From the IMG/VR virus record IMGVR_UViG_2619619135_000002: a stretch of 45,104 bases of DNA; one strand, given 5' to 3'. Below the pieces are notes generated by a model. It ran no database searches. It saw only the letters and a program-made list of their open reading frames with translations, and was not told where the DNA came from. Positions 1 through 45,104 of this stretch are shown here, piece after piece. Both the position numbers and the translations under genes were made by a program. Numbering within the stretch: the first letter of the stretch is position 1; every line of letters starts with the position of its first letter. Origin of the DNA: a virus. Its lineage: Duplodnaviria; Heunggongvirae; Uroviricota; Caudoviricetes.

Positions 1-564
1 TTAGCCAATACCAAACGCTCGGATTGAACCCAAATCCTCCAGATTGTTCAGATCCTCTTTCATTTCACGCTGACGGCGATAAATCTCGTCATTGCGCTCA
101 ACCTGTGCCTGCGCCATTGCTGTCGCCAGTTCTTCCAGTTCCGGCATTGACAGTTTCACCTGTTGATTATCAGCGTCACCCCACGCAAGGGCGGTTCGTG
201 CCGTATCAGATTTTGCGGCCATTACCACCGGATAAAGACGAGCCATTGAGTCGGGGCCAGCATTCCAGGTACGACCGTTCCATTCGAACGTGAACGCCTT
301 CGCCTCCTGTTCTGCTCGCCACGCCTCGATTTCCATCTTTTTGGCATCTTTTGCCGCTGCGATAAGTTCAGGTGTAATGGTGAACGGGGCGATTTCGCCC
401 CATTTGCCGCTCTGTAACTCTTCCCAGATACGCTGGCCTGTTTCATCCATGTCTTCCGGCGATGCTGTGTAAGGCAAATACTCTTCCACACCGAAAAACA
501 ACACCTCACAATCCACAGCGCCATTTTCCAGCCTGCATATCTTTTTAATATCTTTTATTTTCAT
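1..564 (-). CDS. tfa: Tail fiber assembly protein (Tfa-like chaperone); complete, stop codon TAA at 1-3
   Basis: 187-aa ORF directly downstream of the side tail fiber gene; position and size fit the tail fiber assembly family. Sequence differs from what I recall of lambda Tfa, so the family assignment is by context. Confidence 0.7.
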   Translation of the reverse strand: MKIKDIKKICRLENGAVDCEVLFFGVEEYLPYTASPEDMDETGQRIWEELQSGKWGEIAPFTITPELIAAAKDAKKMEIEAWRAEQEAKAFTFEWNGRTWNAGPDSMARLYPVVMAAKSDTARTALAWGDADNQQVKLSMPELEELATAMAQAQVERNDEIYRRQREMKEDLNNLEDLGSIRAFGIG

Positions 565-567
565 CAG

Positions 568-2877
568 CTACCGTACCCGCACAAATAACCCCACAATAGT
601 GTTGTTGTCAGCCATCAGTACACCACCCGAACCAGATAACGCTCTGTATGCTCCGGGCAGAGAAAGTGAATATGACCGTCCACTGACATAACAAGTTGGT
701 GTGATTCCTTTTACGCCGGCGCCTGTCGCCACCCCTCCCGAGAATTCCACATGCCCCAGCCTTGAGCCAGGATAAATCTTTCCTCTCTGCAGAGTTCTGG
801 TCATATCGCTGTCTGATGTACCGTAATAGGCTGCAAGAATAATATTACCGACTTCCGGGGCCTGGCTATCACTCCCAAGCAGACTGGCAATCCCGCTTCT
901 GTTTATGTAGCCTGAGTCCCAGGGGCGCAGGGACGGGTTTGTGGGATTTGCATCAAGAACTGTTCGATAGACATCCCCATACTGACCATAAAATGTCAGT
1001 AATTTTCTTTTGCCCTGATGTTCTGCCTGACTGTATACCCTGTCAGAAATTTTAATTTCGAGCACTCCGGTAAAACCAATATCCGGAATGATGGGATTAA
1101 AATCCGGATGTGTTCTCTGCTCCACAAGGTAGCGCCCTGGCGGCGTCTGCATACACCAGGTTACAAGCTCAGACTGACCATCACTGGCACTAAAATATTT
1201 AATCGTCGAAGTCAGTGCTCCAAAACCCAATGTCCCCGGTAATGCTCCTCTCCCTTCAGTGCGATCATAAATATTACTTTGTAATGCCACGCTATCTGAG
1301 ATTTCAAGCACCTGCCGCATATCTTCGGATGTGAACTGCGCCAGCAGTGAGCGGGCTTTTGCTGACAACGGAGACAGCGCGATATTCCCTCCGGTATTAA
1401 AATACAGAAGGTTATCTGCCCGTACTGTTAATTTGCTAATCGCTGTTAAAATATCGCTAAGCGGCTGTTTACCTGCCAGTGCGTTAGTGACCGTCGTCGC
1501 AAAGTTTGGGTCATTACCCAGCGCCGCTGCCAGTTCGTTCAGCGTGTCCAGGGCTTCCGGGGACGAGCCAACCAGCGCAGCGAGCAGTTTGCGGACAAAC
1601 GCCGCATTCGCCATCTCCAGTCCGACCGCATCATCCGGTGGGGTTGGTGTGGTTGGCGTACCGGTGAATGCCGGGCTGTCCAGCGGCGCTTTGGTTTTCG
1701 TCTCGTCCATGACGATTTTGACGGCTTTTGGGGTTGCAGCAAATGCTTCAGATGTGCTGTTGGCAGCACTGCTGAGCTGTACTATTCCCTTTTTCGTTGT
1801 ACTCGCATCCTCAAGCCCCACGGCGGATGCGATATCCTCTGCCCGCTTTGCCGCTGTCTCGGCTCGGGTTGCCGCGGACTCTGCTGTACTTTTGCTCCGC
1901 TCAGCCTCCGCCGCACTGTCTGCCGCCTCTGTCGCCTTCGTAGCCGCAGCGTTGGCGGACGTCTCTGCAGCAGTTTCTGAATCTGCTGCAGCTGAGGCGT
2001 TCTGTGCTGCCGCTGTTTCAGAAGACCTTGCGTTCGTCTCGGACGTTTTTGCCGCCTTCGCGGAATTTCCTGCCGCCGTTGCCGAGGAGGCTGCACTACT
2101 GGCGCTCGAGGCTGCACTCGTTTCTGATGATTTTGCCGCCTCTTTTGAAGCCGCCGCATTCCGGGCTGAAGTGGCTGCTTCTGACGCTTTCGTGGTCGCG
2201 GTGGATGCAGAAGTGGCTGCTGATTGTTGTGACGCTGCCGCATTCGTTTCAGACGTTTTCGCGGCACCGGCACTGGTGGCCGCCGCGCTTTTTGAGGACT
2301 CTGCTGCGGCAGCACTTTTTGATGCTTCAGTGGCCTTTGCTGATGCCGTTCCTGCGCTGGAAAAAGCCTCCTGAGCCGACGTCGCGGCCTGTCCGGCTGA
2401 CGTTCTGGCTGCGCGTGCTGAGTCTGCAGCATCAGTCGCATGGGTTGCCGCCTCACGGGCTGATGTGCTGGCATCGCTGGCTGACTTCTTCGCGGCTGCC
2501 GTGTTCTGTGCCACTACGGACGCGTTACGCGCCACCTCTTCCACCATCAGTTCAAAACGGCGCAGTGCCTCCGGACGGGCATCATCCTCCGTCATGGCAC
2601 CGAGAAAATCATTCAGCGTACCGGGTTGAGAATCTTCATACACGGTGATGGTCCCGGCATGTGACGGCGGGAATCCTTCCACCAACAGAATAACGCTGTA
2701 CTGACCGTACTCAACGTCCATGCTGTAACGCCCGGCTTCATCCGGATTTTCTGAGGCCACCGTGTTCACCACCACCGTGGTGCTGTTACGTTTTGCTTTC
2801 AGCTGGATTGTGCAGTTCTGTACCGGTTTTCCTGTGCCGTCTTTCAGTACACCTGAAATCTTTACTGCCATATTCAC
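568..2877 (-). CDS. stf: Side tail fiber protein (Stf-like)
   Basis: 769-aa ORF between lom and tfa with a long Ala/Ser/Thr-rich repetitive central region typical of lambdoid side tail fibers. Confidence 0.75.
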   Translation of the reverse strand: MNMAVKISGVLKDGTGKPVQNCTIQLKAKRNSTTVVVNTVASENPDEAGRYSMDVEYGQYSVILLVEGFPPSHAGTITVYEDSQPGTLNDFLGAMTEDDARPEALRRFELMVEEVARNASVVAQNTAAAKKSASDASTSAREAATHATDAADSARAARTSAGQAATSAQEAFSSAGTASAKATEASKSAAAAESSKSAAATSAGAAKTSETNAAASQQSAATSASTATTKASEAATSARNAAASKEAAKSSETSAASSASSAASSATAAGNSAKAAKTSETNARSSETAAAQNASAAADSETAAETSANAAATKATEAADSAAEAERSKSTAESAATRAETAAKRAEDIASAVGLEDASTTKKGIVQLSSAANSTSEAFAATPKAVKIVMDETKTKAPLDSPAFTGTPTTPTPPDDAVGLEMANAAFVRKLLAALVGSSPEALDTLNELAAALGNDPNFATTVTNALAGKQPLSDILTAISKLTVRADNLLYFNTGGNIALSPLSAKARSLLAQFTSEDMRQVLEISDSVALQSNIYDRTEGRGALPGTLGFGALTSTIKYFSASDGQSELVTWCMQTPPGRYLVEQRTHPDFNPIIPDIGFTGVLEIKISDRVYSQAEHQGKRKLLTFYGQYGDVYRTVLDANPTNPSLRPWDSGYINRSGIASLLGSDSQAPEVGNIILAAYYGTSDSDMTRTLQRGKIYPGSRLGHVEFSGGVATGAGVKGITPTCYVSGRSYSLSLPGAYRALSGSGGVLMADNNTIVGLFVRVR

Positions 2878-2935
2878 CCCACAAAAAAGCCCGCCTGAAC
2901 CGGCGGGCTGTCATAACACTGTGTTACCTGGCTAA

Positions 2936-3535
2936 TCAGAATTTATAACCGACACCCACGATGAAACCGTCAGTGCGCCAGTCACCACTGCCGGAGCCTT
3001 CATAAGCAATATCAATGGCCACGGATTCGGTCGGGTTAAACTGCACGCCTGCCCCCCACGCCAGAGACGTGTTGCTGTGGCGACTGTCATCACTTCCGGT
3101 CAGCACATCGTGCTTTTTCCCCTTGTTGTCAGTTACGCGGAGATAATCTCCGGAGAAAGTCGAAACACGGCTGTAAGCCACACCCGCCATCGCATACGCG
3201 CTGAACCATTCATTCACGCGCACAGAGGGCCCCGCCATCACGCTGAACCAGCGGTTACGCACTGAATCTTCATGCCAGCGGGTATCGCTGTAACGGGTAA
3301 GCTGGCGATTCTTGTCTCCTGCATAGCTGAATGACGTCACCAGCCCCAGTGTGTCCGTAAACTCATAACGGTATTTCACGTTAATCCCGTTCAGATTATC
3401 GCTGCCGGGAGCGTTCGTTGAGGCATGGATATACCCCGCGCTCAGCGTGGACTGATGTTCTGCTGCACTCGCTGGCGTAGCAGCGGCGACCTGCCAGACT
3501 ACTGCGGACAAAATAACAGCACATAATTTACGCAT
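2936..3535 (-). CDS. lom: Outer membrane protein Lom (Ail/Lom family beta-barrel)
   Basis: 199-aa ORF with an N-terminal signal peptide and C-terminal ...GVGYKF; closely matches lambda Lom as I recall it; sits immediately after J. Confidence 0.9.
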
Positions 3536-3602
3536 AATTACCTCTCGCTTTTCTGCAATAAAAAAGGCGCCATTTCTGGCGCCCGTATCTGGGTTATAAA
3601 AT

Positions 3603-6600
3603 TCAGCTAATCGTGATGCCTGCAGTGGCTTTCTTCATCACCACAACCAGCAAATCGCTGATACTTGCTGTGGGATACCAGTTATTTACCAGCCACGCTG
3701 ACACCGAAAACTCCAGCGTCATGTGACCGTGACCAGCCGGCATATCAATAACACCACTGTAAATCAGCGTATTATCCAGCGCGGTACGGTTATAAATTTC
3801 AGCGCCGTTTTTCCGTACGATCAGACGGCATGAGGAGTAAATATCAGTATGCTCTTTCTCATGTTTAGCGCCACTGAATGCCACCGCCGGAATAACAATC
3901 TGCCGGTCAAACGGCTGATCGTCATAAACCCTGACGGTAATGGTTCCTGATGGCCACCGCTCCGGTGCACGGGAGTCCCGGGGGAAAGCTTTGCCCACTG
4001 TTTTAACGAGATCGCCTTCAATCTGGTTCGCGGACAGTTTTCCCAGAACCCGACAGTTCTCGTTAATCGTGACGTTGTTGAGCGTCCCGGAGTTCGCATT
4101 CACGTTACCGCTGATATCGGCATTTTTCGCCGTCAGCCGCCCGTCCGGTGTCAGGGAAAATGCCGGAGGATTACCGCCGCTGGTAATGGTCGGAGCCGTC
4201 AGGCGTTTCAGGAACACGTCGTTCATGAATATCTGATCGCCCTGACCAACAAACATTGGTCTTGTGTTGCCATTAGACGGATCAATAAACGCGATACGGT
4301 TAGCGGCAACCAGGAACTGGCTCAGTTTGCCTTCCTCCGTGTCCTCCATGCTGAGGCCAAGCCCCGCGACATAATGCTTACCGTCTTCGGTCTGCTCAAT
4401 TTTGACGCCCCACATGGCATTCCATTTATCGTTGGCGTCCTTCCACTCTTTCGAAAACTCCTCCAGTTTGCTGGCGTTATCTTCCGTCAGCTCGACTTTT
4501 TCCAGCAGCTCCTTGCCGAGATGGGATTCGGTTATCTGACCTTTGAAAAAATCCAGATAACCTTCCGCATCATCGCTCGCCCGACCGACAGCCTCTACGA
4601 ATGCCGATTTGCCAACGGTGTTCACACTGCAGATATAAAAGTAATAATCATGGCCCGGTTTGATATTGATACTGGCAGCTATCCAGTACAGCGCCGTGCC
4701 AAGATAGCGGGCTGTGGTTTCAACCTGCCTGATATCGGTAATCCGCTTTTCCGAGAACCAGAACTCAAACTGTACCGTCGGATCATAAACCGCAAGATGC
4801 GGCGTGGCGGTGATCTGAAAATAGCCCGGCGTCAGCTCAATCTGTGACGGCGCTGCCGGTGCGGCAATCCGGAACGATACCGATGCCGGATCGCCCTGCT
4901 GTCCCCACGCATTTACCGCCCGGACTGTCAGCCTGTAGTTCCCCAGCGCCAGCTGCCTGAAGCGGTATGTGGTTTCCGTCGTCCGGGCCGTGCTGACCAG
5001 CCGCTCACTGCCGTCATCCGCTGCCACGGCCAGGCGAAGCAGGAAGCTCACGCCCTTCACCACCTTCGGCGTGTCCCAGCGCGCCAGCACCTGATATTCT
5101 CCGCTGTCTGCGGTGGCTTCGGCAGTCAGGTGCTGCACTGCTGGCGGCGTGACACCATTCACCGTGCCGCTCAGATCGCCGTCAAAGTGCGCCCCGTTAT
5201 CCACGATGGCCTCTTTTTCCGGTACATGCTGCACGGCAGTGATGGCATACGTGCCGTCATCGTTCTCACGGATACTCACGCAGCGGAACAGGCGCTGGCG
5301 CAACGTCGGCAGCTTCAGTCCCCATACGCTGTATTCTGCAACGCCGTCAGGAACACGGCTCACTTTCACCTTCACGCCGTCGGTGACGGACTGAACCTCC
5401 ACGCTGACCGGATTGCCACTTCCGTCAACCAGGCTTATCAGCGTGGTACCGGAGGATGGCAGCGTGATTTCACGGTCGAGCGTCAGTGTCCGGGTCTGGC
5501 TGTTCACCGCCAGCACGCGACCACCGGTGCGGATACCGGCATAGTCATCATCACAGATTTCAATAACATCGCCCGGTACATGGCGAAGCCCTTCTGCGCC
5601 GACGCTGAAATCCACGGTCTGCGTTTCCAGCAGTTCTGTTTTAATCAGCCACAGCCCGGCGCGGTGTGCCTGCCCCCGGCTGGTACAGCCAAAGGCATCC
5701 ATCTTCGTAACATTACGACCGTAACGGGCAATGGCCTGCGTGTCCTCCACAAGCTCTGTCGCTGTCTCCCAGCCGTTATCCGGGTCAATCCAGTTCACCT
5801 CAACGGCATTATGGCGGTCCTTCAGGGCGCTGAAGCTGTAGCGGAACGGCGCGCCATCATCCGGCATAACCACATTACTGCGGTTATAGGTCCACACCTT
5901 ATCCGATGGTCGGTCCTGCACGAACGTCAGCGTCTGCCCGTTCCATACCGGCATACAGCGCATCGCCGAGCAGAAATCACTGAGCACATCCCACGCCTTG
6001 CGCTGTGTGGTCAGGTACGCATTACAGGTGATGCGCGGCTCCGTGCCACCAAAGCCGTCCGGCACTGACTGGTCGCAGTACTGGCCGATGACATACAGCG
6101 CCCATTTGTCCACATCCGCCGCACCAAGACGTTTCCCCATGCCGTAGCGCGGATGGGTCAGCATATCCCACAGACACCAGGCCATGTTGTTGCTGTATGC
6201 CGGTTTAAACGTTCCGTCCCAGATACCGCTGTATTGCCGCGTCTGCGGGTTATAGTTCGACGGCACCTGCAGAATGCGCCCGCGCAGATGATAATTACGG
6301 CTCACCTGCTGACTGCCGAACTGCTCCGAATCCACCTGTACGCCAACCAGTGCCGTGTTCGGGTAGCACTGTTTCACATCGATGATTTCAGTGTATGACG
6401 ACCAGAGCGTTTTGTTCTGCAGCTGGTCTGTGGTGCTGTCCGGCGTCATCCTGCGCATCCGGATGTTGAACGGGCGCGGCGGCAGGTTACCCACCACCAC
6501 CGAGGCCAGATACTGCGAGGTGGTTTTGCCCTTAATGGTGATGTCTTTTTCCGTCACCCAGCCACCGTTACGTTGTATCTGAACCAGCAGGCGGACTTCC

Positions 6601-6998
6601 GACGGATTCCGGTCCCCCTTTGAGGTGGTTTCCACCAGTGCCTGCACACCGAAGGTAAAGCGCAGACGGTCGATGTTTGCCGACGTGATGGTCCGGGTGA
6701 TCGGCGTGTCGTACTTCACTTCCGTACCCAGCACCGTCTCGGAGCCGGAGGATTCAAATCCCTCCGGCGGTGTCTGCTCCTGCTCACCTGCCCGGAACAC
6801 CACCGTGACACCGGAGATGTTGGTATTCCCCTCAGTGTCCAGCACCGGCGTACTGTTCAGCAGCACGCTTTTTAATCCCTCCACCGGACCTTCAATCGGC
6901 CCTTCACTGATGGCATCGATCACACTCAGCAACTGCGTGGACTTCAGGTTGTCCTTCGCTTCGCGCGGGGTATGCCCCTTACTGCTGCCTTTACCCAT
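3603..6998 (-). CDS. J: Tail tip / host specificity protein J
   Basis: 1131-aa ORF (lambda J is 1132 aa); position after I; C-terminal receptor-binding region present. Confidence 0.95.
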
Positions 6999-7057
6999 TT
7001 CTCACGCTCCATAACGACAAAACCGCCCGGGGGCGGTTTCACATAAAACGTTTTTCA

Positions 7058-7699
7058 TCAGCGACCAATCACCACAACCTGACCACCATCACCTTCATCT
7101 GCCGTGCTGATCTCCTGAGATACCACCCGCGACCCCACACGCATTTCACCGTACAGAACGGGCAGGACATTGCCCTGGGCAACCATATTATCCAGTGAAG
7201 AAAAATAGGTGTTCTGTTTGCCGTTATCCGTTGTCTGTGTGCGGGGGGTTTTGGGTTGAGGGGCCAGCATCTGTGCAACACCGCCAAGCGTCATACTGGC
7301 ACCGAGAGAAAACAGCAGATTACTCGCCATAATTCCTACCCCCGGCATCCATATAGCAACCGCCATAACAGCCGCCCCCAGCACAGCCTGAAACACACCG
7401 CCACTTTTGGCTCCTGCCAGACGCGGCACGATATGGATCACAGCACCATTTGCCAGCGGTTCATTAAGACGGGCTGATAATTCTGTTTCACCTGTATCAC
7501 GCCCGGCAATGCGTACCTGATACCAGCCGTAGCTCAGCTTCTGACGAAACGCCGGGATCTGCATGACCAGCGCCCGGATGGCTTCGACCCCCGTTTTCAC
7601 ACGAAGGTCGATGCGGCGGCCAAATCGTTGTAAATCCCCGTAAAGGCAGATGCGTGCCATGCCCGGTGACGCCAGAGGGAGTGTGTGCGTCGCTGCCAT
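7058..7699 (-). CDS. I: Tail assembly protein I
   Basis: 213-aa ORF starting MAATHTLPLASPGMARICLYGDLQRFGRR, as in lambda gpI; overlaps the 3' end of K as in lambda. Confidence 0.9.
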   Translation of the reverse strand: MAATHTLPLASPGMARICLYGDLQRFGRRIDLRVKTGVEAIRALVMQIPAFRQKLSYGWYQVRIAGRDTGETELSARLNEPLANGAVIHIVPRLAGAKSGGVFQAVLGAAVMAVAIWMPGVGIMASNLLFSLGASMTLGGVAQMLAPQPKTPRTQTTDNGKQNTYFSSLDNMVAQGNVLPVLYGEMRVGSRVVSQEISTADEGDGGQVVVIGR

Positions 7700-8340
7700 T
7701 TGTCTGTATACCTCTCTCGTTTGCTCAGTTGTTCAGGAATATGGTGCAGCAGCTCGCCGTCACCACAGTAAATGGCGGCATGATTCGGCACCGATGAACC
7801 AAAACAGCACAGCAGCACATCGCCCGGTTGTGCTGATAACAACGGCACCTGATACAGCCCTGTGGCCTCCAGATTATCCAGATAGAGATTCTGACCGTGA
7901 CGCCACCAGTCATCCCCGCGATGAAAATCCGGCATCTCAACCCCCGCCAGATGATAAGCATCCCGGAACAGCGTGTAACAGTCCGTCACCCCGTGCTCAA
8001 AGCACCGCCCGGTGAGATGCGGCACACAGCGGAACTTATGAATCGCCCCCCGGCAGACCAGCCACCACGGCAAATCACTCTGCACCTGCAGTCGCCTGTC
8101 GGCCTCACTCAGCCAGGGCAGACCACCGGGGTGACTGTGGACCAGCGCCACAATATCACCCTGCATTTCGGCCTGCAGCCAGTCCTCCGGAGCCATCCGG
8201 AAATACGCCTCCGGCTCACCGGAGATATTCACGCAGGGAAAATATCTTTCCCCCTCCGGCGTTCTCACCACGAAGCCGCACGACTCCGCTGGCGCACATC
8301 GCCGGGCGTGCGCCAGAATCGCTGATTCTGTCTCTGTCAT
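7597..8340 (-). CDS. K: Tail assembly protein K (JAB/MPN plus NlpC/P60 domains)
   Basis: ORF begins 3 nt after the L stop (translational coupling). Contains HSHP (JAB-like) and a Cys/His NlpC/P60-type region. The start could instead be the internal Met 48 codons downstream. Confidence 0.85.
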   Translation of the reverse strand: MTETESAILAHARRCAPAESCGFVVRTPEGERYFPCVNISGEPEAYFRMAPEDWLQAEMQGDIVALVHSHPGGLPWLSEADRRLQVQSDLPWWLVCRGAIHKFRCVPHLTGRCFEHGVTDCYTLFRDAYHLAGVEMPDFHRGDDWWRHGQNLYLDNLEATGLYQVPLLSAQPGDVLLCCFGSSVPNHAAIYCGDGELLHHIPEQLSKRERYTDKWQRRTHSLWRHRAWHASAFTGIYNDLAAASTFV

Positions 8341-8345
8341 GGGAT

Positions 8346-9044
8346 TTACTGCGAAAGTTTGTTGATGGAAAGGTAGCCGCCAAAGTTGCCGACGTTATTG
8401 CGAAACTTACAGCCACTCAGGCATTTGCTGCATTTATCCTTCGTGATATCGGACGTTGGCTGGTCATATTCATCCGCGACCGCCGGACCGTGATAACCGC
8501 ACTCATCACCGCGATAGGTCCAGGTACAGGTGTTGGTCAGCATGATGCGCCCCGGAAAAACAGCGCCGTCCGTTTCCGTCGGCGTGGACAGTACAAAAGA
8601 AGCACTGACCGCACTCAGTTCGCTGCACTGCTCGATGCGCCAGCGGCTGATCACCTCCTGCTCCGGGTCGGCGTCACTGTTTCCGTTGACGAAGTTCACC
8701 GCATCCAGAAAACGGGCGTAAACCTTACGCCGGACCACCGTTCCGCCGACCAGACTCTGCATATCTTCCGCCATCCCGGTGACCATACCGTACAGGTTAG
8801 AAACCGTCAGCGTGGGGCGCGTACTGGTGCCTTTGCCATTCAGTTCAAAACCACTCCCCTGAATGGGATACGGCTGATACTGTCGCCCCTGCCAGGTGAC
8901 CGGCTCACCTTTTTCGTTCTGCTCATTACAGAAAAAATAACGTTCTCCACCGACCTCTGTCAGATCGATTTCCCAGAGCACCACGCTGGCCGACTGCTCC
9001 GCACGGGTGCATTCATTCAGTATTTCCTGCCGGATATCCTGCAT
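8346..9044 (-). CDS. L: Tail tip protein L
   Basis: 232-aa ORF, same length as lambda gpL, with a C-terminal Cys cluster; between M and K. Confidence 0.9.
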   Translation of the reverse strand: MQDIRQEILNECTRAEQSASVVLWEIDLTEVGGERYFFCNEQNEKGEPVTWQGRQYQPYPIQGSGFELNGKGTSTRPTLTVSNLYGMVTGMAEDMQSLVGGTVVRRKVYARFLDAVNFVNGNSDADPEQEVISRWRIEQCSELSAVSASFVLSTPTETDGAVFPGRIMLTNTCTWTYRGDECGYHGPAVADEYDQPTSDITKDKCSKCLSGCKFRNNVGNFGGYLSINKLSQ

Positions 9045-9373
9045 CAGTTCACCACCTGTTCAAACTCTGCGCTGAACTCAACACGCAGCATACTGACCCG
9101 CGACGACCATTTTGCGCAGGTCACCTTTATCTGCCGCCACTCATAAGGCGGCGTCCACAGAAAGGCTTTCCAGCCCCCGTGCTCAGCCAGAAACGACTCC
9201 AGCGCCGTGGCCTCCCAACGGGGAACAGAAAGCGTCACGCTGTACGTTTTCAGGTCGGCATTCAGCCCGGCAGGCGCTCGCTGGGAATAGCCATCACCAA
9301 AGCGCACCTTTCTTACGGAAGGGGCCGAAGCCACATCCATACCGGGTTTCACTTTCCAGCGGAAGGTTTTCAT
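9044..9373 (-). CDS. M: Tail tip protein M
   Basis: 109-aa ORF (lambda gpM is 109 aa) overlapping the H stop and L start. Confidence 0.9.
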   Translation of the reverse strand: MKTFRWKVKPGMDVASAPSVRKVRFGDGYSQRAPAGLNADLKTYSVTLSVPRWEATALESFLAEHGGWKAFLWTPPYEWRQIKVTCAKWSSRVSMLRVEFSAEFEQVVN

Positions 9374-11931
9374 CGTCCACCTCCGGAGAACAGACCACCA
9401 TCGCGCATCTGCCCGGTCACAACATCCATTGCCGCCTTACGGGCTACGTCATAAACAGCCTTCAGTGCCTGTGGCCCTATCTGACCGTTCGTGCCGTCGT
9501 TGTTAATCACCACATGGTTATTCTGCTCAAACGTCCCGGACGCCTGCGACCGGCTGTCCGCCATGCTGCCCGGTGTACCGACATAACCACCGGTGGCATA
9601 GCCGCGCATCAGCCGGTAGAGATTCCCCACGCCAATCCGGCTGGTTGCCTCCTTCGTGAAGACAAATTCACCACGGTGAACAATCCCCGCTGGCTCATAT
9701 TTGCCGCCGGTTCCTGTGAATCCTCCGGTTGCAAAATGGAATTTCGCCGCAGCGGCCTGAATGGCTGTACCGCCTGACGCGGATGCGCCGCCACCAACAG
9801 CCCCGCCAATGGCGCTGCCGATACTCCCGACAATCCCCACCATTGCCTGCTTAAGCAGAATTTCTGTCATCATGGACAGCACGGAACGGGTGAAGCTGCG
9901 CCAGTTCTGCTCACTGCCGGTCAGCATCGCTGCCATATTCTGTGCAATACCATCAAAGGTCTGCGTGGCTGCACTTTTTACCTGCGACATACTGTCCGTG
10001 GCGCTCTCTTCCCACTCACTCCAGCCGGACTTCAGGCCTGCCATCCAGCTCCCGCGAAGCTGGTCTTCAGCCGCCCAGGTCTTTTTCTGCTCTGACATGA
10101 CGTTATTCAGCGCCAGCGGATTATCGCCATACTGTTCCTTCAGGCGCTGTTCCGTGGCTTCCCGTTCTGCCTGCCGGTCAGCCAGCCCCCGGCTTTTCGC
10201 ATCAATGGCGGCCCGTTTTGCCCGTTGCTGCTGTGCGAATTTATCCGCCTGCTGCGCCAGCGCGTTCAGGCGCTCCTGATACGTAACCTTGTCGCCAAGT
10301 GCAGCCAGCTGGCGTTTGTACTCCAGCGTCTCATCTTTATGCGCCAGCAGGGATTTCTCCTGTGCAGACAGCTGGCGACGTTGCGCCGCCTCCTCCAGTA
10401 CCGCGAACTGACTCTCCACCTTCCACAAATCCCGGCGCTGCTGGCTGATTTTCTCATTCGCTCCGGCATGCTTCTCCAGCGTCCGGAGTTCTGCCTGAAG
10501 CGTCAGCAGGGCGGCATGAGCACTGTCTTCCTGACGCTCTCCCGCAGACACCTTCACGCCGGACTGCTTCGGCTTTTTCAGTGTCGCTTCATAGTCCTTT
10601 TTCGCCGCCGCCATCAGCGTGTTGTAATCTGCCTGCAGGATTTTTCCGTCTTTCAGGGCCTTATTCAGTTCTTCCTGACGGGCGGTATATTTCTCCAGCG
10701 GCGTCTGCAGCCGTTCGTAAGCCTTCTGCGCCTCTTCGGTATATTTCAGCCGTGACGCTTCGGTATCGCTCTGCTGCTGCGCATTTTTGTCCTGTTGAGT
10801 CTGCTGCTCAGCCTTCTTTCGGGCGGCTTCAAGCGCAAGACGAGCCTTTTCACGATCATCCCAGTAACGCGCCCGCGCTTCATCGTTAACAAAATAATCA
10901 TCCTTGCGCAGATTCCAGATGTCGTCTGCTTTCTTAAACGCAGCCTCTGCCTTAATCAGCATCTCCTGCGCGGTATCAGGACGACCAATATCCAGCACCG
11001 CATCCCACATGGATTTGAATGCCCGCGCTGTCCTGTCTGCCCAGGTCTCCAGCGTGCCCATGTTCTCTTTCAGGCGGCGGGTCTGGTCATCAAACCCTTT
11101 CGTTGCGGCCTCGTTCGCCGCCTGCAATGCCCCGGTCTCATCGCCGGAACGCTGCAACTGAGCAACATACGCAATCTGCTCCGCCGTCACGTTATGGAAC
11201 TGACGTGCCATCGCTGTCAGCCCCGACGTCGGGTCAGTGGTCAGCTTCCCGAAGGCTTCAGCGAGCTTGTCCACCTCCACACCGGATGCAGAGGAGAAAC
11301 GCGCCACACTCTGGCTGATGGACGCAATCTGAGCCTCACCGCTTACCCCCGCCTTAACCAGTGCGCTGAGTGACTCGCTGGTCTGGTTAAACGTCAGCCC
11401 TGCCGCCTGCCCGGCTCTGGACAGGACCAGCATACGATCTGCCGTCAGCCCCGACTGATGACCGGAAAGGACCAGCGTTTTGTTGAAATCGGACAAGGTT
11501 GAGTTGCCCTGATACCAGGCATACGCCAGCGCACCGGTCGCCACCGCCAGCGAGGTGGCCCCCACCATCGGCAGGGTGATCGCACCGGCAAGCCCCCTGA
11601 ACATGGGGATCATCCCGCCGAAGGAGTCCTTAACCTGACCACCCTGTTGCAGCAGGATCAGCCACGGACTTTGCCCGCCTGCAAGCTGCGTGGCCACGTC
11701 GGTGAACTGTGCAGGCAGCATACGCATGGCGGCTTTATACTGCCCGACGGAAATCCCCGCTTTCTGTGCAGCCAGCGCCTGTCGGCTCAGCGACTGTTCA
11801 ACGACTGCCGCTGTTTTTTTCGCATCACTTTCCGTACCGGAAAAATGACGCCTGACTCTGGCCATCTGCTCGTCAAATCTGGCCGCATCCAGACTCAAAT
11901 CAACGACCAGATCGCCTACCGGTTCAGCCAT
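9370..11931 (-). CDS. H: Tail tape measure protein H
   Basis: 853-aa ORF (lambda gpH is 853 aa), coiled-coil and Gly-rich C-terminus; follows G/T. Confidence 0.95.
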   Translation of the reverse strand: MAEPVGDLVVDLSLDAARFDEQMARVRRHFSGTESDAKKTAAVVEQSLSRQALAAQKAGISVGQYKAAMRMLPAQFTDVATQLAGGQSPWLILLQQGGQVKDSFGGMIPMFRGLAGAITLPMVGATSLAVATGALAYAWYQGNSTLSDFNKTLVLSGHQSGLTADRMLVLSRAGQAAGLTFNQTSESLSALVKAGVSGEAQIASISQSVARFSSASGVEVDKLAEAFGKLTTDPTSGLTAMARQFHNVTAEQIAYVAQLQRSGDETGALQAANEAATKGFDDQTRRLKENMGTLETWADRTARAFKSMWDAVLDIGRPDTAQEMLIKAEAAFKKADDIWNLRKDDYFVNDEARARYWDDREKARLALEAARKKAEQQTQQDKNAQQQSDTEASRLKYTEEAQKAYERLQTPLEKYTARQEELNKALKDGKILQADYNTLMAAAKKDYEATLKKPKQSGVKVSAGERQEDSAHAALLTLQAELRTLEKHAGANEKISQQRRDLWKVESQFAVLEEAAQRRQLSAQEKSLLAHKDETLEYKRQLAALGDKVTYQERLNALAQQADKFAQQQRAKRAAIDAKSRGLADRQAEREATEQRLKEQYGDNPLALNNVMSEQKKTWAAEDQLRGSWMAGLKSGWSEWEESATDSMSQVKSAATQTFDGIAQNMAAMLTGSEQNWRSFTRSVLSMMTEILLKQAMVGIVGSIGSAIGGAVGGGASASGGTAIQAAAAKFHFATGGFTGTGGKYEPAGIVHRGEFVFTKEATSRIGVGNLYRLMRGYATGGYVGTPGSMADSRSQASGTFEQNNHVVINNDGTNGQIGPQALKAVYDVARKAAMDVVTGQMRDGGLFSGGGR

Positions 11932-12762
11932 ACCTGACTCCTCCTGCGATCCCTTCTGATACTGTCATCAGCATTACGTCATCCTCCGTCATGTCCGCCA
12001 CATCCGGGGAAGCGGGGATAACTTCATTCCCGTCCGGGCCAAAGCGGACGCCTCCGGCAAGCCCTGCCGCTTTCTGCATCAGCACATCATCTTCAGGCTC
12101 TTCGTCAGCCTCGCGCCGGTTCAGCAGACTGAAATCCAGCGGATGCATATCCGGATCGCTGAAAAACAGGCTGAGTACGGTGTACGTCAGCCCGGAAAAG
12201 TGCATATCCAGCAGAACATCATGAAAATAATGGGTACTGTAAAAGCGGTGCCAGTCGGCATACTCCGTGGATGACATCCCGGCAAGCATGGCGCGCCAGT
12301 CGGGTCGCCCCATCTCACGCGCCAGTTTCAGGGCAAAACTCAGCTCACCGTCGAACACTTTCCCGCAGAAACAGGCTCTGCGGGCCCGGCGACCTCTGTC
12401 TGTTCAGGGGCATTATTCACAACAAACTCATACATACCAGACAGCCGGTACACCACGTTTTCAGCATGAGAAATTGCCTCCGTGGGCCAGGTGGTAAGCA
12501 CTTCCTGCTCAATCTGTTTAACGGCTTCATTCATGGACGGCATCTGCGTCTTCTGCGGATGGTTATGCCACAGGGACATCGCCACCAGAAACGCGCCGGT
12601 TCTGATGGCGTCTTCCACAGTAAACTTCCGGTTGCTGTCTGACTCCGCCTGTTCTGCCTGCCGTTTCATCAGGGCGAGATGCTCAATACGCTGCAGGGCT
12701 GACAGTTCAGAAAGCGTGACGGTCACGCCGTTATGTTCAAATGATTCGGTTTTCAGGAACAT
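11924..12762 (-). CDS. GT: Tail assembly chaperone G-T fusion, made by programmed -1 ribosomal frameshift
   Basis: Slippery heptamer G GGA AAG (plus-strand ctttccc at 12357-12363) lies in the 0 frame of G; the -1 frame continues as ...GKVFDGELSFALKLAREMGRPDW... to a stop at 11924. Same arrangement as lambda G/GT. Confidence 0.85.
12340..12762 (-). CDS. G: Tail assembly chaperone G
   Basis: 140-aa ORF (lambda gpG is 140 aa) ending ...VSAGKCSTVS; contains the slippery heptamer at its 3' end. Confidence 0.9.
   Translation of the reverse strand: MFLKTESFEHNGVTVTLSELSALQRIEHLALMKRQAEQAESDSNRKFTVEDAIRTGAFLVAMSLWHNHPQKTQMPSMNEAVKQIEQEVLTTWPTEAISHAENVVYRLSGMYEFVVNNAPEQTEVAGPAEPVSAGKCSTVS
12357..12363 (-). 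promoter_or_regulatory. Programmed -1 frameshift slippery site GGGAAAG (G to GT)
   Basis: Exact heptamer read directly from the sequence, in the correct frame relative to G and the overlapping T frame. Confidence 0.85.
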
Positions 12763-12777
12763 CGCTGACTCTCCGGA

Positions 12778-13518
12778 TTAACTGTCGGTGACAGTGATTT
12801 CTGCAACCGCAGCAAGTTCACCATTACCGGATACAACCGGAATGTTGACCTTACCTGCAGCAACGCCTTTCACGGTGATGGTCATACCACTGACCGACAC
12901 GGTGGCTTTTGTTTTATCCGCTGACACCGCACGGAAGCTCTTGTCAGTTGCGCCCTCCGGCTGGAATGCCACGGTCAGCGTGGTGCTCTGCCCTTTCACC
13001 ACCGAGGAGCTGGCAGGCGTCACGGTCATGCCGGTTGCCGCTGTTACCGTGCTGCGATCTTCTGCCATCGACGGACGTCCCACATTGGTGACTTTCACCG
13101 TGCGGGTGATCACTTCCTTCGCCGTCACCGCCTTACCGATACTGCTGACCCAGCCACGGAACACATCGACCGTGCCGTTCAGGAAGCGGATTTTATAGGC
13201 ACGGGTATCGCCTTCATTAAACCACGCCAGCAGCGCCTGCTGCCCCTGCTCTCCGGGCATCCACGCCAGCGTGAAGCTGGTATCTCCGGCAGATTTCTGC
13301 CCCTGCCCGGTCGCAGTCCAGTCTGCATCTTCATCATCGAGATAGCTGTCGTCATAGGACTCAGCGGTCAGTTCGCCGGGCGTCAGGTCTTTAACTTTTG
13401 CCAGACGCGACCAGTCAACGTCTGAAAGCGGATTCGCATAAGGGTCACCGTTCCCCTTATAAACCCACAGGGTGGTCCCGGCCCCTTTCACCGGTGCCAG
13501 AGGATTTGGTGTTGGCAT
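12778..13518 (-). CDS. V: Major tail tube protein V
   Basis: Start set at internal Met ([22 protein letters not shown]...), 7 nt after the U stop; matches lambda gpV; the C-terminal Ig-like domain (...VTVTDS) is present. Confidence 0.9.
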
Positions 13519-13525
13519 ATCGTCC

Positions 13526-13921
13526 TCACATTTCATAGGTAATGACATAAGTCAGATCGGCTGAACTCCACAGGCCCGCATCATCGTCGCGCCGGTAGTC
13601 ATAGCCACTGGCCACCATACTGGTGATCAAATCTGACAGTGCCGGGATATCGCTCATCACCGGATAAATCCGGGACTCCATCCACGAATCCAGCTCTGAA
13701 TCCGGCACCTGAGCAGGCAGGAAAACTTCAATATGCAGCTCCGCCTGCCAGGTATCGCTGTCCAGCTCTTCGCCCGTGTATTCAGCGCCGGTGAGATAAA
13801 CGGCAATTGCCGGAAAATCTTCCTCATCAAAAACAGCGGGGCGACCATCAAAAAGCGTCGCCCCGGTGTCATGCTTCTCCAGTGCATCCAGTACGGCTGC
13901 ACGGAGTTCAGTATGTTTCAT
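13526..13921 (-). CDS. U: Tail terminator protein U
   Basis: 131-aa ORF (lambda gpU is 131 aa) between Z and V. Confidence 0.9.
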
Positions 13922-14496
13922 CGCTTTATTACCATTCTCAGTTGATGCTGCAGCGCATAGCCCAGCTCTTTCGGAAGACGCTCACGCCGTATCCGCTCAA
14001 TATTCTGTTTAAACGCCGTGGTCAGCGGCACCGCCATCGGGATTTTCACCACATCAATGGGGTAACGGTTTTTCCCGGCCACACGCTGCATGACATGCCA
14101 GCGGCCATTTTTCAGTTGCTGAATAAACGCGCCGGGAATACGACGGTTTCCCACCACAAGTACGCTGCCGCCACCTTTCAGGGATGAACGCTGCCCCTTT
14201 TTACGACGTCTGCGGCGGGACAGGACAACCCGCGCGTTACCCAGCCTGATGACGGGCAAATCCCCCCGGTTAACCCTGATTCTGGCCTGCGGATTTTTGA
14301 CCGTGGCCCTTTTCAGCCTGGCCCTTTCCTTTACCAGTTTCCGGCGTACCTTTGTCTCACGGGCAACCTGTGACGCAGACTGCGATATCGCGGATGAAGC
14401 AACGCGGTTAATGGCCATTGCGGCGGCACCGGGCACCGCCGTTTTGCTGATACGGCTGAGGTTTTCAACGGCCTGCTCAAGACCTTTTATGGCCAT
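13918..14496 (-). CDS. Z: Tail completion protein Z
   Basis: 192-aa ORF (lambda gpZ is 192 aa); overlaps the U start. Confidence 0.9.
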   Translation of the reverse strand: MAIKGLEQAVENLSRISKTAVPGAAAMAINRVASSAISQSASQVARETKVRRKLVKERARLKRATVKNPQARIRVNRGDLPVIRLGNARVVLSRRRRRKKGQRSSLKGGGSVLVVGNRRIPGAFIQQLKNGRWHVMQRVAGKNRYPIDVVKIPMAVPLTTAFKQNIERIRRERLPKELGYALQHQLRMVIKR

Positions 14497-14507
14497 ACAT
14501 CCCCCTT

Positions 14508-14861
14508 TCAGCGGCGACGGTTAACGGCAGGCGGTACGCCACGCCCAAGCCAGAGATGACAGCTTCCGCCATCATCCGGCGAAATCCGGTCCACCCAGAA
14601 GTTTTCCTCGCCGATGGTCAGCGTGTCTCCACGCCGCAGCTGCCGCACCTCATCAGTCCGGACAAACAGGGACGGGCTGGAGCCTTCAACACGCACGCCC
14701 TGTCCGGCATAGCTGATATTTTCAGGGTCATCAAAAACACCACGTATCACCACACCTGACTGCTCACCGGATGTAATGGTGGCTGACGTTCCCATGTACC
14801 CGCGTATCGTTTCATCGGCGCGGGCAATGGCAGCATCGAACAGGTTATCGAAATCAGCCAC
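14508..14861 (-). CDS. FII: Head-tail joining protein FII
   Basis: 117-aa ORF (lambda FII is 117 aa) between FI and Z. Confidence 0.9.
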   Translation of the reverse strand: MADFDNLFDAAIARADETIRGYMGTSATITSGEQSGVVIRGVFDDPENISYAGQGVRVEGSSPSLFVRTDEVRQLRRGDTLTIGEENFWVDRISPDDGGSCHLWLGRGVPPAVNRRR

Positions 14862-14872
14862 AGCGCCTCCCG

Positions 14873-15307
14873 TTATTGCATTCTGGCCAGGCCGCGCTCT
14901 GTCATTTCGGCTGCCACACCGGCAGAGACACGAAACGCCGCTCCCGGCAGCACAAATGCCACAGGTTCATCCCGCGTGGCGTGAAGTGCATCAGTATGCA
15001 GCGTCACCAGTGCCACGACCGTGACCAGAGCAGCCGTATCAATCACGGTATCCGGCTGCGCTGATACCACCTCATTTTCATGTCCGATCAGCGCATTTTC
15101 CGGGCTGACAGATGTGTCCTGACCGGCAGCGTCATCCGTGTCATCAAGCTCCTCTTCCAGCTCTGCCACACGGAGCACCAGTTCTTCTTTCGTCCCCGTC
15201 AGGCTGACATCACGGTTCAGTTGCTCACCCAGCACCTGAAGACGGGCAATCAGTTCATCTTTCGTCATGGACTCCTCCACAGAGAGAAAATGGCCCCGAA
15301 GGGCCAT
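14873..15307 (-). CDS. FI: DNA packaging protein FI
   Basis: 144-aa acidic ORF starting 3 nt after the E stop; position equals lambda FI. Sequence assignment is by context. Confidence 0.75.
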   Translation of the reverse strand: MALRGHFLSVEESMTKDELIARLQVLGEQLNRDVSLTGTKEELVLRVAELEEELDDTDDAAGQDTSVSPENALIGHENEVVSAQPDTVIDTAALVTVVALVTLHTDALHATRDEPVAFVLPGAAFRVSAGVAAEMTERGLARMQ

Positions 15308-15309
15308 GA

Positions 15310-16335
15310 TTACGCCAGTTGTACGGACACGAACGCATCAGGATCAGCCAGCAGCATCAGCGGTGCTGACTGAATCATGGTGAACTCACGCGCCGGATCG
15401 CCGGTGGTCACCCAGTTTTTCGGGTAGCGGGCAGAGGCGTTAATACCTTCGCGCTGTGCGTCCGCATCCTGAATGCAGCCATAGGTGCGCAGACCGCGTG
15501 CCTGAGTGTTCCCCAGCACCATCGTGTTGTCCGGCAGGAAGTTCTTTTTGACGTCGTTTTCCACGTACTGTCCGGAATACACGACGATCGCCGTATCGCC
15601 ATACATCCCCTTATAGGACACCGCTTCGCCCAGGTCTTTTACCGCTGTCTCCAGCTCGGAATTAGAGCCGCGACGGGTATCCAGCTTCTCCTTGACGGCT
15701 TTGAAGGAACGGAACAGCGCCCAGCCTTTCGGATCAAACACGATGATATTCACCACGCCGCTGGCGTTCAGCGCGTAGGCTTCGATATCGTCGGTCGGGT
15801 CATACGTGGACTTGTCACGCTTGCTCCACTCCGTACCGCCGGACTGCGTGATGTTGTTCGCCACACTGCGGCCCATATCCACTTCAACCGGATCGAAGGC
15901 TTCACCGGTCATGGTATATTTGCCCTTAAGCACGGCAGAAACGGCCTGCATCTCTTCGACCTGAGCAATGGCCAGCTCTTCGTCTCGCATGTTCTGCATG
16001 ATGATGCGACGGCGGCGGTAAGCCGGGTCCGCCAGATTCTGCGGATCTTCATCCGGCAGGCGACGCAGGGTCATCTGCGGATTCACCTCATGCTTGGGTT
16101 TGACATATCCCGGCGTAAATTCAGAGGTGGAGCCGCCACGGGAGCGGATAACCTCACCGGAAACAATCGGCGAAACGTACAGCGCCATGTTTACCAGTCC
16201 CGGAATTTGTGAGAGATAGACTTTCTCCGTAGTGAAGGGATAGCTCTCACGGAAAAAGAGACGCAGAAACAGCGGATCAAACTTAAATTTCTGCTCATTT
16301 GCCGCCAGCAGCTGGGCGGTTGTGTACATCGACAT
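15310..16335 (-). CDS. E: Major capsid protein E
   Basis: Start at internal ATG giving 341 aa (MSMYTTAQLLAANEQKFKFDPLFLRLFFRESYPF...), essentially lambda gpE as recalled; the listed ORF has a 9-codon upstream extension. Confidence 0.95.
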   Translation of the reverse strand: MSMYTTAQLLAANEQKFKFDPLFLRLFFRESYPFTTEKVYLSQIPGLVNMALYVSPIVSGEVIRSRGGSTSEFTPGYVKPKHEVNPQMTLRRLPDEDPQNLADPAYRRRRIIMQNMRDEELAIAQVEEMQAVSAVLKGKYTMTGEAFDPVEVDMGRSVANNITQSGGTEWSKRDKSTYDPTDDIEAYALNASGVVNIIVFDPKGWALFRSFKAVKEKLDTRRGSNSELETAVKDLGEAVSYKGMYGDTAIVVYSGQYVENDVKKNFLPDNTMVLGNTQARGLRTYGCIQDADAQREGINASARYPKNWVTTGDPAREFTMIQSAPLMLLADPDAFVSVQLA

Positions 16336-16390
16336 AAAAAAATCCCGTAAAAAAAGCCGCACAGGCGGCCTTTAGTGATGAAGGGTCAGG

Positions 16391-16723
16391 TTAAACGATG
16401 CTGATTGCCGTTCCGGCAAACGCGGTCCGTTTTTTCGTCTCGTCGCTGGCAGCCTCCGGCCAGAGCACATCCTCATAACGGAACGTGCCGGACTTGTAGA
16501 ACGTCAGTGTGGTGCTGGTCTGGTCAGCAGCAACCGCAAGAATGCCAACGGCAGCACCGTCGGTGGTGCCATCCCACGCAACCAGCTTACGGGTGGAGGT
16601 GTCCAGCATCAGCGGGGTCATTGCAGGCGCTTTCGCACTCAATCCGCCGGGCGCGGTTGCGGTATGAGCCGGGTCACTATTGCCCAGCGGCTGGTAATGG
16701 GTAAAGGTTTCTTTGCTCGTCAT
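16391..16723 (-). CDS. D: Head decoration protein D
   Basis: [27 protein letters not shown]... matches lambda gpD (110 aa); start set at MTSK. Confidence 0.95.
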
Positions 16724-16732
16724 AAACATCCC

Positions 16733-18032
16733 TTACACTGGTGTGTTCAGCAAATCGTTAACGGCATCAGATACCGGGTTACCTGCAGCCAGCGGTGCCG
16801 GTGCCCCCTGCATCAGACGATCCAGCGCAGTGTCACTGCGCGTCTGTGCACTCTGTGGTGCTGCGGCCAGAATACGGCGGGCCGTTTCCACGGTCATACC
16901 GGGGGTTTCGGCCAGCACGCGTGCCTGTTCTTCGCGTCCGTGAGCCTCCTCACAGTTGAGGATCCCCATAATGCGACTGTTTTCTGCCGCAACCGCTGCG
17001 GTGATCTGCGCGTTCACGTCCGGCTGCGCCGCGCTGGCGTTCTCGCCCTCCGTCGCTTGCACCACGCCAGTAACGTCAGCCTGCGAAGCAGTGGCTGAAA
17101 CAGTTGTTGATTGAGTCTCTTTGGTCATTCGCCCTCCTGAGAGACGGGATTTACGTGCATCCAGTGCATCACGCATGACGGTGATCGCATCGGTACTGTT
17201 AACAAGTTCATCAGCCAGTCCGGCATCAATGGCCTCCTGACCGCTGTACACTGCAGCCTCGGTATCCAGCACAGCCTGCACGGACAGGCCGGTATATGCC
17301 GACACCTTCTGTGCAAACATCCGGCGGGTTGCATCCATCCGGGACTGCAGTGTCTCCCGGACATCATCCGGTAGATGGCTGTAGGGGTTGCCATCCACCT
17401 TATGGCTGCCGCTGTAAATCAGCGTGATTTCCACGCCCTGTTTCTCCAGTGCAGCGCCGTAATTACTGTGAGCCATCATGACGCCGATGGAGCCTGTCCG
17501 GGCGGTCTGCGTGACCAGACGCCGGGAGGCGGCACTGGCAAGCAGCTGACCTGCGCTGCAGTTCATGTCATTGGCCAGCGCCCATACCGGCTTTATGTCA
17601 CGCACACGGGCGATGATGTCAGCGCAGTCAAATGCTCCCGCCACCATTCCGCCCGGTGTGTCCATATCGAGCAGAATGCCGTCCACCATCGGGTCGCTGG
17701 CAGCCTGTTGCAGACGGGCGATAATGCCGTTGTAACCGGTCATCCCCGAGTACGGCTGCAGCGCCCGCGTCCGGCTGACCAGCGTGCCGGACACCGGCAG
17801 CACGGCGATGCCGTTCATGACCTGATAACTGCGGGCCTGTCGTGGTCCGTCATCATCACCGGATAACGCCAGCGTCGCGGGTGCCTCTCCGGCAGCCAGG
17901 CTGTCACCGGACACCGCATCCGTCAGGCGGCTGATCCCAAGCTGGCCTGCAAGCGCACAAAAGAAAACCCGCGCATAGGCGGGTTCAAGCATCAGCGGCT
18001 CATTAAAGGCCATGCTGGCAATATGCGGGAGA

Positions 18033-18052
<20 letters not shown>
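16733..18052 (-). CDS. C: Capsid assembly protease C (S49 family); the in-frame C-terminal part corresponds to scaffold Nu3
   Basis: Translation from the codon giving VTAELRNLPHIASMAFNEPLMLEPAYARVF... matches lambda gpC (439 aa). Start assigned to a GTG; the listed ORF extends 44 codons further upstream. Confidence 0.85.
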
Positions 18053-21733
<3,681 letters not shown>

Positions 21734-21759
<26 letters not shown>

Positions 21760-22279
21760 TCAGCAACCCCGGTATCAGTTCATCCAGCGCGGCTGCTTTG
21801 TTCATGGCTTTGATGATATCCCGTTTCAGGAAATCAACATGTCGGTTTTCCAGTTCCGGAAAACGCCGCTGCACCGACAGGGGGATCCCGTCGAGAATAC
21901 TGGCAATTTCACCTGCGATCCGCGACAGCACGAAAGTACAGAATGCGGTTTCCACCACTTCAGCGGAGTCTCTGGCATTTTTCAGCTCCTGTGCGTCGGC
22001 CTGCGCACGCGTAAGTCGATGGCGTTCGTACTCAATAGTCCCTGGCTGGAGATCTGCCTCGCTGGCCTGCCGCAGTTCTTCAACCTCCCGGCGCAGCTTT
22101 TCGTTCTCAATTTCAGCATCCCTTTCGGCATACCATTTTATAACGGCGGCAGAGTCATAAAGCACCTCATTACCCTTCCCACCGCCTCGCAGAACGGGCA
22201 TTCCCTGCTCCTGCCAGTTCTGAATGGTACGGATACTCGCGCCGAAAATGTCAGCCAGCTGCTTTTTGTTGACTTCCAT
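21734..22279 (-). CDS. Nu1: Terminase small subunit Nu1
   Basis: 181-aa ORF, MEVNKKQLADIFGASIRTIQNWQEQGMPVLRGGGKGNEVLYD..., wHTH; matches lambda Nu1. Confidence 0.95.
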
Positions 22280-22284
22280 TGTTC

Positions 22285-22480
22285 ATTCCACGGACAAAAA
22301 CAGAGAAAGGAAACGACAGAGGCCAAAAAGCCCGTTTTCAGCACCTGTCGTTTCCTTTCTTTTCAGGGGGTGTTTTAAATAAAAACATTAAGTTACGGCG
22401 AAGAAGAACGGAAACGCCTTAAACCGGAAAATTTTCATAAATAGCGAAAACCCGCGCGCCTGCCGCCCCGTGGCAGGCCA
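22285..22480 (-). other. cos region (cosB plus cosN cohesive-end site)
   Basis: Minus-strand reading upstream of Nu1 gives ...CACGGGGCGGCAGGCGCGCGGGTTTTCGCTATTTATGAAAATTTTCCGGTTTAAGGCGTTTCCG...AAAGGAAACGACAG..., colinear with the lambda left end as I recall it, except for a 5-nt difference inside the cohesive-end core. Confidence 0.8.
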
Positions 22481-22979
22481 CCCCACCGGAAGGACCCGCA
22501 CAAATGAGAGCGTTTGTCATTAACATTTACAGATAAGATGACGTACATCATTGAAACGCCATTCAGCCATATACCGGCAGCATTCGTAGTTGCACTCCGT
22601 AACTCTGCGACTAAGGTTAAAAACATGGCCCTCTTTTGCCACCGGCAAATCTTCAATGGATTTCCCCTGCCGGTTTTTTATTTTCGTCGATGCATAACAT
22701 TGCATTTACATCAATAGCGGCTATTGTCATTAGTATGTTGCATCAATGCATGGGTGGTATTGGCGGTCTTCGCCGGCCGGTTCTGTGTAGCTGCTCCCTG
22801 TGACCGTTTTTTTATTTCTCACATTATCGCAGCCCCTCACTGAAGTGCTGCTGTAATGCAAGTTACTTGCGAACCAGACAAACGTCCTTGCCGTTAGTTT
22901 CAATACGCGAATACTGCGGTTTACCATCAATGATGTCTGTCATTACGAACACCTCACCCGGCTGCAGTTCAACTGCACC

Positions 22980-23255
22980 TTACGGTAATTTCATGAAGGC
23001 AAATACCGGACAGCCCGGATGACGAGCATCTTCTGTTGCTTCCAGCATTGATTCACCAAACCACTCCGTCGTAGCACGACCATCAGCTGCTTTGTAGTGG
23101 ATCAAGTACTGGTTTTCGCCATCCGCATACTGCGCGCGGGCTTTAACCTCACCCCATTCATCACTGATGCGTACTTCCACCAGTTGTGACAGTTCAAACT
23201 TAAACGGAATAGACGCGACACCAACTAAAATCGGTTTGTTTTCTGTTTTTTCCAT
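22980..23255 (-). CDS. Hypothetical protein (91 aa from the third ATG)
   Basis: ORF with GGAG Shine-Dalgarno before the ATG; preceded by an intrinsic terminator; no recognisable motif. Confidence 0.5.
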   Translation of the reverse strand: MEKTENKPILVGVASIPFKFELSQLVEVRISDEWGEVKARAQYADGENQYLIHYKAADGRATTEWFGESMLEATEDARHPGCPVFAFMKLP

Positions 23256-23271
23256 CATCATCTCCAGATAT

Positions 23272-23295
23272 AAAAAAGCCCCGCATTTGCGGGGC
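23272..23295 (-). terminator. Rho-independent terminator
   Basis: Minus strand reads AGCCCCGCAAATGCGGGGCTTTTTTAT (7-bp GC stem, 4-nt loop, U-tract). Confidence 0.7.
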
Positions 23296-23317
23296 TACAA
23301 ACAGGCATCACAGCCAG

Positions 23318-23533
23318 TTAGCTAAGTCCGACAGACATAAAATCATCACTACCTAAACGATGGGAACCATAACGAACTTCATACTCCCCATTCAATTCAG
23401 AGCGTTTAGACTTTGCGCCATCCTCCGTTGCATAAATGCCGACCAGATGCCAGGGTTTGTCACGTACTACAGCCCAACCAAGAACCCATCCCTGATTATC
23501 AGGATCAGCCTTCAGGTTATTTTCTACAAACAT
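23318..23533 (-). CDS. Hypothetical protein (71 aa)
   Basis: Start set at MFVENNL, preceded by AAAAGGAGAACACT-ATG (strong SD); the listed ORF starts 10 codons earlier. Confidence 0.5.
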   Translation of the reverse strand: MFVENNLKADPDNQGWVLGWAVVRDKPWHLVGIYATEDGAKSKRSELNGEYEVRYGSHRLGSDDFMSVGLS

Positions 23534-23573
23534 AGTGTTCTCCTTTTGGGTACCCAGAGACATTCTATGTCAT

Positions 23574-23798
23574 TCATGAAACAAGCAACAACGTGGCCGT
23601 TACAATCCCCGCCATATTTGCGTTCAGATCACATTCAACAGAAATTTCTTCATCCGTGGCATCCACTTCATATGTCCGGGAATAACACTCCGTGCATTTA
23701 CCGCTGAAGATATCCTTAACCAGAACACGTCCACGCTGCAAAACCCTGAATGGAATCGTTCCGTTAAAGGGCTTTACGGTTACCAGTAATCTCTTCAT
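23574..23798 (-). CDS. Hypothetical protein (74 aa, contains a C-x-x-C pair)
   Basis: Start set at MKRLLVTVKPFNG, preceded by GGAGGGG SD; the upstream extension of the listed ORF lacks an RBS. Confidence 0.5.
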   Translation of the reverse strand: MKRLLVTVKPFNGTIPFRVLQRGRVLVKDIFSGKCTECYSRTYEVDATDEEISVECDLNANMAGIVTATLLLVS

Positions 23799-23971
23799 AT
23801 CCCCTCCGGATAAAAATGCCCCTTGCCGCCCGGGCTGTTGTTCAAAGTTCATCCTGATTCGGCAAGATTCAGAATGTATAAGACAAATTGGCACACACAG
23901 CAGAATTTCATGCTTTCCGGACGCTGGCGCATCCTTCATTTTTCAGCGAAATATTCTGCTCTTACAGGCGA

Positions 23972-24154
23972 TCAGTTCTGCAGACACTGCCGAACACCGT
24001 CGACAATTTCACAGACCCGAGACGCGGTATCGAAAAGCTGGCGCGCCTTATCCAGGCTGACGCATCCCACCAATAAAAAAGGCACCAGTATCGCTACCAG
24101 TGCCCATTTCGCCGCCGTTCGCGGCATTCTGTGTGTCCAGTGTTTTCGCGTCAT
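23972..24154 (-). CDS. Small lipoprotein (60 aa; lipobox LLVGC; 29-aa mature part with two further Cys)
   Basis: N-terminal basic region, hydrophobic stretch and L-V-G-C lipobox; start codon 2 nt after the stop of a 37-aa membrane peptide. Confidence 0.6.
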   Translation of the reverse strand: MTRKHWTHRMPRTAAKWALVAILVPFLLVGCVSLDKARQLFDTASRVCEIVDGVRQCLQN

Positions 24155-24155
24155 A

Positions 24156-24269
24156 TCACCACCAACGCACAGCCCAAATCAGAACAGCGACCGCCACAAG
24201 GCGAATTGCAAAGGCCGCAGCCCTTGTCAAATCAAGGCTCGCGGGAGTTTCCACTTCAATACCTTTCAT
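24156..24269 (-). CDS. 37-aa single-pass membrane peptide, translationally coupled to the lipoprotein
   Basis: ATG at 24269 to TGA at 24156 encodes MKGIEVETPASLDLTRAAAFAIRLVAVAVLIWAVRWW; below the ORF-track size cutoff; read manually. Confidence 0.4.
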   Translation of the reverse strand: MKGIEVETPASLDLTRAAAFAIRLVAVAVLIWAVRWW

Positions 24270-24360
24270 AATGGACAACCTCAAAAAGAATCTTTTATAC
24301 TTTCCCACGAGGATTTTCTCCGTACTCACTACTCACAATTTCCTCTTTGACGTGAAAACT

Positions 24361-24400
24361 AAAAACCCCGGGCTGTTCCAGCAGCCGGGGTTTTGTTTTG
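24361..24400 (-). terminator. Bidirectional rho-independent terminator directly after the endolysin
   Basis: AAAAA-CCCCGGGCTG-TTCCA-GCAGCCGGGG-TTTTGTTTTG: GC hairpin flanked by an A-run and a T-run. Confidence 0.7.
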
Positions 24401-24401
24401 C

Positions 24402-24785
24402 TTATCGTTTCAACTGAAAGTGAGGCCCGTCTTTCAGTGTTTTCCAGTCCCCGCCCCATTCGATGGCAGTTCCCAGCTCTGCGGCAGCCTGCTTAAACGC
24501 CTGCGCGATTTTCTCGTACAGAGGCCAGTCCCATGACACCTGGCTACCAATGTAGGCCACGACATCCACCGCATCACCGGTCAGGTGGCGGCTGTTCATG
24601 GTCTGGCTCTTACCTTCTGCAACCAGCTGTTTCTGGCGATACTTACTGCGCAGACCTTCCGTAATACCGAAATCAACCTCCGTCAGCTCCAGTGCACGGC
24701 GAACGACAGCAACCAGCTGTGGTTTAACGCCCTCCAGATTTTTTTCACTGCGACGACTGAATCTGAATTTACCCGACATACTCAC
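24402..24785 (-). CDS. Endolysin, peptidase M15 (L-alanyl-D-glutamate / D-Ala-D-Ala peptidase-type)
   Basis: 127 aa with ...SRHLTGDAVDV... and ...WGGDW... segments typical of zinc M15 phage endolysins; last gene of the lysis cassette. Confidence 0.75.
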   Translation of the reverse strand: MSMSGKFRFSRRSEKNLEGVKPQLVAVVRRALELTEVDFGITEGLRSKYRQKQLVAEGKSQTMNSRHLTGDAVDVVAYIGSQVSWDWPLYEKIAQAFKQAAAELGTAIEWGGDWKTLKDGPHFQLKR

Positions 24786-25057
24786 CTCAGGAATGGAAAG
24801 ATTTTTGTGACGTTCCCACGTGCGCGTATCACCAGCACGCAGAACAGCAGATTAAAAAACACCTGGAACCAGTCTGTTTCTAACGGGCGACCACACAGAT
24901 AGCTGAGTGGAACAAAGCCATAAAGCAGCATCAGCAACCAGGCCAGCCATGACATCAGCGGTTTATGTCTGGAATCACGGCGACGATAAAAAAAGAGCGT
25001 CAGCACGATAACCGTGCTTAACGCCACATTCAGCAATCCGGGAAGGTTACTTAACAT
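24782..25057 (-). CDS. Small membrane protein in the lysis cassette (possible antiholin or lysis accessory)
   Basis: Start set at MLSNLPGLL, preceded by GGAGGAGG SD; two or three hydrophobic segments; overlaps the holin stop and endolysin start. Confidence 0.55.
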   Translation of the reverse strand: MLSNLPGLLNVALSTVIVLTLFFYRRRDSRHKPLMSWLAWLLMLLYGFVPLSYLCGRPLETDWFQVFFNLLFCVLVIRARGNVTKIFPFLR

Positions 25058-25439
25058 TGCCGCCTCCTCCACCCCGCAGGCGGGAGAACAGGCCGGACAC
25101 CAGCGATGCAATATCCTGCTGGTGGATGAACGAGAGAATCTTCACCGACACCACTGACACCAGTACTGCACACAAGGCGTCGACAGGTGCACCGTCAAAC
25201 TCTGTATGCTTTACCAGCCAGGATGCCAGAACCTCTGCGCCCAGCACGCCGATAATGAACGACACCAGAAAATGCGCCGCCACACGCCAGGCTGAAAGCG
25301 CCTGCGGAATTGTTGCCACAAATAACGCCCCGGCGAACGCACCAAACACAATCCCGAAATCCGTTCCGGTAAACAGCCCGAATACCGTCGCCCCGCCGAG
25401 CGCCGCAGCCGTGCCGGAACCGGATAAGGGTTCAGACAT
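25047..25439 (-). CDS. Holin (130 aa, multi-TM, Gly/Ala-rich)
   Basis: Start set at MSEPLSGSG, preceded by CAGGAGAAAAAGT-ATG; three hydrophobic segments and a charged C-terminus; first gene of the lysis cassette. Confidence 0.7.
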   Translation of the reverse strand: MSEPLSGSGTAAALGGATVFGLFTGTDFGIVFGAFAGALFVATIPQALSAWRVAAHFLVSFIIGVLGAEVLASWLVKHTEFDGAPVDALCAVLVSVVSVKILSFIHQQDIASLVSGLFSRLRGGGGGNVK

Positions 25440-25457
25440 ACTTTTTCTCCTGTAAAT

Positions 25458-25479
25458 AAAAAAGGGCCACCAGCGGCCC
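25458..25479 (-). terminator. Rho-independent terminator immediately upstream of the holin
   Basis: Minus strand reads GGGCCGCTGGTGGCCCTTTTTTATTT. Confidence 0.65.
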
Positions 25480-25802
25480 GTAAAAAACAACACCCCGTCA
25501 AAGGCACCCGCAGATGCCTTCTGTGTGGTGTTATTCAGATTTGCGCCGTGCGTGGCGCGAAGAAATGAAATAAGACTTACCTGAAATTAAGGTTAATCCA
25601 GGGATTTAAACCATTTTTAATGCTTAGTAATATAAATGCGCCTCCCTGGAGGAGGCAGATGCTTATGATTCTTCATGGACTTTGTCCCGCGGCTTTAATC
25701 CGACGGCCGCGCCTTTTTTCACCCTCTCGCAAATTGCTAACCAAGGACCTTGTCCCACGAGTATTCCAGGATGCTCGTGTCTTTTTTTGTCCGGAGAAGA
25801 AA

Positions 25803-25826
25803 TAAAAAAAACCGCCTGGTGCGGCG
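25803..25826 (-). terminator. Rho-independent terminator downstream of the tRNA
   Basis: Minus strand reads CCGCCGCACCAGGCGGTTTTTTTTAT. Confidence 0.65.
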
Positions 25827-26082
25827 GTTAAGGATGTATTACCAGATTTTGCTTAGTATGTGATTAATCTCAATGTCACGTTTAGCGATGTTTACAACAT
25901 CGGGATGGCACATCACCGACCCTGCCAGGAAATACAAAATCTCCACCGACAATGCGCCATTCCGCTGTTGTAAAAAATCAGCACTGTGACTATAACTGGC
26001 TTCGAACCATAGCCAGAAGACAGATAAAAAACTGTCCCCACGCAATAAAAATACGCCAGTGCCGCAATAAGGCTTGTTTCTC

Positions 26083-26157
<75 letters not shown>

Positions 26158-26374
26158 ATACTGTACTGGCTTCCGGAATCACACGAATTACCAGGAAAGC
26201 CAGCACTGGTCCTTCAGACGATAGTAACACCCCTGTGAACACAAAAATAACCGTCTTCCGGACCAGTCAGAATACTAACGACAGTTTTTCAGACATCAAA
26301 AATATATTTGGTGTTCAGTTTTAAATATGTGTATACATCTGTATCAGAAATATACAACTTATATCATCACTGAA

Positions 26375-27421
26375 TTAAAAATCTTTCGTTATTTCTCTGG
26401 CCGTCTGATTAAAACGTTCCTCTTCCAGTTCCACGCCAATCGCCCTGCGTCCCAGCGACAGTGCCGCTTTTATTGTCGACCCCGACCCCATAAAAAAATC
26501 TGCGACCAAATCGCCTGGACGGCTGCTGGCAGTAATTATCTGACGCAACATATCCGCCGGTTTTTCACAGGGATGCTTACCCGGATAAAACTGCACGGGC
26601 TTGTGCGTCCAGACATCCGTATAAGGAACGACAGCCGATACGGAAAAATAACGCCGCAGTGATTTGTATTCCTCCAGCAGGCTGGCATATTGCCGGTTCA
26701 GTTCGCTGTATGTGCTGACCAGCTGGTGGTGTGGCTTTTCCAGTTCCCCGCGCTGATGTTTTTCTGCCGCAACACGCGCAAACAACGCCTGCAGTTTTCT
26801 GTAATCAGCTTCGCTCGGTAACTGCCACTGACTGGTGCCAAACCAGTGCGAAGTCATGTTTTTCTTTCCGGTGGCTTCAGCTATCTGTTTTGACGTTATC
26901 CCCAGTGATTCACGCGCATCACGGAAGTAAGAAATCAGCGGGGCCATGACGTGCTGTTTTAGCTCGCGTCCCTTTGCCGCATAGCCGTCATTTTTGGGCT
27001 GGTATGGCCCCTGATAATGTTCTGCAAACAGAATGCGTTCTGTTGCAGGGAAATACGCCCGCAGGCTTTCCTTGTTGCATCCGTTCCAGCGTCCGGACGG
27101 CTTCGCCCAGATAATGTGGTTCAGCACATTAAAGCGTTCACGCATCATGATTTCGATATCAGATGCCAGGCGATGACCACAGAACAGGTAAAGACTTCCG
27201 GCAGGCTTCAGTACACGCCAGAATTGCGCCAGACACTGGTCCAGCCATTTCAGGTAATCATCGTCGCCCTTCCACTGGTTATCCCAGCCCTCGGGCTTCA
27301 CTTTAAAGTATGGCGGGTCTGTGACTATCAGATCGACAGAATTTTCCGGTAAGGTCTGGATAAATTCCAGGCAATCAGCGTTGATTAACTCGCAACTGGA
27401 TATTTTTACAGTATTAGCCAT
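26375..27421 (-). CDS. Orphan DNA methyltransferase, beta-class amino-MTase (N6-adenine or N4-cytosine)
   Basis: 348 aa; catalytic motif IV DPPY near the N-terminus (LIVTDPPYF) and SAM-binding motif I FxGxG near the C-terminus (FFMGSGST), the beta-class order. No adjacent restriction endonuclease. Confidence 0.85.
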   Translation of the reverse strand: MANTVKISSCELINADCLEFIQTLPENSVDLIVTDPPYFKVKPEGWDNQWKGDDDYLKWLDQCLAQFWRVLKPAGSLYLFCGHRLASDIEIMMRERFNVLNHIIWAKPSGRWNGCNKESLRAYFPATERILFAEHYQGPYQPKNDGYAAKGRELKQHVMAPLISYFRDARESLGITSKQIAEATGKKNMTSHWFGTSQWQLPSEADYRKLQALFARVAAEKHQRGELEKPHHQLVSTYSELNRQYASLLEEYKSLRRYFSVSAVVPYTDVWTHKPVQFYPGKHPCEKPADMLRQIITASSRPGDLVADFFMGSGSTIKAALSLGRRAIGVELEEERFNQTAREITKDF

Positions 27422-27571
27422 AGATCAATAAGCACTTCTCTGATAGGCTCATACCGCTTTTGCGCAAAGCAGATGGGCCTGAGGTTTGCTTGTGACCCCA
27501 ACGCATGAGCAGATGGCTGGCAGGTGCCGCTAACACCCACCAGCCGCCCATTACCACAAATTAAAAAACCT

Positions 27572-27769
27572 TCACTGCGGAAGGCGTCTGTAACAACCGA
27601 ACTGATAATCTGCCAGACCCGCCATAACAAGCTGGGTCAGTATTAACTGGCAACGTTCGCGTGAAAGGTAAGTATTCTGCGCAATTTCCCCGACGGTCGC
27701 CGGTTCGGTGACGCTTAATTCATTAAACACCACTCTGGCAGTTTCGGTCATATCCTGCTGTTTTAGCAT
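27572..27769 (-). CDS. Small putative HTH DNA-binding protein (66 aa)
   Basis: Start set at MLKQQDMTETARV; ...ATVGEIAQNTYLSRERCQLIL... resembles a helix-turn-helix; upstream of the methyltransferase. Confidence 0.45.
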   Translation of the reverse strand: MLKQQDMTETARVVFNELSVTEPATVGEIAQNTYLSRERCQLILTQLVMAGLADYQFGCYRRLPQ

Positions 27770-27892
27770 GTCTTTTTCCCTTTTCTGGTTAACGTGACAT
27801 ACCAATAACTCTTGTCGAAAAAGCCAGCAAGCTGAAAGACCCGTATTCGCAACCACCAGCGCGTTTAACGTCCTGTGCCGTTTTTAGGGCAC

Positions 27893-27915
27893 AAAAAAAC
27901 CCGCTCAGTGGCGGG
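27893..27915 (-). terminator. Rho-independent terminator, second copy of the tR'-like hairpin
   Basis: Minus strand reads CCCGCCACTGAGCGGGTTTTTTT; near-duplicate of the terminator at 28617-28639. Confidence 0.65.
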
Positions 27916-27937
27916 ATCTTTTGATAAAAACGACAAA

Positions 27938-27958
27938 GGCACCATTAAGGTGCCTTTT
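27938..27958 (+). terminator. Plus-strand hairpin plus T-run (candidate terminator for the opposite direction)
   Basis: GGCACC-ATTAA-GGTGCC-TTTT read on the plus strand. Confidence 0.4.
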
Positions 27959-28110
27959 ACACAGGGGCAGCAGGCTTGTCATCACCTCATCGCTACTCCT
28001 GGCTTCCTGTTCGGAAGTCTCACAAGTCCCATCAGGGTACAGCGACAGTATCAGCCAACACACTATGTGTGTCAATATAAATTCATATCGAATTCGATAA
28101 TCGTTTTCGA

Positions 28111-28512
28111 TTATCGATACAGATAAGCCATCCCTATCCCGTGCAATACCGCCCGTTTAATATTCTCAAACTCATCTTCCGCAATCATAGGAACAATATA
28201 ATTTCGTCCCTCCCAGGTTCTGGTTTTTATGCGATCCAGTCGGCTCAATGAAACCGTCATCAACATGTCACATTTTACCCAGCAAGTAATATGCTCATTA
28301 CCAGGTATGGGGTTTTCTGATAACTCATGATGGCAATCTCTGCGAGGGAGCGGTTCAGTAGTGCTTATTGGTACCACTGTTACCAATTGATTGTTGTGCC
28401 TGTTTCTGGACACGACCACCACTGGCCTGACCTTGACTATTTCCGGAACAACCATTCCCCGAAAATCACACATTAAAACAGAACGAACAGACGGCTGATA
28501 CTTTAATACCAT
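28111..28512 (-). CDS. PemK/MazF/Kid-fold toxin-like protein (133 aa from the ATG)
   Basis: MVLKYQPSVRSVLMCDFRGMVVPEIVKVRPVVVVSRNRHNNQLVTVVPISTTEP... aligns by eye to the MazF/Kid N-terminal pattern (Y.P.....DF......RP.VV.S....N...V.P..T). No antitoxin-sized ORF immediately upstream. Confidence 0.6.
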   Translation of the reverse strand: MVLKYQPSVRSVLMCDFRGMVVPEIVKVRPVVVVSRNRHNNQLVTVVPISTTEPLPRRDCHHELSENPIPGNEHITCWVKCDMLMTVSLSRLDRIKTRTWEGRNYIVPMIAEDEFENIKRAVLHGIGMAYLYR

Positions 28513-28616
28513 AAATCTCTTTGCCTGATAATGACGACTTGTGAACTCCACTACAAACAAAATGATTCTGCTGAACAGGCAGTTTCGCACTATACATTAT
28601 AACCTGTTAAGCCAAC

Positions 28617-28639
28617 AAAAAAACCCGCTCGGCGGCGGG
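28617..28639 (-). terminator. Rho-independent terminator downstream of the Q-like gene (tR'-like)
   Basis: Minus strand reads CCCGCCGCCGAGCGGGTTTTTTT, 67-89 nt after the Q-like stop. Confidence 0.7.
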
Positions 28640-28705
28640 ATTTGCTTACTTTGCCATCGAGTACAAAATCGGCAAAATATCAGATTTGCACGAAATATAT
28701 GCCTT

Positions 28706-29395
28706 TTAATCTACTTTTGCAACACTTTGCTTTGAAAATGCCGTCTTTTGTTCTGAACGTGTTCTCATCACAAACAATAAAGCCTCACTATCCAGCCGGT
28801 GGAAAATGTGTTTCATTGCAACCCAGTGACCAGTAAATGTTTTGGACCAGTTTTTTGTTTTTACTCCCGCCAGTAATGCCAGTTCCTGATATTCATAAGT
28901 TTCACGCCCAGCCAGCTCACTCTTCACATCCTGTGCCGCCAGCCAGATTAATTTTTTCAGGCGTTCCCGTGTTTTCTCCGCAATTTTTCTGGTACCGGAT
29001 TGAGTATTAAATTCATTCCACGCCCACTGTGTTATCGCGATCTGATATTCCCAACAAATACTCCCGCTGTAACTCCACAACAACCAGGCTTTATGATGTT
29101 CTTCAAGAGACAGAACAGCCCGCCGCCACGATGATGTCGAAAACTCAACCGGACTGACCAGAGGAATTGACGTCCCCTTCGCCAGCGATTGTTTTCCCGG
29201 GATTGGTGGATTATCCCGCGTAATCATTTTTCCGGTCACTTCATCTCGGTACCGGATTTTTTTACGCCTGTAACGCCCTGTATCGAACATGGCATTCTCC
29301 TGCCAGGCTTCAAGCTGACCTTTTGTTGCCCCACTCAAATCAGCGGTGGCGATAATGAGCTGCTCACGCACAAACTGTAAATACTGGTTATTCAT
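28706..29395 (-). CDS. Putative late-gene antiterminator (Q-like), 229 aa
   Basis: ATG overlaps the RusA stop (ATGA coupling), the arrangement seen in DLP12-type nin regions; followed by an intrinsic terminator and then late and lysis genes. Assignment is by position; the sequence is not recognisably lambda Q. Confidence 0.5.
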   Translation of the reverse strand: MNNQYLQFVREQLIIATADLSGATKGQLEAWQENAMFDTGRYRRKKIRYRDEVTGKMITRDNPPIPGKQSLAKGTSIPLVSPVEFSTSSWRRAVLSLEEHHKAWLLWSYSGSICWEYQIAITQWAWNEFNTQSGTRKIAEKTRERLKKLIWLAAQDVKSELAGRETYEYQELALLAGVKTKNWSKTFTGHWVAMKHIFHRLDSEALLFVMRTRSEQKTAFSKQSVAKVD

Positions 29396-29751
29396 GCGCA
29401 CTCCAGTTCTGTGATTTTTATCCCCAACCGACCACCAGGAACGAGCTGACCGCGCACAATATTGATTTCATCAAACTGCTCGTCGTCTATGAGAAGCCCC
29501 GCATGCATCAGTGCATCCAGCGGTGCTTTCAGGATATTGTCCAGGTCCCGACGGCGCTTATCCGGCGGCTCTGCAGTAATTTTTATTGCCAGCCTTCCGG
29601 ACAGGCTTAATTTCAGCCGCTGCTGGCGAACAATAAGCACCACAGCCCGGCGATAACGCTTTCCCTCCTCCGAGATAAAATATGTGCTGCCACGGCGTCG
29701 CCAGTAAGTGTTCACCGTCGGCGGGTAAGGTAAAACCAAATCTATGAGCAT
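29392..29751 (-). CDS. rusA: Holliday junction resolvase RusA
   Basis: 119 aa with ...PPDKRRRDLDNILKAPLDALMHAGLLIDDEQ..., the conserved RusA catalytic Asp region; size matches E. coli RusA (120 aa). Confidence 0.85.
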   Translation of the reverse strand: MLIDLVLPYPPTVNTYWRRRGSTYFISEEGKRYRRAVVLIVRQQRLKLSLSGRLAIKITAEPPDKRRRDLDNILKAPLDALMHAGLLIDDEQFDEINIVRGQLVPGGRLGIKITELECA

Positions 29752-29763
29752 CAGTCACCTCTT

Positions 29764-30813
29764 TTACCCAAGCACGCCAGTTGCAAAGGCGTGATCAAGA
29801 AAACGAAAAATTAAATCAACCTGAGAACCATGCTTTTCTTCGAACGCCAGCGGATCCGCATGAAGCTCGTTGTGATGCTCCCGACACAGCGGTAGCGTGA
29901 AAATATCGTGAGATTTTGTCCCCATTCCGCCCTGACCATGACCAATCAGGTGATGGGGATCGTCGGCTGGCTTACCACAACACGCACACGGCTGTGTCTT
30001 CACCCAGCGTGTGTATTTCTCGTTAACCCAGCGGCGACGTTTAGGTCGTTTCATGAAAGATTCCGGAGACTCAGGATCAACGGCAATGCTGACCACCGTC
30101 TTTTCCTGTGGTGGGTTCTGTTGCTGGTGGGCGTGAGGCAGCGGCGCAAGATTTTTTGTGCGCTGTTTCAGTATGCTGGTGGCGGTCTGCTCTCCCGGTA
30201 CGATGTCGCTTTCACGGTACATTGAGCGGATTTTTTCCGCACGCAACCCCAGCGAACGACGTAATACCGCCTCCGGTAGCGCGTCCGCCACCTGATTGCG
30301 GACCGCCCACCAGGATAATTCAGCCAGCGATAATTCCCGCTCCTGTGTGCCATTCATTGCGTGACGAATGACGTCAATCATCCATGCTGACAAGTTTTGG
30401 TGAGCAAGTTGCTCAAGTGATTCGGAGGTCTGGTCACGCAACTGGTTGTCGCAGTGCCAGCACAACACCATTGCGCCGGTACCATAACGGTGAATGACGG
30501 TTTCACTATGGTGATAATCGCCGTGTGGCCACTGGCAGGATTTAACATGGCGCAGTAACCAGTCAGACAATGCGCCAGCGCCACCAGCAGCACGAATCAC
30601 TCGTTCGTCGCTGAAAAATGGCAGTAATGATTTATCCTCCGCCAGCGGCTGGCGAACGGCAGGAACGACCCCGGACGGCAGATTACGCATGCTTTTCGGT
30701 TCCGGCTCCACCAGTACCCGGGTATTGTGGAATACCGGCATGGATTCACGGCCCGGCTTAACTATCACCAGCCCGAGTTCCGGTACCAGAACAGGTCGAA
30801 GTAATACCCGCAC
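29764..30813 (-). CDS. DUF968-type nin-region protein (YdfU-like) with a C-terminal Cys/His zinc-binding or HNH-like motif
   Basis: 349-aa ORF; C-terminal ...CACCGKPADDPHHLIGHGQGGMGTKSHDIFTLPLCREHHNELHADP...; GTG start abuts the upstream stop; an internal ATG at 30741 is an alternative start. Confidence 0.6.
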   Translation of the reverse strand: MRVLLRPVLVPELGLVIVKPGRESMPVFHNTRVLVEPEPKSMRNLPSGVVPAVRQPLAEDKSLLPFFSDERVIRAAGGAGALSDWLLRHVKSCQWPHGDYHHSETVIHRYGTGAMVLCWHCDNQLRDQTSESLEQLAHQNLSAWMIDVIRHAMNGTQERELSLAELSWWAVRNQVADALPEAVLRRSLGLRAEKIRSMYRESDIVPGEQTATSILKQRTKNLAPLPHAHQQQNPPQEKTVVSIAVDPESPESFMKRPKRRRWVNEKYTRWVKTQPCACCGKPADDPHHLIGHGQGGMGTKSHDIFTLPLCREHHNELHADPLAFEEKHGSQVDLIFRFLDHAFATGVLG

Positions 30814-30814
30814 G

Positions 30815-31093
30815 TTACCTCCAGATGCGTTGCTGGAATGTGCGGGACGGACGCGGTGGGCGTTCGGAGTAAGGAAGCCTGACGGAGATTATCCAGTGAC
30901 GGTAGTCGAGGCTAAGGGCTTTTTTAACCTCGTATCCGCGCCTGCGGTAACACTGAATTATCCATTCAGCCTGCTCTTCAGTGCATGGTGGATGCTGGAA
31001 CCAGTCCGATTTGAATGCATGAAAACGCCGTCCGCACCTGCTGGCAAAGACGGCAGAATCATCAGAATTGTGTAATTTGGTATCGTGCGCCAT
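30815..31093 (-). CDS. Hypothetical nin-region protein (92 aa from the ATG)
   Basis: The listed ORF starts with TTG; the first ATG gives MAHDTKLHNSDDSAVFASRCGRRFHAFKSDWFQHPPCTEEQAEWIIQCYRRRGYEV...; stop immediately precedes the DUF968 start. Confidence 0.45.
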   Translation of the reverse strand: MAHDTKLHNSDDSAVFASRCGRRFHAFKSDWFQHPPCTEEQAEWIIQCYRRRGYEVKKALSLDYRHWIISVRLPYSERPPRPSRTFQQRIWR

Positions 31094-31551
31094 CGGTTGT
31101 CTCTGCTGGCGCAGCAGGTGCCAGTTGTTCAGGCTGGCGTATAAAGTATAAATAAACTGGTTCCAGTGTAAAGCCCCTACATTAATGGAATAAAAGTCAA
31201 ACAACAGATTGCTGGGATAAACACAACGCTTATTATTAAAAGCGATTAGATAAATTAAATTTTAATGTTATGCAATTTTACCAGATCACCATAACATCTC
31301 GTTTGAAACCACCGAAACAACAACCATATCAATATTGATTATGTTAAAGTGAGTAAATATGGAAAACAACAAATCTGCACATTACGCTCCTTTTTTATCT
31401 GTGATACTTTTTGTTTTATGCTGTGTGTGGGCATTATTTTTATAAAAATATTTACAGATAAAATAAACCCGCCGAAGCGGGTTAAGCGCGGGTGCGTTGA
31501 GGATGCCTGACACATCAGAGGCGGCGAGGGATTTCTCCCTCGCCTGGTCTC

Positions 31552-31707
31552 TTACTCCTCAGGTTCGTAGACTGTGAAGACAGCGACCTCCGTCTGGCCG
31601 GTTCGGATTCGTACCTCGCAGAGGTCTTTCCTCGTTACCAGTGCCGTCACTATGACGGTTAAACAGATGACGATCAGGGCGATTAACATCGCCTTTTGCT
31701 GCTTCAT
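31552..31707 (-). CDS. hok: Hok/Gef-family type I toxin (HokD/RelF-like), 51 aa
   Basis: MKQQKAMLIALIVICLTVIVTALVTRKDLCEVRIRTGQTEVAVFTVYEPEE: single TM helix plus the conserved C-x-[VI]-R periplasmic motif; near-identical to HokD as recalled. The in-frame upstream extension in the listed ORF is likely leader (mok-like) sequence. Confidence 0.85.
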   Translation of the reverse strand: MKQQKAMLIALIVICLTVIVTALVTRKDLCEVRIRTGQTEVAVFTVYEPEE

Positions 31708-32554
31708 AGCCTGCTTCTCCTTGCCTTTCGGCACGTAAGAGGCTAACCTAGATTTGCCGTTCATAGATTGAGCCTCAGATTAATGTTAAGCGTCTTGCAG
31801 GACGCGTAATGTTAACTGGGGCTTTTCTCTATCTGCCTTTGGTGTTCATGCCTGAGACAGATAGCCTCAAGCACCCGCAGCCATTGTACTTAACTCCCGT
31901 TACCTCGCCAATATAAAATCAATCAGAAAGGCGATCCATAAGGACAATAGCAAGACAATAAATTGCCATTACCCGCAATAGCCAGCGCACATTTGAGGAC
32001 CAGCACGACAACTTTCTGTATCGGACGTACACCAGTCCTGATAAATACAAGGCGGTCTCATCAGTGATGAAATGCAACTATTGAGTACAGTTTCTCTGAT
32101 TTTTCTGTAAAACATGGAACACAACAACTAAATATAACTAGCACTTCTTAAGATGTACAAATTCAGAGTTAAGATAACGTAAGCAGTTTTCTCAAAACTA
32201 AGTGTAAATTTTTAATGAAGAGCAGTGCTATGCTCCTGATCATATATTCATTGTTTGGAACTGGAGGAATATTTAGGTTGCTGGAGTGGTTGATTGAATT
32301 TAAATCAACTAAGACAAAAACCAACAATTAAAGATATGTGGTATATCAGAAAACAACTATCCGTATATTACTACAGAATTAAATACTAGCAACAAAGCTG
32401 TCTTTATTGATTTTTTATCTGATATCGAAATAAATAAACATAAAATAACCAACTAATTAAAACAGAGACTCGACAATGAGCCTCTATCTATTGTAACAGC
32501 ACTTCCAAATTTATTTTAGTAAGATAATAGCATGGGGCATACTAGCCCCATCTT

Positions 32555-35059
32555 TTAAACCGTTTCATCAAGGAAATACTTAGACGAATCATCCTGTTTC
32601 GGTTGATATGTTTTTTTTGCAGAATTAAGAACTCTTCTTAGTTCTTTTCTTAACTCAGGTAAACGCTCCTGAAGAGGGTTAGAACACCATTGTGAAGGCA
32701 ACCCTCTTATAATAGCTTCGGAACAAAGCGGTGAAATAAGTTTTTCCATTTGATAATAGAAAGTTTTTGCTCGACTTACACGCATTGTGATCCTTTTTAT
32801 TACATCTCTTTCAGACTCAATTCTAGCACTCAGATCTCTTAATCTACTCCATACCTTAGCATCAGCAATATATGTATCATAAAGCATACACTCTATAAAC
32901 GTGAAATTACTAATAAGTTCTTTTGCAATATACCCCCCCAGCCGAGAAGGAATGAAACTTGATGAAGCTGTTGGATCTCCGTGATTTACGGTGAACAAAA
33001 ACCTTTTATTGCATAAATCAACGAGAACTCGATGCGTGAAAGAGTCACCTATACCAATTAACCTTAACTTTTCAGTTATTACCGAACCATCGATTTGTCT
33101 GAATCCGGGATCGCTTGCATACGAAACGATAACATTAAGAATGTACAGCCTCAATAATTGCATTTGTGTCACAGCTAAATTCGAATCAAACGGGTTCGCA
33201 ATAGTCGACGTTGACTCGCTATAAGTCAACTCAGTACCCAGTAATATAGCTCTAAATGCCTCATGACGTGGAAGAAGATATCTTCCTTGTTCTCTGAAAA
33301 TTTGTACTGCTTTACCTGGACTCGTATACCCTCTTTCTAAGAACTCACGAGTCATACGTAATGCTAATCGAACATCATCCGTAGCAAGAACTTCAATACG
33401 TGTTCCAATCTCACTTCCCAGCACAGACCCACTAATAATATCGACTAATTGTGATATATCATCCAATACAACTTTAGCGCCATTTTCTGCAATAAAATTT
33501 CCACTTTTATTACTTGTCATATACTTTACTAGTGCAAAGCGTTTTGCAATCACACTACTTATTCTCGGTGGATCTATTTGTATAACTTCAAAATCGAAAG
33601 CATCTATAGCAGGTGAGTTTTTATGTTTGATAAATGTAGACTGCCTCAATGAAAGTACTAAATTTAATGAAAGCGCTCTGGAAATTGAAAATGACTCGGT
33701 AAATATCCGGGACTGGATATCATCAAACTCGATCTGATCAACGTTATCAATAACAAGAAAAAAAGATGTCTCTTTTGTAACGCGACTTATTATTTTATCA
33801 ACATAAGGTTTTATCTTTTTATATTGTTCATATAAAAAATCCGAGATTCTGGTATTTTTTTGATCCTCACTCAATAAAAAAAGAGGTCCTGATTTTATCG
33901 CCTCAATATCTTCTCGAAATGCATCAAATACAAAATCCTTATTACTCAAAACAGGATGCTTATTGATATATTCCAGAATTGATTTATAAATAAAATCGAC
34001 TATTGAACTTTCTGATGGATTATCTAGAAAGTCTATATGAACCCAATGCGGCGTCAAGATATCACATTGATTTGAAAAAAACTCTTTTATTCTAACCTTT
34101 CTCATGTAATGAAGAAATGTTGTTTTACCTGCACCTACAGTCCCAAGTAACAAGATCGCGAGAGGTTTGTCATTCCTGACTTTTATTTTTTTCTTCCCTT
34201 TAACCTGAAACTTATCAACTATTCTTTTTGTATCTTTATCATTAAGCCCTTTTAGTACTTCACCATTCAGCACACTTGAACGCCTACCTATATTCATTCT
34301 AATTTTACTATCGAATCTCATAGTTTCTGGTGTTGAAACATAACATTTATCAAAGGAGTCTTCATCCAAGTAAAGTATAGAATCAGAAAAAGCCAACCTT
34401 AATTCATCAGCAATCAAATGATATATTGGATTATTTGTCTGTGTTCTGTTTTGTTGCGAATAAAAATTTCTTAATTTTCTAAATTCTATTTGATTTTCGA
34501 CGCGACCTAAAAGTGCTGTTTCTAGACTTCCTGATATAACATTTTCACGACTAAGTAAATCATAGAATTCTTGATAATTATCATTTAAGCAATCTTCTAA
34601 CGACCAGAACACAAGCGCTATTGAATCATTAAATTTGACATTGTCATGCCTCTGAGCTGCAAAACATGCCCATACATTTCCATTCGTAGCGACAGCATAA
34701 TCTATACCAAATTTCCTGGCGTAATCTCTAGCTTGTATTATCGCTTCACCAAGATCACTTTGTAAAAAACTATTACTTAGCTTTATTTTTCTTTTTCCTG
34801 GAATTGTACTAAAGCTTGGCCCTGCCTTTTTAGCTTCAACAACAAGAGCAATATTAGCTGTTTTTAGTATATAATCAGCATAAGTTGTCAAACCATCTTC
34901 AGTCACATGCTCTTCTGGTTTTATATCACTATCAGTCCACATCAAGACTTCCTTTAATACCCGATCTATCACTTTTAGTCTTGTGGCTGCTTCATTTGCA
35001 TTTTCTAATTGTAAATGATGATAAGCTGATAATATTTCCGAAATAAATGTTTTCTCCAT
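32555..35059 (-). CDS. Large nuclease-NTPase fusion protein: N-terminal PD-(D/E)xK (HsdR-N/Mrr-like) nuclease domain plus STAND/NACHT-like P-loop NTPase plus alpha-helical C-terminal domain; candidate antiphage defence protein
   Basis: 834 aa. Residues about 60-77 TYADYILKTANIALVVEAKK give the D...E-x-K nuclease signature, followed by ...YAVATNGNVW... Walker A at about 306-313 (GTVGAGKT); Walker B at about 433-442 (FFLVIDNVDQ, a D-x-h-D-E/Q pattern typical of STAND NTPases). The gene and its flanks are visibly AT-rich relative to the rest of the prophage. Confidence 0.6.
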   Translation of the reverse strand: MEKTFISEILSAYHHLQLENANEAATRLKVIDRVLKEVLMWTDSDIKPEEHVTEDGLTTYADYILKTANIALVVEAKKAGPSFSTIPGKRKIKLSNSFLQSDLGEAIIQARDYARKFGIDYAVATNGNVWACFAAQRHDNVKFNDSIALVFWSLEDCLNDNYQEFYDLLSRENVISGSLETALLGRVENQIEFRKLRNFYSQQNRTQTNNPIYHLIADELRLAFSDSILYLDEDSFDKCYVSTPETMRFDSKIRMNIGRRSSVLNGEVLKGLNDKDTKRIVDKFQVKGKKKIKVRNDKPLAILLLGTVGAGKTTFLHYMRKVRIKEFFSNQCDILTPHWVHIDFLDNPSESSIVDFIYKSILEYINKHPVLSNKDFVFDAFREDIEAIKSGPLFLLSEDQKNTRISDFLYEQYKKIKPYVDKIISRVTKETSFFLVIDNVDQIEFDDIQSRIFTESFSISRALSLNLVLSLRQSTFIKHKNSPAIDAFDFEVIQIDPPRISSVIAKRFALVKYMTSNKSGNFIAENGAKVVLDDISQLVDIISGSVLGSEIGTRIEVLATDDVRLALRMTREFLERGYTSPGKAVQIFREQGRYLLPRHEAFRAILLGTELTYSESTSTIANPFDSNLAVTQMQLLRLYILNVIVSYASDPGFRQIDGSVITEKLRLIGIGDSFTHRVLVDLCNKRFLFTVNHGDPTASSSFIPSRLGGYIAKELISNFTFIECMLYDTYIADAKVWSRLRDLSARIESERDVIKRITMRVSRAKTFYYQMEKLISPLCSEAIIRGLPSQWCSNPLQERLPELRKELRRVLNSAKKTYQPKQDDSSKYFLDETV

Positions 35060-35768
35060 AGATTATTCTCTCTATAAAAAATAACGAAAATTTTTCTGAT
35101 TAGTTTTACCGCATTTAGTTACAATAACCTAGCTATGTCAAGTCTGATGTTATCCTAAATTTCATTTTTGTTATATTATCCTCTAATTCTTAAGGCACAC
35201 GTTTGAAAAGCGTCGACTTTCTCCTGTATGCTCTGAAGGTATCATTTACTCTGATTTTTCACGCAGTGTGCCGGATAGTTTTCTGTCAGGATAGAGCCCT
35301 AGATGACACGGATGACCGCTGATGACCTGAATATGATCATGTCGCTAACATTCGCCATGGGTAATATTATTAGCCAATCCCGCCCCATCTGTTCATTCTG
35401 CTCCTGAATGCCCCCCCCCGAAGTCAGCAGACTATGGCCTCGTTGCTGACATGCTCAGAGCCAACTCCTTACCCCCTTACGTAGAAGCAATCTCAGGCAC
35501 CATTAGTGATTACGGTAACCGAGCAGTTGTATTACACCGAACCGACTACCGCTATCATCAACACCTATCTTTGGGGCATAAAAGCGTGGCATAAAGGAAG
35601 CAACTAGGCAGTGATTATGTAAGTACATCTGTAAAACGGACCATCCATTTTAAATATCCTCTGATCCCCCTCAATATCCACCTCTAGCACAAAGCGGACA
35701 ACCACGCTAGCTCTCCCCTGTACCATGAAAATTTCAATTCACATATGTATTAATGCTCTTTAGTCTCT

Positions 35769-36191
35769 TCACTTCAATAAATACTGAGAATCCCCCTGAT
35801 AAAACGACAATATGCGCTGCATAACTTCGCTTTTACGGCACTCACTACAAATTATATTATGATGCCTGTCGTAGCGACGTATTTCTCCATCAGGTAATGA
35901 CCAGATAAGGTCCGGATCAACCGCAGATGGTTTCTTCAGCTTTGCCCTTGAGAGCTTTTTACGGGCATTTTGCCAGTCCTTACGCGCCTGTTCAGACGGG
36001 AATAACCCGTAACCAGAGTTGTATACATCGCCACTGGCAACCAGCTCTCTGGCCAGAACGCTCATCAGATATCTTGTTGCCCCAGTTTTAGCTTCCAGTT
36101 GTTGTAACGTCTCGCGCCCACTCTGGCGTACGAGTTCAACAACCTGCCCTTTAATTTTTTCCCGCTCTTCTTGTGTAAAAACTTTTGCCAC
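35769..36191 (-). CDS. Hypothetical protein (140 aa), possible HTH; occupies the position downstream of the replication initiator
   Basis: ORF of normal GC content with ...TLQQLEAKTGATRYLMSVLAREL...; no firm family assignment. Confidence 0.45.
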   Translation of the reverse strand: MAKVFTQEEREKIKGQVVELVRQSGRETLQQLEAKTGATRYLMSVLARELVASGDVYNSGYGLFPSEQARKDWQNARKKLSRAKLKKPSAVDPDLIWSLPDGEIRRYDRHHNIICSECRKSEVMQRILSFYQGDSQYLLK

Positions 36192-36231
36192 AAGCCCTCC
36201 TGAAAATTACCTCATGACCAGAAATTAACAC

Positions 36232-37308
36232 TTACCCCCTGAAGCCCGGCGGAATTTCGTTATCCGGTTCAGAAATATGATTCACACAACGCTGGTTGTT
36301 CGTGCCGCTTACCGGGAGCAACCAGGGGTTCTCAAAATTCCTGTCCGGTCCAAAAAACGTCGTCGCTCGCTGAACAAATTCCGTTCCCGTTTTCCCGGTA
36401 GCCGCCAGGTATCTTGCGTAACGCCTCACGCCATCCAGCATGGCCTCTGGTGGCACCCCCTCGCGTAATCTGGCCTTCCAGGCACTGAAAGCGGATTTCT
36501 TCGGGTTTGCTCCGGCACGCAACGGGTACTCCCGCCAGACCTGTTCGAACACATCCGGATAATCCACTCGTCCCACAGACTGCCCGGTGTTTTCCGGGAC
36601 TACCCGATCGGCTTCCCGCTGAATGGCGGAATCGGCTTCAGGCTGCTGCAGTTGGTGTGATTGCTCCGGCCTTGCGATCATCACCTGCTGCACAGCGCCC
36701 GAATCGGCTTTCAGCGCATACGCTGAATCGGCTTCCGGTGTCGTGCCTGCTGGCTGACCAGGATTGACGGTCTGAACATCCCCTGCCTGGTTCGTGGCGT
36801 TTTTTACGCCATGGACCATAGTGTTTTGATCTTCTTGATCTGTATCTTTATCTGTATCTTTATCTGTCGTGACTCGTCGTGACATGTGCGTGACATTTCG
36901 TGACGCGCCGTGACAATCGCCATTTTGTTCCCGCTTTCTTTCCCTCTCTCGCTGCGCCCTCTTGCGCTCTGCAGGAGATTTTGCGGTTTGCGAAATATTG
37001 CCGTTGTCCTCTTTAAGCACCTGGCGTTTTTCCCATCCAGTGATTAAATCACCATCAAGTCCCCGCCCCTGCATCGTCTGCAAAATTGAATCAATTACCT
37101 CTTCTGTCACGTCGAGCGCACTTGCCAAATCTTCTGTCGTGACATCAATGTGACCTCGCGTGACATTTCGTGACGCGCTCACCAGGAGGTGGATATACAC
37201 TGCCATCACTGTTGCAATTGGCTGCCCTGACACCCTGGCAATTGTTCGCCACTTAGGGTCATTTGGCATGTCATGCCATAATCTGAGCCAGGCGTTAGCC
37301 ATACTCAC
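36232..37308 (-). CDS. Replication initiator / replisome organiser (O-like) carrying the origin iterons inside its coding sequence
   Basis: 358 aa; N-terminal wHTH-like MANAWLRLWHDMPNDPKWRTIARVSGQPIATVMAVYIHLL; position downstream of cro/cII-like genes; two CGTGAC iteron arrays lie inside the gene, mirroring lambda O/ori organisation. Confidence 0.65.
   Translation of the reverse strand: MSMANAWLRLWHDMPNDPKWRTIARVSGQPIATVMAVYIHLLVSASRNVTRGHIDVTTEDLASALDVTEEVIDSILQTMQGRGLDGDLITGWEKRQVLKEDNGNISQTAKSPAERKRAQRERERKREQNGDCHGASRNVTHMSRRVTTDKDTDKDTDQEDQNTMVHGVKNATNQAGDVQTVNPGQPAGTTPEADSAYALKADSGAVQQVMIARPEQSHQLQQPEADSAIQREADRVVPENTGQSVGRVDYPDVFEQVWREYPLRAGANPKKSAFSAWKARLREGVPPEAMLDGVRRYARYLAATGKTGTEFVQRATTFFGPDRNFENPWLLPVSGTNNQRCVNHISEPDNEIPPGFRG
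36868..36914. repeat. Iteron array 1: five CGTGAC repeats at 10-11 bp spacing, with adjacent TGTATCTTTATC tandem repeats
   Basis: CGTGAC at 36868, 36878, 36889, 36899 and 36909; preceded by TATCTGTATCTTTATCTGTATCTTTATCTG at 36841-36867. Confidence 0.7.
37138..37174. repeat. Iteron array 2: four (C/T)GTGAC repeats at 10-11 bp spacing
   Basis: CGTGAC at 37138, 37159 and 37169 and TGTGAC at 37149. The 19-mer CGTGACATTTCGTGACGCG is shared with array 1. Confidence 0.7.
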
Positions 37309-37373
37309 CTCTTCTGATACCGAATCGTTTTACTCACGAGTTGCCGGAAGCGATTCGATATGGCTATTGTCAG

Positions 37374-37799
37374 TCAATGTACTGCCACAGCATTTCCTGC
37401 CGGGCCACCACGGTTCATCTGATTGAAACCGGCGATTGCCACTGCGACAAAATCATCAGCGTCTCTCACCAGTCGCGCCCGCGTCTCCACCAGCTCCCGA
37501 AAATAAGCTGAACTGTGGCTGTGCATTCTGGCCACCAGCAAAGGTGGCATTGCCTTTTCGATCGCTGGTAACAACGCCTGAATTTTTTCAACTGCATCAG
37601 GGGTGTCTTTCTCTACCCAGCGGAAAATTTTCTGGGTATTGCGAGCCAGGGCTTCCGGATGGCTGTCGTCGTACAGTTCCGGGAACGTCATTCCCAGTTC
37701 GAAATACGCTTTGGTAATTTTCGCAGCCGGTACTTTTTCGCCGTCCGGATGCGCCCAGGCATTCATCGCCATGCGGATGTGTTCATGCTTGATTTTCAT
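37374..37799 (-). CDS. cII-position protein, YdaT-like (142 aa from MKIKHEH)
   Basis: Position immediately after the Cro-like gene, as for ydaT after ydaS in Rac-type prophages; N-terminus MKIKHEHIRMAMNAW. Family assignment is from memory and uncertain. Confidence 0.4.
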   Translation of the reverse strand: MKIKHEHIRMAMNAWAHPDGEKVPAAKITKAYFELGMTFPELYDDSHPEALARNTQKIFRWVEKDTPDAVEKIQALLPAIEKAMPPLLVARMHSHSSAYFRELVETRARLVRDADDFVAVAIAGFNQMNRGGPAGNAVAVH

Positions 37800-38025
37800 G
37801 AATCCCCCCTTGGTTAGAAGGCGGATTATGATCAGAACCGGGAATGACAACCGTCGGTATGTGTAACTCATATTTGAGCGCCCCGGCAGTGACTGCCTGA
37901 ATTAGCAACGCCCATTTCCACGGAACCTCTTCCCCCCACATGCTGACTGTGGTTTTTGACGTTCCTAGAGCTGCGGCTGTTTTAACAACTCCGCCAAAAT
38001 AGCCTAATACTTCTGATTTTTTCAT
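37783..38025 (-). CDS. Cro/YdaS-like HTH regulator (80 aa from MKKSEV)
   Basis: GGAG SD before ATG; ...VKTAAALGTSKTTVSMW... HTH; divergent from the repressor gene across the operator region. Confidence 0.65.
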   Translation of the reverse strand: MKKSEVLGYFGGVVKTAAALGTSKTTVSMWGEEVPWKWALLIQAVTAGALKYELHIPTVVIPGSDHNPPSNQGGIHENQA

Positions 38026-38054
38026 GAGTCGCTCCATAAAACTGAACGCCAAAA

Positions 38055-38116
38055 GTTTAATAATCAAAACCAAAGAAAGTCAAGAAACAAAACCATATGT
38101 GTTTTAAAATCAAAAC
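38055..38116. promoter_or_regulatory. OR-like operator/promoter region with two 16-bp GTTT(T)-N6-AAAAC sites
   Basis: GTTTAATAATCAAAAC (38055-38070) and GTTTTAAAATCAAAAC (38101-38116, abutting the repressor ATG); a third related site sits at the PL-like promoter. Confidence 0.55.
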
Positions 38117-38755
38117 ATGAGCAAGCAAACAATATCTGAACGCATAACCCAACGTATGCATGCGCTAAACCTGAAAGGCAAAGACCTTGTCAATGCCACT
38201 GGCGCATCAAAAGGCTCCGTAAGTCAATGGATGAACGGTGGAGGAGCGCCGTCCTCGCGTTACATAAGTTCACTGGCAAAGATATTGAAAGTAAACGAAA
38301 ATTGGCTTCTTAATGGAGGAGAGTTAAATACAGGTGATTCGCTTGATCTATCTTTACCGCCGATAAAAACGGTTCCGCTACTATCACTTCAGCAGGCAGC
38401 AAGCTGGAGTGATTATATGAAAAATTCCTCAATAACCTCTTGTGTGCAGCTTGTCGGAGAAATCCCGGCCAATACCTTTGCAGTTGTTCTAGAGAGTGAC
38501 AGTATGTCAACATCTGGTGGGGGAGTTTCCATCCCAAATGGTTCAACAGTTTTTGTTGATCCCGATCGAACCGTACAACCAGGAAATATTGTCCTTGCCT
38601 TACCCAAAGGGACCACAACACCTGTCATTCGTAAACTGGAGATAGAAGGGCCGGATATTCTTTTAGTCCCCACGAATCCTCGCTACCCTTCAATTATGCT
38701 GGAAGATCTATCTTGCATATTGGGCGTATGCTTTAAAATTCAACAAGATATTTAA
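38117..38755 (+). CDS. Phage repressor (CI-like; HTH plus LexA/S24 autopeptidase domain)
   Basis: 212 aa; N-terminal HTH; C-terminal S24 domain with Ser in VLESDSMS and Lys in PVIRKLE; no Shine-Dalgarno and an operator abutting the ATG, consistent with a leaderless PRM-type transcript. Confidence 0.85.
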   Translation: MSKQTISERITQRMHALNLKGKDLVNATGASKGSVSQWMNGGGAPSSRYISSLAKILKVNENWLLNGGELNTGDSLDLSLPPIKTVPLLSLQQAASWSDYMKNSSITSCVQLVGEIPANTFAVVLESDSMSTSGGGVSIPNGSTVFVDPDRTVQPGNIVLALPKGTTTPVIRKLEIEGPDILLVPTNPRYPSIMLEDLSCILGVCFKIQQDI

Positions 38756-38822
38756 CCAACCTCATCTATTTGATTAACTGTATGCCATCGTGGTGATGGC
38801 TTAACAGCTGCCTGCCTAAAAT

Positions 38823-38868
38823 GTTTTGATAAAAAAACATTGACCTGAAAAGTTCATTTTTCTAAACT
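38823..38868 (+). promoter_or_regulatory. PL-like promoter with overlapping operator
   Basis: GTTTTGATAAAAAAAC (38823-38838) then -35 TTGACC (38840-38845), 17-bp spacer, -10 TAAACT (38863-38868). Confidence 0.5.
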
Positions 38869-38966
38869 TCATTCATTCCCTCACCCCACCCCACAGAACG
38901 CCGGGCAATACTTCGAGTTACCAGGCAGTGGTCAGGGGTTAAGTAGCCAGCCCGAGGCGTAAGAAC

Positions 38967-39197
38967 ATGACGGCAGGGTTCAACTTTAACTATGCAGCAG
39001 GTTTTTGTTCCGCCACCCCGGCGTTAAGGGGAAATGAGGTCAGCATGGATACTATCGATCTTGGCAACAACGAGTCTCTGGTATACGGCGTGTTTCCAAA
39101 CCAAGACGGCACGTTCACGGCGATGACGTATACCAAAAGCAAAACGTTTAAAACCGAAGCTGGCGCGCGTCGCTGGTTAGCCAGAAATACTGACTGA
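38967..39197 (+). CDS. Hypothetical small protein (76 aa; alternative internal start MDTIDLG)
   Basis: First ORF downstream of the PL-like promoter; GAGG SD candidates before both possible starts. Confidence 0.4.
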   Translation: MTAGFNFNYAAGFCSATPALRGNEVSMDTIDLGNNESLVYGVFPNQDGTFTAMTYTKSKTFKTEAGARRWLARNTD

Positions 39198-39208
39198 TGA
39201 GGTTGACG

Positions 39209-39538
39209 ATGGAATTTAAAGATTTACCAATGCCATTCCAGGAAATGGCAGCGAATATAGTTCATTCTCAATTGGCGACTCTTGACCTGAGTACCGTAGA
39301 AAAAGAAACCATCGATAATATATCCGGTAACGTGCGTCGTGCCTTTATCGGTCTGTACGAAGAGAAGCAACTCTCTGATAACCAGGATTTACATAAAAAA
39401 TACTTCCTGGAATTAATGGACATCATTAATAAGGGGTTTGGCTTGTTAATGGAAAAGAAAGGGATTCGGATAGAACCCCTTGAAAATTGCTTCGTAACAA
39501 GAAGCATCAATTCTTTTGATTCAAAACAAGAGAATTAA
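39209..39538 (+). CDS. Hypothetical protein (109 aa from MEFKD)
   Basis: GAGG 7 nt before the ATG; overlaps the stop of the preceding ORF; lower GC than the structural genes. Confidence 0.45.
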   Translation: MEFKDLPMPFQEMAANIVHSQLATLDLSTVEKETIDNISGNVRRAFIGLYEEKQLSDNQDLHKKYFLELMDIINKGFGLLMEKKGIRIEPLENCFVTRSINSFDSKQEN

Positions 39539-39782
39539 TTACAGATTTAACATGCTCTTTCTCATGATTGAAGCTCTCAGGGTTGAAAGTGCCCGGCTGA
39601 AGCGAGTCGATATAATCAACGAGATTCTTTCGTACCGTTTCATCTTTATTCATGGCAGATGCAAGGTATGAAATTGCTAACAATGTTATATCACTACGCG
39701 CCGCAGCATGCTGTAGTGTTTTATCAAAATCATTAATTTTCCGTATAAGAGAGTTAAGAGTTTCATTGACATCAAACCCCAT
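39507..39782 (-). CDS. Hypothetical protein (91 aa from MGFDVNETL), convergent with the PL-side genes
   Basis: AGGAGG SD 5 nt before the ATG at 39782. The 202-aa listed ORF includes a GC-rich upstream extension judged to be non-coding. Confidence 0.45.
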   Translation of the reverse strand: MGFDVNETLNSLIRKINDFDKTLQHAAARSDITLLAISYLASAMNKDETVRKNLVDYIDSLQPGTFNPESFNHEKEHVKSVINSLVLNQKN

Positions 39783-40348
39783 TTCATCCTCCTGAGGGTT
39801 AGTAATTAAGGAGTTCTCCACGGGTGAGGTGGAGTGCGTGCGCCGGACACGGGTGAGCATCCGGCACTGACAGTTTACTGAAAGGATATCTCCCTGAAAA
39901 GTCAGGGCATAACGCGAAAGCGCACGGCGAAGTTGTTGGTTCATAGATAGCCTGTCGTTAAATTTTCGTCGACCGTGCGCTTCCGGTTGTGGCACTCCGC
40001 GAAATGGCGCGGCGGTAAGTATGGCGGGGTTATTCCTTCCCCGTTGAGGACACCGGGTTGTCAGGTTGACCATACGCTTAAGTGACAACCCCGCTGCAAC
40101 GCCCTCTGTTATCAATTTTCTGGTGACGTTTGGCGGTATCAGTTTTACTCCGTGACTGCTCTGCCGCCCTTTTTAAAGTGAATTTTGTGATGTGGTGAAT
40201 GCGGCTGAGCGCACGCGGAACAGTTAAAACCAAAAACAGTGTTATGGGTGGATTCTCTGTATCCGGCGTTAATTGTTAACTGGTTAACGTCACCTGGAGG
40301 CACCAGGCACCGCATCAACAAAGTTCATTTGTAAAAATGGAGATAATT

Positions 40349-40570
40349 ATGATTGCTCATCACTTCGGAACTGATGAGATTCCTCGTCAGTGCGTGACTC
40401 CCGGTGATTATGTTATTCATAAAGGAAGAACATATATTGCTTCGGTAAACAACATTAAAAAACAACGGCTCTATATTCGTGATTTTTCCACACAACACTG
40501 TATTAAGGAAACCATGATTAAAGTCTTCCTTGGTCGTGATGGTTTACCTGTAAAAGCAGAGTCATGGTGA
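40349..40570 (+). CDS. Hypothetical protein (73 aa from MIAHHFG)
   Basis: GGAG 7 nt before the ATG; immediately upstream of the large exonuclease gene. Confidence 0.4.
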
Positions 40571-40693
40571 GCAGTAATAAAATAACTGCCACAATACGAC
40601 ATTCAGCTTAATGAATACATCAGATTTGATTCTTATATGCCAGCAATGGCAGGGATTTGTTCATCCTTAAATCTGTAATGAGGTTAAAACAAA

Positions 40694-43165
40694 ATGAGTA
40701 AAGTCTTTATTTGCGCCGCCATTCCGGACGAACAGGCAATAAAGGAAGAAGGTGCAGTTGCTGTAGCCACTGCCATTGAAGCCGGCGACGAACGCCGCGC
40801 CCGTGCCAAATTTACCTGGCAATTCCTGGAGCAACATCCGGCTGCTCAGGACTGCGCTTATAAATTTCTTGTCTGTGAGGATAAACCCGGCATGGCCCGC
40901 CCTGCCCTTGATTCCTGGGATACCGAATATATGCAGGAAAACCACTGGGATGAGGAATCCGCTTCCTTTATTCCGGTCGAACCAGAATCCGATCCGATGA
41001 ACGTCAATTTTGACAAGCTGTCCCTTGAAGTACAGAACGCGGTCCTAGTTAAGTTCGGTACATGTGAAAACATCACCGTTGATATGGTGATTAGTGCACA
41101 GGAATTGTTGCAGGAGGACATGGCAACATTCGACGGGCATATCGTTGAGGCATTGATGAAAATGCCTGAAGTTAACGTCATGTATTCAGAGCTTAAGCTG
41201 CTCGCCATCGGGTGGGTTAAACATAAATGTAATCCAGGTGCCAAATGGCCCGAAATTCAGGCAGAGATGCGCATCTGGAAAAAACGTCGCGAAGATGAAC
41301 GCAAGGAAACCGGAAAATACACGTCTGTTGTTGATCTCGCCCGCGCCAGAGCCAATCAACAGCACACTGAAAATTCAACAGGAAAAATCAACCCGGTCAT
41401 TGCTGCCACTCATCGCGAATACAAGCAGACATGGAAAACACTGGATGACGAACTGGCCTACGCTCTCTGGCCTGGTGATGTGGATGCCGGAAACATTGAC
41501 GGCAGCATCCATCGCTGGGCAAAAAATGAAGTTATCGACAACGACCGCGAAGACTGGAAGCGTATCTCGGCATCAATGCGCAAACAGCCTGATGCCCTTC
41601 GCTACGACCGCCAGACTATTTTTGGCCTTGTCCGTGAACGTCCGATCGACATTCACAAAGACCCTGTGGCACTGAACAAATACATTACTGAATACCTGAC
41701 TACAAAGGGCGTGTTTGAAGATGAAGGAAGAAATCAGAGCGCAACTGATACTCTCTCGGCGCCAGTACCAGAAACTGATGCAGTGGAAACGGCAATTCAG
41801 GACAACGAAAAAACCGAATGCAAAGTGGAAGTCGAACCATCTGTAGAGCGTGAGGGGCCGTTCTACTTCCTCTTCACCGACAAGGATGGCGAAAAATACG
41901 GTCGCGCAAACAAACTTTCTGGTCTGGGTAAGGCACTGGCTGCCGGGGCTACTGAAATCACGAAAGAAGAATATTTCGCCCGCAAAAACGGTACATACTC
42001 AGGTTCACAACAAAATACTGGTGCATCTGACACGACCGCACAACCAGGGCCGGTAAAAGTTACCGCTGACGAAGTAAACAAAATTATGCAGGCAGCCAAT
42101 ATCAGCCAGCCTGACGCCAATCAGTTGCTTGCTGTATCACGTGGTGAATTTGTTGCAGGGATTAGCGACCCGAATGATCCGAAATGGGTGAAAGGGATTG
42201 AAACCCGCGATTCTGTGAACCAGAACCAGCAAGAAACGGAACAGAACGACCAGAAAGCGGAACAAAACAGCCCAAATACGCAACAAAACGAGCCAGAAAC
42301 GAAACAACCTGAACCAGTAGTGCAACAGGAACCGGAAAAGATCTGCACCGCCTGCGGTCAGAGCGGTGGCGGCAACTGCCCTGAATGTGGTGCGATGATG
42401 GGCGACGCAACATACCAGGAAACATTCGATGACAAGAACCAGGTTGAAGTTCAGGAAGACGATTCGGAGAAAATGGAAGGCGCTGAACATCCACACAAGG
42501 AGAATGCTGGCAGCGCTCAGGACCACGCCAGCGATAGTGAAACTGGCGAGACGGCAGATCCCTTAATTAAGGTGAACGGTCATCACGTTATCACATCCAC
42601 CAGCAGGACGTGTGACCATCTAATGATCGACCTTGAAACCATGGGAAAAAATCCTGATGCCCCGATTATCTCAATAGGCGCAATATTTTTCGATCCACAA
42701 ACCGGAGATATGGGACCGGAATTTAGCAAGACCATCGATCTGAATACTGCTGGCGGAGTCATTGATCGTGACGTCATTAAATGGTGGCTTAAACAATCAC
42801 GCGAAGCGCAATCTGCCATTATGACCGATGAAATCCCGTTAGATGATGCACTGTTACAATTGCGGGAATTTATCGACGAAAACTCCGGTGAATTTTTTGT
42901 TCAGGTCTGGGGAAATGGAGCCAACTTCGATAACACGATTTTGCGCCGTTCATACGAACGGCAGGGGATCCCATGCCCGTGGCGTTACTACAACGATCGC
43001 GATGTACGCACAATCGTTGAGCTGGGGAAAGCCATAGACTTCGATGCCAGAACGGCTATTCCATTCGAAGGTGAGCGCCATAATGCACTTGATGACGCCC
43101 GTTACCAGGCAAAATACGTTTCAGCAATCTGGCAAAAACTGATCCCGAATCAGGCTGATTTTTAA
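40694..43165 (+). CDS. RecE-like (exodeoxyribonuclease VIII family linker) protein with a C-terminal DEDDh 3'-5' exonuclease domain
   Basis: 823 aa. Central region (...SRGEFVAGISDPNDPKWVKGIETRD...CTACGQSGGGNCPECGAMMGDATYQETFDD...) resembles the RecE linker as recalled. The C-terminus carries DnaQ-like motifs: Exo I MIDLET, Exo II VWGNGANFD, Exo III HNALDDARYQ. Confidence 0.7.
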   Translation: MSKVFICAAIPDEQAIKEEGAVAVATAIEAGDERRARAKFTWQFLEQHPAAQDCAYKFLVCEDKPGMARPALDSWDTEYMQENHWDEESASFIPVEPESDPMNVNFDKLSLEVQNAVLVKFGTCENITVDMVISAQELLQEDMATFDGHIVEALMKMPEVNVMYSELKLLAIGWVKHKCNPGAKWPEIQAEMRIWKKRREDERKETGKYTSVVDLARARANQQHTENSTGKINPVIAATHREYKQTWKTLDDELAYALWPGDVDAGNIDGSIHRWAKNEVIDNDREDWKRISASMRKQPDALRYDRQTIFGLVRERPIDIHKDPVALNKYITEYLTTKGVFEDEGRNQSATDTLSAPVPETDAVETAIQDNEKTECKVEVEPSVEREGPFYFLFTDKDGEKYGRANKLSGLGKALAAGATEITKEEYFARKNGTYSGSQQNTGASDTTAQPGPVKVTADEVNKIMQAANISQPDANQLLAVSRGEFVAGISDPNDPKWVKGIETRDSVNQNQQETEQNDQKAEQNSPNTQQNEPETKQPEPVVQQEPEKICTACGQSGGGNCPECGAMMGDATYQETFDDKNQVEVQEDDSEKMEGAEHPHKENAGSAQDHASDSETGETADPLIKVNGHHVITSTSRTCDHLMIDLETMGKNPDAPIISIGAIFFDPQTGDMGPEFSKTIDLNTAGGVIDRDVIKWWLKQSREAQSAIMTDEIPLDDALLQLREFIDENSGEFFVQVWGNGANFDNTILRRSYERQGIPCPWRYYNDRDVRTIVELGKAIDFDARTAIPFEGERHNALDDARYQAKYVSAIWQKLIPNQADF

Positions 43166-43226
43166 TGTTCAACCGTCGCCAGTTGTCGTTGGTATTCTGC
43201 AACTGGCGCGTTCCGGAGTGATAACC

Positions 43227-43496
43227 ATGAGCGAACAGTACCTGATAACGCTCGATGAGTGGAAACCAAAACGGTTCAGTCTCCCAATAACAAACACTAC
43301 CCTGGTGAAATACGGAAAACTAGGATACATCGTTCCAAGACCACAAAAAATTCGTGGGCGTTGGCTGATAGATCGCCGGGCAGTATTTGTTGGACCTGGT
43401 GAAACGGGAATTGCGCCGGAAATTCATACTGGCGATGATGATGCACTGAAGGAGATTTTAACTCATGTCACCGAGGCCACGAAAAAACAGCACTGA
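43227..43496 (+). CDS. xis: Excisionase (Xis-like)
   Basis: Small basic protein immediately upstream of and overlapping int; MSEQYLITLDEWKPKRFSLPITNTTLVKYG resembles the lambda Xis N-terminal pattern. Confidence 0.6.
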   Translation: MSEQYLITLDEWKPKRFSLPITNTTLVKYGKLGYIVPRPQKIRGRWLIDRRAVFVGPGETGIAPEIHTGDDDALKEILTHVTEATKKQH

Positions 43497-44583
43497 CGTA
43501 ACCGGTCTTTACGAAAAGTTTGATCGCAGAACTGGCAGGGTTTACTACCAGTATAAAAACCCTGTGACTGGAAAATTTCACGGTCTCGGAACAGACAAAG
43601 GCAAAGCAGAAAAAATCGCTTCCACAGCCAATCAGCGAATAGCTGCAGCAGAAGCTGAATATTTCATGCGCAAAATTGATGAAAGTCCGTCAGCAACAAA
43701 ACGTCGGGGTATCAGATTAAAGGCATGGGTTGATCGATATCTGAAAATACAGGACACGCGACTGAAAAATGGAGATATTGCAGCTACAACTCACAAAGAA
43801 AAAACTCGAATGGCTGCATACCTGGTTTCCCGTCTGGGAAACCACCCATTGAAAGAACTGGAAGTAAGAGACTTTGCATTAATACTGGATGAGTGGCTGG
43901 ATAAAGACATGGTCAGCACAGCGAGAGTAAATCGCGGATTATGGGTTGATATTTATAAAGAAGCACAGCATGCAGGGGAAGTCCCTCCCGGATGGAATCC
44001 TCCGGAGGCTACCCGTAAACCGATCCCTAAAGTAACCAGAGCCAGGCTCACTCTGGAAGACTGGCAAAAAATTTACAACGCAACGCCTGAAAAACACTTT
44101 ATCCGTAACGCAATGCTTCTTGCGATTGTTACTGGCCAGCGCCGTGATGACATTTGCCACATGCGTTTTTCAGATGTGTGGAACGATCACCTGCATATTA
44201 CCCAGGGAAAAACTGGAATGCGTCTTGCGTTACCGCTTACGCTACGCTGTGATGCCATCGGGATATCGCTAAAAGAAGTGATTAATGGATGCAGGGACAG
44301 GATATTGAGTCCATACCTGATTCATAGTCGGCACCAGAAACAACCAAAACCAATGAGTAAAGACAACCTGAGCGATTACTTTGCCAAAGCGCGGGATCTG
44401 GCTGGAATAATTCCACCAGCCGGAAAAACACCGCCAACATTTCATGAACAACGCTCCCTGTCAGAACGGCTGTACCGGGCACAGGGTATCGATACAAAAA
44501 CATTACTGGGACATAAAGTCCAGGCAACTACCGATCGTTATAACGATACTCGTGGTCAGGAATGGGTTAAATTGGTTATTTGA
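43465..44583 (+). CDS. int: Tyrosine integrase (lambda Int family)
   Basis: 372 aa; alignable by eye to lambda Int along its length, including ...AIVTGQRRDDICHMRFSDV..., ...TFHEQRSLSERLY... and ...LLGHK...RYNDTRGQEW (catalytic R, H-x-x-R and Y regions). Confidence 0.9.
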   Translation: MSPRPRKNSTDVTGLYEKFDRRTGRVYYQYKNPVTGKFHGLGTDKGKAEKIASTANQRIAAAEAEYFMRKIDESPSATKRRGIRLKAWVDRYLKIQDTRLKNGDIAATTHKEKTRMAAYLVSRLGNHPLKELEVRDFALILDEWLDKDMVSTARVNRGLWVDIYKEAQHAGEVPPGWNPPEATRKPIPKVTRARLTLEDWQKIYNATPEKHFIRNAMLLAIVTGQRRDDICHMRFSDVWNDHLHITQGKTGMRLALPLTLRCDAIGISLKEVINGCRDRILSPYLIHSRHQKQPKPMSKDNLSDYFAKARDLAGIIPPAGKTPPTFHEQRSLSERLYRAQGIDTKTLLGHKVQATTDRYNDTRGQEWVKLVI

Positions 44584-44684
44584 CAAGCAACGCACTCCCT
44601 AGTCGATAACAAGGAGTGCGCCTTTGATATCCCCCCCCCTGAGAAGCGGCACTTTACGCGTTGACAGGATGAGGTCTGACGTGA
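44584..44684. other. Candidate attachment-site / int 3' retroregulation region
   Basis: Lies directly downstream of int, where lambda carries sib and the attP core; contains an inverted repeat GCACTCC-N14-GGAGTGC (44592-44619) and a C9 tract (44631-44639). The exact att core cannot be determined without the other prophage end. Confidence 0.3.
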
Positions 44685-45104
44685 TTAACCAGGAAGTAAA
44701 GTTTTAACTATTTGGACAATAGCCCAACCAGCGGTCGGAAGACCTGCAGCCAATCCCACAGCCCACTTAATGATTTCAAATTTTGTATCCTTAATGGCAT
44801 TGTGAACGCGGTTTTCCGTACTGGTAACTTCGCGGATTAAAATGTCATGATTATTTTTTATCCGTTCTTCAAGTCTCATATGTTTTTCGGTAAAAATCTC
44901 ACGATCTTTACTCAAAGATTCAGCACATCCTTTTTGCTTCATATCGACTTTAAGATCGAGCTTCTCTATCTTTCTCAGTAATTCCTGTTGGCTGGCATGA
45001 AGCTCGCCTACTGATTTCATTAACCATTGAAGTTGTCCATTTTCACCAGTTCTGCCAGGCGGTCCATCCTGATTTGGGGCTCCATAACGCGATTCGTTGT
45101 TCAT
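44685..45104 (-). CDS. Hypothetical coiled-coil protein with a C-terminal transmembrane anchor (139 aa; may extend beyond the window edge)
   Basis: ORF beginning at the last base of the window; coiled-coil heptads and C-terminal hydrophobic segment ...IIKWAVGLAAGLPTAGWAIVQIV; may be host or prophage-border. Confidence 0.4.
   Translation of the reverse strand: MNNESRYGAPNQDGPPGRTGENGQLQWLMKSVGELHASQQELLRKIEKLDLKVDMKQKGCAESLSKDREIFTEKHMRLEERIKNNHDILIREVTSTENRVHNAIKDTKFEIIKWAVGLAAGLPTAGWAIVQIVKTLLPG

Follow-up and report, generated by a model that had tools for sequence, protein, structure and literature searches.

In phage lambda, the last step of lysis, in which the outer membrane is disrupted, is carried out by Rz and Rz1. 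Rz1 is a small outer-membrane lipoprotein with periplasmic cysteine(s), whose gene closes the lysis cassette and is embedded in Rz, and its 40-aa mature part is proline-rich and unstructured. The u-spanin of phage T1, gp11, is the product of a single lysis-cassette gene; it carries an outer-membrane lipoprotein signal, an inner-membrane-anchoring C-terminal transmembrane segment and a beta-rich periplasmic domain of ~100 residues, and has no separate i-spanin. A further solution is represented by the "disruptin" gp28 of phage phiKT, described as a cationic antimicrobial-peptide-like protein, a small helical peptide that would replace spanins where no spanin complex is found (10.1101/515445). 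The census of Kongari 2018 left ~13% of phages without any spanin, and it is an open question by what means the outer membrane is broken when a recognisable spanin pair is lacking (PMC6139136).

We analyzed a stretch of viral DNA of 45,104 nt (the window; IMG/VR record IMGVR_UViG_2619619135_000002) in which the genes for a 37-aa membrane peptide and a 60-aa lipoprotein lie on the minus strand, downstream of an M15 metallopeptidase endolysin gene and two holin-family genes that overlap each other (24782..25493, minus strand; Table 1). A Q antiterminator gene is found upstream, and no sense promoter is predicted between positions 23500 and 25700. An inserted module of ~250 nt separates the endolysin gene from the lipoprotein gene. 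The reading that we favor, to which we assign a probability of about 0.58, is that the region forms the distal part of a P27-type lysis cassette into which a small portable module has been inserted, and that the lipoprotein is a partnerless lysis lipoprotein of the o-spanin class, accompanied by an accessory membrane peptide that belongs to the separate module. The lipoprotein family provides a tractable E. coli case of the question raised above, being encoded in the spanin slot across three endolysin types and two holin types. If the lipoprotein can disrupt the outer membrane alone, no smaller device of this kind would be known, and the bridging-and-fusion model could not apply to it; if it does not, common prophages, including Stx2e and Stx2k phages, would lyse their hosts spanin-less.

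The lipoprotein resembles Rz1 as a small, predicted outer-membrane lipoprotein with periplasmic cysteines and as the last element of a lysis cassette, in the same position with respect to the endolysin, and the module that contains the 37-aa gene precedes Rz/Rz1 in Stx phages. It differs from Rz1 in that it is encoded by its own, non-overlapping ORF with no Rz-like partner in the window, and in its 30-aa mature part, which is predicted to be helical and contains not a single proline, as the first-pass annotation had sensed when calling it not proline-rich; sequence similarity between the two proteins is absent. It shares with T1 gp11 the single lysis-cassette gene, the outer-membrane lipoprotein signal and the lack of a separate i-spanin, but is not a unimolecular spanin: although a lipobox is present, the C-terminus (...VDGVRQCLQN) is polar and without a hydrophobic stretch, and no more than 30 residues make up the mature part. 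Phage phiKT gp28 is not known to have a lipobox, whereas the mature part of the lipoprotein is roughly neutral and predicted to be lipid-anchored.

Entericidin A/B, Cor and Llp are likewise small enterobacterial lipoproteins, some of them phage-borne. Both partners of the entericidin pair are lipoproteins, whereas only one of the two ORFs carries a lipobox here. This, the lack of a Pfam match and the independent occurrence of the two genes speak against the entericidin-like toxin/antidote pair that had been proposed at first. The genes with which Cor and Llp are associated are those for tail or receptor-binding proteins; the lipoprotein of this locus is linked to lysis genes instead.

Table 1. 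Features of the lysis region, in order of transcription of the lysis genes; coordinates refer to the window.
Feature	Coordinates	Strand	Basis or remark
Phage_holin_8 gene	25047-25493	-	Pfam PF16931, E = 2e-22
Phage_holin_3_7 gene	24782-25111	-	Pfam PF05449, E = 7e-23
M15 metallopeptidase endolysin gene	24402-24785	-	Pfam PF13539, E = 1.6e-12
Bidirectional intrinsic terminator, endolysin/37-aa gene boundary	24361-24395	-	5' edge of the inserted module
Leader of the 37-aa gene, including the GAGG Shine-Dalgarno sequence at 24279-24282	24270-24360	-	
Putative antisense sigma-70-like promoter, TGGACA-18-TATACT	24272-24301	+	10/12 matches
37-aa small membrane protein (phrog_4493)	24156-24269	-	ORF, translation, profile match
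60-aa prolipoprotein (phrog_7528)	23972-24154	-	ORF and translation; last gene of the lysis cassette, spanin position
Terminator-like, strand-specific RNA hairpin, lipoprotein codons 17-28	24070-24105	-	Terminator scan
Lipobox codons 28-31 (L-V-G-C); Cys31, predicted lipidated residue	24062-24073	-	Read from the sequence
Cys48/Cys57 pair, predicted disulfide	23984-24013	-	8-9 residue spacing around a D-G turn

The lipoprotein and its signal-peptide codons

The lipoprotein gene starts at position 24154, one base past the stop codon of the 37-aa ORF, is provided with a Shine-Dalgarno-like sequence (GGTGGTGA) and ends at 23972. Its product matches the profile of phrog_7528, a family of unassigned function, over its full length (E = 8e-38, 60/60 positions). 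The N-terminus consists of a basic n-region, a 12-residue h-region (WALVAILVPFLL) and the lipobox L-V-G-C31, by which residues 1-30 constitute the signal peptide and Cys31 opens the mature part; the signal peptidase II site is predicted by a script that applies the lipobox rule. By the same rule, the combination of a lipobox Cys with Val at position +2, and hence no Asp sorting signal, corresponds to an outer-membrane lipoprotein signal. The lipobox, already recognized in the first reading of the sequence, is a property of the family, its Cys being kept in 165 of 167 copies. The mature part contains two further cysteines, Cys48 and Cys57. Cys48 is found in all copies long enough to reach it, Cys57 is missing from one of the distinct protein versions checked, and the pair persists to ~55% identity, barring a few frame-shifted or truncated members. 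The conserved Cys48/Cys57 thus supply the periplasmic cysteine(s) for disulfide links that characterize o-spanins. The AlphaFold2 model of the prolipoprotein is a single long helix with a pLDDT of 68, which adds nothing beyond helical propensity.

The gene is under purifying selection, with dN/dS values of 0.09-0.49 over all comparators and of 0.2-0.3 with respect to the most distant clade (0.28-0.30 for L170 and L086). Met1 is taken as the start of the protein because relatives have T, I, V or Q in place of Met10, the start adopted by PGAP and in the Kongari census. The n-region (dN/dS 0.16) and the h-region are better conserved than the mature part, which is odd for a protein that acts via its mature domain.

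A terminator-like RNA hairpin lies within the signal-peptide codons (Table 1). Its stem of 10-11 bp includes two G.U pairs, the loop is of the GNRA type (GCGA) and a U6 run follows; the folding energy is -19 kcal/mol (z = -4.4). Within the hairpin, 3 of 9 third codon positions are variable, compared with 36 of 38 outside it (Fisher p = 2e-4). Across the alignment, 98% of the cells are paired, and five stem pairs vary on one side with the pairing kept. Formal covariation is absent, all changes being one-sided and pair-preserving. Since a shuffle control gave no information either, the case for the hairpin rests on the conservation of synonymous sites.

The conservation of the signal peptide could also point to a role of the membrane-embedded precursor at the site of holin action, the inner membrane. 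The lipoprotein would then regulate the timing of lysis or the activity of the endolysin or holin, as an antiholin-like protein or release factor, and the phage itself would be spanin-less, as some phages are (PMC6139136). We regard such a regulator as quite unlikely: the holins found with the lipoprotein are of two unrelated types and the endolysins of three, which speaks against a specific partner among them, the hairpin explains part of the h-region conservation, and the Cys pair and the helix of the mature part are kept family-wide.

Neither Pfam (E <= 0.1) nor NCBIfam scans yielded a match for the lipoprotein or the 37-aa peptide, PADLOC matched neither of them nor the related peptides, and the PHROGs matches of both proteins are limited to families of unknown function. 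The lipoprotein family is narrow. Of 1.84 billion cluster representatives, a profile search retrieved only 24 as relatives, none of which connects the lipoprotein to a known family, and a species-level genome scan found only 3 loci; among complete E. coli genomes, 317 of 5426 contain a match. Searches of the literature for the RefSeq accessions or for "orphan o-spanin" returned nothing specific.

Linkage to lysis genes and mutual exclusivity with Rz/Rz1

The genomic context of the lipoprotein was compared in 74 evaluable related viral loci from IMG/VR. The gene follows the holin(s) and endolysin in all 74 and in four further cassette types, and thus occupies, in or next to the lysis cassette, the place expected of an o-spanin gene. 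In 30 loci the lipoprotein starts 17 nt past the stop codon of the M15 endolysin, with a Shine-Dalgarno sequence of its own and no peptide in between; the 37-aa peptide is present in 23 loci and a related peptide in 15, and 36 have no peptide of this family. Next to other endolysins, the lipoprotein gene overlaps a GH108 endolysin gene by 4 nt in locus L174, overlaps a GH108 endolysin gene in Lelliottia as well, and starts 3 nt past a CHAP endolysin gene in L170. The initial description of the pair as lying outside the lysis operon was therefore misleading. The neighboring holins are either Phage_holin_8 together with Phage_holin_3_7, or the lambda-S type Phage_holin_3_1. Because the terminase modules downstream differ between loci, the lipoprotein gene travels with the lysis genes. 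The region is, in addition, a hot spot for inserted cargo, which includes Ant-like genes, an ORF of phrog_36812 and small peptides.

A six-frame scan identified the lipoprotein as the sole lipobox ORF in the window. No Rz1-like ORF was detected in 89 lipoprotein loci by a scan that recovers Rz1 in control loci, and tblastn searches with Rz and Rz1 gave matches restricted to four Rz-linked loci. The sole Rz/Rz1 phage with a homologue of the lipoprotein, GER2, carries it in a frame-broken form. In the loci compared, the lipoprotein and Rz/Rz1 are thus mutually exclusive. A tally of 279 Stx phages, with Rz in 277 and a metallopeptidase endolysin in two (PMC8136144), is consistent with this exclusivity.

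Lambda bor illustrates that a lipoprotein gene can adjoin a lysis cassette without itself serving lysis, and the exclusivity could reflect the ancestry of the cassettes instead of functional replacement. The lipoprotein might accordingly be a moron of the Bor, Cor or T5 Llp type that provides lysogenic conversion or superinfection exclusion and serves the lysogen, not lysis. Its small size, its predicted outer-membrane location and a disulfide-capable mature part as in Llp would fit such a function, as would the hot-spot character of the region and the similar neighborhood of lambda bor, Bor itself being encoded on the opposite strand in 8 related loci. We nevertheless consider a moron, and with it the surface-exclusion module suggested in the first-pass annotation, unlikely. 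The lipoprotein gene is co-oriented with the endolysin gene at distances of 17, 3 or -4 nt, mostly with no terminator between them, and it has no predicted sense promoter; the terminator-like hairpin within the gene would moreover block transcripts that are not antiterminated. The gene stays with the lysis genes while terminase modules change and does not move with tail genes, which indicates that it is not tied to receptor specificity. No Rz/Rz1 co-occurs with it, and the Pfam, NCBIfam and PADLOC scans gave no match.

The window contains no i-spanin-sized partner, in line with the initial observation, and no ORF in the window or in related loci qualifies as a cognate i-spanin gene, which would encode a type II inner-membrane protein with a periplasmic coiled coil, would embed, overlap or adjoin the o-spanin gene, and is a mark by which an o-spanin is otherwise recognized. 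In many loci the neighbors of the lipoprotein are just the endolysin and soluble ORFs. The Kongari census lists an o-spanin of phage phiP27 (20706-20861; 51 aa from Met10, with a mature part of 30 aa and 83% predicted helix) and pairs it with a 64-aa ORF with a TTG start (20348-20542) as the i-spanin of a "separated two-component spanin" (PMC6139136). The phiP27 o-spanin and the lipoprotein of the window belong to the same protein family, with 93% identity. The candidate i-spanin ORF is absent from the window, and the insert that contains it is found only in phiP27 among ~175 loci. The candidate has no family match itself and lies antisense to a 90-aa ORF that matches phrog_36812 over its full length; we rejected it as a feature of the family. 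Judged by these comparisons, the only published i-spanin assignment for the lipoprotein family does not hold up.

A predicted role in outer-membrane disruption

According to the preferred reading, the lipoprotein would be made late, from a Q-antiterminated transcript shared with the two holins and the M15 endolysin. Export by the Sec machinery, lipidation at Cys31 and cleavage by signal peptidase II would be followed by Lol-dependent sorting to the inner leaflet of the outer membrane, which would place in the periplasm a helical part of 30 residues with one conserved Cys pair. From this position the lipoprotein may act in the last step of lysis, in the role of Rz/Rz1. Given that no phage i-spanin is conserved along with it, it would act alone or with a partner not yet recognized. 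The canonical bridging and fusion mechanism of spanins is inapplicable as described, since the 30-residue mature domain is too short to span an intact periplasm and a conserved inner-membrane partner is missing. The absence of another spanin does not by itself prove that the lipoprotein fills the spanin role, as ~13% of the census phages are spanin-less. Of the three functions contemplated in the first-pass annotation, only the minimal spanin variant survives, and this for the lipoprotein, as the terminal gene of the lysis cassette and a relative of the census o-spanin of phiP27, not for the pair.

A stronger claim would be that the lipoprotein disrupts the outer membrane by itself and so adds a third solution to spanin complexes and the disruptin; we consider this possible but doubtful. 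In its most specific version, a single-gene spanin, the uncleaved precursor would be a type II inner-membrane protein, whose highly basic n-region and whose h-region are unusually conserved, and the mature form would be lipid-anchored in the outer membrane. Both forms would share the helical, Cys-bearing segment, and could be linked via this segment, so that the two membranes would be joined after the wall is removed by the endolysin. The 37-aa peptide would then act on the N-in/C-out transmembrane segment that is common to Rz and the prolipoprotein.

The 37-aa gene and its module

The 37-aa ORF extends from the ATG at 24269-24267 to the TGA at 24158-24156 and encodes MKGIEVETPASLDLTRAAAFAIRLVAVAVLIWAVRWW, with a GAGG Shine-Dalgarno sequence (24282-24279) 9 nt 5' of the start codon. 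The peptide matches phrog_4493 over the full length of the profile (E = 7e-16) and, through its C-terminal transmembrane segment, the related families phrog_1115 and phrog_3246. It is composed of an acidic N-terminus of 16 aa and a C-terminal transmembrane segment with an invariant FAIR motif, which forms part of the sequence A-x-x-F-A-I-R that is invariant in the family; the N-terminal part is variable and the transmembrane segment conserved. Among 12 distinct DNA versions of the ORF, variable sites are distributed over the three codon positions as 8/4/26, and comparison with the Rz-linked version gives an NG86 dN/dS of 0.03 at a pS of 0.71. The codon-position bias and the dN/dS values bear out the initial assignment of both ORFs and of the 37-aa start. 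A 57-aa form with a GTG start at 24329, which looks better with respect to phrog_4493, was rejected because its 20-codon extension varies at 7/6/9 sites and is therefore not coding; the extension also carries a stop codon in the Stx lineage.

A 1-nt spacer separates the 37-aa and the lipoprotein ORFs in a TGA-T-ATG junction, which substantiates the coupling geometry described at first, and the 3' end of the 37-aa gene would provide the ribosome-binding site of the gene downstream, probably with translational coupling as a result. The TGA-N-ATG junction is common to the module before Rz and the module before the lipoprotein gene. Three lineages share a homologous set of terminator, leader and 37-aa gene. 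The module always occupies one position, between the endolysin gene and the gene in the spanin slot, fused to the start of the latter. In Stx phages, and also in O157:H7, it sits between R and Rz and fronts a complete Rz/Rz1. The terminator at its upstream edge, which the first-pass annotation had placed correctly, begins 7 nt past the stop codon of the M15 endolysin and has a folding energy of -20.1 kcal/mol (z = -3.9); its stem is maintained by two compensatory pair changes in another lineage. The last 35 nt of the leader are near-invariant between lineages, with one substitution. Recombination would have brought the module between the endolysin gene and whichever gene occupies the spanin slot, the lipoprotein gene here and Rz/Rz1 in Stx phages, and the 37-aa product, a conserved tail-anchored peptide predicted to reside in the inner membrane, would most likely assist or regulate the last lysis step.

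The adjacency of the two genes, their probable translational coupling and the predicted location of the peptide in the inner and of the lipoprotein in the outer membrane could suggest a two-component mini-spanin, in which the peptide would be the inner-membrane subunit and the lipoprotein the outer-membrane subunit; proteins with a C-terminal transmembrane segment could in principle be i-spanins (Kongari 2018, PMC6139136). This pairing is very unlikely. About half of the lipoprotein loci (36/74) lack a peptide of this family, and the same peptide precedes a complete Rz/Rz1 in Stx phages and O157:H7, where an extra i-spanin would be needless; the two genes do not, therefore, form the functional unit that had been presumed. 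The transmembrane segment at the extreme C-terminus leaves at most 16 periplasmic residues, which together with the 30 aa of the lipoprotein are too short to bridge the envelope. It is, moreover, the transmembrane segment of the peptide that is conserved, and the N-terminal part that varies.

The module also resembles type I toxin loci and P22 sar in its prophage location, in the peptide of ~30-50 aa with a single transmembrane segment, and in a short terminator-bounded antisense RNA that it might produce. The Stx/Rz lineage retains both hexamers of the putative antisense promoter; in the third lineage they read TAGTCA-18-TATAAT. This candidate promoter faces the bidirectional terminator, and could give rise to an RNA of ~90 nt (~24308-24398) that is predicted to fold better than shuffled sequences (z = -4.0). 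The peptide might then be a type I toxin of the size and shape of Ldr, Hok or TisB, controlled by the antisense RNA, and the module a selfish or stress-responsive toxin-antitoxin cassette. The presence of the promoter-like site in three lineages, with the terminator ~70 nt on, and a weak match to P22 sar in Rfam would favor this explanation, which we judge quite improbable. The peptide gene has no predicted sense promoter, and the antisense RNA would miss the ribosome-binding site. The sar match reaches 22 bits versus a gathering score of 43, and no Rfam family matches positions 23800-24500 at threshold; by contrast, 110 bits are reached by a genuine hok/sok locus in another part of the window. 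The fixed position of the module inside lysis cassettes and its fusion to the start of the next gene are untypical of type I loci. The Pas sRNAs of prophages in pathogenic E. coli were rejected as counterparts of the antisense RNA, as they are located upstream of the holin and not between endolysin and Rz.

The 37-aa gene is annotated as hypothetical only, and the analysis draws attention to a little-noticed and very strongly conserved gene for a membrane protein at the junction of the endolysin gene and the spanin slot. Of 5426 complete E. coli genomes, 1136 contain a match to the Rz-linked variant, and in 657 of these at least 80% of the gene is covered. Either variant is matched in about a fifth to a quarter of these genomes, including O157:H7, and a near full-length copy is present in about 14%.

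Coding capacity and cassette position of the lipoprotein gene

The window comprises a complete lambdoid prophage in minus-strand orientation; phiSTEC1575-Stx2k and phiP27 are its closest isolated phages. The 37-aa and 60-aa ORFs lie one base apart (TGA-T-ATG), and the lipoprotein displays a very basic n-region followed by a textbook lipobox. The first-pass annotation had described this pair with its translational coupling, lipobox and terminator, and had noted that the mature part is not proline-rich. ORF reading, selection and folding bear out this description, and the mature lipoprotein comprises 30 residues with no proline and two cysteines beyond Cys31.

Features of the prophage, from low to high window coordinates
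Feature	Position	Strand	Remarks
Lambda-like tail genes, J homologue	3603-6998
Head genes and terminase, Nu1	21734-22279		then the 37-aa/lipoprotein region
121-aa ORF	23574-23939	minus	next after lipoprotein; only phrog_2571 positions 99-170 of 291 matched
60-aa lipoprotein ORF (phrog_7528)	23972-24154	minus	lipobox LVGC, Cys31
Terminator-like RNA hairpin	24070-24105	minus	codons 17-28, signal-peptide part of lipoprotein gene
37-aa ORF (phrog_4493)	24156-24269	minus	GAGG Shine-Dalgarno 9 nt upstream
Sigma-70-like site	24272-24301	plus	overlaps spacer before peptide start codon
Strong hairpin flanked by A and T runs	24361-24395		just past endolysin stop
M15 endolysin	24402-24785
Two holin-family genes	24782-25111 and 25047-25493
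tRNA-Gly (anticodon TCC)	26083-26157	minus	between methylase/Q region and lysis cassette
DNA methylase			between tRNA-Gly and Q gene
PemK/MazF-like toxin-domain ORF	28111-28590	minus	PF02452, E = 8e-14; directly downstream of Q gene
Q antiterminator gene	28706-29401
sok antitoxin RNA	31702-31876	minus	full-length Rfam match RF01794, 110 bits (gathering score 59)
834-aa ORF	32555-35059	minus	early region; no Pfam match at E <= 1e-5
DicF RNA	40118-40169	plus	full-length match RF00039, 76.7 bits; immunity and early region
Replication and immunity genes, integrase			past Q

Substitution patterns show purifying selection on both ORFs. Variable sites in the 37-aa ORF are distributed 8/4/26 over the codon positions, and comparison with its Stx-phage version, where synonymous divergence is close to saturation, gives a dN/dS of 0.03. 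The lipoprotein has a dN/dS of 0.09-0.49, with a value of approximately 0.3 against the distant clade. A 57-aa form of the peptide was rejected in favor of the 37-aa call because the additional 20 codons 5' of the ATG vary 7/6/9 and, in one lineage, are interrupted by a stop. Likewise, Met10, the lipoprotein start in PGAP and in the literature (Kongari et al. 2018), was rejected and the 60-aa call retained because relatives conserve Met1 and the HWTHRxPR stretch but not Met10.

A total of 80 viral contigs were retrieved via the lipoprotein, and the upstream region was readable in 74. The gene had been placed outside the lysis operon; instead, it follows the holin and endolysin genes, and in 30 of the 74 loci it lies 17 nt past the M15 endolysin stop with its own Shine-Dalgarno sequence and no intervening gene. 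The 37-aa ORF, whose conservation in homologous loci had been proposed as a check, is directly 5' of the lipoprotein gene in just 23 loci (12 after M15 and 11 after GH108 endolysins). The related phrog_1115 peptide, usually then a second small membrane peptide (phrog_4906), occupies this place in 15 loci, and other inserts in six. More distant members keep this position in other types of cassette. The lipoprotein gene overlaps a GH108 endolysin gene by 4 nt in one such locus (L174) and also overlaps one in Lelliottia, where a lambda-S-type holin lies ahead; on a metagenome contig it begins 3 nt past a CHAP endolysin, again with a lambda-S-type holin ahead, and in Salmonella it is preceded by an Ant-like insert. 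Three endolysin types and two holin types are represented among the lysis genes that it accompanies, and the downstream terminase modules vary between loci, indicating that it moves with the lysis genes. The lipoprotein gene is part of the lysis cassette and sits where lambda has Rz/Rz1 (the spanin slot).

The junction between the endolysin gene and the spanin slot is a hot spot for small membrane-protein genes, Ant-like genes, a 93-aa phrog_33497 ORF and other cargo. The other small single-TMD peptides that precede the lipoprotein (related loci L049, 3662-3844 and 3862-3996, and L171, 2712-2972) belong to phrog_1115 or phrog_4906 or are a variant whose N-terminus differs. On the other side, the 121-aa ORF looks like a truncated gene, and its slot is filled by different genes in relatives.

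The 37-aa peptide gene and its leader

The bidirectional terminator, leader and peptide gene align as a single unit in three lineages (the window type, the phrog_1115 type and the Stx-phage/O157:H7 type), with the terminator stem preserved through two compensatory changes. In Stx phages and O157:H7, the module lies between the endolysin gene R and Rz/Rz1 with an identical TGA-N-ATG junction. Because it is shared before Rz or the lipoprotein, the peptide accompanies whichever gene occupies the spanin slot. In half of the loci, the lipoprotein does without the peptide. The absence of the peptide there and its presence before Rz/Rz1 contradict the earlier view of the two genes as a unit, and exclude the peptide as the i-spanin (inner-membrane subunit) of the lipoprotein. 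Among 5426 complete E. coli genomes, matches to the Rz-linked peptide variant were found in 1136 (at least 80% of the gene in 657), to the window-type variant in 174, and to the lipoprotein in 317. The peptide family has a variable N-terminus and keeps a C-terminal transmembrane segment with an invariant A-x-x-F-A-I-R. As to function, the sequence tells two things: the product is a conserved membrane peptide, predicted to be tail-anchored and to be expressed together with the last lysis gene, and the 3' end of its gene (GGTGGTGA) supplies the ribosome-binding site of the next gene. A new result is that the alignments delineate the peptide gene as a separate portable module, common to Rz/Rz1 phages.

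The single sigma-70-like site found between 23500 and 25700 lies on the opposite strand and is directed at the bidirectional terminator approximately 70 nt away. Both hexamers are preserved in the Stx lineage, and the third lineage has a comparable site (TAGTCA-18-TATAAT). The site, facing the terminator, suggests an antisense RNA of approximately 90 nt that would run opposite the 37-aa gene's leader. The predicted 95-nt RNA folds better than shuffles and, in Rfam, matches P22 sar below threshold (22 bits against a gathering score of 43). Together, these features would also fit a type I toxin-antitoxin-like system that includes the peptide, to which we assign a low probability.

The lipoprotein in a proposed spanin role

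A six-frame lipobox scan, which recovered Rz1 in control loci, revealed no candidate lipoprotein besides the 60-aa ORF in the 45-kb window and no Rz1-like ORF in 89 lipoprotein loci, where Bor alone was found (8 loci). Matches in tblastn searches with Rz and Rz1 were confined to the four Rz-linked loci. The sole phage with both is GER2, in which Rz/Rz1 is intact and the lipoprotein gene is a frame-broken remnant. The lipoprotein and Rz/Rz1 are mutually exclusive, a property established for the locus together with its synteny, selection and modular structure. This pattern is compatible with a survey of 279 Stx phages that reports 277 with Rz and two with a metallopeptidase endolysin (PMC8136144). 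The GER2 remnant (2488-2681 of its locus) is located downstream of Rz/Rz1 and a bor-side gene, directly before the terminase.

The lipoprotein is already catalogued bioinformatically; a literature search found no experimental work on it. Kongari et al. (2018; PMC6139136) list phiP27 with a 'separated' two-component spanin, the shortest of their census at 62 periplasmic residues overall, with each subunit the sole member of its family. Its o-spanin (outer-membrane subunit; 20706-20861) is the lipoprotein of the window, read from Met10. The assigned i-spanin (20348-20542) has 64 aa, a TTG start and no coiled coil (PMC6139136). This assignment is very probably spurious, since, of about 175 loci, phiP27 alone has the insert that contains this ORF (2658-2852, plus strand, in our phiP27 locus), and on the opposite strand lies a 90-aa ORF (2642-2914, minus strand) that matches phrog_36812 over its full length; the i-spanin ORF has no family match of its own. 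No inner-membrane partner is therefore conserved across the lipoprotein family, which, with the lipobox scan and the Rz/Rz1 searches, agrees with the initial remark that an i-spanin-sized partner is missing. In the same locus, GenBank annotates L32 in a frame other than that of the lipoprotein ORF (2983-3171, plus strand).

The lipoprotein probably serves in a spanin role, as judged from its position, and falls outside the demonstrated two-component class because a cognate i-spanin, a defining feature, was sought and not found. Of the functions initially suggested, the spanin-related one is retained, and the toxin/antidote pair and exclusion module are not. By the established rules for lipoproteins (lipobox, Lgt/LspA/Lnt processing, Lol sorting in the absence of Asp at +2), the 30-residue mature peptide would be tethered to the outer membrane, in its inner leaflet. 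The upstream Q gene and the lack of a predicted sense promoter imply that it would be expressed late, off the antiterminated transcript, and its position suggests that it may act at the outer-membrane step of lysis. Jpred predicts 83% helix for the mature part in Kongari's table (PMC6139136), AlphaFold2 models one long helix with modest confidence, and this part ends in a Cys-x8/9-Cys loop preserved family-wide. Its length is insufficient to span the periplasm, and a canonical spanin mechanism can therefore not be assumed. New findings are that the lipoprotein is partnerless, spread over several cassette types and common in E. coli.

Intragenic hairpin and other elements of the prophage

A conserved hairpin within the lipoprotein gene is also new. 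It is sense-strand-specific, with 10-11 pairs including two G.U, a GNRA loop and then U6, is scored as an intrinsic terminator, and folds at -19 kcal/mol (z = -4.4). Third codon positions are variable at 3 of 9 sites inside the hairpin versus 36 of 38 in the rest of codons 1-47 (Fisher p = 2e-4). In the Lelliottia clade (approximately 58% protein identity), codons for identical residues are unchanged in 9 of 10 cases inside versus 6 of 19 outside, and the flanking synonymous sites are saturated in relatives. Five stem pairs vary one-sidedly with pairing preserved, there are no double compensatory changes in the stem, and the loop variants (GCGA, GUGA and GCAA) are all GNRA. The hairpin accounts for part of the striking h-region conservation but not for that of the basic n-region (dN/dS 0.16). 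The h-region differs in more distant members. A plausible role would be to halt non-antiterminated transcripts before the full lipoprotein message.

In Stx phages, the position of the tRNA-Gly gene is taken by tRNAs and stx genes; the window has no stx gene. The sok RNA marks a hok/sok-type type I toxin-antitoxin locus inside the prophage.

Follow-up and report, generated by a model that had tools for sequence, protein, structure and literature searches.

A MazF/PemK-fold protein gene paired with a conserved structured small RNA, a candidate RNA antitoxin, in the late operon of an Escherichia coli prophage

The window, that is the whole stretch of 45,104 nucleotides analysed here (IMG/VR record IMGVR_UViG_2619619135_000002), belongs to an E. 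coli prophage. A sequence-only reading had singled out a solitary MazF/PemK-like toxin gene in it, lying directly downstream of a Q-like gene and between two copies of one terminator; the positions it gave were all correct. The features of this locus are the following, in the direction of transcription.
28706..29401, minus strand: late-gene antiterminator Q of the phage 82 type (PF06323, E = 9.4e-93; 79% nucleotide identity to phage 82 Q)
28694..28722, minus strand: pR'-like late promoter TTGCAA-17-TATATT, overlapping the end of Q (consensus scan)
28617..28689, minus strand: short pR' leader transcript up to tR', which is terminator copy 1 (stem 28639-28624, then T7)
28596..28601, minus strand: perfect TATAAT just past tR' with a poor -35, a possible weak toxin promoter (read from the sequence)
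28065..28561: segment absent from a toxin-less E. coli allele, with CAT microhomology at the junction (9 genomes)
28111..28512, minus strand: MazF/PemK-fold protein of the 'YifN' subfamily, 133 aa, putative endoribonuclease toxin (PF02452, AlphaFold2, Foldseek)
28094..28117: perfect 10-4-10 palindrome across the toxin stop codon (repeat search)
27925..28535, minus strand: conserved two-gene unit, defined by nucleotide homology to Enterobacter and Klebsiella modules (71-74% identity)
28047..28075, minus strand: small-RNA promoter TTGACA-17-GATACT (10/12 match to consensus)
27926..28040, minus strand: structured small RNA of ~115 nt, candidate RNA antitoxin (covariance model 102 bits, minimum free energy, RNAalifold, pair counts)
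27935..27957, minus strand: intrinsic terminator hairpin closing the small RNA, also the predicted end of the toxin transcript (terminator scan and covariation)
27893..27917, minus strand: terminator copy 2, the 5' boundary of a TrmB-methylase module (repeat and terminator scan; homology to phiP27 starts there)
27572..27769, minus strand: TrmB-like winged-helix gene of the neighbouring module (weak Pfam TrmB match, phrog_331)

The toxin gene starts 194 nt downstream of Q. Its placement past tR', within the leader of the late operon, agrees with the sequence-only reading. The pR'-like promoter appears to be placed as in lambdoid late promoters. Its leader transcript falls in the class of lambda 6S, StxS (PMC7547250) and IsrK (PMC4825925), and showed a weak match to Rfam isrK (19.5 bits, under the gathering score of 50). 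The TATAAT hexamer past tR' is a possible assignment as toxin promoter and lies in a flank specific to E. coli. In enteric prophages, the toxin gene invariably has a late activator on one side and the lysis genes on the other; the activator is either Mu Mor or a Q, the Q proteins falling into three Pfam families that are unrelated to each other. The stretch from Q to the lysis genes serves in general as a site for cargo, in phiP27 for stx and a GIY-YIG gene, and PPompW and phiP27 relatives carry other cargo at the same junctions. The module found here is a moron of lambdoid prophages, self-contained, located between conserved phage modules and variably present, being carried by 24 of 5426 E. 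coli genomes.

The repeated terminator is genuine. The copies at 27891-27917 and 28615-28641 were identical at 25 of 27 positions, each of them giving a GC stem and then T7 when read along the coding (minus) strand, and the core pattern occurred exactly twice in the 45-kb window against zero expected (100 shuffles). The sequence-only reading had explained the repeat by insertion of a cassette with duplication of the terminator. The copies, however, belong to different modules. Copy 1 closes the Q/pR' module at its 3' end, as in PPompW phages, and in phiP27 a terminator of the copy-2 kind follows the GIY-YIG gene, a different cargo. Moreover, an E. coli allele without the toxin gene keeps both copies. 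Judged from these arrangements, the copies are boundaries of mosaic modules and not products of an insertion.

The palindrome over the toxin stop codon, also pointed out before, was confirmed. Its arms, TCGATAATCG-4 nt-CGATTATCGA, are 100% complementary, and the palindrome overlaps the stop codon (28111-28113). It lies 19 nt upstream of the -35 element of the small-RNA promoter and is not followed by a U-tract. In Enterobacter, the palindrome sequence is not conserved and a different hairpin occupies the equivalent place.

The MazF/Kid nature of the gene product was borne out. The protein, 133 aa when counted from the ATG, matched Pfam PF02452 (PemK_toxin; E = 7.6e-14, 52.3 bits against a cut-off of 23.1) and no other Pfam family. 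Its AlphaFold2 model (pLDDT 94.6, pTM 0.87) had 76 Foldseek matches in the PDB at E<=0.001, and the best 50 matches listed were all MazF-family toxins (MazF, YdcE, MoxT and mRNA interferases), with target TM scores of 0.75-0.81 and probability 1.0 for the best ones. The predicted structure thus assigns the protein with confidence to the SH3-like barrel MazF/Kid fold. Residues E24, R29 and S50 were invariant across 43 homologues and aligned with E24, R29 and T52 of E. coli MazF, an alignment of modest confidence (hhalign probability 58%). The catalytic role of these three MazF residues is established. The family profile showed marginal sequence similarity to solved MazF proteins (E about 0.02), and the protein contains an insertion of ~25 residues (residues 53-77) with a conserved HH and W78. 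At E<=1e-10, the family comprised 823 clusters at 50% identity; the toxin was present in 501 species. Neither PADLOC nor NCBIfam holds a specific model for the protein; PADLOC gave no match for it among known defence systems, and its PHROGs family is entered as of unknown function. From the fold and the aligned residues, the protein is predicted to be an endoribonuclease and a growth-arresting toxin.

No protein antitoxin was found on either strand of the window in lists of open reading frames, no conserved ORF adjoins the toxin gene there, and homology across genera begins only 23 nt before its ATG; that no antitoxin ORF precedes the gene had been noticed earlier and is correct. The same was true of its relatives. 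Clustering of the neighbours at 80 loci revealed no gene family common across genera, and Pfam searches of nine upstream candidate ORFs gave none of antitoxin type (seven without a match, an integrase fragment and a 169-aa HTH_3 protein). A tenth candidate, the divergent neighbour in Pseudomonas, had no Pfam match, and the Pseudomonas and Geobacter copies have no adjoining protein partner. The TrmB-like helix-turn-helix gene was considered as an antitoxin acting in trans and rejected. It occurs without the toxin in phiP27, while SE11-type prophages carry the toxin without it. Because the two genes do not co-occur, the TrmB-like gene is not the cognate partner.

About 70 nt beyond the toxin stop codon, a sigma-70 promoter is followed by a structured RNA of ~115 nt with its own terminator. 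The RNA consists, in order, of a P1 hairpin, a conserved linker UUGUGAGAC, a variable hairpin, a long hairpin tipped by an essentially invariant apical loop GAUGACAA, and the terminator. Its folding energy (MFE -43.9 kcal/mol) had a z score of -4.4. In the alignment, 94% of cells were paired, compared with 38-59% in slid controls, and compensatory changes were observed in 17 of 26 pairs, including 6 of the 7 pairs of the terminator hairpin (helix 5). The covariation score was 0.477 versus 0.07-0.13, a value reached by none of 500 shuffles. A -10-like hexamer was present in 72 of 75 distinct homologous loci, and in 68 of them ended exactly 6 nt before the first helix. Since the indels are not multiples of three and one helix varies in length, the segment is not an ORF. 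The element is therefore a structured non-coding RNA gene, with its own promoter, covarying helices and terminator. A pseudoknot between CUUGU and ACAAG was also considered; its 5' side varies without compensation and it is unsupported. The RNA was previously uncatalogued: the window copy and six diverse loci had no match in Rfam 15 at E<=1, and in all 37 E. coli genomes with the RNA (37/37) it either lacked annotation or lay under a spurious 'hypothetical protein' or, in one case, under a helix-turn-helix ORF.

The toxin gene is thus not solitary as had been claimed, but is followed immediately by a conserved RNA gene linked to its family across phyla. With nhmmer and a covariance model, the RNA was located immediately behind the toxin gene in 78 of 80 genomes of different species, comprising alpha-, beta- and gamma-proteobacteria, Anaerolineales and one Saccharibacteria bin; the species sampled with the module number at least about 80. 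It also accompanies the Geobacter copy and relatives of only 40-42% identity. Two relatives lack it (L079 and L187), and in L187 a 207-aa ORF abuts the toxin gene. In Xenorhabdus, the unit matched as two separate pieces (28512-28190 and 28041-27963), and in Alcanivorax the RNA is on the strand opposite to the toxin gene. In Pseudomonas, Caulobacteraceae, Geobacter and others, the pair is chromosomal and has no connection with a phage late operon, and the Pseudomonas copies occupy a syntenic chromosomal site. The sequence-only reading had named a missed conserved upstream antitoxin gene as evidence that would count against it. A conserved partner does exist, but it is an RNA and lies downstream. 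Of that reading as a whole, the toxin fold, the lack of a protein antitoxin and the tR' setting stand, whereas the solitary state of the gene and the duplication of the terminator do not.

The two members of the pair differ in how often they occur alone. The toxin was almost never found without the RNA, whereas among 39 assessable RNA copies on phage contigs, located by a motif search, the toxin was directly upstream in 26 and absent there in 13. Lone copies with their own promoter occur in prophages of several types (L173, L180, L182, L172 and L124), and in the L124 type the RNA takes the place expected for the leader and tR'. Such lone, promoter-bearing copies may point to an independent function of the RNA. 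Others (L003 type) are clearly deletion remnants. In nine E. coli genomes, the toxin ORF and the -35 element of the RNA promoter are gone and the RNA is kept. This 'empty site' was considered as the ancestral state and rejected; as the allele retains the RNA, which is the 3' part of the module conserved across genera, it represents a deletion.

We propose that the segment from 28535 to 27925 on the minus strand encodes a MazF/PemK-fold toxin and a separately promoted RNA antitoxin of ~115 nt carried as prophage cargo, an assignment that we consider moderately probable. The small RNA is probably the antitoxin of the MazF-like toxin. Its strong promoter would hold it in excess. Because no terminator precedes the RNA, toxin transcripts would read through the RNA gene and stop at the terminator of the RNA itself. 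The RNA would then bind the toxin dimer through the invariant GAUGACAA loop and block the RNase groove, a protein-RNA neutralisation of the type III kind. If RNA synthesis were halted or the element lost, the RNA would decay and the freed toxin would cleave cellular or phage RNA. In the window, the module is prophage cargo, set between tR' and the mosaic module that comes next in the late-operon leader; at this position, Q-modified polymerase would transcribe it too once the prophage is induced. The invariance of the loop, together with the lack of a conserved complement in the toxin 5' UTR, points to recognition by a protein rather than antisense pairing. In addition, since the toxin is almost never alone and the RNA sometimes is, the protein appears to depend on the RNA and not the reverse. 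The linkage, the invariant loop and the asymmetric occurrence thus lend indirect support to binding and inhibition of the toxin by the RNA. The loop was also considered as a cleavage motif that the toxin mRNA avoids; this was rejected, as the 4- and 5-mers of the loop were not depleted in 40 diverse toxin ORFs and so gave no sign of a cleavage site.

Several other explanations were weighed against this proposal. The RNA might be the functional product, for instance a regulatory one, with the MazF-fold protein maturing, trimming or chaperoning it and arresting no growth. The linkage and the invariant loop would suit any specific protein-RNA partnership, prophage RNA copies exist alone with their own promoters, and the syntenic site in Pseudomonas is reminiscent of housekeeping genes. 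However, the protein retains every catalytic residue of a general mRNA interferase, RNA copies on their own could not function if maturation required the protein, and a toxin that is not found alone next to an RNA that sometimes is would be expected if the protein depends on the RNA, and not in the opposite case. We regard such a processing partnership as unlikely. An antisense mechanism of the type I kind, in which the RNA loop GGUGAUGACAAG pairs with the 5' UTR of the toxin mRNA and blocks translation or triggers decay, seems improbable. Although Enterobacter and Klebsiella have a perfect 10-nt complement at -25 (p about 0.01-0.02), Neisseria one of 9 nt and the window one of 8 nt, the complementary run over 71 distinct loci had a median of 6, the same as the mean of 6.0 in shuffles, and p<=0.05 was reached by just 5.6% of these loci. 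Duplex energies of the whole RNA were no better than those of shuffles, the loop is invariant across phyla while the UTRs diverge, which argues for a protein partner, and the protein is a soluble RNase fold of 133 aa and not a small membrane peptide. An antisense component may nevertheless operate within the clade of Enterobacter, Klebsiella and the window.

In the model that follows from the sequence-only reading, an unneutralised toxin is silenced by tR' in the lysogen and released by Q antitermination, for example to shut off the host, and the RNA would be incidental. The terminators on both sides of the gene and its constant place between late activator and lysis genes in enteric prophages would agree with this. 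Nevertheless, the pair also resides on chromosomes, unrelated to phage late operons, in Pseudomonas, Caulobacteraceae, Geobacter and others, the Q-to-lysis interval accepts cargo in general (stx and the GIY-YIG gene in phiP27), and the linkage to the RNA is far too consistent for an incidental neighbour, so that we find this model very improbable. We give little credence, too, to a degenerate, non-toxic MazF relative followed by a mere transcript-stabilising 3' structure and terminator. Such a view would fit the lack of a specific PADLOC or NCBIfam model and the PHROGs family of unknown function. In contrast, the 823 clusters (50% identity, E<=1e-10) and the invariant catalytic positions indicate purifying selection, and a passive 3' UTR accounts poorly for an RNA promoter in fixed register, for the opposite orientation in Alcanivorax and for lone copies that bear promoters.

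If the RNA is the antitoxin, the hundreds of 'solitary toxins' of this kind would be accounted for, RNA-based neutralisation would reach the MazF superfamily proper, and RNA databases would gain a new and easily testable family. A prophage strategy of RNA decoys would then be possible as well. Pipelines label the whole toxin subfamily 'type II ... toxin', and none of them annotates the structured RNA to which it is linked. More tentatively, and with less assurance than for the window itself, the pair could represent an unrecognised, widespread class of toxin-antitoxin or defence systems, in which a PemK/MazF RNase is neutralised through GAUGACAA by a single structured RNA with its own promoter, in place of a MazE-type protein, and lone prophage RNAs serve as decoys against toxins of this family encoded by the host. 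A literature search found no description of the toxin-RNA pair, with incomplete coverage that leaves room for a prior description elsewhere. Related phages carry Shiga toxin genes at the cargo site of this module, so that expression of the module would bear on the behaviour of STEC prophages before and after induction.

MazF and PemK are the classical examples of type II toxins. Copies that appear as 'orphans' tend to be written off as decayed, or are assumed to be neutralised in trans. The present protein shares with MazEF, PemIK and Kis-Kid the toxin fold and the aligned positions E24, R29 and T52 (here S). It differs in that no MazE/PemI-type gene is found upstream or adjacent, here or in relatives, and in the insertion of ~25 residues (53-77) and the marginal similarity to solved MazF proteins. 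The module is also unlike type I systems, given a 133-aa soluble RNase fold in place of a small hydrophobic toxin, and complementarity between loop and UTR at chance level overall. Like lambdoid morons such as stx, it lies between Q/pR'/tR' and the lysis genes, has its own promoter and terminator and varies in presence among related prophages; unlike them, its cargo is a protein-RNA pair found also on the chromosomes of distant bacteria. The counterpart of lambda 6S, StxS (PMC7547250) and IsrK (PMC4825925) is the transcript from 28689 to 28617 upstream of the toxin, whereas the new RNA has its own promoter, follows the toxin and matches none of them in sequence or structure.

In organisation, the module resembles the type III systems ToxIN, CptIN and TenpIN, which likewise combine a protein endoribonuclease toxin with an adjacent non-coding RNA. 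In these systems, the RNA is transcribed in excess, and they occur on mobile elements and are used against phages; ToxN reportedly has a Kid/MazF-like fold (Blower and colleagues, 2011). However, the toxin described here is PF02452 (PemK/MazF) and not ToxN/AbiQ. Its RNA is one structured unit of ~115 nt, whereas theirs is a tandem array of 34-37-nt repeats, and no tandem repeats were found in 27700-28900. The RNA is also downstream with its own promoter, in contrast to the upstream position behind a leaky terminator in type III systems. Phage phiTE is said to encode a mimic of the antitoxin, pseudo-ToxI (Blower and colleagues, 2012). Purely by analogy, the lone prophage RNAs (13 of 39 assessable) would fit a decoy against a host-encoded toxin, although some lone copies here are clearly deletion remnants. 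Taken together, the module is best read as type-III-like yet unrelated to ToxIN.

The window is from an Escherichia coli lambdoid prophage, and the genes of the region discussed here all lie on the minus strand.

Features of the toxin-RNA region in reading order (window coordinates).
29764-30813, minus strand: DUF968 gene, the first of the region
29392-29751, minus strand: RusA
28706-29401, minus strand: Q antiterminator of the phage-82 type (PF06323, E 9e-93)
28722-28694, minus strand: pR'-like late promoter (pR')
28601-28596, minus strand: TATAAT with a poor -35, a possible promoter of the toxin gene
28111-28512, minus strand: 133-aa ORF, the toxin gene (PF02452, PemK_toxin)
28075-28047, minus strand: near-consensus promoter of the RNA (TTGACA-17-GATACT)
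28040-27926, minus strand: highly conserved RNA sequence of about 115 nt, within the tail of the homologous unit
27957-27935, minus strand: terminator hairpin of the RNA
27572-27769, minus strand: TrmB-like winged-helix gene
26375-27421, minus strand: N6/N4 DNA methyltransferase gene
26083-26157: tRNA-Gly (Gly-UCC), after the methyltransferase gene

The product of the 133-aa ORF is MazF/Kid-like, as the sequence-only reading had proposed. It matched Pfam PemK_toxin at 52 bits, its only Pfam hit. An AlphaFold2 model generated from 43 homologues (pLDDT 94.6) had its best PDB matches in MazF of S. aureus, B. subtilis, B. cereus, M. tuberculosis and E. coli (probability 1.0, target TM about 0.8). 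Since sequence similarity to the solved MazF proteins was marginal (no phmmer match, profile E about 0.02), the family is a distinct subfamily. It is named 'YifN (PemK superfamily)' by JGI and comprises 823 clusters at 50% identity (E<=1e-10), with relatives in 501 species-representative genomes. Residues E24, R29 and T52 of E. coli MazF are required for RNA cleavage. The aligned residues of the toxin (E24, R29 and S50) are invariant across the family, suggesting that it is likely an active RNase. In strain CH4793, which is 99.9% identical to the window over 27400-29450 and 99.1% identical over the longer stretch 26403-33449, the ORF is labelled 'type II toxin-antitoxin system PemK/MazF family toxin' by the NCBI pipeline.

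No antitoxin ORF precedes the toxin gene, and this earlier observation extends to the related loci compared. Cross-genus nucleotide homology reaches only 23 nt upstream of the toxin ATG, and no neighbouring ORF family was shared between genera in 80 loci. None of nine upstream candidate ORFs had an antitoxin-type Pfam match (seven without any match, one integrase fragment and one 169-aa HTH_3 protein), and a tenth ORF, a divergent Pseudomonas neighbour, had no Pfam match. The genes flanking the Pseudomonas and Geobacter toxin copies are unrelated, and divergent or convergent. The TrmB-like gene was rejected as a partner: phiP27 and many Stx phages have it beside the methylase gene but lack the toxin, and SE11-type prophages carry the toxin without it. 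At the edge of the family, a metagenomic relative (L187; toxin 39% identical) lacks the RNA and has a 207-aa ORF (1374-1997) without Pfam match that ends 4 nt 5' of the toxin gene and is a possible protein partner.

The toxin gene had been described as solitary; in fact, a conserved structured RNA gene lies directly 3' of it. The homology that the window shares with modules of Enterobacter and Klebsiella extends from 28535 to about 27925. It takes in the ORF and a tail of some 185 nt, which holds the RNA promoter, the conserved RNA sequence and the terminator hairpin; in Xenorhabdus this ORF-plus-tail unit matched as two separate pieces. Among loci collected by similarity to the toxin protein, an nhmmer search located the tail 3' of the toxin gene in nearly all. 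A covariance model derived from 38 diverse copies then detected the RNA in 78 of 80 genomes, each from a different species, and in every case it closely followed the toxin stop codon. In one of the two exceptions the contig breaks off within the locus and an IS-like ORF occupies the RNA position; the second, Alysiella, lacks the RNA. The RNA also adjoins the Geobacter toxin copy and the Alcanivorax and Paragemmobacter relatives (toxin 40-42% identical). The Alcanivorax copy (L185, 1783-1894) begins no more than a short step 3' of the toxin gene: 39 nt separate it from the toxin stop codon, and it is encoded on the opposite strand, convergent with the toxin. Therefore, the RNA is an independent gene and not a 3' UTR.

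The RNA starts with a 5' hairpin of the GUUCCC-GAAA-GGGGC type. A conserved unpaired linker (UUGUGAGAC) separates it from a second hairpin, which varies in length; next comes a long hairpin with an essentially invariant apical loop (GAUGACAA), and last an intrinsic terminator followed by a conserved UUUGUC. In the alignment, 94% of cells were paired, against 38-59% with slid partners, and compensatory changes occurred at 17 of 26 pairs. The covariation score was 0.477 (0.07-0.13 in slid controls), which none of 500 shuffles reached. The window RNA folded alone gave the same structure (-43.9 kcal/mol, z -4.4). A -10-like hexamer precedes the RNA in 72 of 75 distinct loci, exactly 6 nt from the first helix in 68. 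Frame-breaking indels and the variable helix rule out a small ORF, and no Rfam 15 match was found for the window or six diverse loci. We have very little doubt that this is a genuine RNA gene and that it is linked to the toxin.

In the 37 E. coli genomes with the RNA, the site is unannotated or labelled 'hypothetical protein', with a helix-turn-helix ORF in one genome. In L002 (3390-3587) and its STEC equivalents, a 65-aa NCBI 'hypothetical protein' spanning the RNA terminator and the second terminator copy is most likely a spurious ORF on top of the RNA gene. Small Vibrio tectivirus-like elements carry a toxin homologue followed by a divergent RNA copy. One of them, the 13.5-kb Vibrio phage 10N.239.311.A09_PE001 (L099), has the pair at its end (4995-5675), adjoining cro-like and LexA-like genes, with a 38% identical toxin and the loop GAUAACAA. 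In a Saccharibacteria-labelled bin (L036, 4611-4907), a group II intron begins about 80 nt after the RNA.

The toxin gene is practically never found without the RNA, given the 78 pairs in 80 genomes. Toxin and RNA occurred together in 24 of 5426 complete E. coli genomes. In a phage-contig survey using a 15-nt RNA motif, 40 real RNA copies were recovered, one of them cut by a contig end; among the 39 assessable copies, the toxin gene was directly upstream in 26 and not in the other 13. Nine E. coli genomes lack about 495 bp (about 28065-28561), with CAT microhomology at the junction, and keep the RNA. Because part of the cross-genus module remains, this toxin-less allele is a deletion and not an uninserted site. 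Four further E. coli genomes have the RNA without an adjacent YifN-like toxin gene (verified in two, L104 and L105), behind another antiterminator type in three and after a Panacea-domain gene in one. That a toxin is not kept without the RNA, which itself is able to stand alone, is a toxin/antitoxin signature. From this asymmetry, we lean slightly towards the RNA being the antitoxin that neutralises the toxin.

In E. coli A34 (L105, 2440-3100), an 80% identical RNA comes after an unannotated ORF and a gene with a Panacea domain (PanA-like antitoxin), with a partial duplicate of the RNA terminator upstream; the RNA may associate with other toxin modules too. In six toxin-less phage contigs (L124, L136, L137, L167, L171 and L176), it lies about 50 nt past the pR'-like promoter of a PF03589-type antiterminator, and its terminator may act as tR'. 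An Oxalobacteraceae chromosome (L012) has a second, lone RNA copy (8221-8351, 91 bits) with no toxin ORF beside it, 3.8 kb 3' of its toxin-RNA pair.

The repeated terminator is a 27-nt unit at 27891-27917 and 28615-28641 (25 of 27 positions identical), and its core pattern, expected zero times by chance, has no further occurrence in the 45 kb. Both copies show a GC stem followed by T7 on the coding strand. The proposed duplication by cassette insertion does not account for them. Copy 1 (tR') closes the Q module, exactly where homology to PPompW phages stops and their tRNA genes come next. Copy 2 opens the TrmB-methylase module, exactly where homology to phiP27 begins, and phiP27 has the same terminator after a GIY-YIG nuclease gene. 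Both are therefore module boundaries of a recurrent kind, where recombination has likely joined neighbouring modules. Just 3' of the methylase gene, homology to CH4793, the closest relative, breaks at about 25890-26400, where CH4793 has tRNA-Thr and tRNA-Gly and the window a single tRNA (Gly-UCC, 26083-26157); this break is another mosaic joint.

Enterobacter, Klebsiella and Xenorhabdus prophages also carry the toxin-RNA pair between the late activator and lysis genes, and their late activators belong to other, unrelated families (PF03589, PF06530 and Mu Mor). This slot is a classic cargo site, occupied by stx in phiP27. pR' and tR' would generate a leader RNA of about 70 nt of the lambda-6S/StxS/IsrK class, in which StxS is a short pR' leader RNA (PMC7547250) and IsrK a short leader RNA (PMC4825925). 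The leader (28617-28689, minus strand) matched Rfam isrK weakly (19.5 bits against a gathering score of 50) and may be a regulatory RNA of the StxS/IsrK kind. After induction, Q-modified polymerase would read through the entire toxin-RNA module. In the lysogen, the toxin gene may be driven from the TATAAT at 28601-28596, despite its poor -35; the Enterobacter -10 (TAAAAT) is not kept in the window. The perfect palindrome at 28094-28117 (10-4-10) does overlap the toxin stop codon and sits 19 nt 5' of the -35 of the RNA promoter. Its sequence is confined to the E. coli module, Enterobacter having a different hairpin at the same position, and it may serve as an operator or in transcript processing.

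The RNA could act as an antisense regulator or on the protein. No conserved complement of the invariant loop was found in the toxin 5' UTR: the median complementary run (6 nt) matched the shuffled mean, with p<=0.05 in only 5.6% of loci, and whole-RNA duplex energies were ordinary. For these reasons we favour direct protein recognition, in which the RNA would bind the toxin in a type-III-like manner, although neutralisation by direct binding is itself possible rather than probable. With 10 nt complementary to the loop in Enterobacter and Klebsiella, and 8 nt in the window, antisense pairing may also contribute in that clade. Loop k-mers were not depleted in toxin ORFs, so nothing marks the loop as a cleavage site.

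Of the sequence-only reading, the MazF-like toxin, the missing protein antitoxin and the late-operon leader stand, and the solitary gene and insertion-duplicated terminators fall; the object of interest is the toxin-RNA pair. We found no description of this pair in the literature searched, whose coverage was incomplete, so an earlier description is possible. Type II systems are defined by a protein antitoxin, which the module lacks. Its proposed action, a toxin with an RNA antitoxin, resembles that of type III systems. However, these are defined by a ToxN-family toxin and by an upstream tandem-repeat RNA with an intervening terminator, whereas the module has a PemK_toxin protein and neither of the latter. 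We therefore regard it as a new version of the toxin/RNA-antitoxin principle, built on a canonical MazF-superfamily toxin.

Follow-up and report, generated by a model that had tools for sequence, protein, structure and literature searches.

Two small genes that face each other in a prophage, one for a toxin of the hok family and one, a probable gene, for a short hydrophobic peptide, raise the question of whether they belong to a single toxin-antitoxin system or have merely come to lie side by side. The stretch in which they were found (hereafter the window: all of the 45,104 nucleotides analysed, from a virus record of the Caudoviricetes) had been described in an initial annotation made from the letters alone, which proposed a Hok toxin with an in-frame leader, expected a sok RNA and fold-back elements that it did not map, and took the peptide encoded nearby on the opposite strand for a possible type I toxin. 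Our analysis partly confirms that observation and partly supports its interpretation. We read the region as a complete locus of the hokW-sokW type standing next to a separate module that carries a 28-codon gene for a membrane peptide, and we put the probability of this whole reading at about three in four.

The element that hosts both genes is a Qin/Rac-like lambdoid prophage of E. coli, and hok and the small ORF lie in its nin region. Positions 31200-31900 are identical in three E. coli chromosomes, and the minus-strand genes follow the order cro, ydaT, replication gene, DUF977, 834-aa gene, hok, rem-like gene, DUF968, rusA and Q. Full-length DicF sRNA at 40118-40169 on the plus strand (Rfam RF00039, 76.7 bits) confirms that the prophage has a Qin-like dicB-operon arm. 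The AT-rich island that had been said to adjoin hok is indeed there, with a G+C content of 30-39% across 32200-35400 as against 48-56% to the left. Within it lies the 834-aa ORF, for which we obtained only matches below threshold (NACHT/P-loop, HSDR_N and a methyl-directed restriction enzyme model). In other prophages the place of this gene is taken by IteS, an ATP-dependent nuclease, an Sll1717-type ATPase or QueH, and the position therefore looks like a variable slot for anti-phage cargo; OLD-like nucleases and further anti-phage genes are also carried there. The features on which the argument depends are collected in Table 1.

Table 1. Features of the hok/sok locus, of the adjoining small-ORF module and of the neighbouring 834-aa ORF, with positions in the window.
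Feature	Position	Strand	Basis or remark
Conserved prophage module, 373 bp, carrying the small ORF	31111-31483		Breakpoint analysis
Promoter-like site TTTACA-16-TATACT (10/12 matches), facing the rem-like gene	31145-31172	-	Promoter scan
Terminator-like short hairpin CGCUU-N8-AAGCG with U-rich tract	31227-31244	-	Terminator scan
Inverted repeat ATGTTATG-N17-CATAAYAT	31265-31297		Alignments
Promoter-like site TTTCCA-16-CATAAT, overlapping the start codon of the small ORF	31338-31365	-	Promoter scan
Shine-Dalgarno-like sequence of the small ORF	31346-31353	+	AAAGTGAG here, AAGGTGAG in most copies
Small ORF, 28 codons, encoding MENNKSAHYAPFLSVILFVLCCVWALFL	31359-31445 (incl. stop)	+	ORF list; unannotated
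hok mRNA, full length, about 415 nt (leader, mok/hok coding region, 3' UTR, terminator)	31462-31876	-	Rfam match and fold
G+C-rich hairpin terminating the hok mRNA; junction of the hok/sok and small-ORF modules	31466-31483		Terminator scan
fbi (fold-back inhibition) element CCUCAACGCACCC, in the hok 3' UTR	31490-31502	-	Pairs with the first 12 nt of the mRNA, one bulge
hok toxin gene, 51 aa	31552-31707	-	Pfam, PHROG, identity to HokD
mok, 70-codon ORF in frame with hok, common stop codon	31552-31764	-	ORF list
Sok promoter TTGCCT, 17-nt spacer, TAACCT	31721-31749	+	Read from the sequence
Sok antisense RNA, 74 nt	31756-31829	+	sokW annotation and fold
tac element GGGUGCUUGAGG, 5' end of the hok mRNA	31865-31876	-	Pairs with the 3' fbi in the predicted fold
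hok mRNA promoter TTGGCG-17-TACAAT	31883-31911	-	Promoter scan
834-aa ORF	32555-35059	-	Inside the stretch of 30-39% G+C; hypothetical in RefSeq

The toxin gene lies exactly where it had been placed, and its product scores 78.6 bits against the Pfam family PF01848 (Hok/Gef; cut-off 22) and 111.5 bits against PHROG 251 ('MokW-like host killing'). Its near-identity to HokD, which the initial annotation had stated, amounts to 50 of the 51 residues (98%) in the comparison with K-12, and identical copies of the product carry the label HokD from PGAP. The leader reported upstream is equally real: a 70-codon frame that runs into hok and ends with it, and whose product is 89% identical to MokW of phage 933W, annotated there in the same way. 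In the annotations of 933W and VT2-Sakai, mokW and hokW both end at one stop codon. The K-12 pair mokC and hokC does so too, and the 'in-frame leader' is therefore simply mok.

Around these two frames we located the remaining parts of a hok/sok system. The -10 element of the hok promoter ends 6 nt ahead of position 31876, the 5' end of a match to the Rfam family RF01794 ('sok') that extends to 31702 on the minus strand, reaches 110 bits (gathering score 59) and spans model positions 1-157, the whole model. This was the search by which the initial annotation had proposed to look for sok and hok elements, and the match has the orientation of hok and stops within the hok AUG; the model thus detects the leader of the hok mRNA, including the target of Sok, and not Sok. 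Users of this family may wish to note that its 'sok antitoxin' hits mark the hok mRNA leader, and that the strand reported is the opposite of that of the real Sok RNA. The fold predicted for the full hok mRNA has a z-score of -8.45, and in the minimum-free-energy structure tac pairs with fbi, an element that is conserved in hokW of 933W and in hokD of K-12. On the plus strand, the Sok promoter scores below the threshold of a simple consensus scan, and its -10 element is a poor match to the consensus; the whole promoter stretch is identical to that of 933W, in which inactivation of the sokW promoter by mutation has been described (PMC8621323). The sokW annotation of 933W maps onto 31756-31826. 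The Sok RNA of the window is predicted to leave its 5' end unpaired where it covers the mok start codon and Shine-Dalgarno sequence, and to continue in a long hairpin and a U-rich tail (-33 kcal/mol, z = -5.8). The antisense RNA and the fold-back elements that had been expected at this locus are thus present in sequence and predicted fold. At the other end lies the hairpin that terminates the hok mRNA; in loci without hok, T runs flank this hairpin on either side and make it a perfect bidirectional terminator.

On this evidence we are almost certain that 31462-31911 forms a hok/sok type I toxin-antitoxin locus, complete in its parts and of the hokW-sokW type. Its nucleotide identity to hokW-sokW of the Stx phages 933W and Sp5 (VT2-Sakai) is about 93% between the terminator region and the hok promoter, and the in-frame mok of 70 codons, the sequence of the Sok promoter and the leader are those of the Stx-phage loci too. 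The differences concern the first five residues of Mok, the C-terminus of Hok and the location: hokW-sokW of 933W stands near the right end of the phage after the tail genes, whereas the window locus sits in the nin region beside the cargo slot. The comparison with hokD (relF) of the K-12 prophage Qin comes out differently. Besides the nearly identical toxin, the two have in common the 3' UTR with fbi and terminator, as well as the downstream neighbours (the rem-like gene, DUF968/ydfU and Q), but homology begins only 17 nt before the hok ATG, and K-12 hokD, which follows relBE with relE upstream, lacks mok, sok, tac and a promoter of its own. Because everything upstream of the Shine-Dalgarno sequence is missing from K-12 hokD, the window locus is better called a complete hokW/sokW-type locus than hokD, the name that the annotation pipeline attaches to it because of protein identity. 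The PGAP label 'HokD' covers two things, the truncated and Sok-less K-12 gene and complete loci of the hokW/sokW type. The general layout of promoter, tac, mok, Sok across the mok start, hok, fbi and terminator is also that of hok/sok of plasmid R1 and of the chromosomal hokC/mokC/sokC, with the difference that mok of R1 is in another frame than hok. The hok part of the region is therefore already known, and the hok/sok locus itself adds nothing new.

Experiments have shown hokW-sokW to be a toxin/antitoxin pair of type I that depends on RNase III and Hfq, and HokW is 44% identical to Hok of R1 (PMC8621323). By likeness to this 93%-identical pair, the window copy would be expected to make a toxic Hok that Sok neutralises. 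How it would be regulated can be sketched from the R1 hok/sok paradigm and from the experiments on hokW-sokW. A stable hok mRNA would be transcribed from the minus strand, and its 5' tac would be locked against the 3' fbi, such that neither mok nor hok is translated. Trimming of the 3' end would allow the mRNA to refold; mok, whose frame here is also that of hok, would then be translated and so permit translation of hok. The short plus-strand Sok RNA would pair with the region of the mok start, block translation and trigger cleavage; upon loss of Sok, the 51-aa Hok would insert into the inner membrane and kill or arrest the cell. Like several hok loci of K-12, the window locus could instead be an inactive relic that neither regulates nor kills any more, as might be suspected from the many neighbouring copies in visible decay (degenerate terminators, a truncated hok, or 3' remnants only) and from the weak -10 element of Sok. 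We consider this improbable, given that every element is intact in the window copy and that its leader, its Sok promoter and most of its coding sequence are identical or nearly identical to those of the functional hokW-sokW.

Whether the small ORF has any part in this system depends on what it is and where else it occurs. The initial annotation had reported a peptide of 25 residues at 31366-31443. The residues it quoted do occur, but the coordinates and the size do not hold, as 31366 lies within the third codon and the stop codon already begins at 31443; the frame has the extent given in Table 1. Its product, MENNKSAHYAPFLSVILFVLCCVWALFL, consists of a polar N-terminus of 9 residues followed by a hydrophobic segment of 19 residues. 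Conservation in related loci, on which the initial annotation had staked its claim, is borne out: in each of the 168 copies examined (19 nucleotide haplotypes that fall into two clades) the ORF is intact, begins and ends at fixed positions and has 28 codons, free of insertions and deletions. The two clades are 75% identical in protein and 74% identical in the DNA of the module, and the peptide of the second clade is MENNKFAHLAPFLSVILFACCFIWALFL or a close variant. Across the variants, replacements preserve the hydrophobic character of the peptide. Both clades conserve a Shine-Dalgarno sequence in front of the ORF; in most copies it reads AAGGTGAG and stands 5 nt ahead of the ATG, and the window copy has a weaker version (AAAGTGAG, AAAGTG vs AAGGTG). 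Nowhere does the module vary more than in the spacer just upstream, which differs by several insertions or deletions; after it, conservation resumes, island-like, over the Shine-Dalgarno sequence and the ORF. The two clades cease to be homologous at the stop codon of the ORF, beyond which their sequences are unrelated.

Neither gene callers nor protein databases list the peptide. A Pfam search gave no match, NCBIfam and PHROG returned only matches with E values of at least 0.03, far below the cut-off, and an exact look-up of eight variants of the peptide among 15 billion proteins found none. By tblastn, the only phage records matched were those of four prophages induced from E. coli; there were also matches to two chromosome-sized entries labelled as plasmids. 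A degenerate coding pattern run over 185,579 species genomes retrieved Shigella flexneri and Escherichia ruysiae only, and two patterns made for more diverged codon usage found nothing in viral contigs. The Salmonella and Klebsiella phages that have the gene order DUF1367-NinG-Q contain neither a homologue nor an equivalent opposite-strand ORF upstream. A full-text search of the literature with the peptide sequence gave no match, the site is not described in the Pas sRNA preprint or in the Tai paper, and the peptide is absent from the supplements of a Ribo-seq study of small genes in O157:H7 Sakai, an absence that is informative only if Sakai carries the module. Common gene callers have a minimum length of roughly 90 nt. 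At 87 nt the small ORF is shorter than such cut-offs and would for this reason escape annotation pipelines. As to the suggestion that the peptide is 'type I toxin-like', it is indeed small and hydrophobic, but it has no homology to any toxin family, and the label speaks to size and hydrophobicity only.

The distribution of the ORF separates it from hok. We mapped breakpoints in about 130 prophage loci and found that the module which carries the ORF has a sharp left end at 31109-31111, and a right end at 31483 where hok is missing, at about 31535 where only a 3' remnant of hok is present, or past 31876 where hok/sok is complete. Conversely, the homology of phage hok/sok loci to the window begins only at 31465-31480, beyond the small ORF, and breakpoints cluster at 31465-31483. 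Among the approximately 157 small-ORF loci with enough flanking sequence, hok and its leader are adjacent in 48%, no trace of hok is found in 34% and a 3' remnant alone in 14%, while the left block of the module and the small ORF occur together in 155 of 157. The resulting unit of 373 bp separates the variable cargo slot from the gene that comes first on the Q side, which is rem-like here and DUF1367 in other prophages. Of 5426 complete E. coli genomes, 766 contain segment 31240-31470 of the main clade (identity 84-100%), in no case annotated, and 466 contain the second clade, which makes roughly 1,200 copies; the module is absent from K-12, including its Qin and DLP12 prophages. Among the carriers are E. 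coli MS 119-7, identical to the window over 701 bp, the ST131 O25:H4 isolate CU568-3 and, for the second clade, NCTC9112. It could be argued that the ORF is an accessory of hok/sok, such as an additional toxin, or a modulator whose transcription converges on that of hok, because in the window the two are immediately adjacent, convergent and served by one common terminator hairpin. This distribution already contradicts such a role, with about a third of the small-ORF loci lacking an adjacent hok, and with phage hok/sok loci (933W, Tritos, mEp460 and others) and K-12 hokD lacking the small ORF, and we regard it as barely credible. The small ORF is very probably independent of hok/sok, that is, the two are separate modules side by side.

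Two readings of the module have to be weighed against that of a translated gene. The pattern of substitution within the ORF points to selection on a protein. Nei-Gojobori estimates of dN/dS are 0.16-0.28 between the clades and 0.08 between two variants of the main clade, and changes concentrate at synonymous sites (pS 0.41-0.51 vs pN 0.12-0.15; Fisher tests on rounded synonymous and non-synonymous counts, P = 0.003-0.04). The frame of the small ORF has the lowest pN/pS of all six; the antisense frame that has its third codon positions in common with it is also low (0.32). A minimum spanning tree of the haplotypes contains 16 synonymous and 23 non-synonymous events, where a simulation keeping the observed mutation spectrum expects 9.7 +/- 2.5 synonymous ones (P = 0.013). 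These statistics come from only 39 inferred substitutions, because the homologues, all in Escherichia and Shigella, are close to one another. In the opposite direction, an antisense ORF of 58 aa at 31339-31515 on the minus strand was considered as a gene and rejected, its start and end not being conserved.

The module might nevertheless be kept for reasons at the level of DNA or RNA, with the open frame an untranslated by-product of low divergence; its role could then be that of a promoter or terminator for the nin and Q-side genes, of hairpins in the minus-strand early transcript, or of a recombination linker flanking the cargo slot. There are indeed conserved elements of a non-coding appearance. 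A strong sigma-70-like site, the promoter-like one that matches the consensus at 10 of 12 positions, precedes the rem-like or DUF1367 gene by about 50 nt, its hexamers are unchanged in both clades while its spacer varies, and it would be placed to drive the Q-side genes. The inverted repeat has conserved arms and spacing around a spacer of variable sequence, and could be an operator or an RNA hairpin. In the terminator-like hairpin, the changes seen (G-C to G-U; C-G to U-G to U-A) leave the stem paired only when it is read on the minus strand, and together these elements at 31227-31297 could belong to a minus-strand RNA or form a protein-binding site. The ends of the module also coincide with mosaic breakpoints, a simulation under neutrality gives a chance of 0.13 for the frame to stay free of stop codons, and none of the sites upstream of the small ORF passes a scan for plus-strand sigma-70-like promoters; a looser scan yields weak candidates only, none of them conserved. 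Even so, the conserved elements sit upstream of the ORF and not inside it, the excess of synonymous change lies within it, and start, stop, length and Shine-Dalgarno sequence are fixed in two clades that continue into unrelated sequence downstream. We therefore judge an untranslated ORF to be possible but on the unlikely side, and a real protein-coding gene, likely translated, to be the better-supported account of the same data. Judging from its composition, the product would be a single-pass hydrophobic peptide of the inner membrane, and we take the gene to be probably a genuine small membrane-protein gene whose expression and location are here predicted from sequence.

If the ORF is translated, it could still be one half of a second type I toxin-antitoxin pair, with a layout like that of ldr/rdl or tisB/istR-1. 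The other half would be a minus-strand RNA of about 110 nt that starts at the promoter-like site over the start codon of the ORF, ends at the terminator-like hairpin and is antisense to the 5' UTR of the peptide mRNA. Both clades have variants of that site with an acceptable -10 element, so placed that the site could start such an RNA; the hairpin, with its strand-specific compensating changes, is followed by a U tract, and a conserved A/U-rich linker joins the two hairpins. The peptide also has the size and hydrophobicity of TisB (29 aa), ShoB (26 aa) and DinQ (27 aa). It resembles TisB, ShoB, DinQ and Ldr/Rdl in its length, in having one hydrophobic helix and in being carried by a mobile element, and an RNA antisense to its 5' UTR may exist, but it shows no sequence similarity to these families. 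Several points speak against the pair. A stable fold for the minus-strand RNA had to be rejected, as the candidate folds no better than shuffled sequence (z = -0.09); its terminator stem has only 5 base pairs, its middle is the most variable part of the module, neither the peptide nor the RNA matches a toxin family or an Rfam family, respectively, and the overlap between the RNA and the peptide mRNA is hypothetical. It is thus doubtful that the peptide gene and the 110-nt RNA represent an unrecognised family of type I toxin-antitoxin systems, or of small membrane effectors, at the border of a defence slot. Two further ideas about RNA structure were followed. A long-range hairpin between the body of the ORF and the sequence after its stop codon is not conserved in other variants, and a direct-repeat search for complementarity to a trans-acting or divergent RNA gave nothing convincing.

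Returning to the reading that we prefer, a separate module with its own peptide gene, what it offers lies on the side of the small ORF rather than of hok. Never annotated, conserved, apparently under purifying selection and widespread in E. coli prophages, this ORF is a useful lead. If it is translated, it would represent a new family of small membrane proteins for E. coli; if the peptide is moreover toxic and controlled by an RNA, the family would be a new type I toxin-antitoxin family. The module, present in roughly 14-23% of complete E. coli genomes, would also be a handy marker for the presumed anti-phage cargo slot: its left neighbour is the rem-like/DUF968 pair or DUF1367, and its right neighbour can be IteS, the ATP-dependent nuclease, the Sll1717-type ATPase, QueH or hok.

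Several smaller observations concern the surroundings of the slot. Decaying copies of hok/sok stand beside the module in a number of loci (L008 at 1811-1918, L009, L032, L056 and others), some of which retain only the fbi region, and this suggests that hok has repeatedly been lost or replaced here. Only in two loci, L179 and L181, is the left block not followed by the small ORF; in its stead they carry an unrelated G+C-rich sequence, about 150-330 nt to the right of the left block, and this might be an insertion element. Finally, the prophage of the window carries a tRNA-Gly(UCC) at 26083-26157 on the minus strand, and in a related induced prophage a tRNA-Gly(TCC) follows the Q gene at a distance of a few hundred bases.

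Follow-up and report, generated by a model that had tools for sequence, protein, structure and literature searches.

DS-14 (working name RMOR; WP_040091717.1, 816 aa) is a single-gene anti-phage defence system that came from DefensePredictor (DeWeirdt et al., Science 2026, PMC13092281; preprint 10.1101/2025.01.08.631726). It is scored as defensive (TRUE) with replication, and the -log10 EOP is 4.70 for Bas50, 3.70 for Candy and 1.15 for RB69 (PMC13092281 Tables S6-S8). Plating was reduced for three of 24 phages. On a plasmid, DS-14 is active with its native upstream region, and as a prophage-free construct it protects MG1655, in which plasmids carrying the gene alone are maintained (PMC13092281). 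According to the HHpred analysis of its authors, a PDDEXK domain is located at residues 27-167 and an ORC1-like AAA+ domain at residues 270-569, and D65 and ExK 76-78 are marked by them. In their HHblits search, DS-14 is matched to bNACHT09 with a probability of 99 over 54% of DS-14. The paper reports no mechanism, mutant or biochemical data on DS-14 (PMC13092281). The defence role of the family has been shown only recently, and for this one protein.

The window analysed here is a stretch of DNA of 45,104 nucleotides, and an 834-aa ORF with an ATG start is present at 32555..35059 on the minus strand. The encoded protein (the window protein) is aligned to P0089 of E. coli over 820 columns with 47% identity, 66% positives and 1% gaps, and with 27% identity in the linker. 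P0089 has the same 816-aa length as DS-14 and is 99.7% identical to the first 399 residues of WP_040091717.1, the portion of that sequence which was compared. DS-14 and the window gene are collinear full-length homologues with the same domain order, each is a single gene, and both are located in the same DUF977 prophage slot. They differ in that DS-14 has the opposite orientation in the slot, is only 47% identical and belongs to a different subfamily. The window protein has the features of the DS-14 family, namely full-length collinearity, an intact D...ExK, an ORC1-like AAA+ domain with intact Walker motifs, and no conserved partner.

Judged by sequence, the window protein belongs to the DS-14 family as a new, diverged member. 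The preliminary description had proposed a single-gene defence candidate with a nuclease and a STAND-like NTPase, and had been unable to place it in a named family. The first proposal agrees with the experimentally defensive DS-14, to which the collinear relative P0089 is matched (PMC13092281), and the full-length homology to P0089 now gives the family. The gene is very probably a self-contained prophage-borne anti-phage defence gene. The homology to DS-14 and its phenotype, the invariant catalytic residues, the domain order, the lack of a partner and the hotspots described below support this reading. At 47% identity, the window protein may have a phage range differing from that of DS-14, or may be inactive. 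It represents a second, well-diverged subfamily in the prophage slot of DS-14. To the single known protein, the analysis adds a large family of lone genes in three unrelated phage cargo slots, with ORC/Cdc6-type ATPase features and without the repeat sensor that defines Avs. By comparing the two subfamilies of E. coli, one could find out directly what such a minimal nuclease-ATPase senses.

The gene and its prophage slot

The CDS comprises 834 codons and a stop codon. Because the chance of 834 consecutive sense codons, given the base composition of the gene itself, is about 10^-30, and because hundreds of full-length homologues exist (at least 396 homologues in total), the ORF is a real gene. 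PHROG 14719 is a full-length match to the protein. The G+C content is 0.343 for the gene versus 0.512 for the window. The first description holds for the ORF, for its low G+C and for its location, with the replication module on one side and hok/sok on the other, and the quoted motifs are all present exactly where they had been placed. The nuclease motif TYADYILKTANIALVVEAKK corresponds to residues 59-78 and contains D62, E75 and K77; ATNGNVW corresponds to residues 124-130, GTVGAGKT (Walker A, with K312) to residues 306-313, and FFLVIDNVDQ (Walker B) to residues 433-442.

Directly 3' of the stop codon, a terminator-like hairpin (ATGGGGC-n6-GCCCCAT; 7 pairs, 5 of them G-C) is located at 32532..32551 on the minus strand. 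It had been noted before and was also picked up by the terminator scan; its tail is only moderately T-rich, and the region has no excess of terminator-like sites (3 found versus 1.8 expected). Upstream of the gene, the AT-rich region 35060..35270 (minus strand, G+C 0.318) is the presumed promoter region. The hexamer TTGACA, which had been taken as a -35 element, is present at 35141-35136 on the minus strand, 77 nt upstream of the ATG. Its promoter function is not supported by the scan of the region, in which no acceptable -10 follows the hexamer and promoter-like sites are at chance level (15 found, 14.4 expected). A promoter is therefore not established.

When both flanks were compared by megablast with 5426 complete E. 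coli genomes, the homology to other E. coli prophages was found to end at ~32150 on the hok/sok side and at ~35685 on the DUF977 side. The gene is cargo in an E. coli prophage, in a Rac/Qin-like slot, and the insertion (~32150..35685) is ~3.5 kb long. The island described earlier at 31800-35770 is a real insertion, with its limits corrected to the points where prophage homology ends; its low G+C holds for the gene, but not for 35271-35685 (G+C 0.475). The insertion is present only in the eight gene-carrying genomes, and 884 of the 5426 genomes have DNA similar to the adjoining DUF977 gene. Two of the eight copies are broken, one by IS1 and the other by one additional base, so that it is annotated as two genes.

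The left flank is prophage backbone with the hokD/mok ORF and the sok antisense RNA (31552..31876, minus strand), identified by the hokD annotation and by the Rfam match to sok beside hokD at 31702-31876 (110 bits). The right flank, also backbone, is the DUF977 gene, with which the replication module ends (35769..36191, minus strand; ORF list and annotation). On this side, a replisome-organiser gene is located beyond the slot in the same orientation as the window gene, which is directly downstream. DUF977 also adjoins the 46-48%-identical relatives, in either orientation. Within the insertion, a decayed tyrosine-recombinase remnant (N-terminal part) is located at 35374..35586 on the plus strand, divergent from the window gene. 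By tblastn, it is matched to an integrase (35% over 77 aa, E 7e-4) of the locus L017, where the integrase adjoins a 72%-identical homologue of the 834-aa protein on an IncFII-type contig. The remnant is translated as PRSQQTMASLL ... INTYL with stop codons, and contains a C9 run at 35411-35419. In other E. coli strains, the same slot carries PD-T7-1, PDC-S39 or other genes, in agreement with the earlier view that this is a position for prophage defence cargo.

Domain architecture

According to motifs, profiles and the structure model, residues ~20-200 (34460..35002, minus strand) form an N-terminal PD-(D/E)xK nuclease domain of the HsdR-N type, as had been proposed from the motif. The catalytic residues D62, E75 and K77 are encoded at 34829-34876. 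HSDR_N_2 is matched in 39 of 51 family members (best E 4.7e-7), and HSDR_N is matched above the Pfam cut-off in distant relatives (E=4e-14). The conservation alignment consists of 99 sequences, in which 98 relatives are 19-43% identical; the catalytic residues are invariant, and D62, E75, K77 and Q109 are all found in 99 of 99. In the model, the secondary structure order is helix, three strands, helix and strand. The fold searches with the full model were dominated by the ATPase and yielded no separate structural match for the nuclease domain; the assignment is drawn from the profiles, the motifs and the HHpred result of the DS-14 authors. The window protein resembles HsdR in the nuclease family (HSDR_N_2/HSDR_N profile), in the helix-1 motif NEAxTR and in D...ExK...Q. 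Unlike HsdR, it has no SF2 helicase motor and no HsdM/HsdS neighbours, as no helicase domain was detected in the protein by Pfam and no hsdM or hsdS was found beside the gene in the contexts examined.

The helical linker (residues 201-295; 34175..34459, minus strand) is the least conserved part, and the pLDDT of the model is below 50 at residues 260-272 and 283-296. Conservation is otherwise rather even along the protein, and the variability of the C-terminal parts exceeds that of the enzymatic domains only slightly.

Residues 296-515 (33515..34174, minus strand) correspond to a P-loop AAA+/STAND-like NTPase core, with Walker A encoded at 34121-34144 and Walker B at 33734-33763. The Walker residues G306, K312, D438, N439 and D441 are present in 99 of 99 sequences, and R472, located after strand 4, in 97. 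A STAND/NACHT-like NTPase had been suggested, and the invariant Walker motifs and weak Pfam matches to AAA_16, nSTAND5, NACHT and KAP fit this suggestion. The NACHT match of the window protein is 19.1 bits, below the Pfam cut-off of 26.7; weak NACHT matches are found in 22 of 51 family members (best E 3e-6). At the usual arginine-finger position before strand 5, K/R is found at position 480 in 58 of 99 sequences and R/K at position 481 in 36 of 99, and no basic residue is strictly conserved there.

The core is followed by a helical lid (residues 516-610; 33230..33514), a winged-helix domain (residues 611-705; 32945..33229) and a C-terminal helical hairpin or tail (residues 706-834; 32558..32944), all on the minus strand; the last 12 residues are disordered in the models. 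Instead of the helical C-terminus of about 350 aa supposed before, the structure models show the lid, the winged helix and a helical tail of ~115 aa. The domain order in the models is effector, NTPase, lid, winged helix and tail. The lid contains the ORC/Cdc6-type motif D-D-V-R-L-A-L at residues 561-567 (33359-33379). Among the 99 sequences, G561 is present in 70, N/D562 in 88, R564 in 98, A566 in 67 and L567 in 85. The corresponding pattern G-[ND]-x-R-x-A-L matches the sensor-2 motif of Cdc6/Orc1. The model of residues 510-834 (pLDDT 86.7) is matched to winged-helix folds only, and no repeat-sensor fold was found in this part by the fold search.

The best fold matches over the AAA+ core, lid and winged helix are Orc1/Cdc6, TnsC and BrxC. 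As modelled, the ATPase has its nearest fold relative in Orc1/Cdc6, and its similarity to NLRs is weaker. The likeness to Orc1/Cdc6, BrxC and TnsC thus covers the fold of these three parts and the lid motif. The window protein differs from these proteins in the nuclease fusion, in a long helical insert that sets Walker A and B 126 residues apart, in Arg instead of Asn/Thr after strand 4, and in having no strictly conserved arginine finger. The window gene is outside any replication, BREX or transposon operon. With bNACHT, the protein shares the Walker B form D-x-x-D-Q, the Arg after strand 4, and the weak NACHT matches of its relatives; it is unlike bNACHT in the sub-threshold NACHT score and the ORC-type lid motif, and the likeness to bNACHT09 is the remote match of the authors for DS-14.

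In the nuclease-STAND-TPR proteins Avs3 and Avs4 (PMC12803255 and references therein), an N-terminal nuclease effector likewise precedes a P-loop oligomerisation module, and these are single-gene systems often found on mobile elements. The window protein shares the effector and the domain order; its NTPase gives weak STAND-type Pfam matches and is nearer in fold to ORC/Cdc6 than to classical Avs. The window protein is about half their size, so that the earlier remark that it is shorter than classical Avs proteins is correct, and it has no TPR-like or other repeat sensor and no Avs profile match. Since its C-terminus consists of lid, winged helix and short tail, the comparison to the Avs sensor is an analogy only. 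With PADLOC v2.0.0, no Avs or other real match was obtained for the query, 10 distant representatives and 6 viral-contig relatives; the family is therefore not among the systems or candidates catalogued up to 2023. NCBIfam gave P-loop noise only, and the PDB sequence searches with the protein and with the family profile gave only P-loop matches (G-alpha, IF2 and FtsY).

Distribution of the family

The family comprises 2041 clusters at 50% identity, of which 579 are at E<=1e-30, and the cluster of the window protein also occurs in Klebsiella, Enterobacter and Serratia. Three phage hotspots harbour members at 21-100% identity, in either orientation: the lambdoid DUF977 slot, the P2 gpA-gpQ slot, which is a known defence hotspot (PMC9122126), and Pf inoviruses, including the Pf prophages of P. 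aeruginosa. Other relatives are found in a corticovirus-like prophage, an IncFII-type contig, an ICE-like region and a lone chromosomal insertion. Neighbour clustering of 52 loci detected no conserved partner gene, and only phage backbone genes recur, in accordance with the single-gene, monocistronic unit assumed at first. Genes of 97 and 231 aa upstream in the Pf prophages and KAP_NTPase in P2 prophages were considered as partners, and a general partner was rejected, as only backbone genes recur across the subfamilies. No match was found in 50,697 isolated phage genomes by DNA search and by tblastn at 1e-10, despite the full-length PHROG; in the collections searched, every occurrence of the gene is in a prophage or in another integrated or plasmid element.

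In a distant sister clade, a C-terminal S1 domain replaces or extends the tail. The distant relatives in the P2 hotspot (21-27% identity, ~885-910 aa) have an HSDR_N nuclease, a P-loop and a C-terminal S1 domain, and the S1-clade relatives at the loci L047 and L043 also stand alone. The 'S1/HSDR_N' gene WP_001678413 (Rousset et al. 2022, Table S5) has the Pfam labels and the P2 hotspot in common with these relatives, and is linked to them by labels and position only. In E. coli, this gene is often listed beside a KAP_NTPase gene, and it is absent from the table of tested systems (Rousset et al. 2022).

Mode of action

We propose that, with no infection, the protein would be inactive, and the ATPase module would restrain the N-terminal nuclease. 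A phage-specific cue, possibly a phage protein or a nucleic-acid structure of the phage, would be read by the part from the ATPase through the lid and winged helix to the tail. The cue would allow the protein to self-assemble in an ATP-dependent manner, like Orc1/Cdc6, TnsC, RdrA and NLR/Avs proteins. The assembly would gather the HsdR-type PD-(D/E)xK domains, DNA would be cut, and phage replication would stop. Autoinhibition, oligomerisation, a DNA substrate and the kind of cue are inferred here, and we regard this full mechanism of cue-gated assembly as an even call. The narrow phage range of DS-14 supports a specific cue. Several features count against the mechanism. The protein has no large Avs-type repeat sensor and no PADLOC profile match, and its C-terminal parts are barely more variable than the rest, unlike fast-evolving receptors. 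The arginine-finger position has no strictly conserved basic residue. Moreover, ORC/Cdc6, TnsC and BrxC assemble on DNA and not on protein ligands, and the sister clade ends in an S1 nucleic-acid-binding domain.

These last two points fit a direct restriction-like enzyme as well. In this case, the ORC/Cdc6-like ATPase and winged helix would load on DNA and the HsdR-type nuclease would cut it, without a phage-protein trigger. The target would be phage DNA on entry or during replication, a pattern of modified bases or a replication intermediate, and a single polypeptide would act in an ATP-dependent, methylase-free manner. All the recognisable modules are nucleic-acid modules (the HsdR-N nuclease, the ATPase resembling the DNA loaders Orc1/Cdc6, TnsC and BrxC, and the winged helix), the ORC-type G-[ND]-x-R-x-A-L motif includes R564 in 98 of 99 sequences, and the missing repeat sensor, the rather even conservation and the S1 domain of the sister clade point the same way. 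However, a winged helix after the lid is common to every STAND/ORC module and does not imply DNA binding. DS-14 acted on only three of 24 phages, a narrower range than generic DNA recognition would predict, and no methyltransferase or other self-protection partner is found, so that self and non-self would have to be distinguished on another basis. We consider such an enzyme possible, though unlikely. In a further reading, which appears rather doubtful, the family would be an ORC/Cdc6-derived immune nuclease and not an NLR-type receptor, assembling with ATP on a phage nucleic-acid structure and cutting in place. An origin, a replication intermediate or a modified genome would then be read by the winged helix and tail, or by S1 in the sister clade. 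If this is true, phage and host DNA would be discriminated in a methylase-free, initiator-like manner.

It is highly improbable that the gene serves the mobile element itself, as an accessory replication or recombination factor or as a nuclease degrading host or competitor DNA in lytic growth. The gene directly follows the replisome-organiser and DUF977 genes on the same strand, and its best fold matches are replication initiators; both would suit such a function. Against it, the gene is found in only eight of 5426 E. coli genomes versus 884 with DUF977-like DNA, its G+C is foreign, a decayed integrase lies alongside, its relatives occur in either orientation and in unrelated elements, two of eight copies are broken, and DS-14 protects without a prophage. 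An addiction or toxin-like module stabilising its element, with the nuclease as the toxin and phage resistance as a side effect, is extremely improbable: the gene adjoins the hok/sok killer system, a relative is located among RES-Xre toxin-antitoxin pairs on one contig, and the nuclease would be lethal once unleashed, but no small antitoxin-like neighbour is conserved in the 52 loci, MG1655 maintains plasmids with the DS-14 gene alone (PMC13092281), and genomes with broken copies have kept the element.

As for other reports, GiPD474, a defence gene of Gifsy prophages (PMC12724215), was considered and is unrelated, being ParA/MinD-like. No direct match to the family was found in the Kranzusch nuclease-NTPase preprint, in the domain-centric discovery paper, in the BREX diversity paper, or by literature searches on KAP NTPase and nSTAND, and the accession WP_001349602 was not mentioned in the literature searched. 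The STAND census of Lee...Gao (PMC12803255), with 589 clades, may well include the family. In E. coli, such genes are annotated as 'hypothetical protein' or 'P-loop NTPase fold protein', which can be replaced by 'DS-14-like defence nuclease-ATPase'.

Relationship to the defence system DS-14

The candidate defence gene is an open reading frame of 834 residues with an ATG start on the minus strand (32555..35059), and the chance of an open frame this long, calculated from the gene's own composition, is ~10^-30. Against curated profiles, the window protein gave only sub-threshold matches (NACHT, 19.1 bits; HSDR_N_2, 18.3 bits; AAA_16). PADLOC and NCBIfam yielded nothing meaningful for the protein, and PHROG 14719, which matches it end to end, has no function assigned. 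Using the Walker A peptide as a query in supplementary tables, an E. coli relative was found in DefensePredictor (DeWeirdt et al., Science 2026; PMC13092281). Table S6 of that study lists RMOR = DS-14, the single gene WP_040091717.1 (816 aa), as defensive = TRUE and as a 'remote defense homolog'. DS-14, cloned together with its own promoter region in a low-copy plasmid, blocks three phages in MG1655, with -log10 EOP values of 4.70 for Bas50, 3.70 for Candy and 1.15 for RB69 (Table S7); the result was replicated (Table S8). According to Table S8, DS-14 contains a PDDEXK domain (27-167; D65, ExK 76-78) and an ORC1-like AAA+ ATPase (270-569). Its HHblits match to bNACHT09 covers 54% of the protein. 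The main text of PMC13092281 does not discuss DS-14, and the tables consulted list no mutants of it.

The E. coli protein P0089 is 99.7% identical to the 399 residues of DS-14 printed in the table. The window protein and P0089 are aligned over 820 columns with 47% identity, 66% positives and 1% gaps. The preliminary description could not place the protein in a family; its defence reading stands, and a relative with a name and an experimentally confirmed activity has since become available. The homology to DS-14, the cargo slots, the occurrence as a lone gene and the conserved catalytic residues all support a single-gene defence candidate. The gene is very probably a defence gene of the DS-14 family and is a diverged new member of a known family.

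Domain architecture and possible mode of action

When 1.84 billion representatives were searched with a profile, 2041 clusters matched at E<=1e-3, 579 of them at E<=1e-30; the complete matches are nearly all 800-870 aa and aligned end to end. In a Pfam scan of 51 homologues (45-72% identical), AAA_16 was detected in 44, HSDR_N_2 in 39, nSTAND_NTPase5 in 37, NACHT in 22 and KAP_NTPase in 19. The AlphaFold model built from the alignment of these homologues is confident (pLDDT 82.9, pTM 0.77). It comprises a nuclease domain (residues ~20-200), a helical linker of low conservation (201-295) and a P-loop core (296-515) in which a long helical insert separates Walker A from Walker B. These are followed by a helical lid (516-610), the winged helix (611-705) and a helical hairpin tail (706-822). 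In the model, the ~350-aa helical C-terminus described earlier consists of the lid, the winged helix and the tail, and no large C-terminal sensor is present.

The motifs described from the sequence are located exactly: D62, E75 and K77 in TYADYILKTANIALVVEAKK (59-78), ATNGNVW (124-130), Walker A GTVGAGKT (306-313, with K312) and Walker B FFLVIDNVDQ (433-442). The assignment of a PD-(D/E)xK nuclease is borne out by the frequent HSDR_N_2 matches, by the order of the core in the model (helix, three strands, helix, strand) and by conservation of the catalytic residues. In an alignment of 98 full-length representatives, only 19-43% identical to the window protein, E23, T26, R27, D62, E75, K77, Q109, Y113 and N126 of the nuclease, G306, K312, D438, N439, D441, R472, P498 and R507 of the ATPase, and R564 of the lid are conserved. 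The alignment shows the predicted catalytic residues of both enzymatic domains under strict purifying selection. Sequence divergence is spread rather evenly over the protein; it is highest in the linker, and a little higher in the winged helix and tail than in the enzymatic domains. No hypervariable receptor region was observed in the conservation profile of the aligned relatives.

The structural-relative figures for the model are 17.0-14.6 for Cdc6/Orc proteins, 13.6 for TnsC, 13.3 for BrxC, 12.2 for CED-4, 11-12 for plant and animal NLRs, 11.3 for EfAvs5 and 10.7-11.1 for RdrA. R564 lies in the lid motif G-[ND]-[VMI]-R-x-A-L, which is the Cdc6/Orc1 sensor-2 signature (for example, SGDVRKAL in human Cdc6). 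The Walker B form D-x-x-D-Q and the Arg straight after strand 4 resemble those of NACHT and NB-ARC. Thus, the family ATPase is located between ORC/Cdc6 and STAND: the fold is nearer ORC/Cdc6, whereas the weak profile matches are nearer STAND-type models. Of the STAND-type NTPase proposed earlier, the P-loop and weak STAND-type similarity are retained, but this ATPase has more in common with ORC/Cdc6 than with Avs proteins of the classical kind or with NACHT proteins. At the arginine-finger position, no strictly conserved basic residue was found among the 98 relatives and the window protein.

Among the P2-borne relatives, the most divergent (21-27% identity, ~885-910 aa; loci L040, L043, L047, L054 and L055, in the P2-like gpA-gpQ interval) represent a distant sister clade. 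Its nuclease-ATPase body is the same, its HSDR_N match exceeds the Pfam cut-off (E 4e-14), and its proteins end in an S1 (RNA-binding) domain. By Pfam labels and position, the clade corresponds to the 'S1/HSDR_N' gene of Rousset et al. 2022 (Table S5; PMC9122126). In E. coli, that gene frequently has a KAP_NTPase gene listed next to it, and it is absent from the table of tested systems in the same paper.

We give an even chance to a cue-gated assembly. The ATPase-lid-winged-helix module would serve as a nucleotide-dependent switch and as a platform for assembly, by analogy with ORC/Cdc6, TnsC, RdrA and NLR/Avs. A phage-specific cue would free the module, and assembly would juxtapose the HsdR-type nuclease domains, leading to DNA cleavage. 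Direct loading onto DNA in a restriction-like manner is a tentative alternative: the domain set is all of nucleic-acid type, the lid motif is of ORC type and the sister clade carries an S1 domain, but DS-14 acts on a narrow range of phages, which speaks for a specific cue. What probability remains goes to a function serving the mobile element itself or to an addiction role.

Insertion in the prophage and the cargo slot

The host element is a Rac/Qin-like lambdoid prophage whose integration site adjoins yccA/tusE. The gene is flanked on one side by sok RNA (31702-31876; Rfam, 110 bits) with hokD adjoining, and on the other by DUF977, replisome-organiser, YdaT and Cro/CI genes, in agreement with the position between the replication module and hok described before. 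Its G+C content is 34.3% against 51.2% for the window, and the 620 nt upstream are AT-rich only in part. The hairpin described at 32532-32551 was confirmed and was classed as terminator-like. The proposed TTGACA is located 77 nt ahead of the ATG and lacks an acceptable -10 element; promoter-like matches around the gene are at chance level. In searches of 5426 complete E. coli genomes with both flanks, homology of the backbone stops at ~32150 (hok/sok side) and ~35685 (DUF977 side), and the intervening 3.5 kb is confined to the 8 gene-carrying genomes. The cargo therefore has these limits instead of about 31800-35770.

The 5' part of a decayed tyrosine-recombinase gene, containing stop codons, lies divergently from the defence gene (35374-35586, plus strand). 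It shows 35% identity over 77 aa to the intact integrase located divergently beside the 72%-identical homologue P0002 on the IncFII-type contig L017. This resemblance suggests that the cargo probably came as an integrase-plus-gene module and was once mobile as such a cassette. A 9-C homopolymer is located inside the remnant (35411-35419), and a second one near the integrase end of the window (44631-44639). According to the L001 annotation, the same prophage carries an orphan DNA methyltransferase, a TerB-family gene, Bor, DicB, a DUF1398 gene and hokD/sok (~24750-27240 and elsewhere).

The DUF977-hokD slot is a cargo hotspot. In E. coli ATCC 25922 it holds a DUF4209 protein in the opposite orientation (L015 5615-7402), matching PADLOC candidate PDC-S39 (E 2e-102). 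SCEC020001 (L014 7947-9296) carries a PD-T7-1 homologue (E 7e-157), a 200-aa integrase-family gene annotated 'site-specific integrase' and a hypothetical gene. Two unrelated hypothetical genes of 320 and 333 aa occupy the slot of DETEC-P666 (L016 5576-7555); they have neither a PADLOC match nor annotation and may be further defence candidates.

Genomic contexts and distribution

P0089 (47%) occupies the DUF977 slot of another Rac-like prophage in the opposite orientation. Other relatives are located at the end of Pf filamentous prophages (P. aeruginosa, 59%), as a lone insertion between a T6SS cluster and thrC (Aeromonas, 62%), in a corticovirus-like prophage (Vibrio, 47%), between the portal gene and gpA of a P2-like prophage (Serratia, 47%) and in an ICE-like region (Cupriavidus, 60%). 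P0002 adjoins RES-Xre pairs as well as its integrase. With 35 loci added from a viral-contig scan, all neighbours within 3.5 kb were clustered for 52 loci. No conserved partner gene was found among them, and the recurrent neighbours are phage backbone genes only: P2 portal, terminase and gpA (16 loci; members 21-46% identical), DUF977 (10 loci; 100% and 46-48%) and Pf genes (8 loci; 58%, 55%, 23% and 22%). Recurrence in prophage hotspots is seen in P2, DUF977 and Pf settings; P2 and DUF977 backbone genes are found on either side of the family gene. Rousset et al. (PMC9122126) identified the interval between gpA and gpQ of P2 as a hotspot for anti-phage systems. These results show a lone gene travelling between phage cargo slots.

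In the Pf prophages of P. aeruginosa (L005-L009), genes of 97 and 231 aa precede the homologue on the same strand, 55 nt away (e.g. L005 6875-7168, 7251-7946), and have no Pfam match; they may belong to the Pf backbone or represent a partner specific to this lineage. In the Serratia P2-like prophage (L018/L019, 15827-end), a KAP_NTPase/NPHP3_N-type gene adjoins the CI repressor, and the gpA-gpQ slot carries the family member; the former would be a putative second defence cargo in one phage.

No relative was found at E<=1e-10 in any of 50,697 deposited phage genomes, despite the existence of a full-length PHROG and the presence of the family on 35 viral contigs derived from prophages. In the collections searched, the gene is confined to integrated or plasmid elements. 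Both E. coli subfamilies are rare, each occurring in 8 of the 5426 complete genomes and annotated 'hypothetical protein' (window type) or 'P-loop NTPase fold protein' (DS-14 type). Two of the eight window-type copies look inactivated (NZ_CP010171.1, H7; NZ_CP043414.1, H6), one being split by IS1A (IS1) and the other having one extra base and an annotation as two separate proteins. Among the eight copies of the DS-14 type, that of NZ_CP010125.1 is likewise divided into two.

Follow-up and report, generated by a model that had tools for sequence, protein, structure and literature searches.

A putative replication origin within the initiator gene of a lambda-like Escherichia coli prophage

The initiator gene of a lambda-like E. 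coli prophage, the only replication gene recognised in this element, probably holds the element's own vegetative replication origin, as judged from its sequence and from its homologues. The candidate origin follows the logic known from phages lambda and SPP1, here in a new initiator family, and we regard this finding as solid and useful, not as surprising. Throughout the text, the window denotes the whole stretch of 45,104 nucleotides that was analysed.

The initiator gene and its product

The gene and the domains of its product were assigned as follows:

36232–37302, minus strand: gene for the replication initiator, 356 aa when read from the ATG at 37302 (the listed open reading frame has 358 aa from the GTG at 37308)
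37024–37302, minus strand: N-terminal winged-helix domain (aa 1–93), presumed to bind the iterons
36925–36975, minus strand: conserved basic helix (aa 110–126, AERKRAQRERERKRE), predicted as a helix
36571–36921, minus strand: disordered inter-domain linker (aa 128–244; pLDDT <50), which holds array A, the AT-rich tract and the palindrome
36307–36570, minus strand: helical C-terminal domain (aa 245–332), a shuffled module that follows at least four different N-domains
36235–36291, minus strand: C-terminal tail RCVNHISEPDNEIPPGFRG, a motif of the C-terminus of host DnaT

The original prediction had the gene start at the GTG at 37308, which we revise to the ATG at 37302 (MANAW...) as the most likely start, because this position is common to all homologues, which begin with MANxW in the protein alignment. 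A profile search assigned the product to PHROG 3729 ("replication initiation protein", E 1.9e-256), PHROG also giving the label "DnaD-like helicase loader", and the NCBI name is "phage replisome organizer". The protein shows 98.6% identity to "DNA replication protein O" of the isolated Escherichia phage vB_EcoS-689R5. Near-identical modules, covering at least 80% of the query, are carried by about 30% of complete E. coli genomes (about 1646 of 5426), and related elements occur in P. aeruginosa as circular extrachromosomal records of 51 kb. Relatives number roughly 550 on viral contigs and 720 at the protein level. Matches among plasmids were confined to large plasmids with a prophage, to mislabelled chromosomes and to two circular genomes of phages, none of them a minimal natural replicon.

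Compared with Pfam and NCBIfam, the whole protein matched no family above threshold. Pfam gave no match to Phage_rep_O, even for the isolated N-domain at E values up to 10, and none to DUF1376, likewise including the isolated N-domain; sequence-level matches to DnaD families were absent from both Pfam and NCBIfam. The SPP1-type family Phage_rep_org_N (PF09681) aligned weakly from end to end (residues 5–123 to positions 1–119 of 121), scoring 16.6 bits against the Pfam cut-off of 23.3, TIGR01714 scored 16.2 against a cut-off of 49.8, and none of 18 homologues passed for an N-terminal domain of the PF09681/TIGR01714 type at E <= 0.01. In the predicted structure, the N-domain folds as a winged helix like the N-terminal domain of DnaD. 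DnaD is not known to act as an initiator that binds iterons and contains the origin in its own gene. In the conserved region following the N-domain, A107, K108, R113, K114, R115, R118 and R120 are invariant in 18 aligned homologues. Our literature searches on iterons and replisome organisers, on DnaT-like phage proteins and on oriJ/ydaU found nothing on this initiator family, which is widespread and experimentally unstudied.

Two phased hexamer arrays within the coding sequence

The repeats inside the gene comprise the following elements:

36868–36914, minus strand: array A, five direct GTCACG cores (coding strand) in the disordered-linker region, aa 130–145
37138–37174, minus strand: array B, four direct cores (three GTCACG and one GTCACA), aa 43–55, ASRNVTRGHIDVT
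37106–37111, plus strand: single inverted core copy, 32 nt 3' of array B in the coding direction, within DVT codons

As originally predicted, nine direct CGTGAC/TGTGAC copies lie inside the coding sequence in two clusters 260–270 nt apart, with a period of 10–11 nt. Read on the plus strand, the copies of array A start at 36868, 36878, 36889, 36899 and 36909 (spacing 10, 11, 10 and 10 nt) and those of array B at 37138, 37149 (TGTGAC), 37159 and 37169 (spacing 11, 10 and 10 nt). This clustering is far beyond chance. The motif YGTGAC as such is not enriched in the window (51 copies observed vs. 43 ± 6 in shuffled sequences), and its remaining 41 copies are scattered. When copies at 9–12 nt spacing are counted as an in-phase chain, array A with its five copies is the longest chain formed by any hexamer in the window, which contains no in-phase array besides A and B. 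Chains of YGTGAC never exceeded two copies in 300 first-order Markov simulations, and no hexamer of any kind was chained beyond three copies in 60 simulations. In the coding direction, the iterons are followed by an AT-rich tract of about 50 nt and then by a palindrome of 31 nt.

The inverted copy at 37106–37111 is a tenth core that had been overlooked previously; it is present at the identical ORF offset (191) in many GTCAC-type homologues. An Rfam scan of the region from 35.5 to 38.3 kb gave no match, and a promoter-scan match in array A (GTGACA...GACAAT) was discarded because it represents the repeat itself.

Conservation of the arrays across homologous loci

The survey covered 51 non-redundant loci of Gamma-, Beta- and Alphaproteobacteria as well as Acidobacteria. 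An equivalent of array A with at least three in-phase copies was present in 40 of them, mostly followed by a purine- and AT-rich tract (AT 0.6–0.85, purine 0.7–0.9), and five of the 51 loci contained no obvious array. Array A together with the AT-rich tract appears to be the near-constant core in these sequences. Array B (at least three copies) was found in 28 of the 40 array-A loci and was absent from the other 12. The original prediction had proposed the O/ori logic of lambda with a different repeat unit and a split origin; the layout order of iterons, AT-rich tract and palindrome bears out the first part, whereas the split origin is unproven because of the 12 loci without array B, which may be auxiliary or regulatory.

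The origin may accordingly consist of array A, the AT-rich tract and the palindrome only, whereas array B, occupied by the same initiator, would exert control, for instance through autoregulation of rep translation or transcription, handcuffing or fork arrest; second sites of SPP1 (oriR) and P4 (crr) may be compared. Besides being missing from these lineages, array B is not followed by an AT-rich tract, the inter-array distance varies from 221 to 350 nt across the loci, and helical phasing between the arrays, which we considered as a possible constraint, is not conserved (280, 289 or 301 nt in GTCAC types, measured between the first core of B and the last of A). A precedent is provided by SPP1 gp38, for which fork stalling at its second site oriR has been proposed (PMC6316719). 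Against a mere control function, selection at the DNA level acts on array B as it does on array A (see below), and the core is identical between both arrays in all 28 loci having both. Moreover, an unrelated initiator family, represented by Klebsiella phage ST974 and phage 75/02, has the same two-array layout, which suggests that the pair works together. The evidence from selection and from the two-array layout fits a role of array B in initiation or in control alike and does not distinguish between them. We consider it possible, if somewhat unlikely, that array B serves in control only.

The core sequence varies with the clade of the N-domain and is either GTCAC, GTAAC, GAACG or CTACG. In parallel, the loop encoded by array B reads SRNVTRGH in the GTCAC types and NATERGRT in the GAACG types. 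This correlation bears on the question whether the arrays are sites for another factor (DnaA, IHF, SeqA or Cro/CII) or purely regulatory, for instance in auto-repression or as a transcriptional roadblock, with the origin located elsewhere in the prophage. Such a reading would be in line with the helix at the usual recognition position of the N-domain (TEEVIDSILQTMQ), which is acidic and hydrophobic and thus unusual for base contacts, with the GATC sites in the AT-rich tract and with a DnaA-box-like sequence beside array B (TATATCCAC, 37189–37197). However, we rejected the latter as a candidate element because it is not conserved in phage 5399, and the core follows the N-domain clade while neighbouring genes and C-domains are shuffled. 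The arrays accompany the N-domain from Enterobacteria to Acidobacteria, and a conserved host factor would not explain four different cores. Together with the lack of a further in-phase array in the 45-kb window and the order of iterons, AT-rich tract and palindrome, which is the classical layout of an origin, these data render such a reading quite improbable. Co-inheritance may account for part of the correlation between core and N-domain clade, since the arrays form part of the gene itself. A mutual-information scan for specificity residues singled out little besides the array-B loop and was dismissed as circular because of the dual coding in this array.

The AT-rich tract and the adjoining palindrome

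Two further elements follow array A in the coding direction:

36819–36867, minus strand: AT-rich tract, candidate DNA-unwinding element, with GATAAAGATACA repeats and two GATC sites; encodes TDKDTDKDTDQEDQN
36788–36818, no strand assigned: imperfect 31-nt palindrome, TGGTCCATGGCGTAAAAAACGCCACGAACCA (coding strand), on the far side of the AT-rich tract from the iterons

The AT-rich tract is purine-rich on the coding strand and has a GC content of 0.28 (36818–36867), compared to 0.51 for the window. Analysis with TRF confirmed the predicted 12-nt tandem repeat, giving 2.9 copies of TCTTTATCTGTA at 36833–36867 which encode TDKDTDKDTD. The palindrome adjoining the tract had been overlooked previously; folded as a DNA hairpin, it yields -8.7 kcal/mol (z = -3.3).

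A block from AAGATCAAAACAC to CTGGTYCATGGCGWAAAAANCGCC is conserved in six genes with four unrelated N-terminal modules. The presence of one block of AT-rich tract and palindrome between four unrelated N-modules and one C-module, together with the evident shuffling of modules, may indicate that these elements are conserved mainly as a recombination joint for exchanging N- and C-modules. Patches of homology left by recent exchange would lack a compensatory stem change, whereas the palindrome of phage 75/02 shows such a change from T/A to A/T in the loop-closing pair. It would also be unexpected that GGC/GCC codons are frozen between diverged genes, and AT- and purine-rich tracts follow array A in combination with quite different C-domains as well. 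A function mainly as a joint therefore seems highly improbable, and a joint and an origin are not mutually exclusive.

Selection on the DNA and not on the peptide

The hexamers start at ORF offsets 128, 138, 148 and 159 in array B and 388, 398, 408, 419 and 429 in array A, which places them successively in frames 2, 0, 1 and 0 and in frames 1, 2, 0, 2 and 0, respectively. They had been predicted to encode a repeated SRNVT peptide. The sequence ASRNVT is indeed present twice in the protein, but because the hexamers use all three frames, they do not merely encode a repeated peptide, and SRNVT results from the DNA sequence without being a feature of its own.

We analysed codon usage in 20 GTCAC-type genes with pairwise protein identities of 51–81% (median 60%). 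The codon entropy at conserved residues with the third position inside a hexamer was 0.18 bit on average (n = 12), compared to 1.43 bit for conserved residues outside the hexamers of these genes (n = 63; Mann-Whitney p = 3.6e-7). Frozen codons were S141 (TCA, 20/20) and V144 (GTC, 20/20) in array A, and V47 (GTC, 20/20), T48 (ACG, 20/20), G50 (GGT, 20/20), H51 (CAC, 19/19) and V54 (GTC, 20/20) in array B; the first codons of the AT-rich tract are likewise frozen (GAT 19/19, AAA 18/19). The linker array of Pseudomonas phage 5399 contains four hexamers at 10-nt spacing and encodes the peptide DDVTQCHAESRNVTL, compared to DCHGASRNVTHMSRRVTT in the prophage. While the original prediction would have been contradicted by homologues retaining the peptide repeats without the nucleotide repeats, we observed the opposite, namely that repeats and spacing are kept where the peptide differs. 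Judged from these codon patterns, both arrays and the start of the AT-rich tract are under purifying selection at the DNA level.

A mere coding constraint, in which the SRNVT, VT and TDKD peptides are needed and the nucleotide period is incidental, might be suspected from the duplicated ASRNVT and from the invariance of S134, R135, V144, T145 and D147 in the protein alignment, yet it is hardly credible, since a peptide repeat cannot generate a period of 10–11 nt, the peptides sit in a loop and a disordered linker, synonymous codons are frozen only within the hexamers, and the peptide changes under constant hexamers in phage 5399 and shifts together with the DNA core in other clades. The protein can tolerate the constraint on its DNA, because array A, the AT-rich tract and the palindrome are translated into a disordered linker, and array B into the end of helix 3 together with the loop that comes next in the winged-helix domain. 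In E. albertii, array B contains two extra units (21 nt), corresponding to an insertion of 7 aa in the loop.

The DnaT-type tail and the neighbouring genes

The C-terminal tail contains the motif ...SEPDxxIPPGFRG and was matched by phmmer to DnaT chains in the PDB (6aep_A, E 0.0033; 2ru8_A; 9zbt_D), aligned tail to tail. The final 24 residues of those chains correspond to residues 335–358 of the ORF (333–356 when numbered from the ATG at 37302), which also match positions 156–179 of the NCBIfam DnaT model NF002770. The last approximately 20 residues are nearly identical (RCVNHISEPDNEIPPGFRG in the initiator vs. RDVNTVSEPDSQIPPGFRG in DnaT). The three-helix-bundle ssDNA-binding domain of DnaT (PF17948) was undetectable in the body of the C-domain, and the N-terminal oligomerisation domain of DnaT is absent, the initiator having a winged helix of a different family at its N-terminus. 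Close E. coli variants with the same N-domain carry a true DnaT-like domain (PF17948). The structural papers on DnaT which we searched do not state contacts of the extreme C-terminal tail.

The initiator gene is flanked by two genes:

35769–36191, minus strand: downstream gene, 140 aa, DUF977/Ren-like (Pfam PF06163, E 3e-30; PHROG 142, "Ren-like exclusion protein")
37374–37871, minus strand: upstream gene, YdaT/CII-like (Pfam PF06254; PHROG 163, "CII-like")

The true start of the YdaT/CII-like gene is probably an internal ATG near 37799; the annotated cII of phage vB_EcoS-689R5 codes for 141 aa. In agreement with the original prediction, no P- or DnaC-like gene follows the initiator gene, the 140-aa neighbour being DUF977/Ren-like and not a loader according to Pfam and PHROG. 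No helicase or loader was detected among the ORFs scanned across the window, the others being immunity, recombination, nin-region, lysis and structural genes. A DnaC-like gene is located directly downstream in every examined relative with the same C-domain, except for SfV and phiSTEC1575; initiator genes of relatives adjoin a DnaC-like gene as dnaT adjoins dnaC. Some distant homologues of the N-domain have neighbours of 190–250 aa which we judged to be P-like by their N-terminal sequence alone.

Comparison with known replication systems

The origin of phage lambda is located inside the O gene, at the junction of the parts coding for the DNA-binding N-part and the loader-recruiting C-part of the protein, and consists of iterons, followed by an AT-rich strand-asymmetric tract and a palindrome. 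Each of its four iterons spans about 19 bp and is internally dyad-symmetric. The prophage initiator gene likewise contains its putative origin between the presumed N-terminal DNA-binding and C-terminal loader-recruiting parts and shows the same order of elements; its place in the early-right operon is also comparable, behind cro and cII and ahead of a ren-like gene. Unlike lambda, the prophage uses an asymmetric core of 5–6 bp every 10–11 bp, has a second array 260 bp upstream and lacks a P gene, and its initiator lacks the Phage_rep_O domain and carries a DnaT-type tail at its C-terminus. The O/ori system of Stx phages has been studied as well (PMC7466680).

In phage SPP1, gp38 binds direct repeats adjoining an AT-rich unwinding element inside gene 38 (oriL; PMC6316719). 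The prophage resembles SPP1 in that repeats and AT-rich element lie within the replisome organiser's own gene and that two separate repeat regions are present, gp38 binding both of its own. In contrast, the second SPP1 site is about 13 kb away, whereas array B is 260 bp away in the same gene, and SPP1 encodes its own loader (gp39) and a DnaB-type helicase (gp40).

The Rac prophage of E. coli K-12 has a functional origin, oriJ (PMC3945230; PMC11014345). Its ydaU gene resembles the initiator gene in its position, with ydaS and ydaT ahead of it and a DUF977 gene behind, in the AT-rich tract sequence AAAGATACAGATAAAGAT in the linker and in a DnaT-type tail (VNTVSLPDSAIPPGFRG in YdaU). However, YdaU has a DUF1376 N-domain, imperfect TGTTCAAACA-like repeats and a different type of C-domain, and ydaU is followed by ydaV for a DnaC-like protein; only the AT-rich tract and the tail are common to both initiators. 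Among the Eru types of Stx phages, only Eru4 is related to the initiator via the C-domain, which is 65% identical over residues 160–358 in the unit of Shigella phage 75/02 (PMC8951638). This phage shares the purine-rich tract, the palindrome block and the tail, but has an unrelated N-domain, GGGGCTT-type repeats and a DnaC-like gene downstream. The Eru classification papers of Stx phages (including PMC8951638) do not mention origins, iterons or DnaT.

Proposed mode of initiation

We infer the binding by the N-domain, the melting of the AT-rich tract, the role of the palindrome, the host partner of the tail and the role of array B, and propose the following course of events. Derepression would lead to transcription through cro, cII and rep and thus to synthesis of the initiator, whose N-terminal winged helix would bind the GTCACG cores, with the five A cores and the four B cores each placed on one face of the helix. 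Because of this placement and the core spacing of 10–11 bp, a phased oligomer would form, analogous to the lambda O-some. This oligomer may destabilise the adjacent AT-rich, strand-asymmetric tract of 50 bp with the palindrome at its border, and the C-domain and the DnaT-type tail may recruit host helicase loading by DnaB-DnaC, possibly via PriA/PriB/DnaT. Array B, 260 bp upstream, would serve as a second binding array for the initiator, either in a looped or wrapped complex or in regulation.

A more far-reaching joint reading combines three parts and, taken together, appears doubtful to us. First, the initiator would act as a loader-free, sequence-specific stand-in for DnaT, in which a protein anchored to the iterons would plug the origin into host DnaB-DnaC or PriA/PriB/DnaT restart via its tail, while the sister variants would use a complete DnaT-like domain. 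Second, the winged-helix loop encoded by array B may contact the core itself. Third, the two-array design would be general.

Biological implications

A very common replication module thus receives a putative origin together with a plausible way of acting. The module has relatives among the phages and prophages of at least four bacterial classes, and Stx-converting (Eru4) phages, in which replication drives toxin production, contain relatives of its C-domain. Annotation calls for caution, because what looks like a conserved "peptide motif" in the disordered linker of a phage initiator can reflect an underlying DNA element. Recent preprimosome structures leave the DnaT tail unexplained, and the linkage of a DnaT-type tail with DnaC-like neighbours offers a genetic route to the role of this tail in DnaT. 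One apparent fold combined with GTCAC, GTAAC, GAACG and CTACG cores may be mined for a recognition code or for orthogonal replicons. If the loader-free reading is true, a lambdoid phage would replicate with one phage-encoded protein and no loader; if the array-B loop contacts its own core, a switch in iteron specificity would alter the binding site and the surface that contacts it simultaneously. If the two-array layout is general, the design rule would be one array in the coding region of the DNA-binding domain and one in the linker.

The initiator gene and its prophage

ORF annotation identified the window as a complete lambda-like prophage, which carries genes for an integrase, a RecE-like exonuclease, an S24 cI-type repressor, a P22-Cro-like and a YdaT/CII-like protein. 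The initiator gene is followed by a DUF977/Ren-like gene and by one for an 834-aa protein of unknown function, and the rest of the window codes for an HNH endonuclease, RusA, Q, a methyltransferase, endolysin, terminase, portal, head, tape measure, J and tail fibre proteins. Because no helicase, primase or loader was found among the scanned ORFs, the initiator gene is the sole recognisable replication function, and the earlier statement that no P- or DnaC-like loader gene follows it holds true. The originally predicted gene span of 36232-37308 corresponds to the ORF as listed on the minus strand, but not to its start: translation almost certainly begins at ATG 37302, because every homologue begins with MANxW.

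Of 5426 complete E. coli genomes, 4015 contain a match to the 1.3-kb region with the initiator gene, and in 1646 it extends over 80% or more of the query. In the isolated phage vB_EcoS-689R5, whose rep-to-DUF977 junction is that of the window too, 'DNA replication protein O' is 98.6% identical to the initiator. Two P. aeruginosa 'plasmids' of 50.9 kb (CP137943.1, locus L147, and CP124671.1) are deposited as circular and non-mobilizable. The lambdoid early region of CP137943.1 contains an S24 repressor, CII, the same initiator family, a 609-aa DnaB-like helicase, NinB and NinG; CP124671.1 equals it in size and match, the gene content given here being that of CP137943.1. From these circular records, extrachromosomal circles with this initiator module exist.

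The 834-aa protein (32555-35059, minus strand, between the DUF977 gene and nin-type genes) contains a P-loop (GAGKT motif) and matches PHROG 14719 (unknown function) from end to end and, weakly, a methyl-directed type II restriction enzyme in PADLOC (E 3e-4). Its stretch appears GC-poorer than the rest of the window, the GC content of 0.38-0.45 being measured only at 35500-35900, just outside the gene. The gene resembles a moron and may be one for defence. A 202-aa ORF between repressor and exonuclease (39507-40115, minus strand) had no PHROG match, and a 159-aa protein beside Q (28111-28590, minus strand) showed a weak MazF-like match.

Anatomy of the arrays

The following features were located inside the initiator gene:

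36788-36818: imperfect palindrome of 31 nt, directly beyond the AT tract
36819-36867: AT tract
36868, 36878, 36889, 36899, 36909 (plus-strand reading): starts of CGTGAC, array A
37106-37111: single inverted hexamer copy
37138, 37149, 37159, 37169 (plus-strand reading): starts of CGTGAC/TGTGAC, array B

All listed hexamers fall within the minus-strand ORF. Across the window, the hexamer is not enriched (51 observed vs. 43 ± 6 in shuffles), but no other hexamer in the 45 kb is repeated in phase (9-12 nt spacing) in so long a chain. In first-order Markov simulations, the YGTGAC chain never exceeded two copies (300 simulations), and no hexamer chain exceeded three (60 simulations). The two intragenic clusters of the original prediction are thereby borne out, as is the tandem repeat beside array A, which Tandem Repeats Finder confirmed as a 12-nt repeat at 36833-36867. 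It coincides with a GC trough of 0.28 over 36818-36867 vs. 0.51 for the whole window. The palindrome, which had been overlooked, folds as single-stranded DNA with -8.7 kcal/mol (z = -3.3), and the adjoining block AAGATCAAAACAC is kept in five of six related genes. On the coding strand, array B (ORF nt 128-164) comes first and is separated by 220 nt from array A (nt 388-434), behind which lie the AT tract and then the palindrome.

Two GATC (Dam) sites lie within the AT tract (36828-36840) and may allow an input of SeqA or methylation. A DnaA-box-like TATATCCAC that directly precedes array B in the coding direction (37189-37197, minus strand) is probably fortuitous, because it is not conserved in the homologue from Pseudomonas phage 5399.

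The repeats as a DNA element

Since the repeats are translated, they might reflect a constraint on the peptide, and the original prediction had proposed to look for homologues keeping the peptide without the nucleotide repeats. The outcome favours iterons, as three independent lines argue for a DNA element. Firstly, at a period of 10-11 nt the cores occupy varying reading frames (2, 0, 1, 0 in array B; 1, 2, 0, 2, 0 in array A). Secondly, phage 5399, whose N-domain is 69% identical, contains four array-B cores at 10/10/11 nt and four array-A cores at 10/10/10 nt, while its array-A peptide reads DDVTQCHAESRNVTL vs. DCHGASRNVTHMSRRVTT in the window. Thirdly, codon use at conserved residues was compared across 20 genes of the GTCAC type, which come from different genera and are pairwise 51-81% identical (median 60%). 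Residues whose third codon position falls within a hexamer are frozen, with a mean codon entropy of 0.18 bit (n=12), against 1.43 bit (n=63) for residues outside the hexamers, which vary freely among synonymous codons (Mann-Whitney p = 3.6e-7). Frozen codons include V47 GTC, T48 ACG, G50 GGT and V54 GTC (each 20/20) and H51 CAC (19/19) in array B, S141 TCA and V144 GTC (each 20/20) in array A, and likewise the first codons of the AT tract (GAT 19/19, AAA 18/19).

Conservation of the two-array design

Using an alignment of N-domain homologues, we fetched 54 loci from one-genome-per-species bacterial genomes, which span Gamma-, Beta- and Alphaproteobacteria and Acidobacteria and contain 51 non-redundant genes. 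An in-phase array of at least three copies is present at the array-A position in 40 of these 51 genes, mostly followed by a purine-rich AT tract (e.g. AGATAAAGATAAAGA, GATACAGATACA, AGAAGAGA); five have no obvious array (L027, L028, L042, L044, L046). Array B (at least three copies) accompanies array A in 28 of the 40 genes and is dispensable in some lineages (e.g. L035, L036, L043, L054, L055). The core is GTCAC(G), GTAAC(G), (C)GAACG(C) or CTACG depending on the N-domain clade, and it is identical between the arrays in all 28 genes that have both. A motif-blind search of each array separately also recovered one core for the two. That seven to nine sites co-vary in two arrays separated by 220-350 nt, tracking the clade of the adjacent DNA-binding domain, is the pattern of iteron-initiator co-evolution.

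Compared with the four cores of the window, array B of E. albertii NBRC 107761 (L004:3001-4053) has six; the two additional units lengthen it by 21 nt in frame and insert seven residues (TCHGVSL) into the winged-helix loop. In array B, evolution thus also proceeds by whole repeat units, and the iteron copy number changes inside the coding sequence of a folded domain. In Erwinia phyllosphaerae (L025:3001-3990), the cores of both arrays overlap at 5-nt spacing (GTCACGTCACGTCAC) in addition to 10-nt copies, which is an unusual compressed iteron arrangement.

The initiators of Klebsiella phage ST974-OXA48phi18.2 (L142:925-1833) and Shigella phage 75/02 Stx, Eru4 (L138:1997-3085), possess an unrelated N-domain (MRDYA..FWLG...). 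Their genes carry two GGGGCTT arrays of 11-nt spacing, one within the part that codes for the N-domain (ORF nt ~171-199) and the other just before the purine-rich linker (nt ~442-453), the second being inverted in 75/02. A different initiator family shows the two-array design as well.

The initiator protein

No Pfam or NCBIfam family matched the initiator above threshold, its similarity to the Pfam replisome-organiser family falling below the cut-off. The whole protein belongs to PHROGs family 3729 'replication initiation protein' (E 1e-256), and it is modular, as its halves are assigned to separate PHROGs families. AlphaFold2 with a 60-sequence alignment yielded an N-domain of five helices and a beta wing (aa 1-93, pLDDT 86-93), a basic helix (aa 110-126), a disordered stretch (aa 128-244, pLDDT <50) and a helical C-domain (aa 245-332) with a C-terminal tail. 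In its final ~20 residues, RCVNHISEPDNEIPPGFRG, the initiator is nearly identical to the C-terminal end of DnaT, a primosomal protein of the host. Likeness to DnaT is confined to this tail, the body of the C-domain reaching an hhalign probability of 0.2%. Membership in the lambda O family was rejected as well, given the lack of a Phage_rep_O domain and of a P gene.

Array A, AT tract and palindrome all encode the disordered linker, and array B encodes a helix end and the next loop, and it is in such places that a DNA-imposed sequence is best tolerated by a protein. A weak point of the proposed binding is that the helix at the canonical recognition position of the winged helix is acidic; therefore, DNA may be contacted by another part of the protein, be it the wing, the loop encoded by array B, the basic helix or the basic segment at the N-terminus. 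The residues co-varying most with core type are all in this loop, a circular correlation because the same DNA doubly codes for array B and the loop.

Exchange of modules

The stretch AAGATCAAAACAC..CTGGTYCATGGCGWAAAAANCGCC, which comprises the last part of the AT tract together with the palindrome, is kept in six genes with four unrelated N-terminal modules: the window's initiator, GTAAC-type L143, L144 and L145, 75/02, and a fourth type, L146. The pair that closes the loop differs in a compensatory way between the window (GCGT...ACGC) and 75/02 (GCGA...TCGC), and the stem-pairing GGC and GCC codons are invariant. The encoded peptide N-T-L/M-V-H-G-x-K lies in an otherwise unconserved disordered linker. 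The iterons thus move with the N-domain and the AT tract and palindrome with the C-domain, with the joint in the AT tract.

The ydaU gene of the Rac prophage in E. coli K-12 (L137:3120-3977) codes for a DUF1376 N-domain and a DnaT-type tail VNTVSLPDSAIPPGFRG; its linker has the same AT tract (AAAGATACAGATAAAGAT), with imperfect TGTTCAAACA/TGTTTGAACA repeats of its own upstream. Rac has a functional origin, oriJ (PMC3945230, PMC11014345), whose position may plausibly be this AT tract and repeat region. In E. coli variants from the homologue search with N-domains 83-85% identical to that of the window (P0015, P0018, P0020, P0022, P0027, P0028), a true DnaT-like ssDNA-binding domain (PF17948; ...GKFSMTTVWQPSPDFRQRAAVWGMALPEP...) replaces the C-domain. 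Because of these fusions, one origin-binding module is joined to several alternative host-recruitment modules within one species.

Helicase loading and proposed mechanism

The genes downstream of N-domain homologues vary, coding for DnaB-like helicases, ~600-aa proteins that we take to be primase-helicases, 190-250-aa proteins that look P-like as judged by N-terminal sequence alone, or DnaC-like ATPases. The ~600-aa protein of the P. aeruginosa circular element is annotated as 'DnaB-like helicase C-terminal domain-containing protein'. Relatives sharing C-domain and tail (75/02, ST974, L143, L144, L145, L146) have a DnaC-like (IstB_IS21) gene directly behind the initiator gene, and DnaC-like ydaV follows Rac ydaU, which shares only the tail. 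The gene pair of these relatives mirrors the host dnaT-dnaC operon. No DnaC-like gene is present downstream in the module of the window, SfV orf39 or the near-identical gene of phiSTEC1575. We infer that C-domain and tail interact with a DnaC-type loader or with the primosome, and that in this case the host's own DnaC serves; the DnaT structural literature searched does not state a contact partner of the tail. This host-recruitment step is put forward tentatively and may well turn out otherwise.

Anatomy, DNA-level selection, core co-variation and the fold class of the N-domain are shown and support the lambda-type origin of the original prediction, of which a 'split origin' is one possible form. 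The region of the arrays is probably the phage origin, bound by its own initiator. Lambda O and ori-lambda are the model for the steps from binding to replication. SPP1 represents a second one (PMC6316719), and by analogy the origin of the window would work like both ori-lambda and SPP1 oriL. After derepression and transcription through cro, cII and rep, the winged-helix domain would bind the phased cores on a single face, with one protomer per helical turn, to form an O-some-like oligomer, and arrays A and B may be bridged by oligomerisation of the N-domain or the basic helix. The AT tract would then melt, with the palindrome as a putative boundary or auxiliary element, and C-domain and tail would recruit host DnaB-DnaC, from which theta replication would ensue.

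No paper on an origin or on iterons in this initiator family turned up in our literature search. What sets the family apart is a short asymmetric core repeated at every helical turn, a second array that co-varies with the first and lies within the region coding for the DNA-binding domain, and a loader-less module with a DnaT tail. We regard these as variations on a well-known theme, of moderate to low surprise and good practical value.

Follow-up and report, generated by a model that had tools for sequence, protein, structure and literature searches.

The window, as we call the whole 45,104-nucleotide stretch of viral DNA analysed here, carries a CI-type repressor gene at 38117-38755 (plus strand, as are all features below unless stated otherwise). 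Its product has an HTH and an S24 peptidase domain (Pfam HTH_3 and Peptidase_S24, the latter at 2.1e-13) and falls into a PHROG of transcriptional repressors. As judged from its sequence, the repressor is LexA-like and therefore probably SOS-cleavable. A PL-type early-left promoter follows at 38821-38868, in which a promoter scan placed the -35 element TTGACC at 38840-38845 and, 17 nucleotides on, the -10 element TAAACT at 38863-38868. The TTGACC is identical in dicBp of E. coli K-12. Operator-like palindromes at 38821-38840 and 38848-38867 overlap the promoter; the form ATGTTTT-N6-AAAACAT is common to the PL -35 region (38821-38840) and the PR/PRM side (38100-38118), where the repeats at PL recur within 38051-38118.

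The first gene of the PL operon, at 38967-39197, is a ydfA/ydaF-like DUF1391 ORF (Pfam 1.2e-28; phrog_751; RefSeq start 39045). It is not arginine-rich, in agreement with an earlier note on this DNA that described non-arginine-rich small ORFs after PL. The next gene encodes a 109-aa hypothetical protein (39209-39538; ORF start 39197/39209; phrog_6937), whose N-terminal ~60 residues are common to several PHROGs, and is one member of an inserted two-gene cassette. The other is a convergent 91-aa gene on the minus strand (39507-39782), which the earlier note had also proposed and which begins with a perfect AGGAGG-5 nt-ATG at 39782; its product has no Pfam or PHROG match. Beyond the dicF block described below lie kil (40349-40570), a septation inhibitor of the Rac KilR type directed at FtsZ (phrog_294, 2.6e-34; 'kil' in RefSeq), and the distal early-left genes (40694-44583): an 823-aa exonuclease (40694-43165; Pfam Rv2179c-like 3'-5' exonuclease), an excisionase (43218-43496; Pfam Exc) and an integrase (43465-44583; Pfam Phage_integrase).

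About 550 bp between the 91-aa gene and kil had been noted as lacking credible coding potential, and this holds up. On the plus strand, 39783-40330 contains no ORF longer than 36 aa. The minus strand is open in the window, the program-derived ORF running over 39507-40115, and RefSeq/PGAP annotates a 145-aa hypothetical protein there (WP_001317923.1, reaching to 39944). Its 91-aa part is real; the extension into the dicF leader is spurious. That the minus strand of 39783-39944 encodes protein is, in our judgement, very improbable. The strong Shine-Dalgarno sequence and ATG at 39782 yield the 91-aa form, and the N-terminal 54 and C-terminal 91 residues of the RefSeq model occur independently of each other in the protein database. 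K-12 carries the block without the 91-aa gene. Among 32 variants of the minus-strand ORF, seven have in-frame stops, five have lost the ATG and one has a frameshift, and variable sites in the relatives are spread over the three codon positions as 13/20/17, with no third-position excess. Alignment with related prophages likewise revealed no conserved coding gene in the interval. RefSeq also labels 40239-40322 a DicB N-terminal pseudogene fragment. Both this label and the 145-aa 'hypothetical protein' are probably annotation artefacts of non-coding RNA.

The non-coding, structured RNA occupies 39798-40316, which is identical at 507 of 519 nucleotides (97.7%) to the intergenic region between ydfC and dicB in the Qin prophage of K-12. 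This dicF block is 97-100% conserved across thousands of E. coli genomes and isolated phages, and a 2-kb query matched 4768 of 5426 complete E. coli genomes. The block contains the 53-nt DicF small RNA (40117-40169). Once the register is corrected by 1 nt, its sequence, with the 5' seed and the ftsZ-binding loop, is the same as that of K-12 dicF. A covariance search, one of the checks suggested in the earlier note, matched Rfam RF00039 over its full length at 40118-40169 with 76.7 bits (gathering cut-off 48). The DicF intrinsic terminator consists of a hairpin at 40131-40168 (-15.9 kcal/mol) and a UUUUU run at 40170-40174. As at a dicF locus, a long untranslated region lies in a PL-like, repressor-controlled operon with ydfA as its first gene.

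Upstream of DicF, the 5' part of the block (39798-39984; conservation begins at 39797/39798) forms a structured leader in the minimum free energy fold. It contains both hairpins pointed out previously, at slightly shifted coordinates: GCCGGA-N12-TCCGGC at 39842-39865 and CCCTGA-AAAG-TCAGGG at 39892-39907. It also contains a long hairpin at ~39908-39985; the RNase III site, inferred from K-12 at about 39984/39985, lies in the 3' foot of this hairpin. We placed this site by mapping the K-12 cut (+813/+814) via the K-12 promoter (offset 37234), and its position is good to ±3 nt because the K-12 transcription start is only estimated. Downstream of DicF, fold z-scores, an Alifold analysis of kil-type variants and the pattern of variation support a structured 3' leader (40171-40340). 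Here about 40176-40197 pair at long range with 40310-40340 over ~22 bp, and inside this stem lie two conserved hairpins and a hypervariable middle. The stem is located where the 3' end of a 72-nt form of DicF is expected, and the 3' leader probably contains the RNase III site that produces this end. Compared with dinucleotide shuffles, the fold of 39798-40180 has a z-score of -2.45, that of the 190-nt species discussed below -2.27 and that of 40171-40348 -4.70. The earlier description of the stretch as GC-rich is true relative to its AT-rich flanks (50.9% GC over 39798-40335 against 38.5% and 36.2%), whereas the window mean is 51.2%.

The layout closely resembles dicBF of Qin (ydfABC-dicF-dicB-ydfD in K-12). 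The two share a PL-like promoter adjoining the repressor gene, a ydfA homologue as the first gene, the terminator and the pair of RNase III stems. They differ in that Qin has DicA and the prophage here a full CI/LexA-type repressor with an S24 domain, in that the 109-aa/91-aa convergent cassette replaces ydfB and ydfC, and in that kil stands in the place of dicB-ydfD, the alignment with K-12 parting after ~40316. Unlike Qin, the prophage here has kept exo, xis, int, Q and other genes. Rac, with the early-left gene order ydaG-ydaF-sieB-kilR, likewise begins with a DUF1391 (YdaF/YdfA) gene and has a KilR-type kil. Both operons include an opposite-strand gene in the position of sieB; the 91-aa gene here is not SieB-like. 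K-12 Rac is not known to carry dicF, whereas the prophage here has one.

RefSeq genomes of E. coli have the same block and gene order, as do the phages Evi and Tritos; DicF is annotated in Tritos. Evi, Tritos, HannyBb, mEp460 and PPompW, isolated or inducible Qin-like lambdoid phages, share the order cI, PL, small ORFs, dicF block, kil or dicB, exonuclease, xis and int. Their blocks are 97-100% identical, and they differ only in which cassettes follow ydfA ahead of the block and in carrying kil or dicB; Evi has the layout seen here and Tritos has dicB in place of kil. We consider it very probable that the interval is the promoter-proximal half of a PL-type ('dicBF-type') early-left operon in an apparently intact Qin/Rac-like lambdoid E. 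coli prophage, with 39798-40316 as its dicF block. A further likeness concerns the 5' leader of kil or dicB. The segment 40171-40356 aligns over the whole model of STnc100/PasD (RF02076), a prophage small RNA family, including its conserved CACC-NGG-AGGCA-CCN-GGCACC hairpin, although the score of 37.9 bits (E = 3.6e-6 for a 2-kb search) is below the gathering threshold of 47.

The dicF locus has long been known, described from 1989 on, and the stretch here is ordinary except for one domain. Alignment and RNAalifold revealed that the 115 nt from the published RNase III site to the 5' end of DicF form a four-way junction (39986-40100), the 5' domain of the 190-nt 'long DicF' RNA. It is closed by P1 (39986-39993 with 40093-40100) and contains P2 (39997-40001 with 40008-40012), P3 (40013-40016 with 40052-40055), P3b (40026-40029 with 40039-40042) and P4 (40057-40066 with 40076-40089). 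The stems covary, and the loops and junctions are near-invariant. The pairs are 96.5% paired across the alignment against 34-61% when the structure is slid along it, and seven of them show double changes against 2.3 ± 1.3 in shuffles. A near-invariant CAGGUUGACCAUACGCYURAGUG (40062-40084) lies inside P4, the junction has a near-invariant 19-nt loop, and the P3b loop has a CU-rich, anti-SD-like motif in every case. The span from 39984/6 to 40173/5 measures 190 nt, and the mapped RNase III site coincides with the 5' edge of the covarying junction. The domain matches no Rfam family at E<=10, and readings of it as a tRNA-like, 5S-like or ribozyme element were set aside for want of an Rfam match at that cut-off. 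Searchable literature yielded no functional study or description of it.

The domain is conserved separately from DicF in P1, Ayreon, Stx2c, cdtI and F1055, and 511 plasmid records match it. Across P1, Ayreon-type and Qin-type phages DicF, its seed included, is less conserved than the junction and especially than the 19-nt loop of the junction, and the junction is retained where the DicF seed and ftsZ-binding loop are replaced. In the 'dicF-like region' of P1, the leader of the C1-controlled ban operon, the junction is about 78% identical across 97 nt, and P3b and P4 show compensatory changes. P1 belongs to a different phage family, and its 3' module has a different terminator hairpin and lacks the DicF seed and ftsZ-binding loop; a terminator nevertheless follows the junction shortly past a repressor-controlled promoter, as it does here. 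The junction lies about 60 nt past P1ban in P1 and about 280 nt from PL in Ayreon and cdtI. Every variant inspected has a terminator after it, formed by one of about nine different hairpins at a spacing of about 13-30+ nt. In the minimum free energy fold of the 190-nt RNA, GGCGCGGCGG pairs with the 3' arm of the terminator, as an antiterminator might. This complementarity is missing in the P1 and F1055 types and is therefore not a conserved feature. A scan of genome contigs with a 14-base junction anchor was uninformative because 14 bases are too short: nearly all matches were chance ones in unrelated MAGs, that in E. albertii being the sole genuine one.

The earlier note had asked whether the stretch might replace or be the remnant of an N-type antitermination system. 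It was right that an N-like gene is absent from the PL-proximal position. Pfam and PHROGs searches found no N family match for any ORF of the PL operon, nor an N family in four related phages. A decayed N gene with its nut site has next to no chance of being the correct reading. It would sit in the PL operon roughly where N does in lambda, and the region has a boxA-like 12-mer, TGCTCTTTCTCA (39553-39564), and the small hairpin at 39892-39907. The boxA-like motif is indeed present, but it lies within the convergent gene and occurs at chance frequency: with up to two mismatches there are five matches in the window against 3.7 ± 1.9 in shuffles, and the identical 12-mer recurs at 3850. A nut site has a boxA and then a nearby boxB with a GNRA-like pentaloop; here the hairpin is 330 nt away and has an AAAG tetraloop. 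Although 'boxB-like' in shape, it is not conserved, since 21-23 of 32 variants carry other bases at 39906 and 39907, leaving only 4 bp in most relatives. The stretch holds no ORF remnant, and the block is conserved at 97-100% as an RNA, with covariation and without codon periodicity. Among the phage BLAST matches listed, all are dicF-type or P1 regions and none is annotated as N.

The suggestion of put-like antitermination fared no better. The put sites of HK022 (putL and putR) are about 70 nt long, fold into two stems and a triplex, are found in both early operons, with putL starting from +3 of PL, and suppress terminators factor-independently by acting on the β' zinc-binding domain of RNA polymerase. 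We sought putL and putR in HK022 by inverted repeats and by PL-side versus PR-side BLAST, and nothing clear emerged. The NC_002166 record carries no put annotation, and the complete PL- and PR-proximal regions of HK022 were therefore compared with the window, giving only chance matches of 10-18 nt (E >= 0.14). The PL leader (38875-39044) has no HK022 similarity either. A covariance model of the structured element, run with filters off, matched once in the window (147.8 bits), with the next best match at 10 bits and inside a gene; there is thus no copy in the PR operon. The structured block starts about 920 nt from the predicted transcript start, and the element itself lies ~1.1 kb from PL. The likeness to put is one of context only: in both cases the nascent RNA of an early operon is structured and the lambdoid phage is N-less.

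The junction could be a cis element at 39986-40100 that modifies RNA polymerase or gates the next terminator, put-like or in the manner of an attenuator or riboswitch, and N-less phages could thereby read into kil-exo-xis-int. In three unrelated contexts (this window, Ayreon/cdtI and P1) the domain follows an early promoter under repressor control and is itself followed by an intrinsic terminator ahead of early genes; its covarying stems and near-invariant loops and junctions resemble factor-binding RNAs, the terminators vary in sequence, and searches of this phage and four other carriers found no N family member. We nevertheless regard such a role as unlikely. The domain is a single four-way junction of 115 nt, unlike a two-stem RNA of ~70 nt that starts at +3 of PL. 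It has no counterpart in the PR operon and no similarity to put, its spacing to the terminator varies, and no conserved alternative pairing with the 5' arm of the terminator was evident across the Ayreon, P1 and F1055 types. In K-12 the domain accumulates within the terminated, RNase III-processed 190-nt RNA, and termination therefore occurs directly behind it. It is similarly improbable that the junction is an autonomous, conserved module of temperate enterobacterial phages without a detected N-family protein (Qin/Rac-like, Ayreon/cdtI/Stx2c-type and the P1 ban leader) that sets or regulates early-gene read-through in cis as an RNA-only functional substitute for N, not related to put.

A second trans-acting or protein-binding RNA is somewhat easier to envisage, though still doubtful. 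RNase III and RNase E could release a ~130-nt fragment (39984-40116) that binds a target of its own with the invariant loop of P4 or the CU-rich loop of P3b. The near-invariant loops on covarying stems, the retention of the domain despite a replaced DicF seed and ftsZ-binding loop, and the constant anti-SD-like motif of P3b speak for such an RNA. However, no target emerged, and the literature searched yielded no evidence of a stable 130-nt fragment. The P4 loop has one exact 10-nt complement in the ftsZ coding sequence. Its duplex energy is no better than that of shuffles and it is weakened in most variants, and we rejected this pairing as a probable chance match.

The published K-12 data suggest how the locus may work. 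There, dicBF is transcribed from a single promoter, dicBp; RNase III cuts the transcript between +813 and +814 to give a 190-nt species, RNase E gives the 53-nt DicF, and a 72-nt DicF species is also reported. Northern blots did not detect transcripts reaching past dicF. Given the 97.7% identity, we infer that the processing sites, and the steps shown in K-12 from promoter firing to target repression by DicF, carry over to the window. Inactivation of the CI-type repressor would allow PL to fire, and the polycistronic RNA would cover the ydfA-like gene and the inserted cassette and extend into the dicF block. RNase III would then cut the foot of the long hairpin (about 39984/39985) to release the 190-nt RNA, the junction together with DicF, and RNase E would cut at about 40116/40117 to yield the 53-nt form, its 3' end set by DicF's own terminator. 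In read-through transcripts, RNase III would act in the long stem just 3' to produce the 72-nt form. DicF would, with Hfq, repress ftsZ and a number of metabolic mRNAs. Those transcripts that read through the terminator would carry kil, the exonuclease, xis and int, and the terminator may therefore work as a built-in attenuator, providing much small RNA and fewer toxic or recombination products with no N-type factor. The dense structure and an excess of G over C (C/G = 0.80) could make the untranslated block a poor Rho loading site. DicF and Kil could jointly block host division in lytic growth.

As first noted, the finding amounts to a rediscovery of the dicF locus and matters little. The 190-nt 'long DicF' seen in experiments is exactly matched by DicF plus a four-way junction that is conserved and covaries. 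If this junction has a function of its own, whether it binds a target, serves as a scaffold for processing or regulates the terminator gating kil-exo-xis-int in phages that lack N, then the biology of DicF would need to be revisited, and likewise how N-less lambdoid phages run their early-left operon.

The non-coding block at 39798-40316 is the ydfC-dicB intergenic block of the cryptic prophage Qin, with 507 of 519 positions identical in our alignment with E. coli K-12. Rfam matched the small RNA DicF, which blocks cell division, at 40118-40169 (76.7 bits, gathering score 48). DicF itself is identical to that of K-12, in whose register it occupies 40117-40169. The feature is thus the dicF locus, which was already known, and the Qin/Rac-like prophage that holds it bears kil and is apparently intact. 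E. coli genomes from RefSeq share this layout, as do the phages Evi and Tritos, the latter with DicF annotated. The flanks differ from those of K-12 Qin. On the right, a Rac-type kil is found in place of dicB-ydfD, followed by the genes for an 823-aa 3'-5' exonuclease, xis and int. On the left, where K-12 has ydfB-ydfC, a convergent two-gene cassette is inserted (39209-39782; a plus-strand gene of 109 aa and a minus-strand one of 91 aa, whose 3' ends overlap by 32 bp). In strain 20Ec-P-124 this cassette lies elsewhere, between ydfC and the dicF block. The 91-aa protein has no match in Pfam or PHROGs and its gene occupies the sieB place of Rac; it may therefore be an exclusion gene or a moron expressed by the lysogen.

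The immunity and early-left region of the lambdoid prophage spans ~37.4 to 44.6 kb. It contains leftward P22-Cro-like and CII/YdaT-like genes and a rightward gene for a 212-aa repressor with HTH and S24 peptidase domains (38117-38755). A promoter scan located TTGACC-17-TAAACT at 38840-38868. Operator-like palindromes, ATGTTTT-N6-AAAACAT and relatives, are common to the PR/PRM and PL regions (38051-38118 and 38821-38867), where they overlap this promoter and recur on the PR/PRM side. The promoter is of the repressor-controlled PL type, and the palindromes define the immunity specificity of the prophage. The K-12 dicBF operon promoter has an identical -35 hexamer at an equivalent position. Several other features of the prophage were recorded. 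On the minus strand these are a tRNA gene in the late/Q region (26086-26157; Rfam, 65.6 bits), a Q antiterminator gene (Pfam Phage_antiter_Q, 9.4e-93) with a PemK/MazF-like toxin ORF (7.6e-14) immediately after it (together 28111-29401), a hok/sok-type locus (31702-31876; Rfam sok antitoxin RNA, 110 bits vs 59), and an ORF of 834 aa in the PR operon without a Pfam match (32555-35059). An ORF of 358 aa resembling a replisome organiser (36232-37308) also lacks a Pfam match.

Downstream of PL lie a DUF1391 (YdfA/YdaF) ORF, a 109-113-aa ORF and the convergent 91-aa ORF, which has a perfect Shine-Dalgarno sequence. They match no N family in Pfam or PHROGs, and in the ~550 bp that follow all frames look non-coding and the sequence is conserved as RNA. 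The earlier note, which described a missing PL-proximal N and ~550 bp without a credible gene, was therefore correct in its description. Over the dicF block, two gene models of RefSeq/PGAP seem artefactual. One is a 145-aa hypothetical protein (WP_001317923.1; 39507-39944, minus strand), which we rejected as a single gene: it fuses the real 91-aa gene to an accidental open frame. Its C-terminal 91 aa and N-terminal ~50 aa are found independently in the protein database, each in other contexts. Among 32 distinct block variants, the frame has in-frame stops in seven, lacks the start codon in five and is frameshifted in one, and codon positions 1/2/3 contain 13/20/17 variable sites. The other is a 'DicB partial' pseudogene (40239-40322, plus strand), which fits the untranslated upstream in-frame part of the long dicB ORF. 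Cam et al. (1988) reportedly found that this upstream extension is not the translated inhibitor.

In K-12, a polycistronic RNA is driven by the single promoter dicBp. An RNase III cut between +813 and +814 sets the 5' terminus of a 190-nt form of DicF, and RNase E makes the 53-nt form. The 3' end arises at an intrinsic terminator, or by RNase III in the full-length RNA, giving a 72-nt form. No transcripts beyond dicF were seen on northern blots. We mapped these sites to the window by using the K-12 promoter together with the offset of the alignment. This puts the 5' RNase III cut at ~39984/39985, where a long predicted hairpin has its foot, and gives a span of 190 nt between 39984/6 and the U-run at 40173/5. 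The 3' end of the 72-nt form (~40188) lies within a long-range stem of 22 bp (40176-40197 with 40310-40340), in its left arm. This stem is the dominant element in the fold of the downstream leader, which is very stable (z = -4.7). From these sites, the 190-nt span and the stem at the 72-nt end, all parts of the structured stretch can be accounted for as a DicF processing cassette. Between DicF and kil/dicB, strongly conserved flanks of the leader enclose a hypervariable middle (40228-40262), where prophages differ by several unrelated inserts, each 30-60 nt long; as a whole the leader resembles STnc100 (RF02076) below threshold.

BLAST against phages showed that a sub-block, 39986-40108, is conserved apart from DicF. 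It is carried by Ayreon, cdtI, 2H10, Stx2c phages, Salmonella phage F1055 and P1/P7/D6, and 511 plasmid records match it, the majority being non-mobilizable plasmids of 80-120 kb. Twenty non-redundant sequences out of 120-plus viral contigs were aligned, and the alignment predicts a four-way junction of 115 nt (39986-40100; locus-internal positions 1501-1600 in P1, 1497-1613 in Ayreon and 1501-1620 in F1055). Paired cells reach 96.5%, against 34-61% with partners slid. Both sides change in seven pairs, against 2.3±1.3 in shuffles, a number reached by 1 of 500 shuffles. There is almost no variation in the 5' strand, CCGCGAAAUGGCGCGGCGGUAAGUAUGGC, or in the sequence CAGGUUGACCAUACGCYURAGUG, which bears the 19-nt loop of stem P4; the loop's invariance persisted when loci were retrieved by an anchor outside it. 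The P3b loop is CU-rich in all cases. The domain is thus common to Qin-like lambdoids, Ayreon/cdtI/Stx2c phages and P1-like phage-plasmids. In P1 it overlaps an annotated 'dicF-like region', ~60 nt past P1ban, a promoter under C1 control. The domain matched no Rfam family at E<=10, and no paper on it was found in the literature searched, which covered older work only in part.

The mapped RNase III cut coincides exactly with the 5' edge of this domain, which forms the 5' domain of the 190-nt DicF reported in the literature. Behind it, all terminator variants inspected carry a variable linker and then a GC-rich hairpin with a U-run. About nine unrelated forms of the hairpin exist, several without the DicF seed or the ftsZ-binding loop. 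What stays constant is thus the junction followed by a terminator, the 190-nt 'long DicF', and the 53-nt DicF represents one of its variable 3' modules.

The earlier note had suggested put-like antitermination or a decayed N/nut region; its observation holds, and neither interpretation is supported. The put RNAs of HK022 are ~70 nt, have two stems and occur in both early operons, putL beginning at +3 of PL. The structured element here is ~1.1 kb from PL, the HK022 PL- and PR-proximal regions gave only chance matches to the window, and an unfiltered covariance model found one copy (147.8 bits) in the window and none in the PR operon. Nor is a decayed N/nut region indicated, given that the conservation of the block is of RNA type and its frames look non-coding. 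The reported boxA-like 12-mer is present inside the convergent gene but is no commoner than in shuffled sequence. Both reported hairpins exist, at slightly different positions (39892-39907 and 39842-39865); the smaller, at 39892-39907, has an AAAG tetraloop and just 4 bp in most relatives. The block is GC-rich relative to its AT-rich flanks (50.9% vs 36-38%) but not to the window mean (51.2%).

The DicF terminator (-15.9 kcal/mol, five U) precedes kil, exo, xis and int, so their expression from PL must use read-through. It would serve as a fixed attenuator ahead of these genes, and the structured untranslated block, richer in G than in C (C/G = 0.80), would be a poor Rho substrate. No N-family protein was found in the PL operon of the carrier phages checked, and a cis role of the junction at the terminator is therefore conceivable. 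Support for such a role is thin, and some of the evidence runs against it: the domain is present as a single copy, accumulates within the terminated RNA, varies in its spacing from the terminator and shows no conserved alternative pairing with it. More likely roles are those of a processing or stability scaffold that would fix the RNase III and RNase E sites, or of a second trans-acting or protein-binding RNA. We also considered pairing of the P4 loop (40062-40084) with E. coli ftsZ, where one exact 10-nt complement, AAGCGTATGG, occurs at +421 of the coding sequence. Its duplex energy is no better than that of shuffles and the match is weakened in most variants, so the complement is probably due to chance. 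The dicF finding as stated is of low interest; the uncharacterised four-way-junction domain is a modest, concrete lead.
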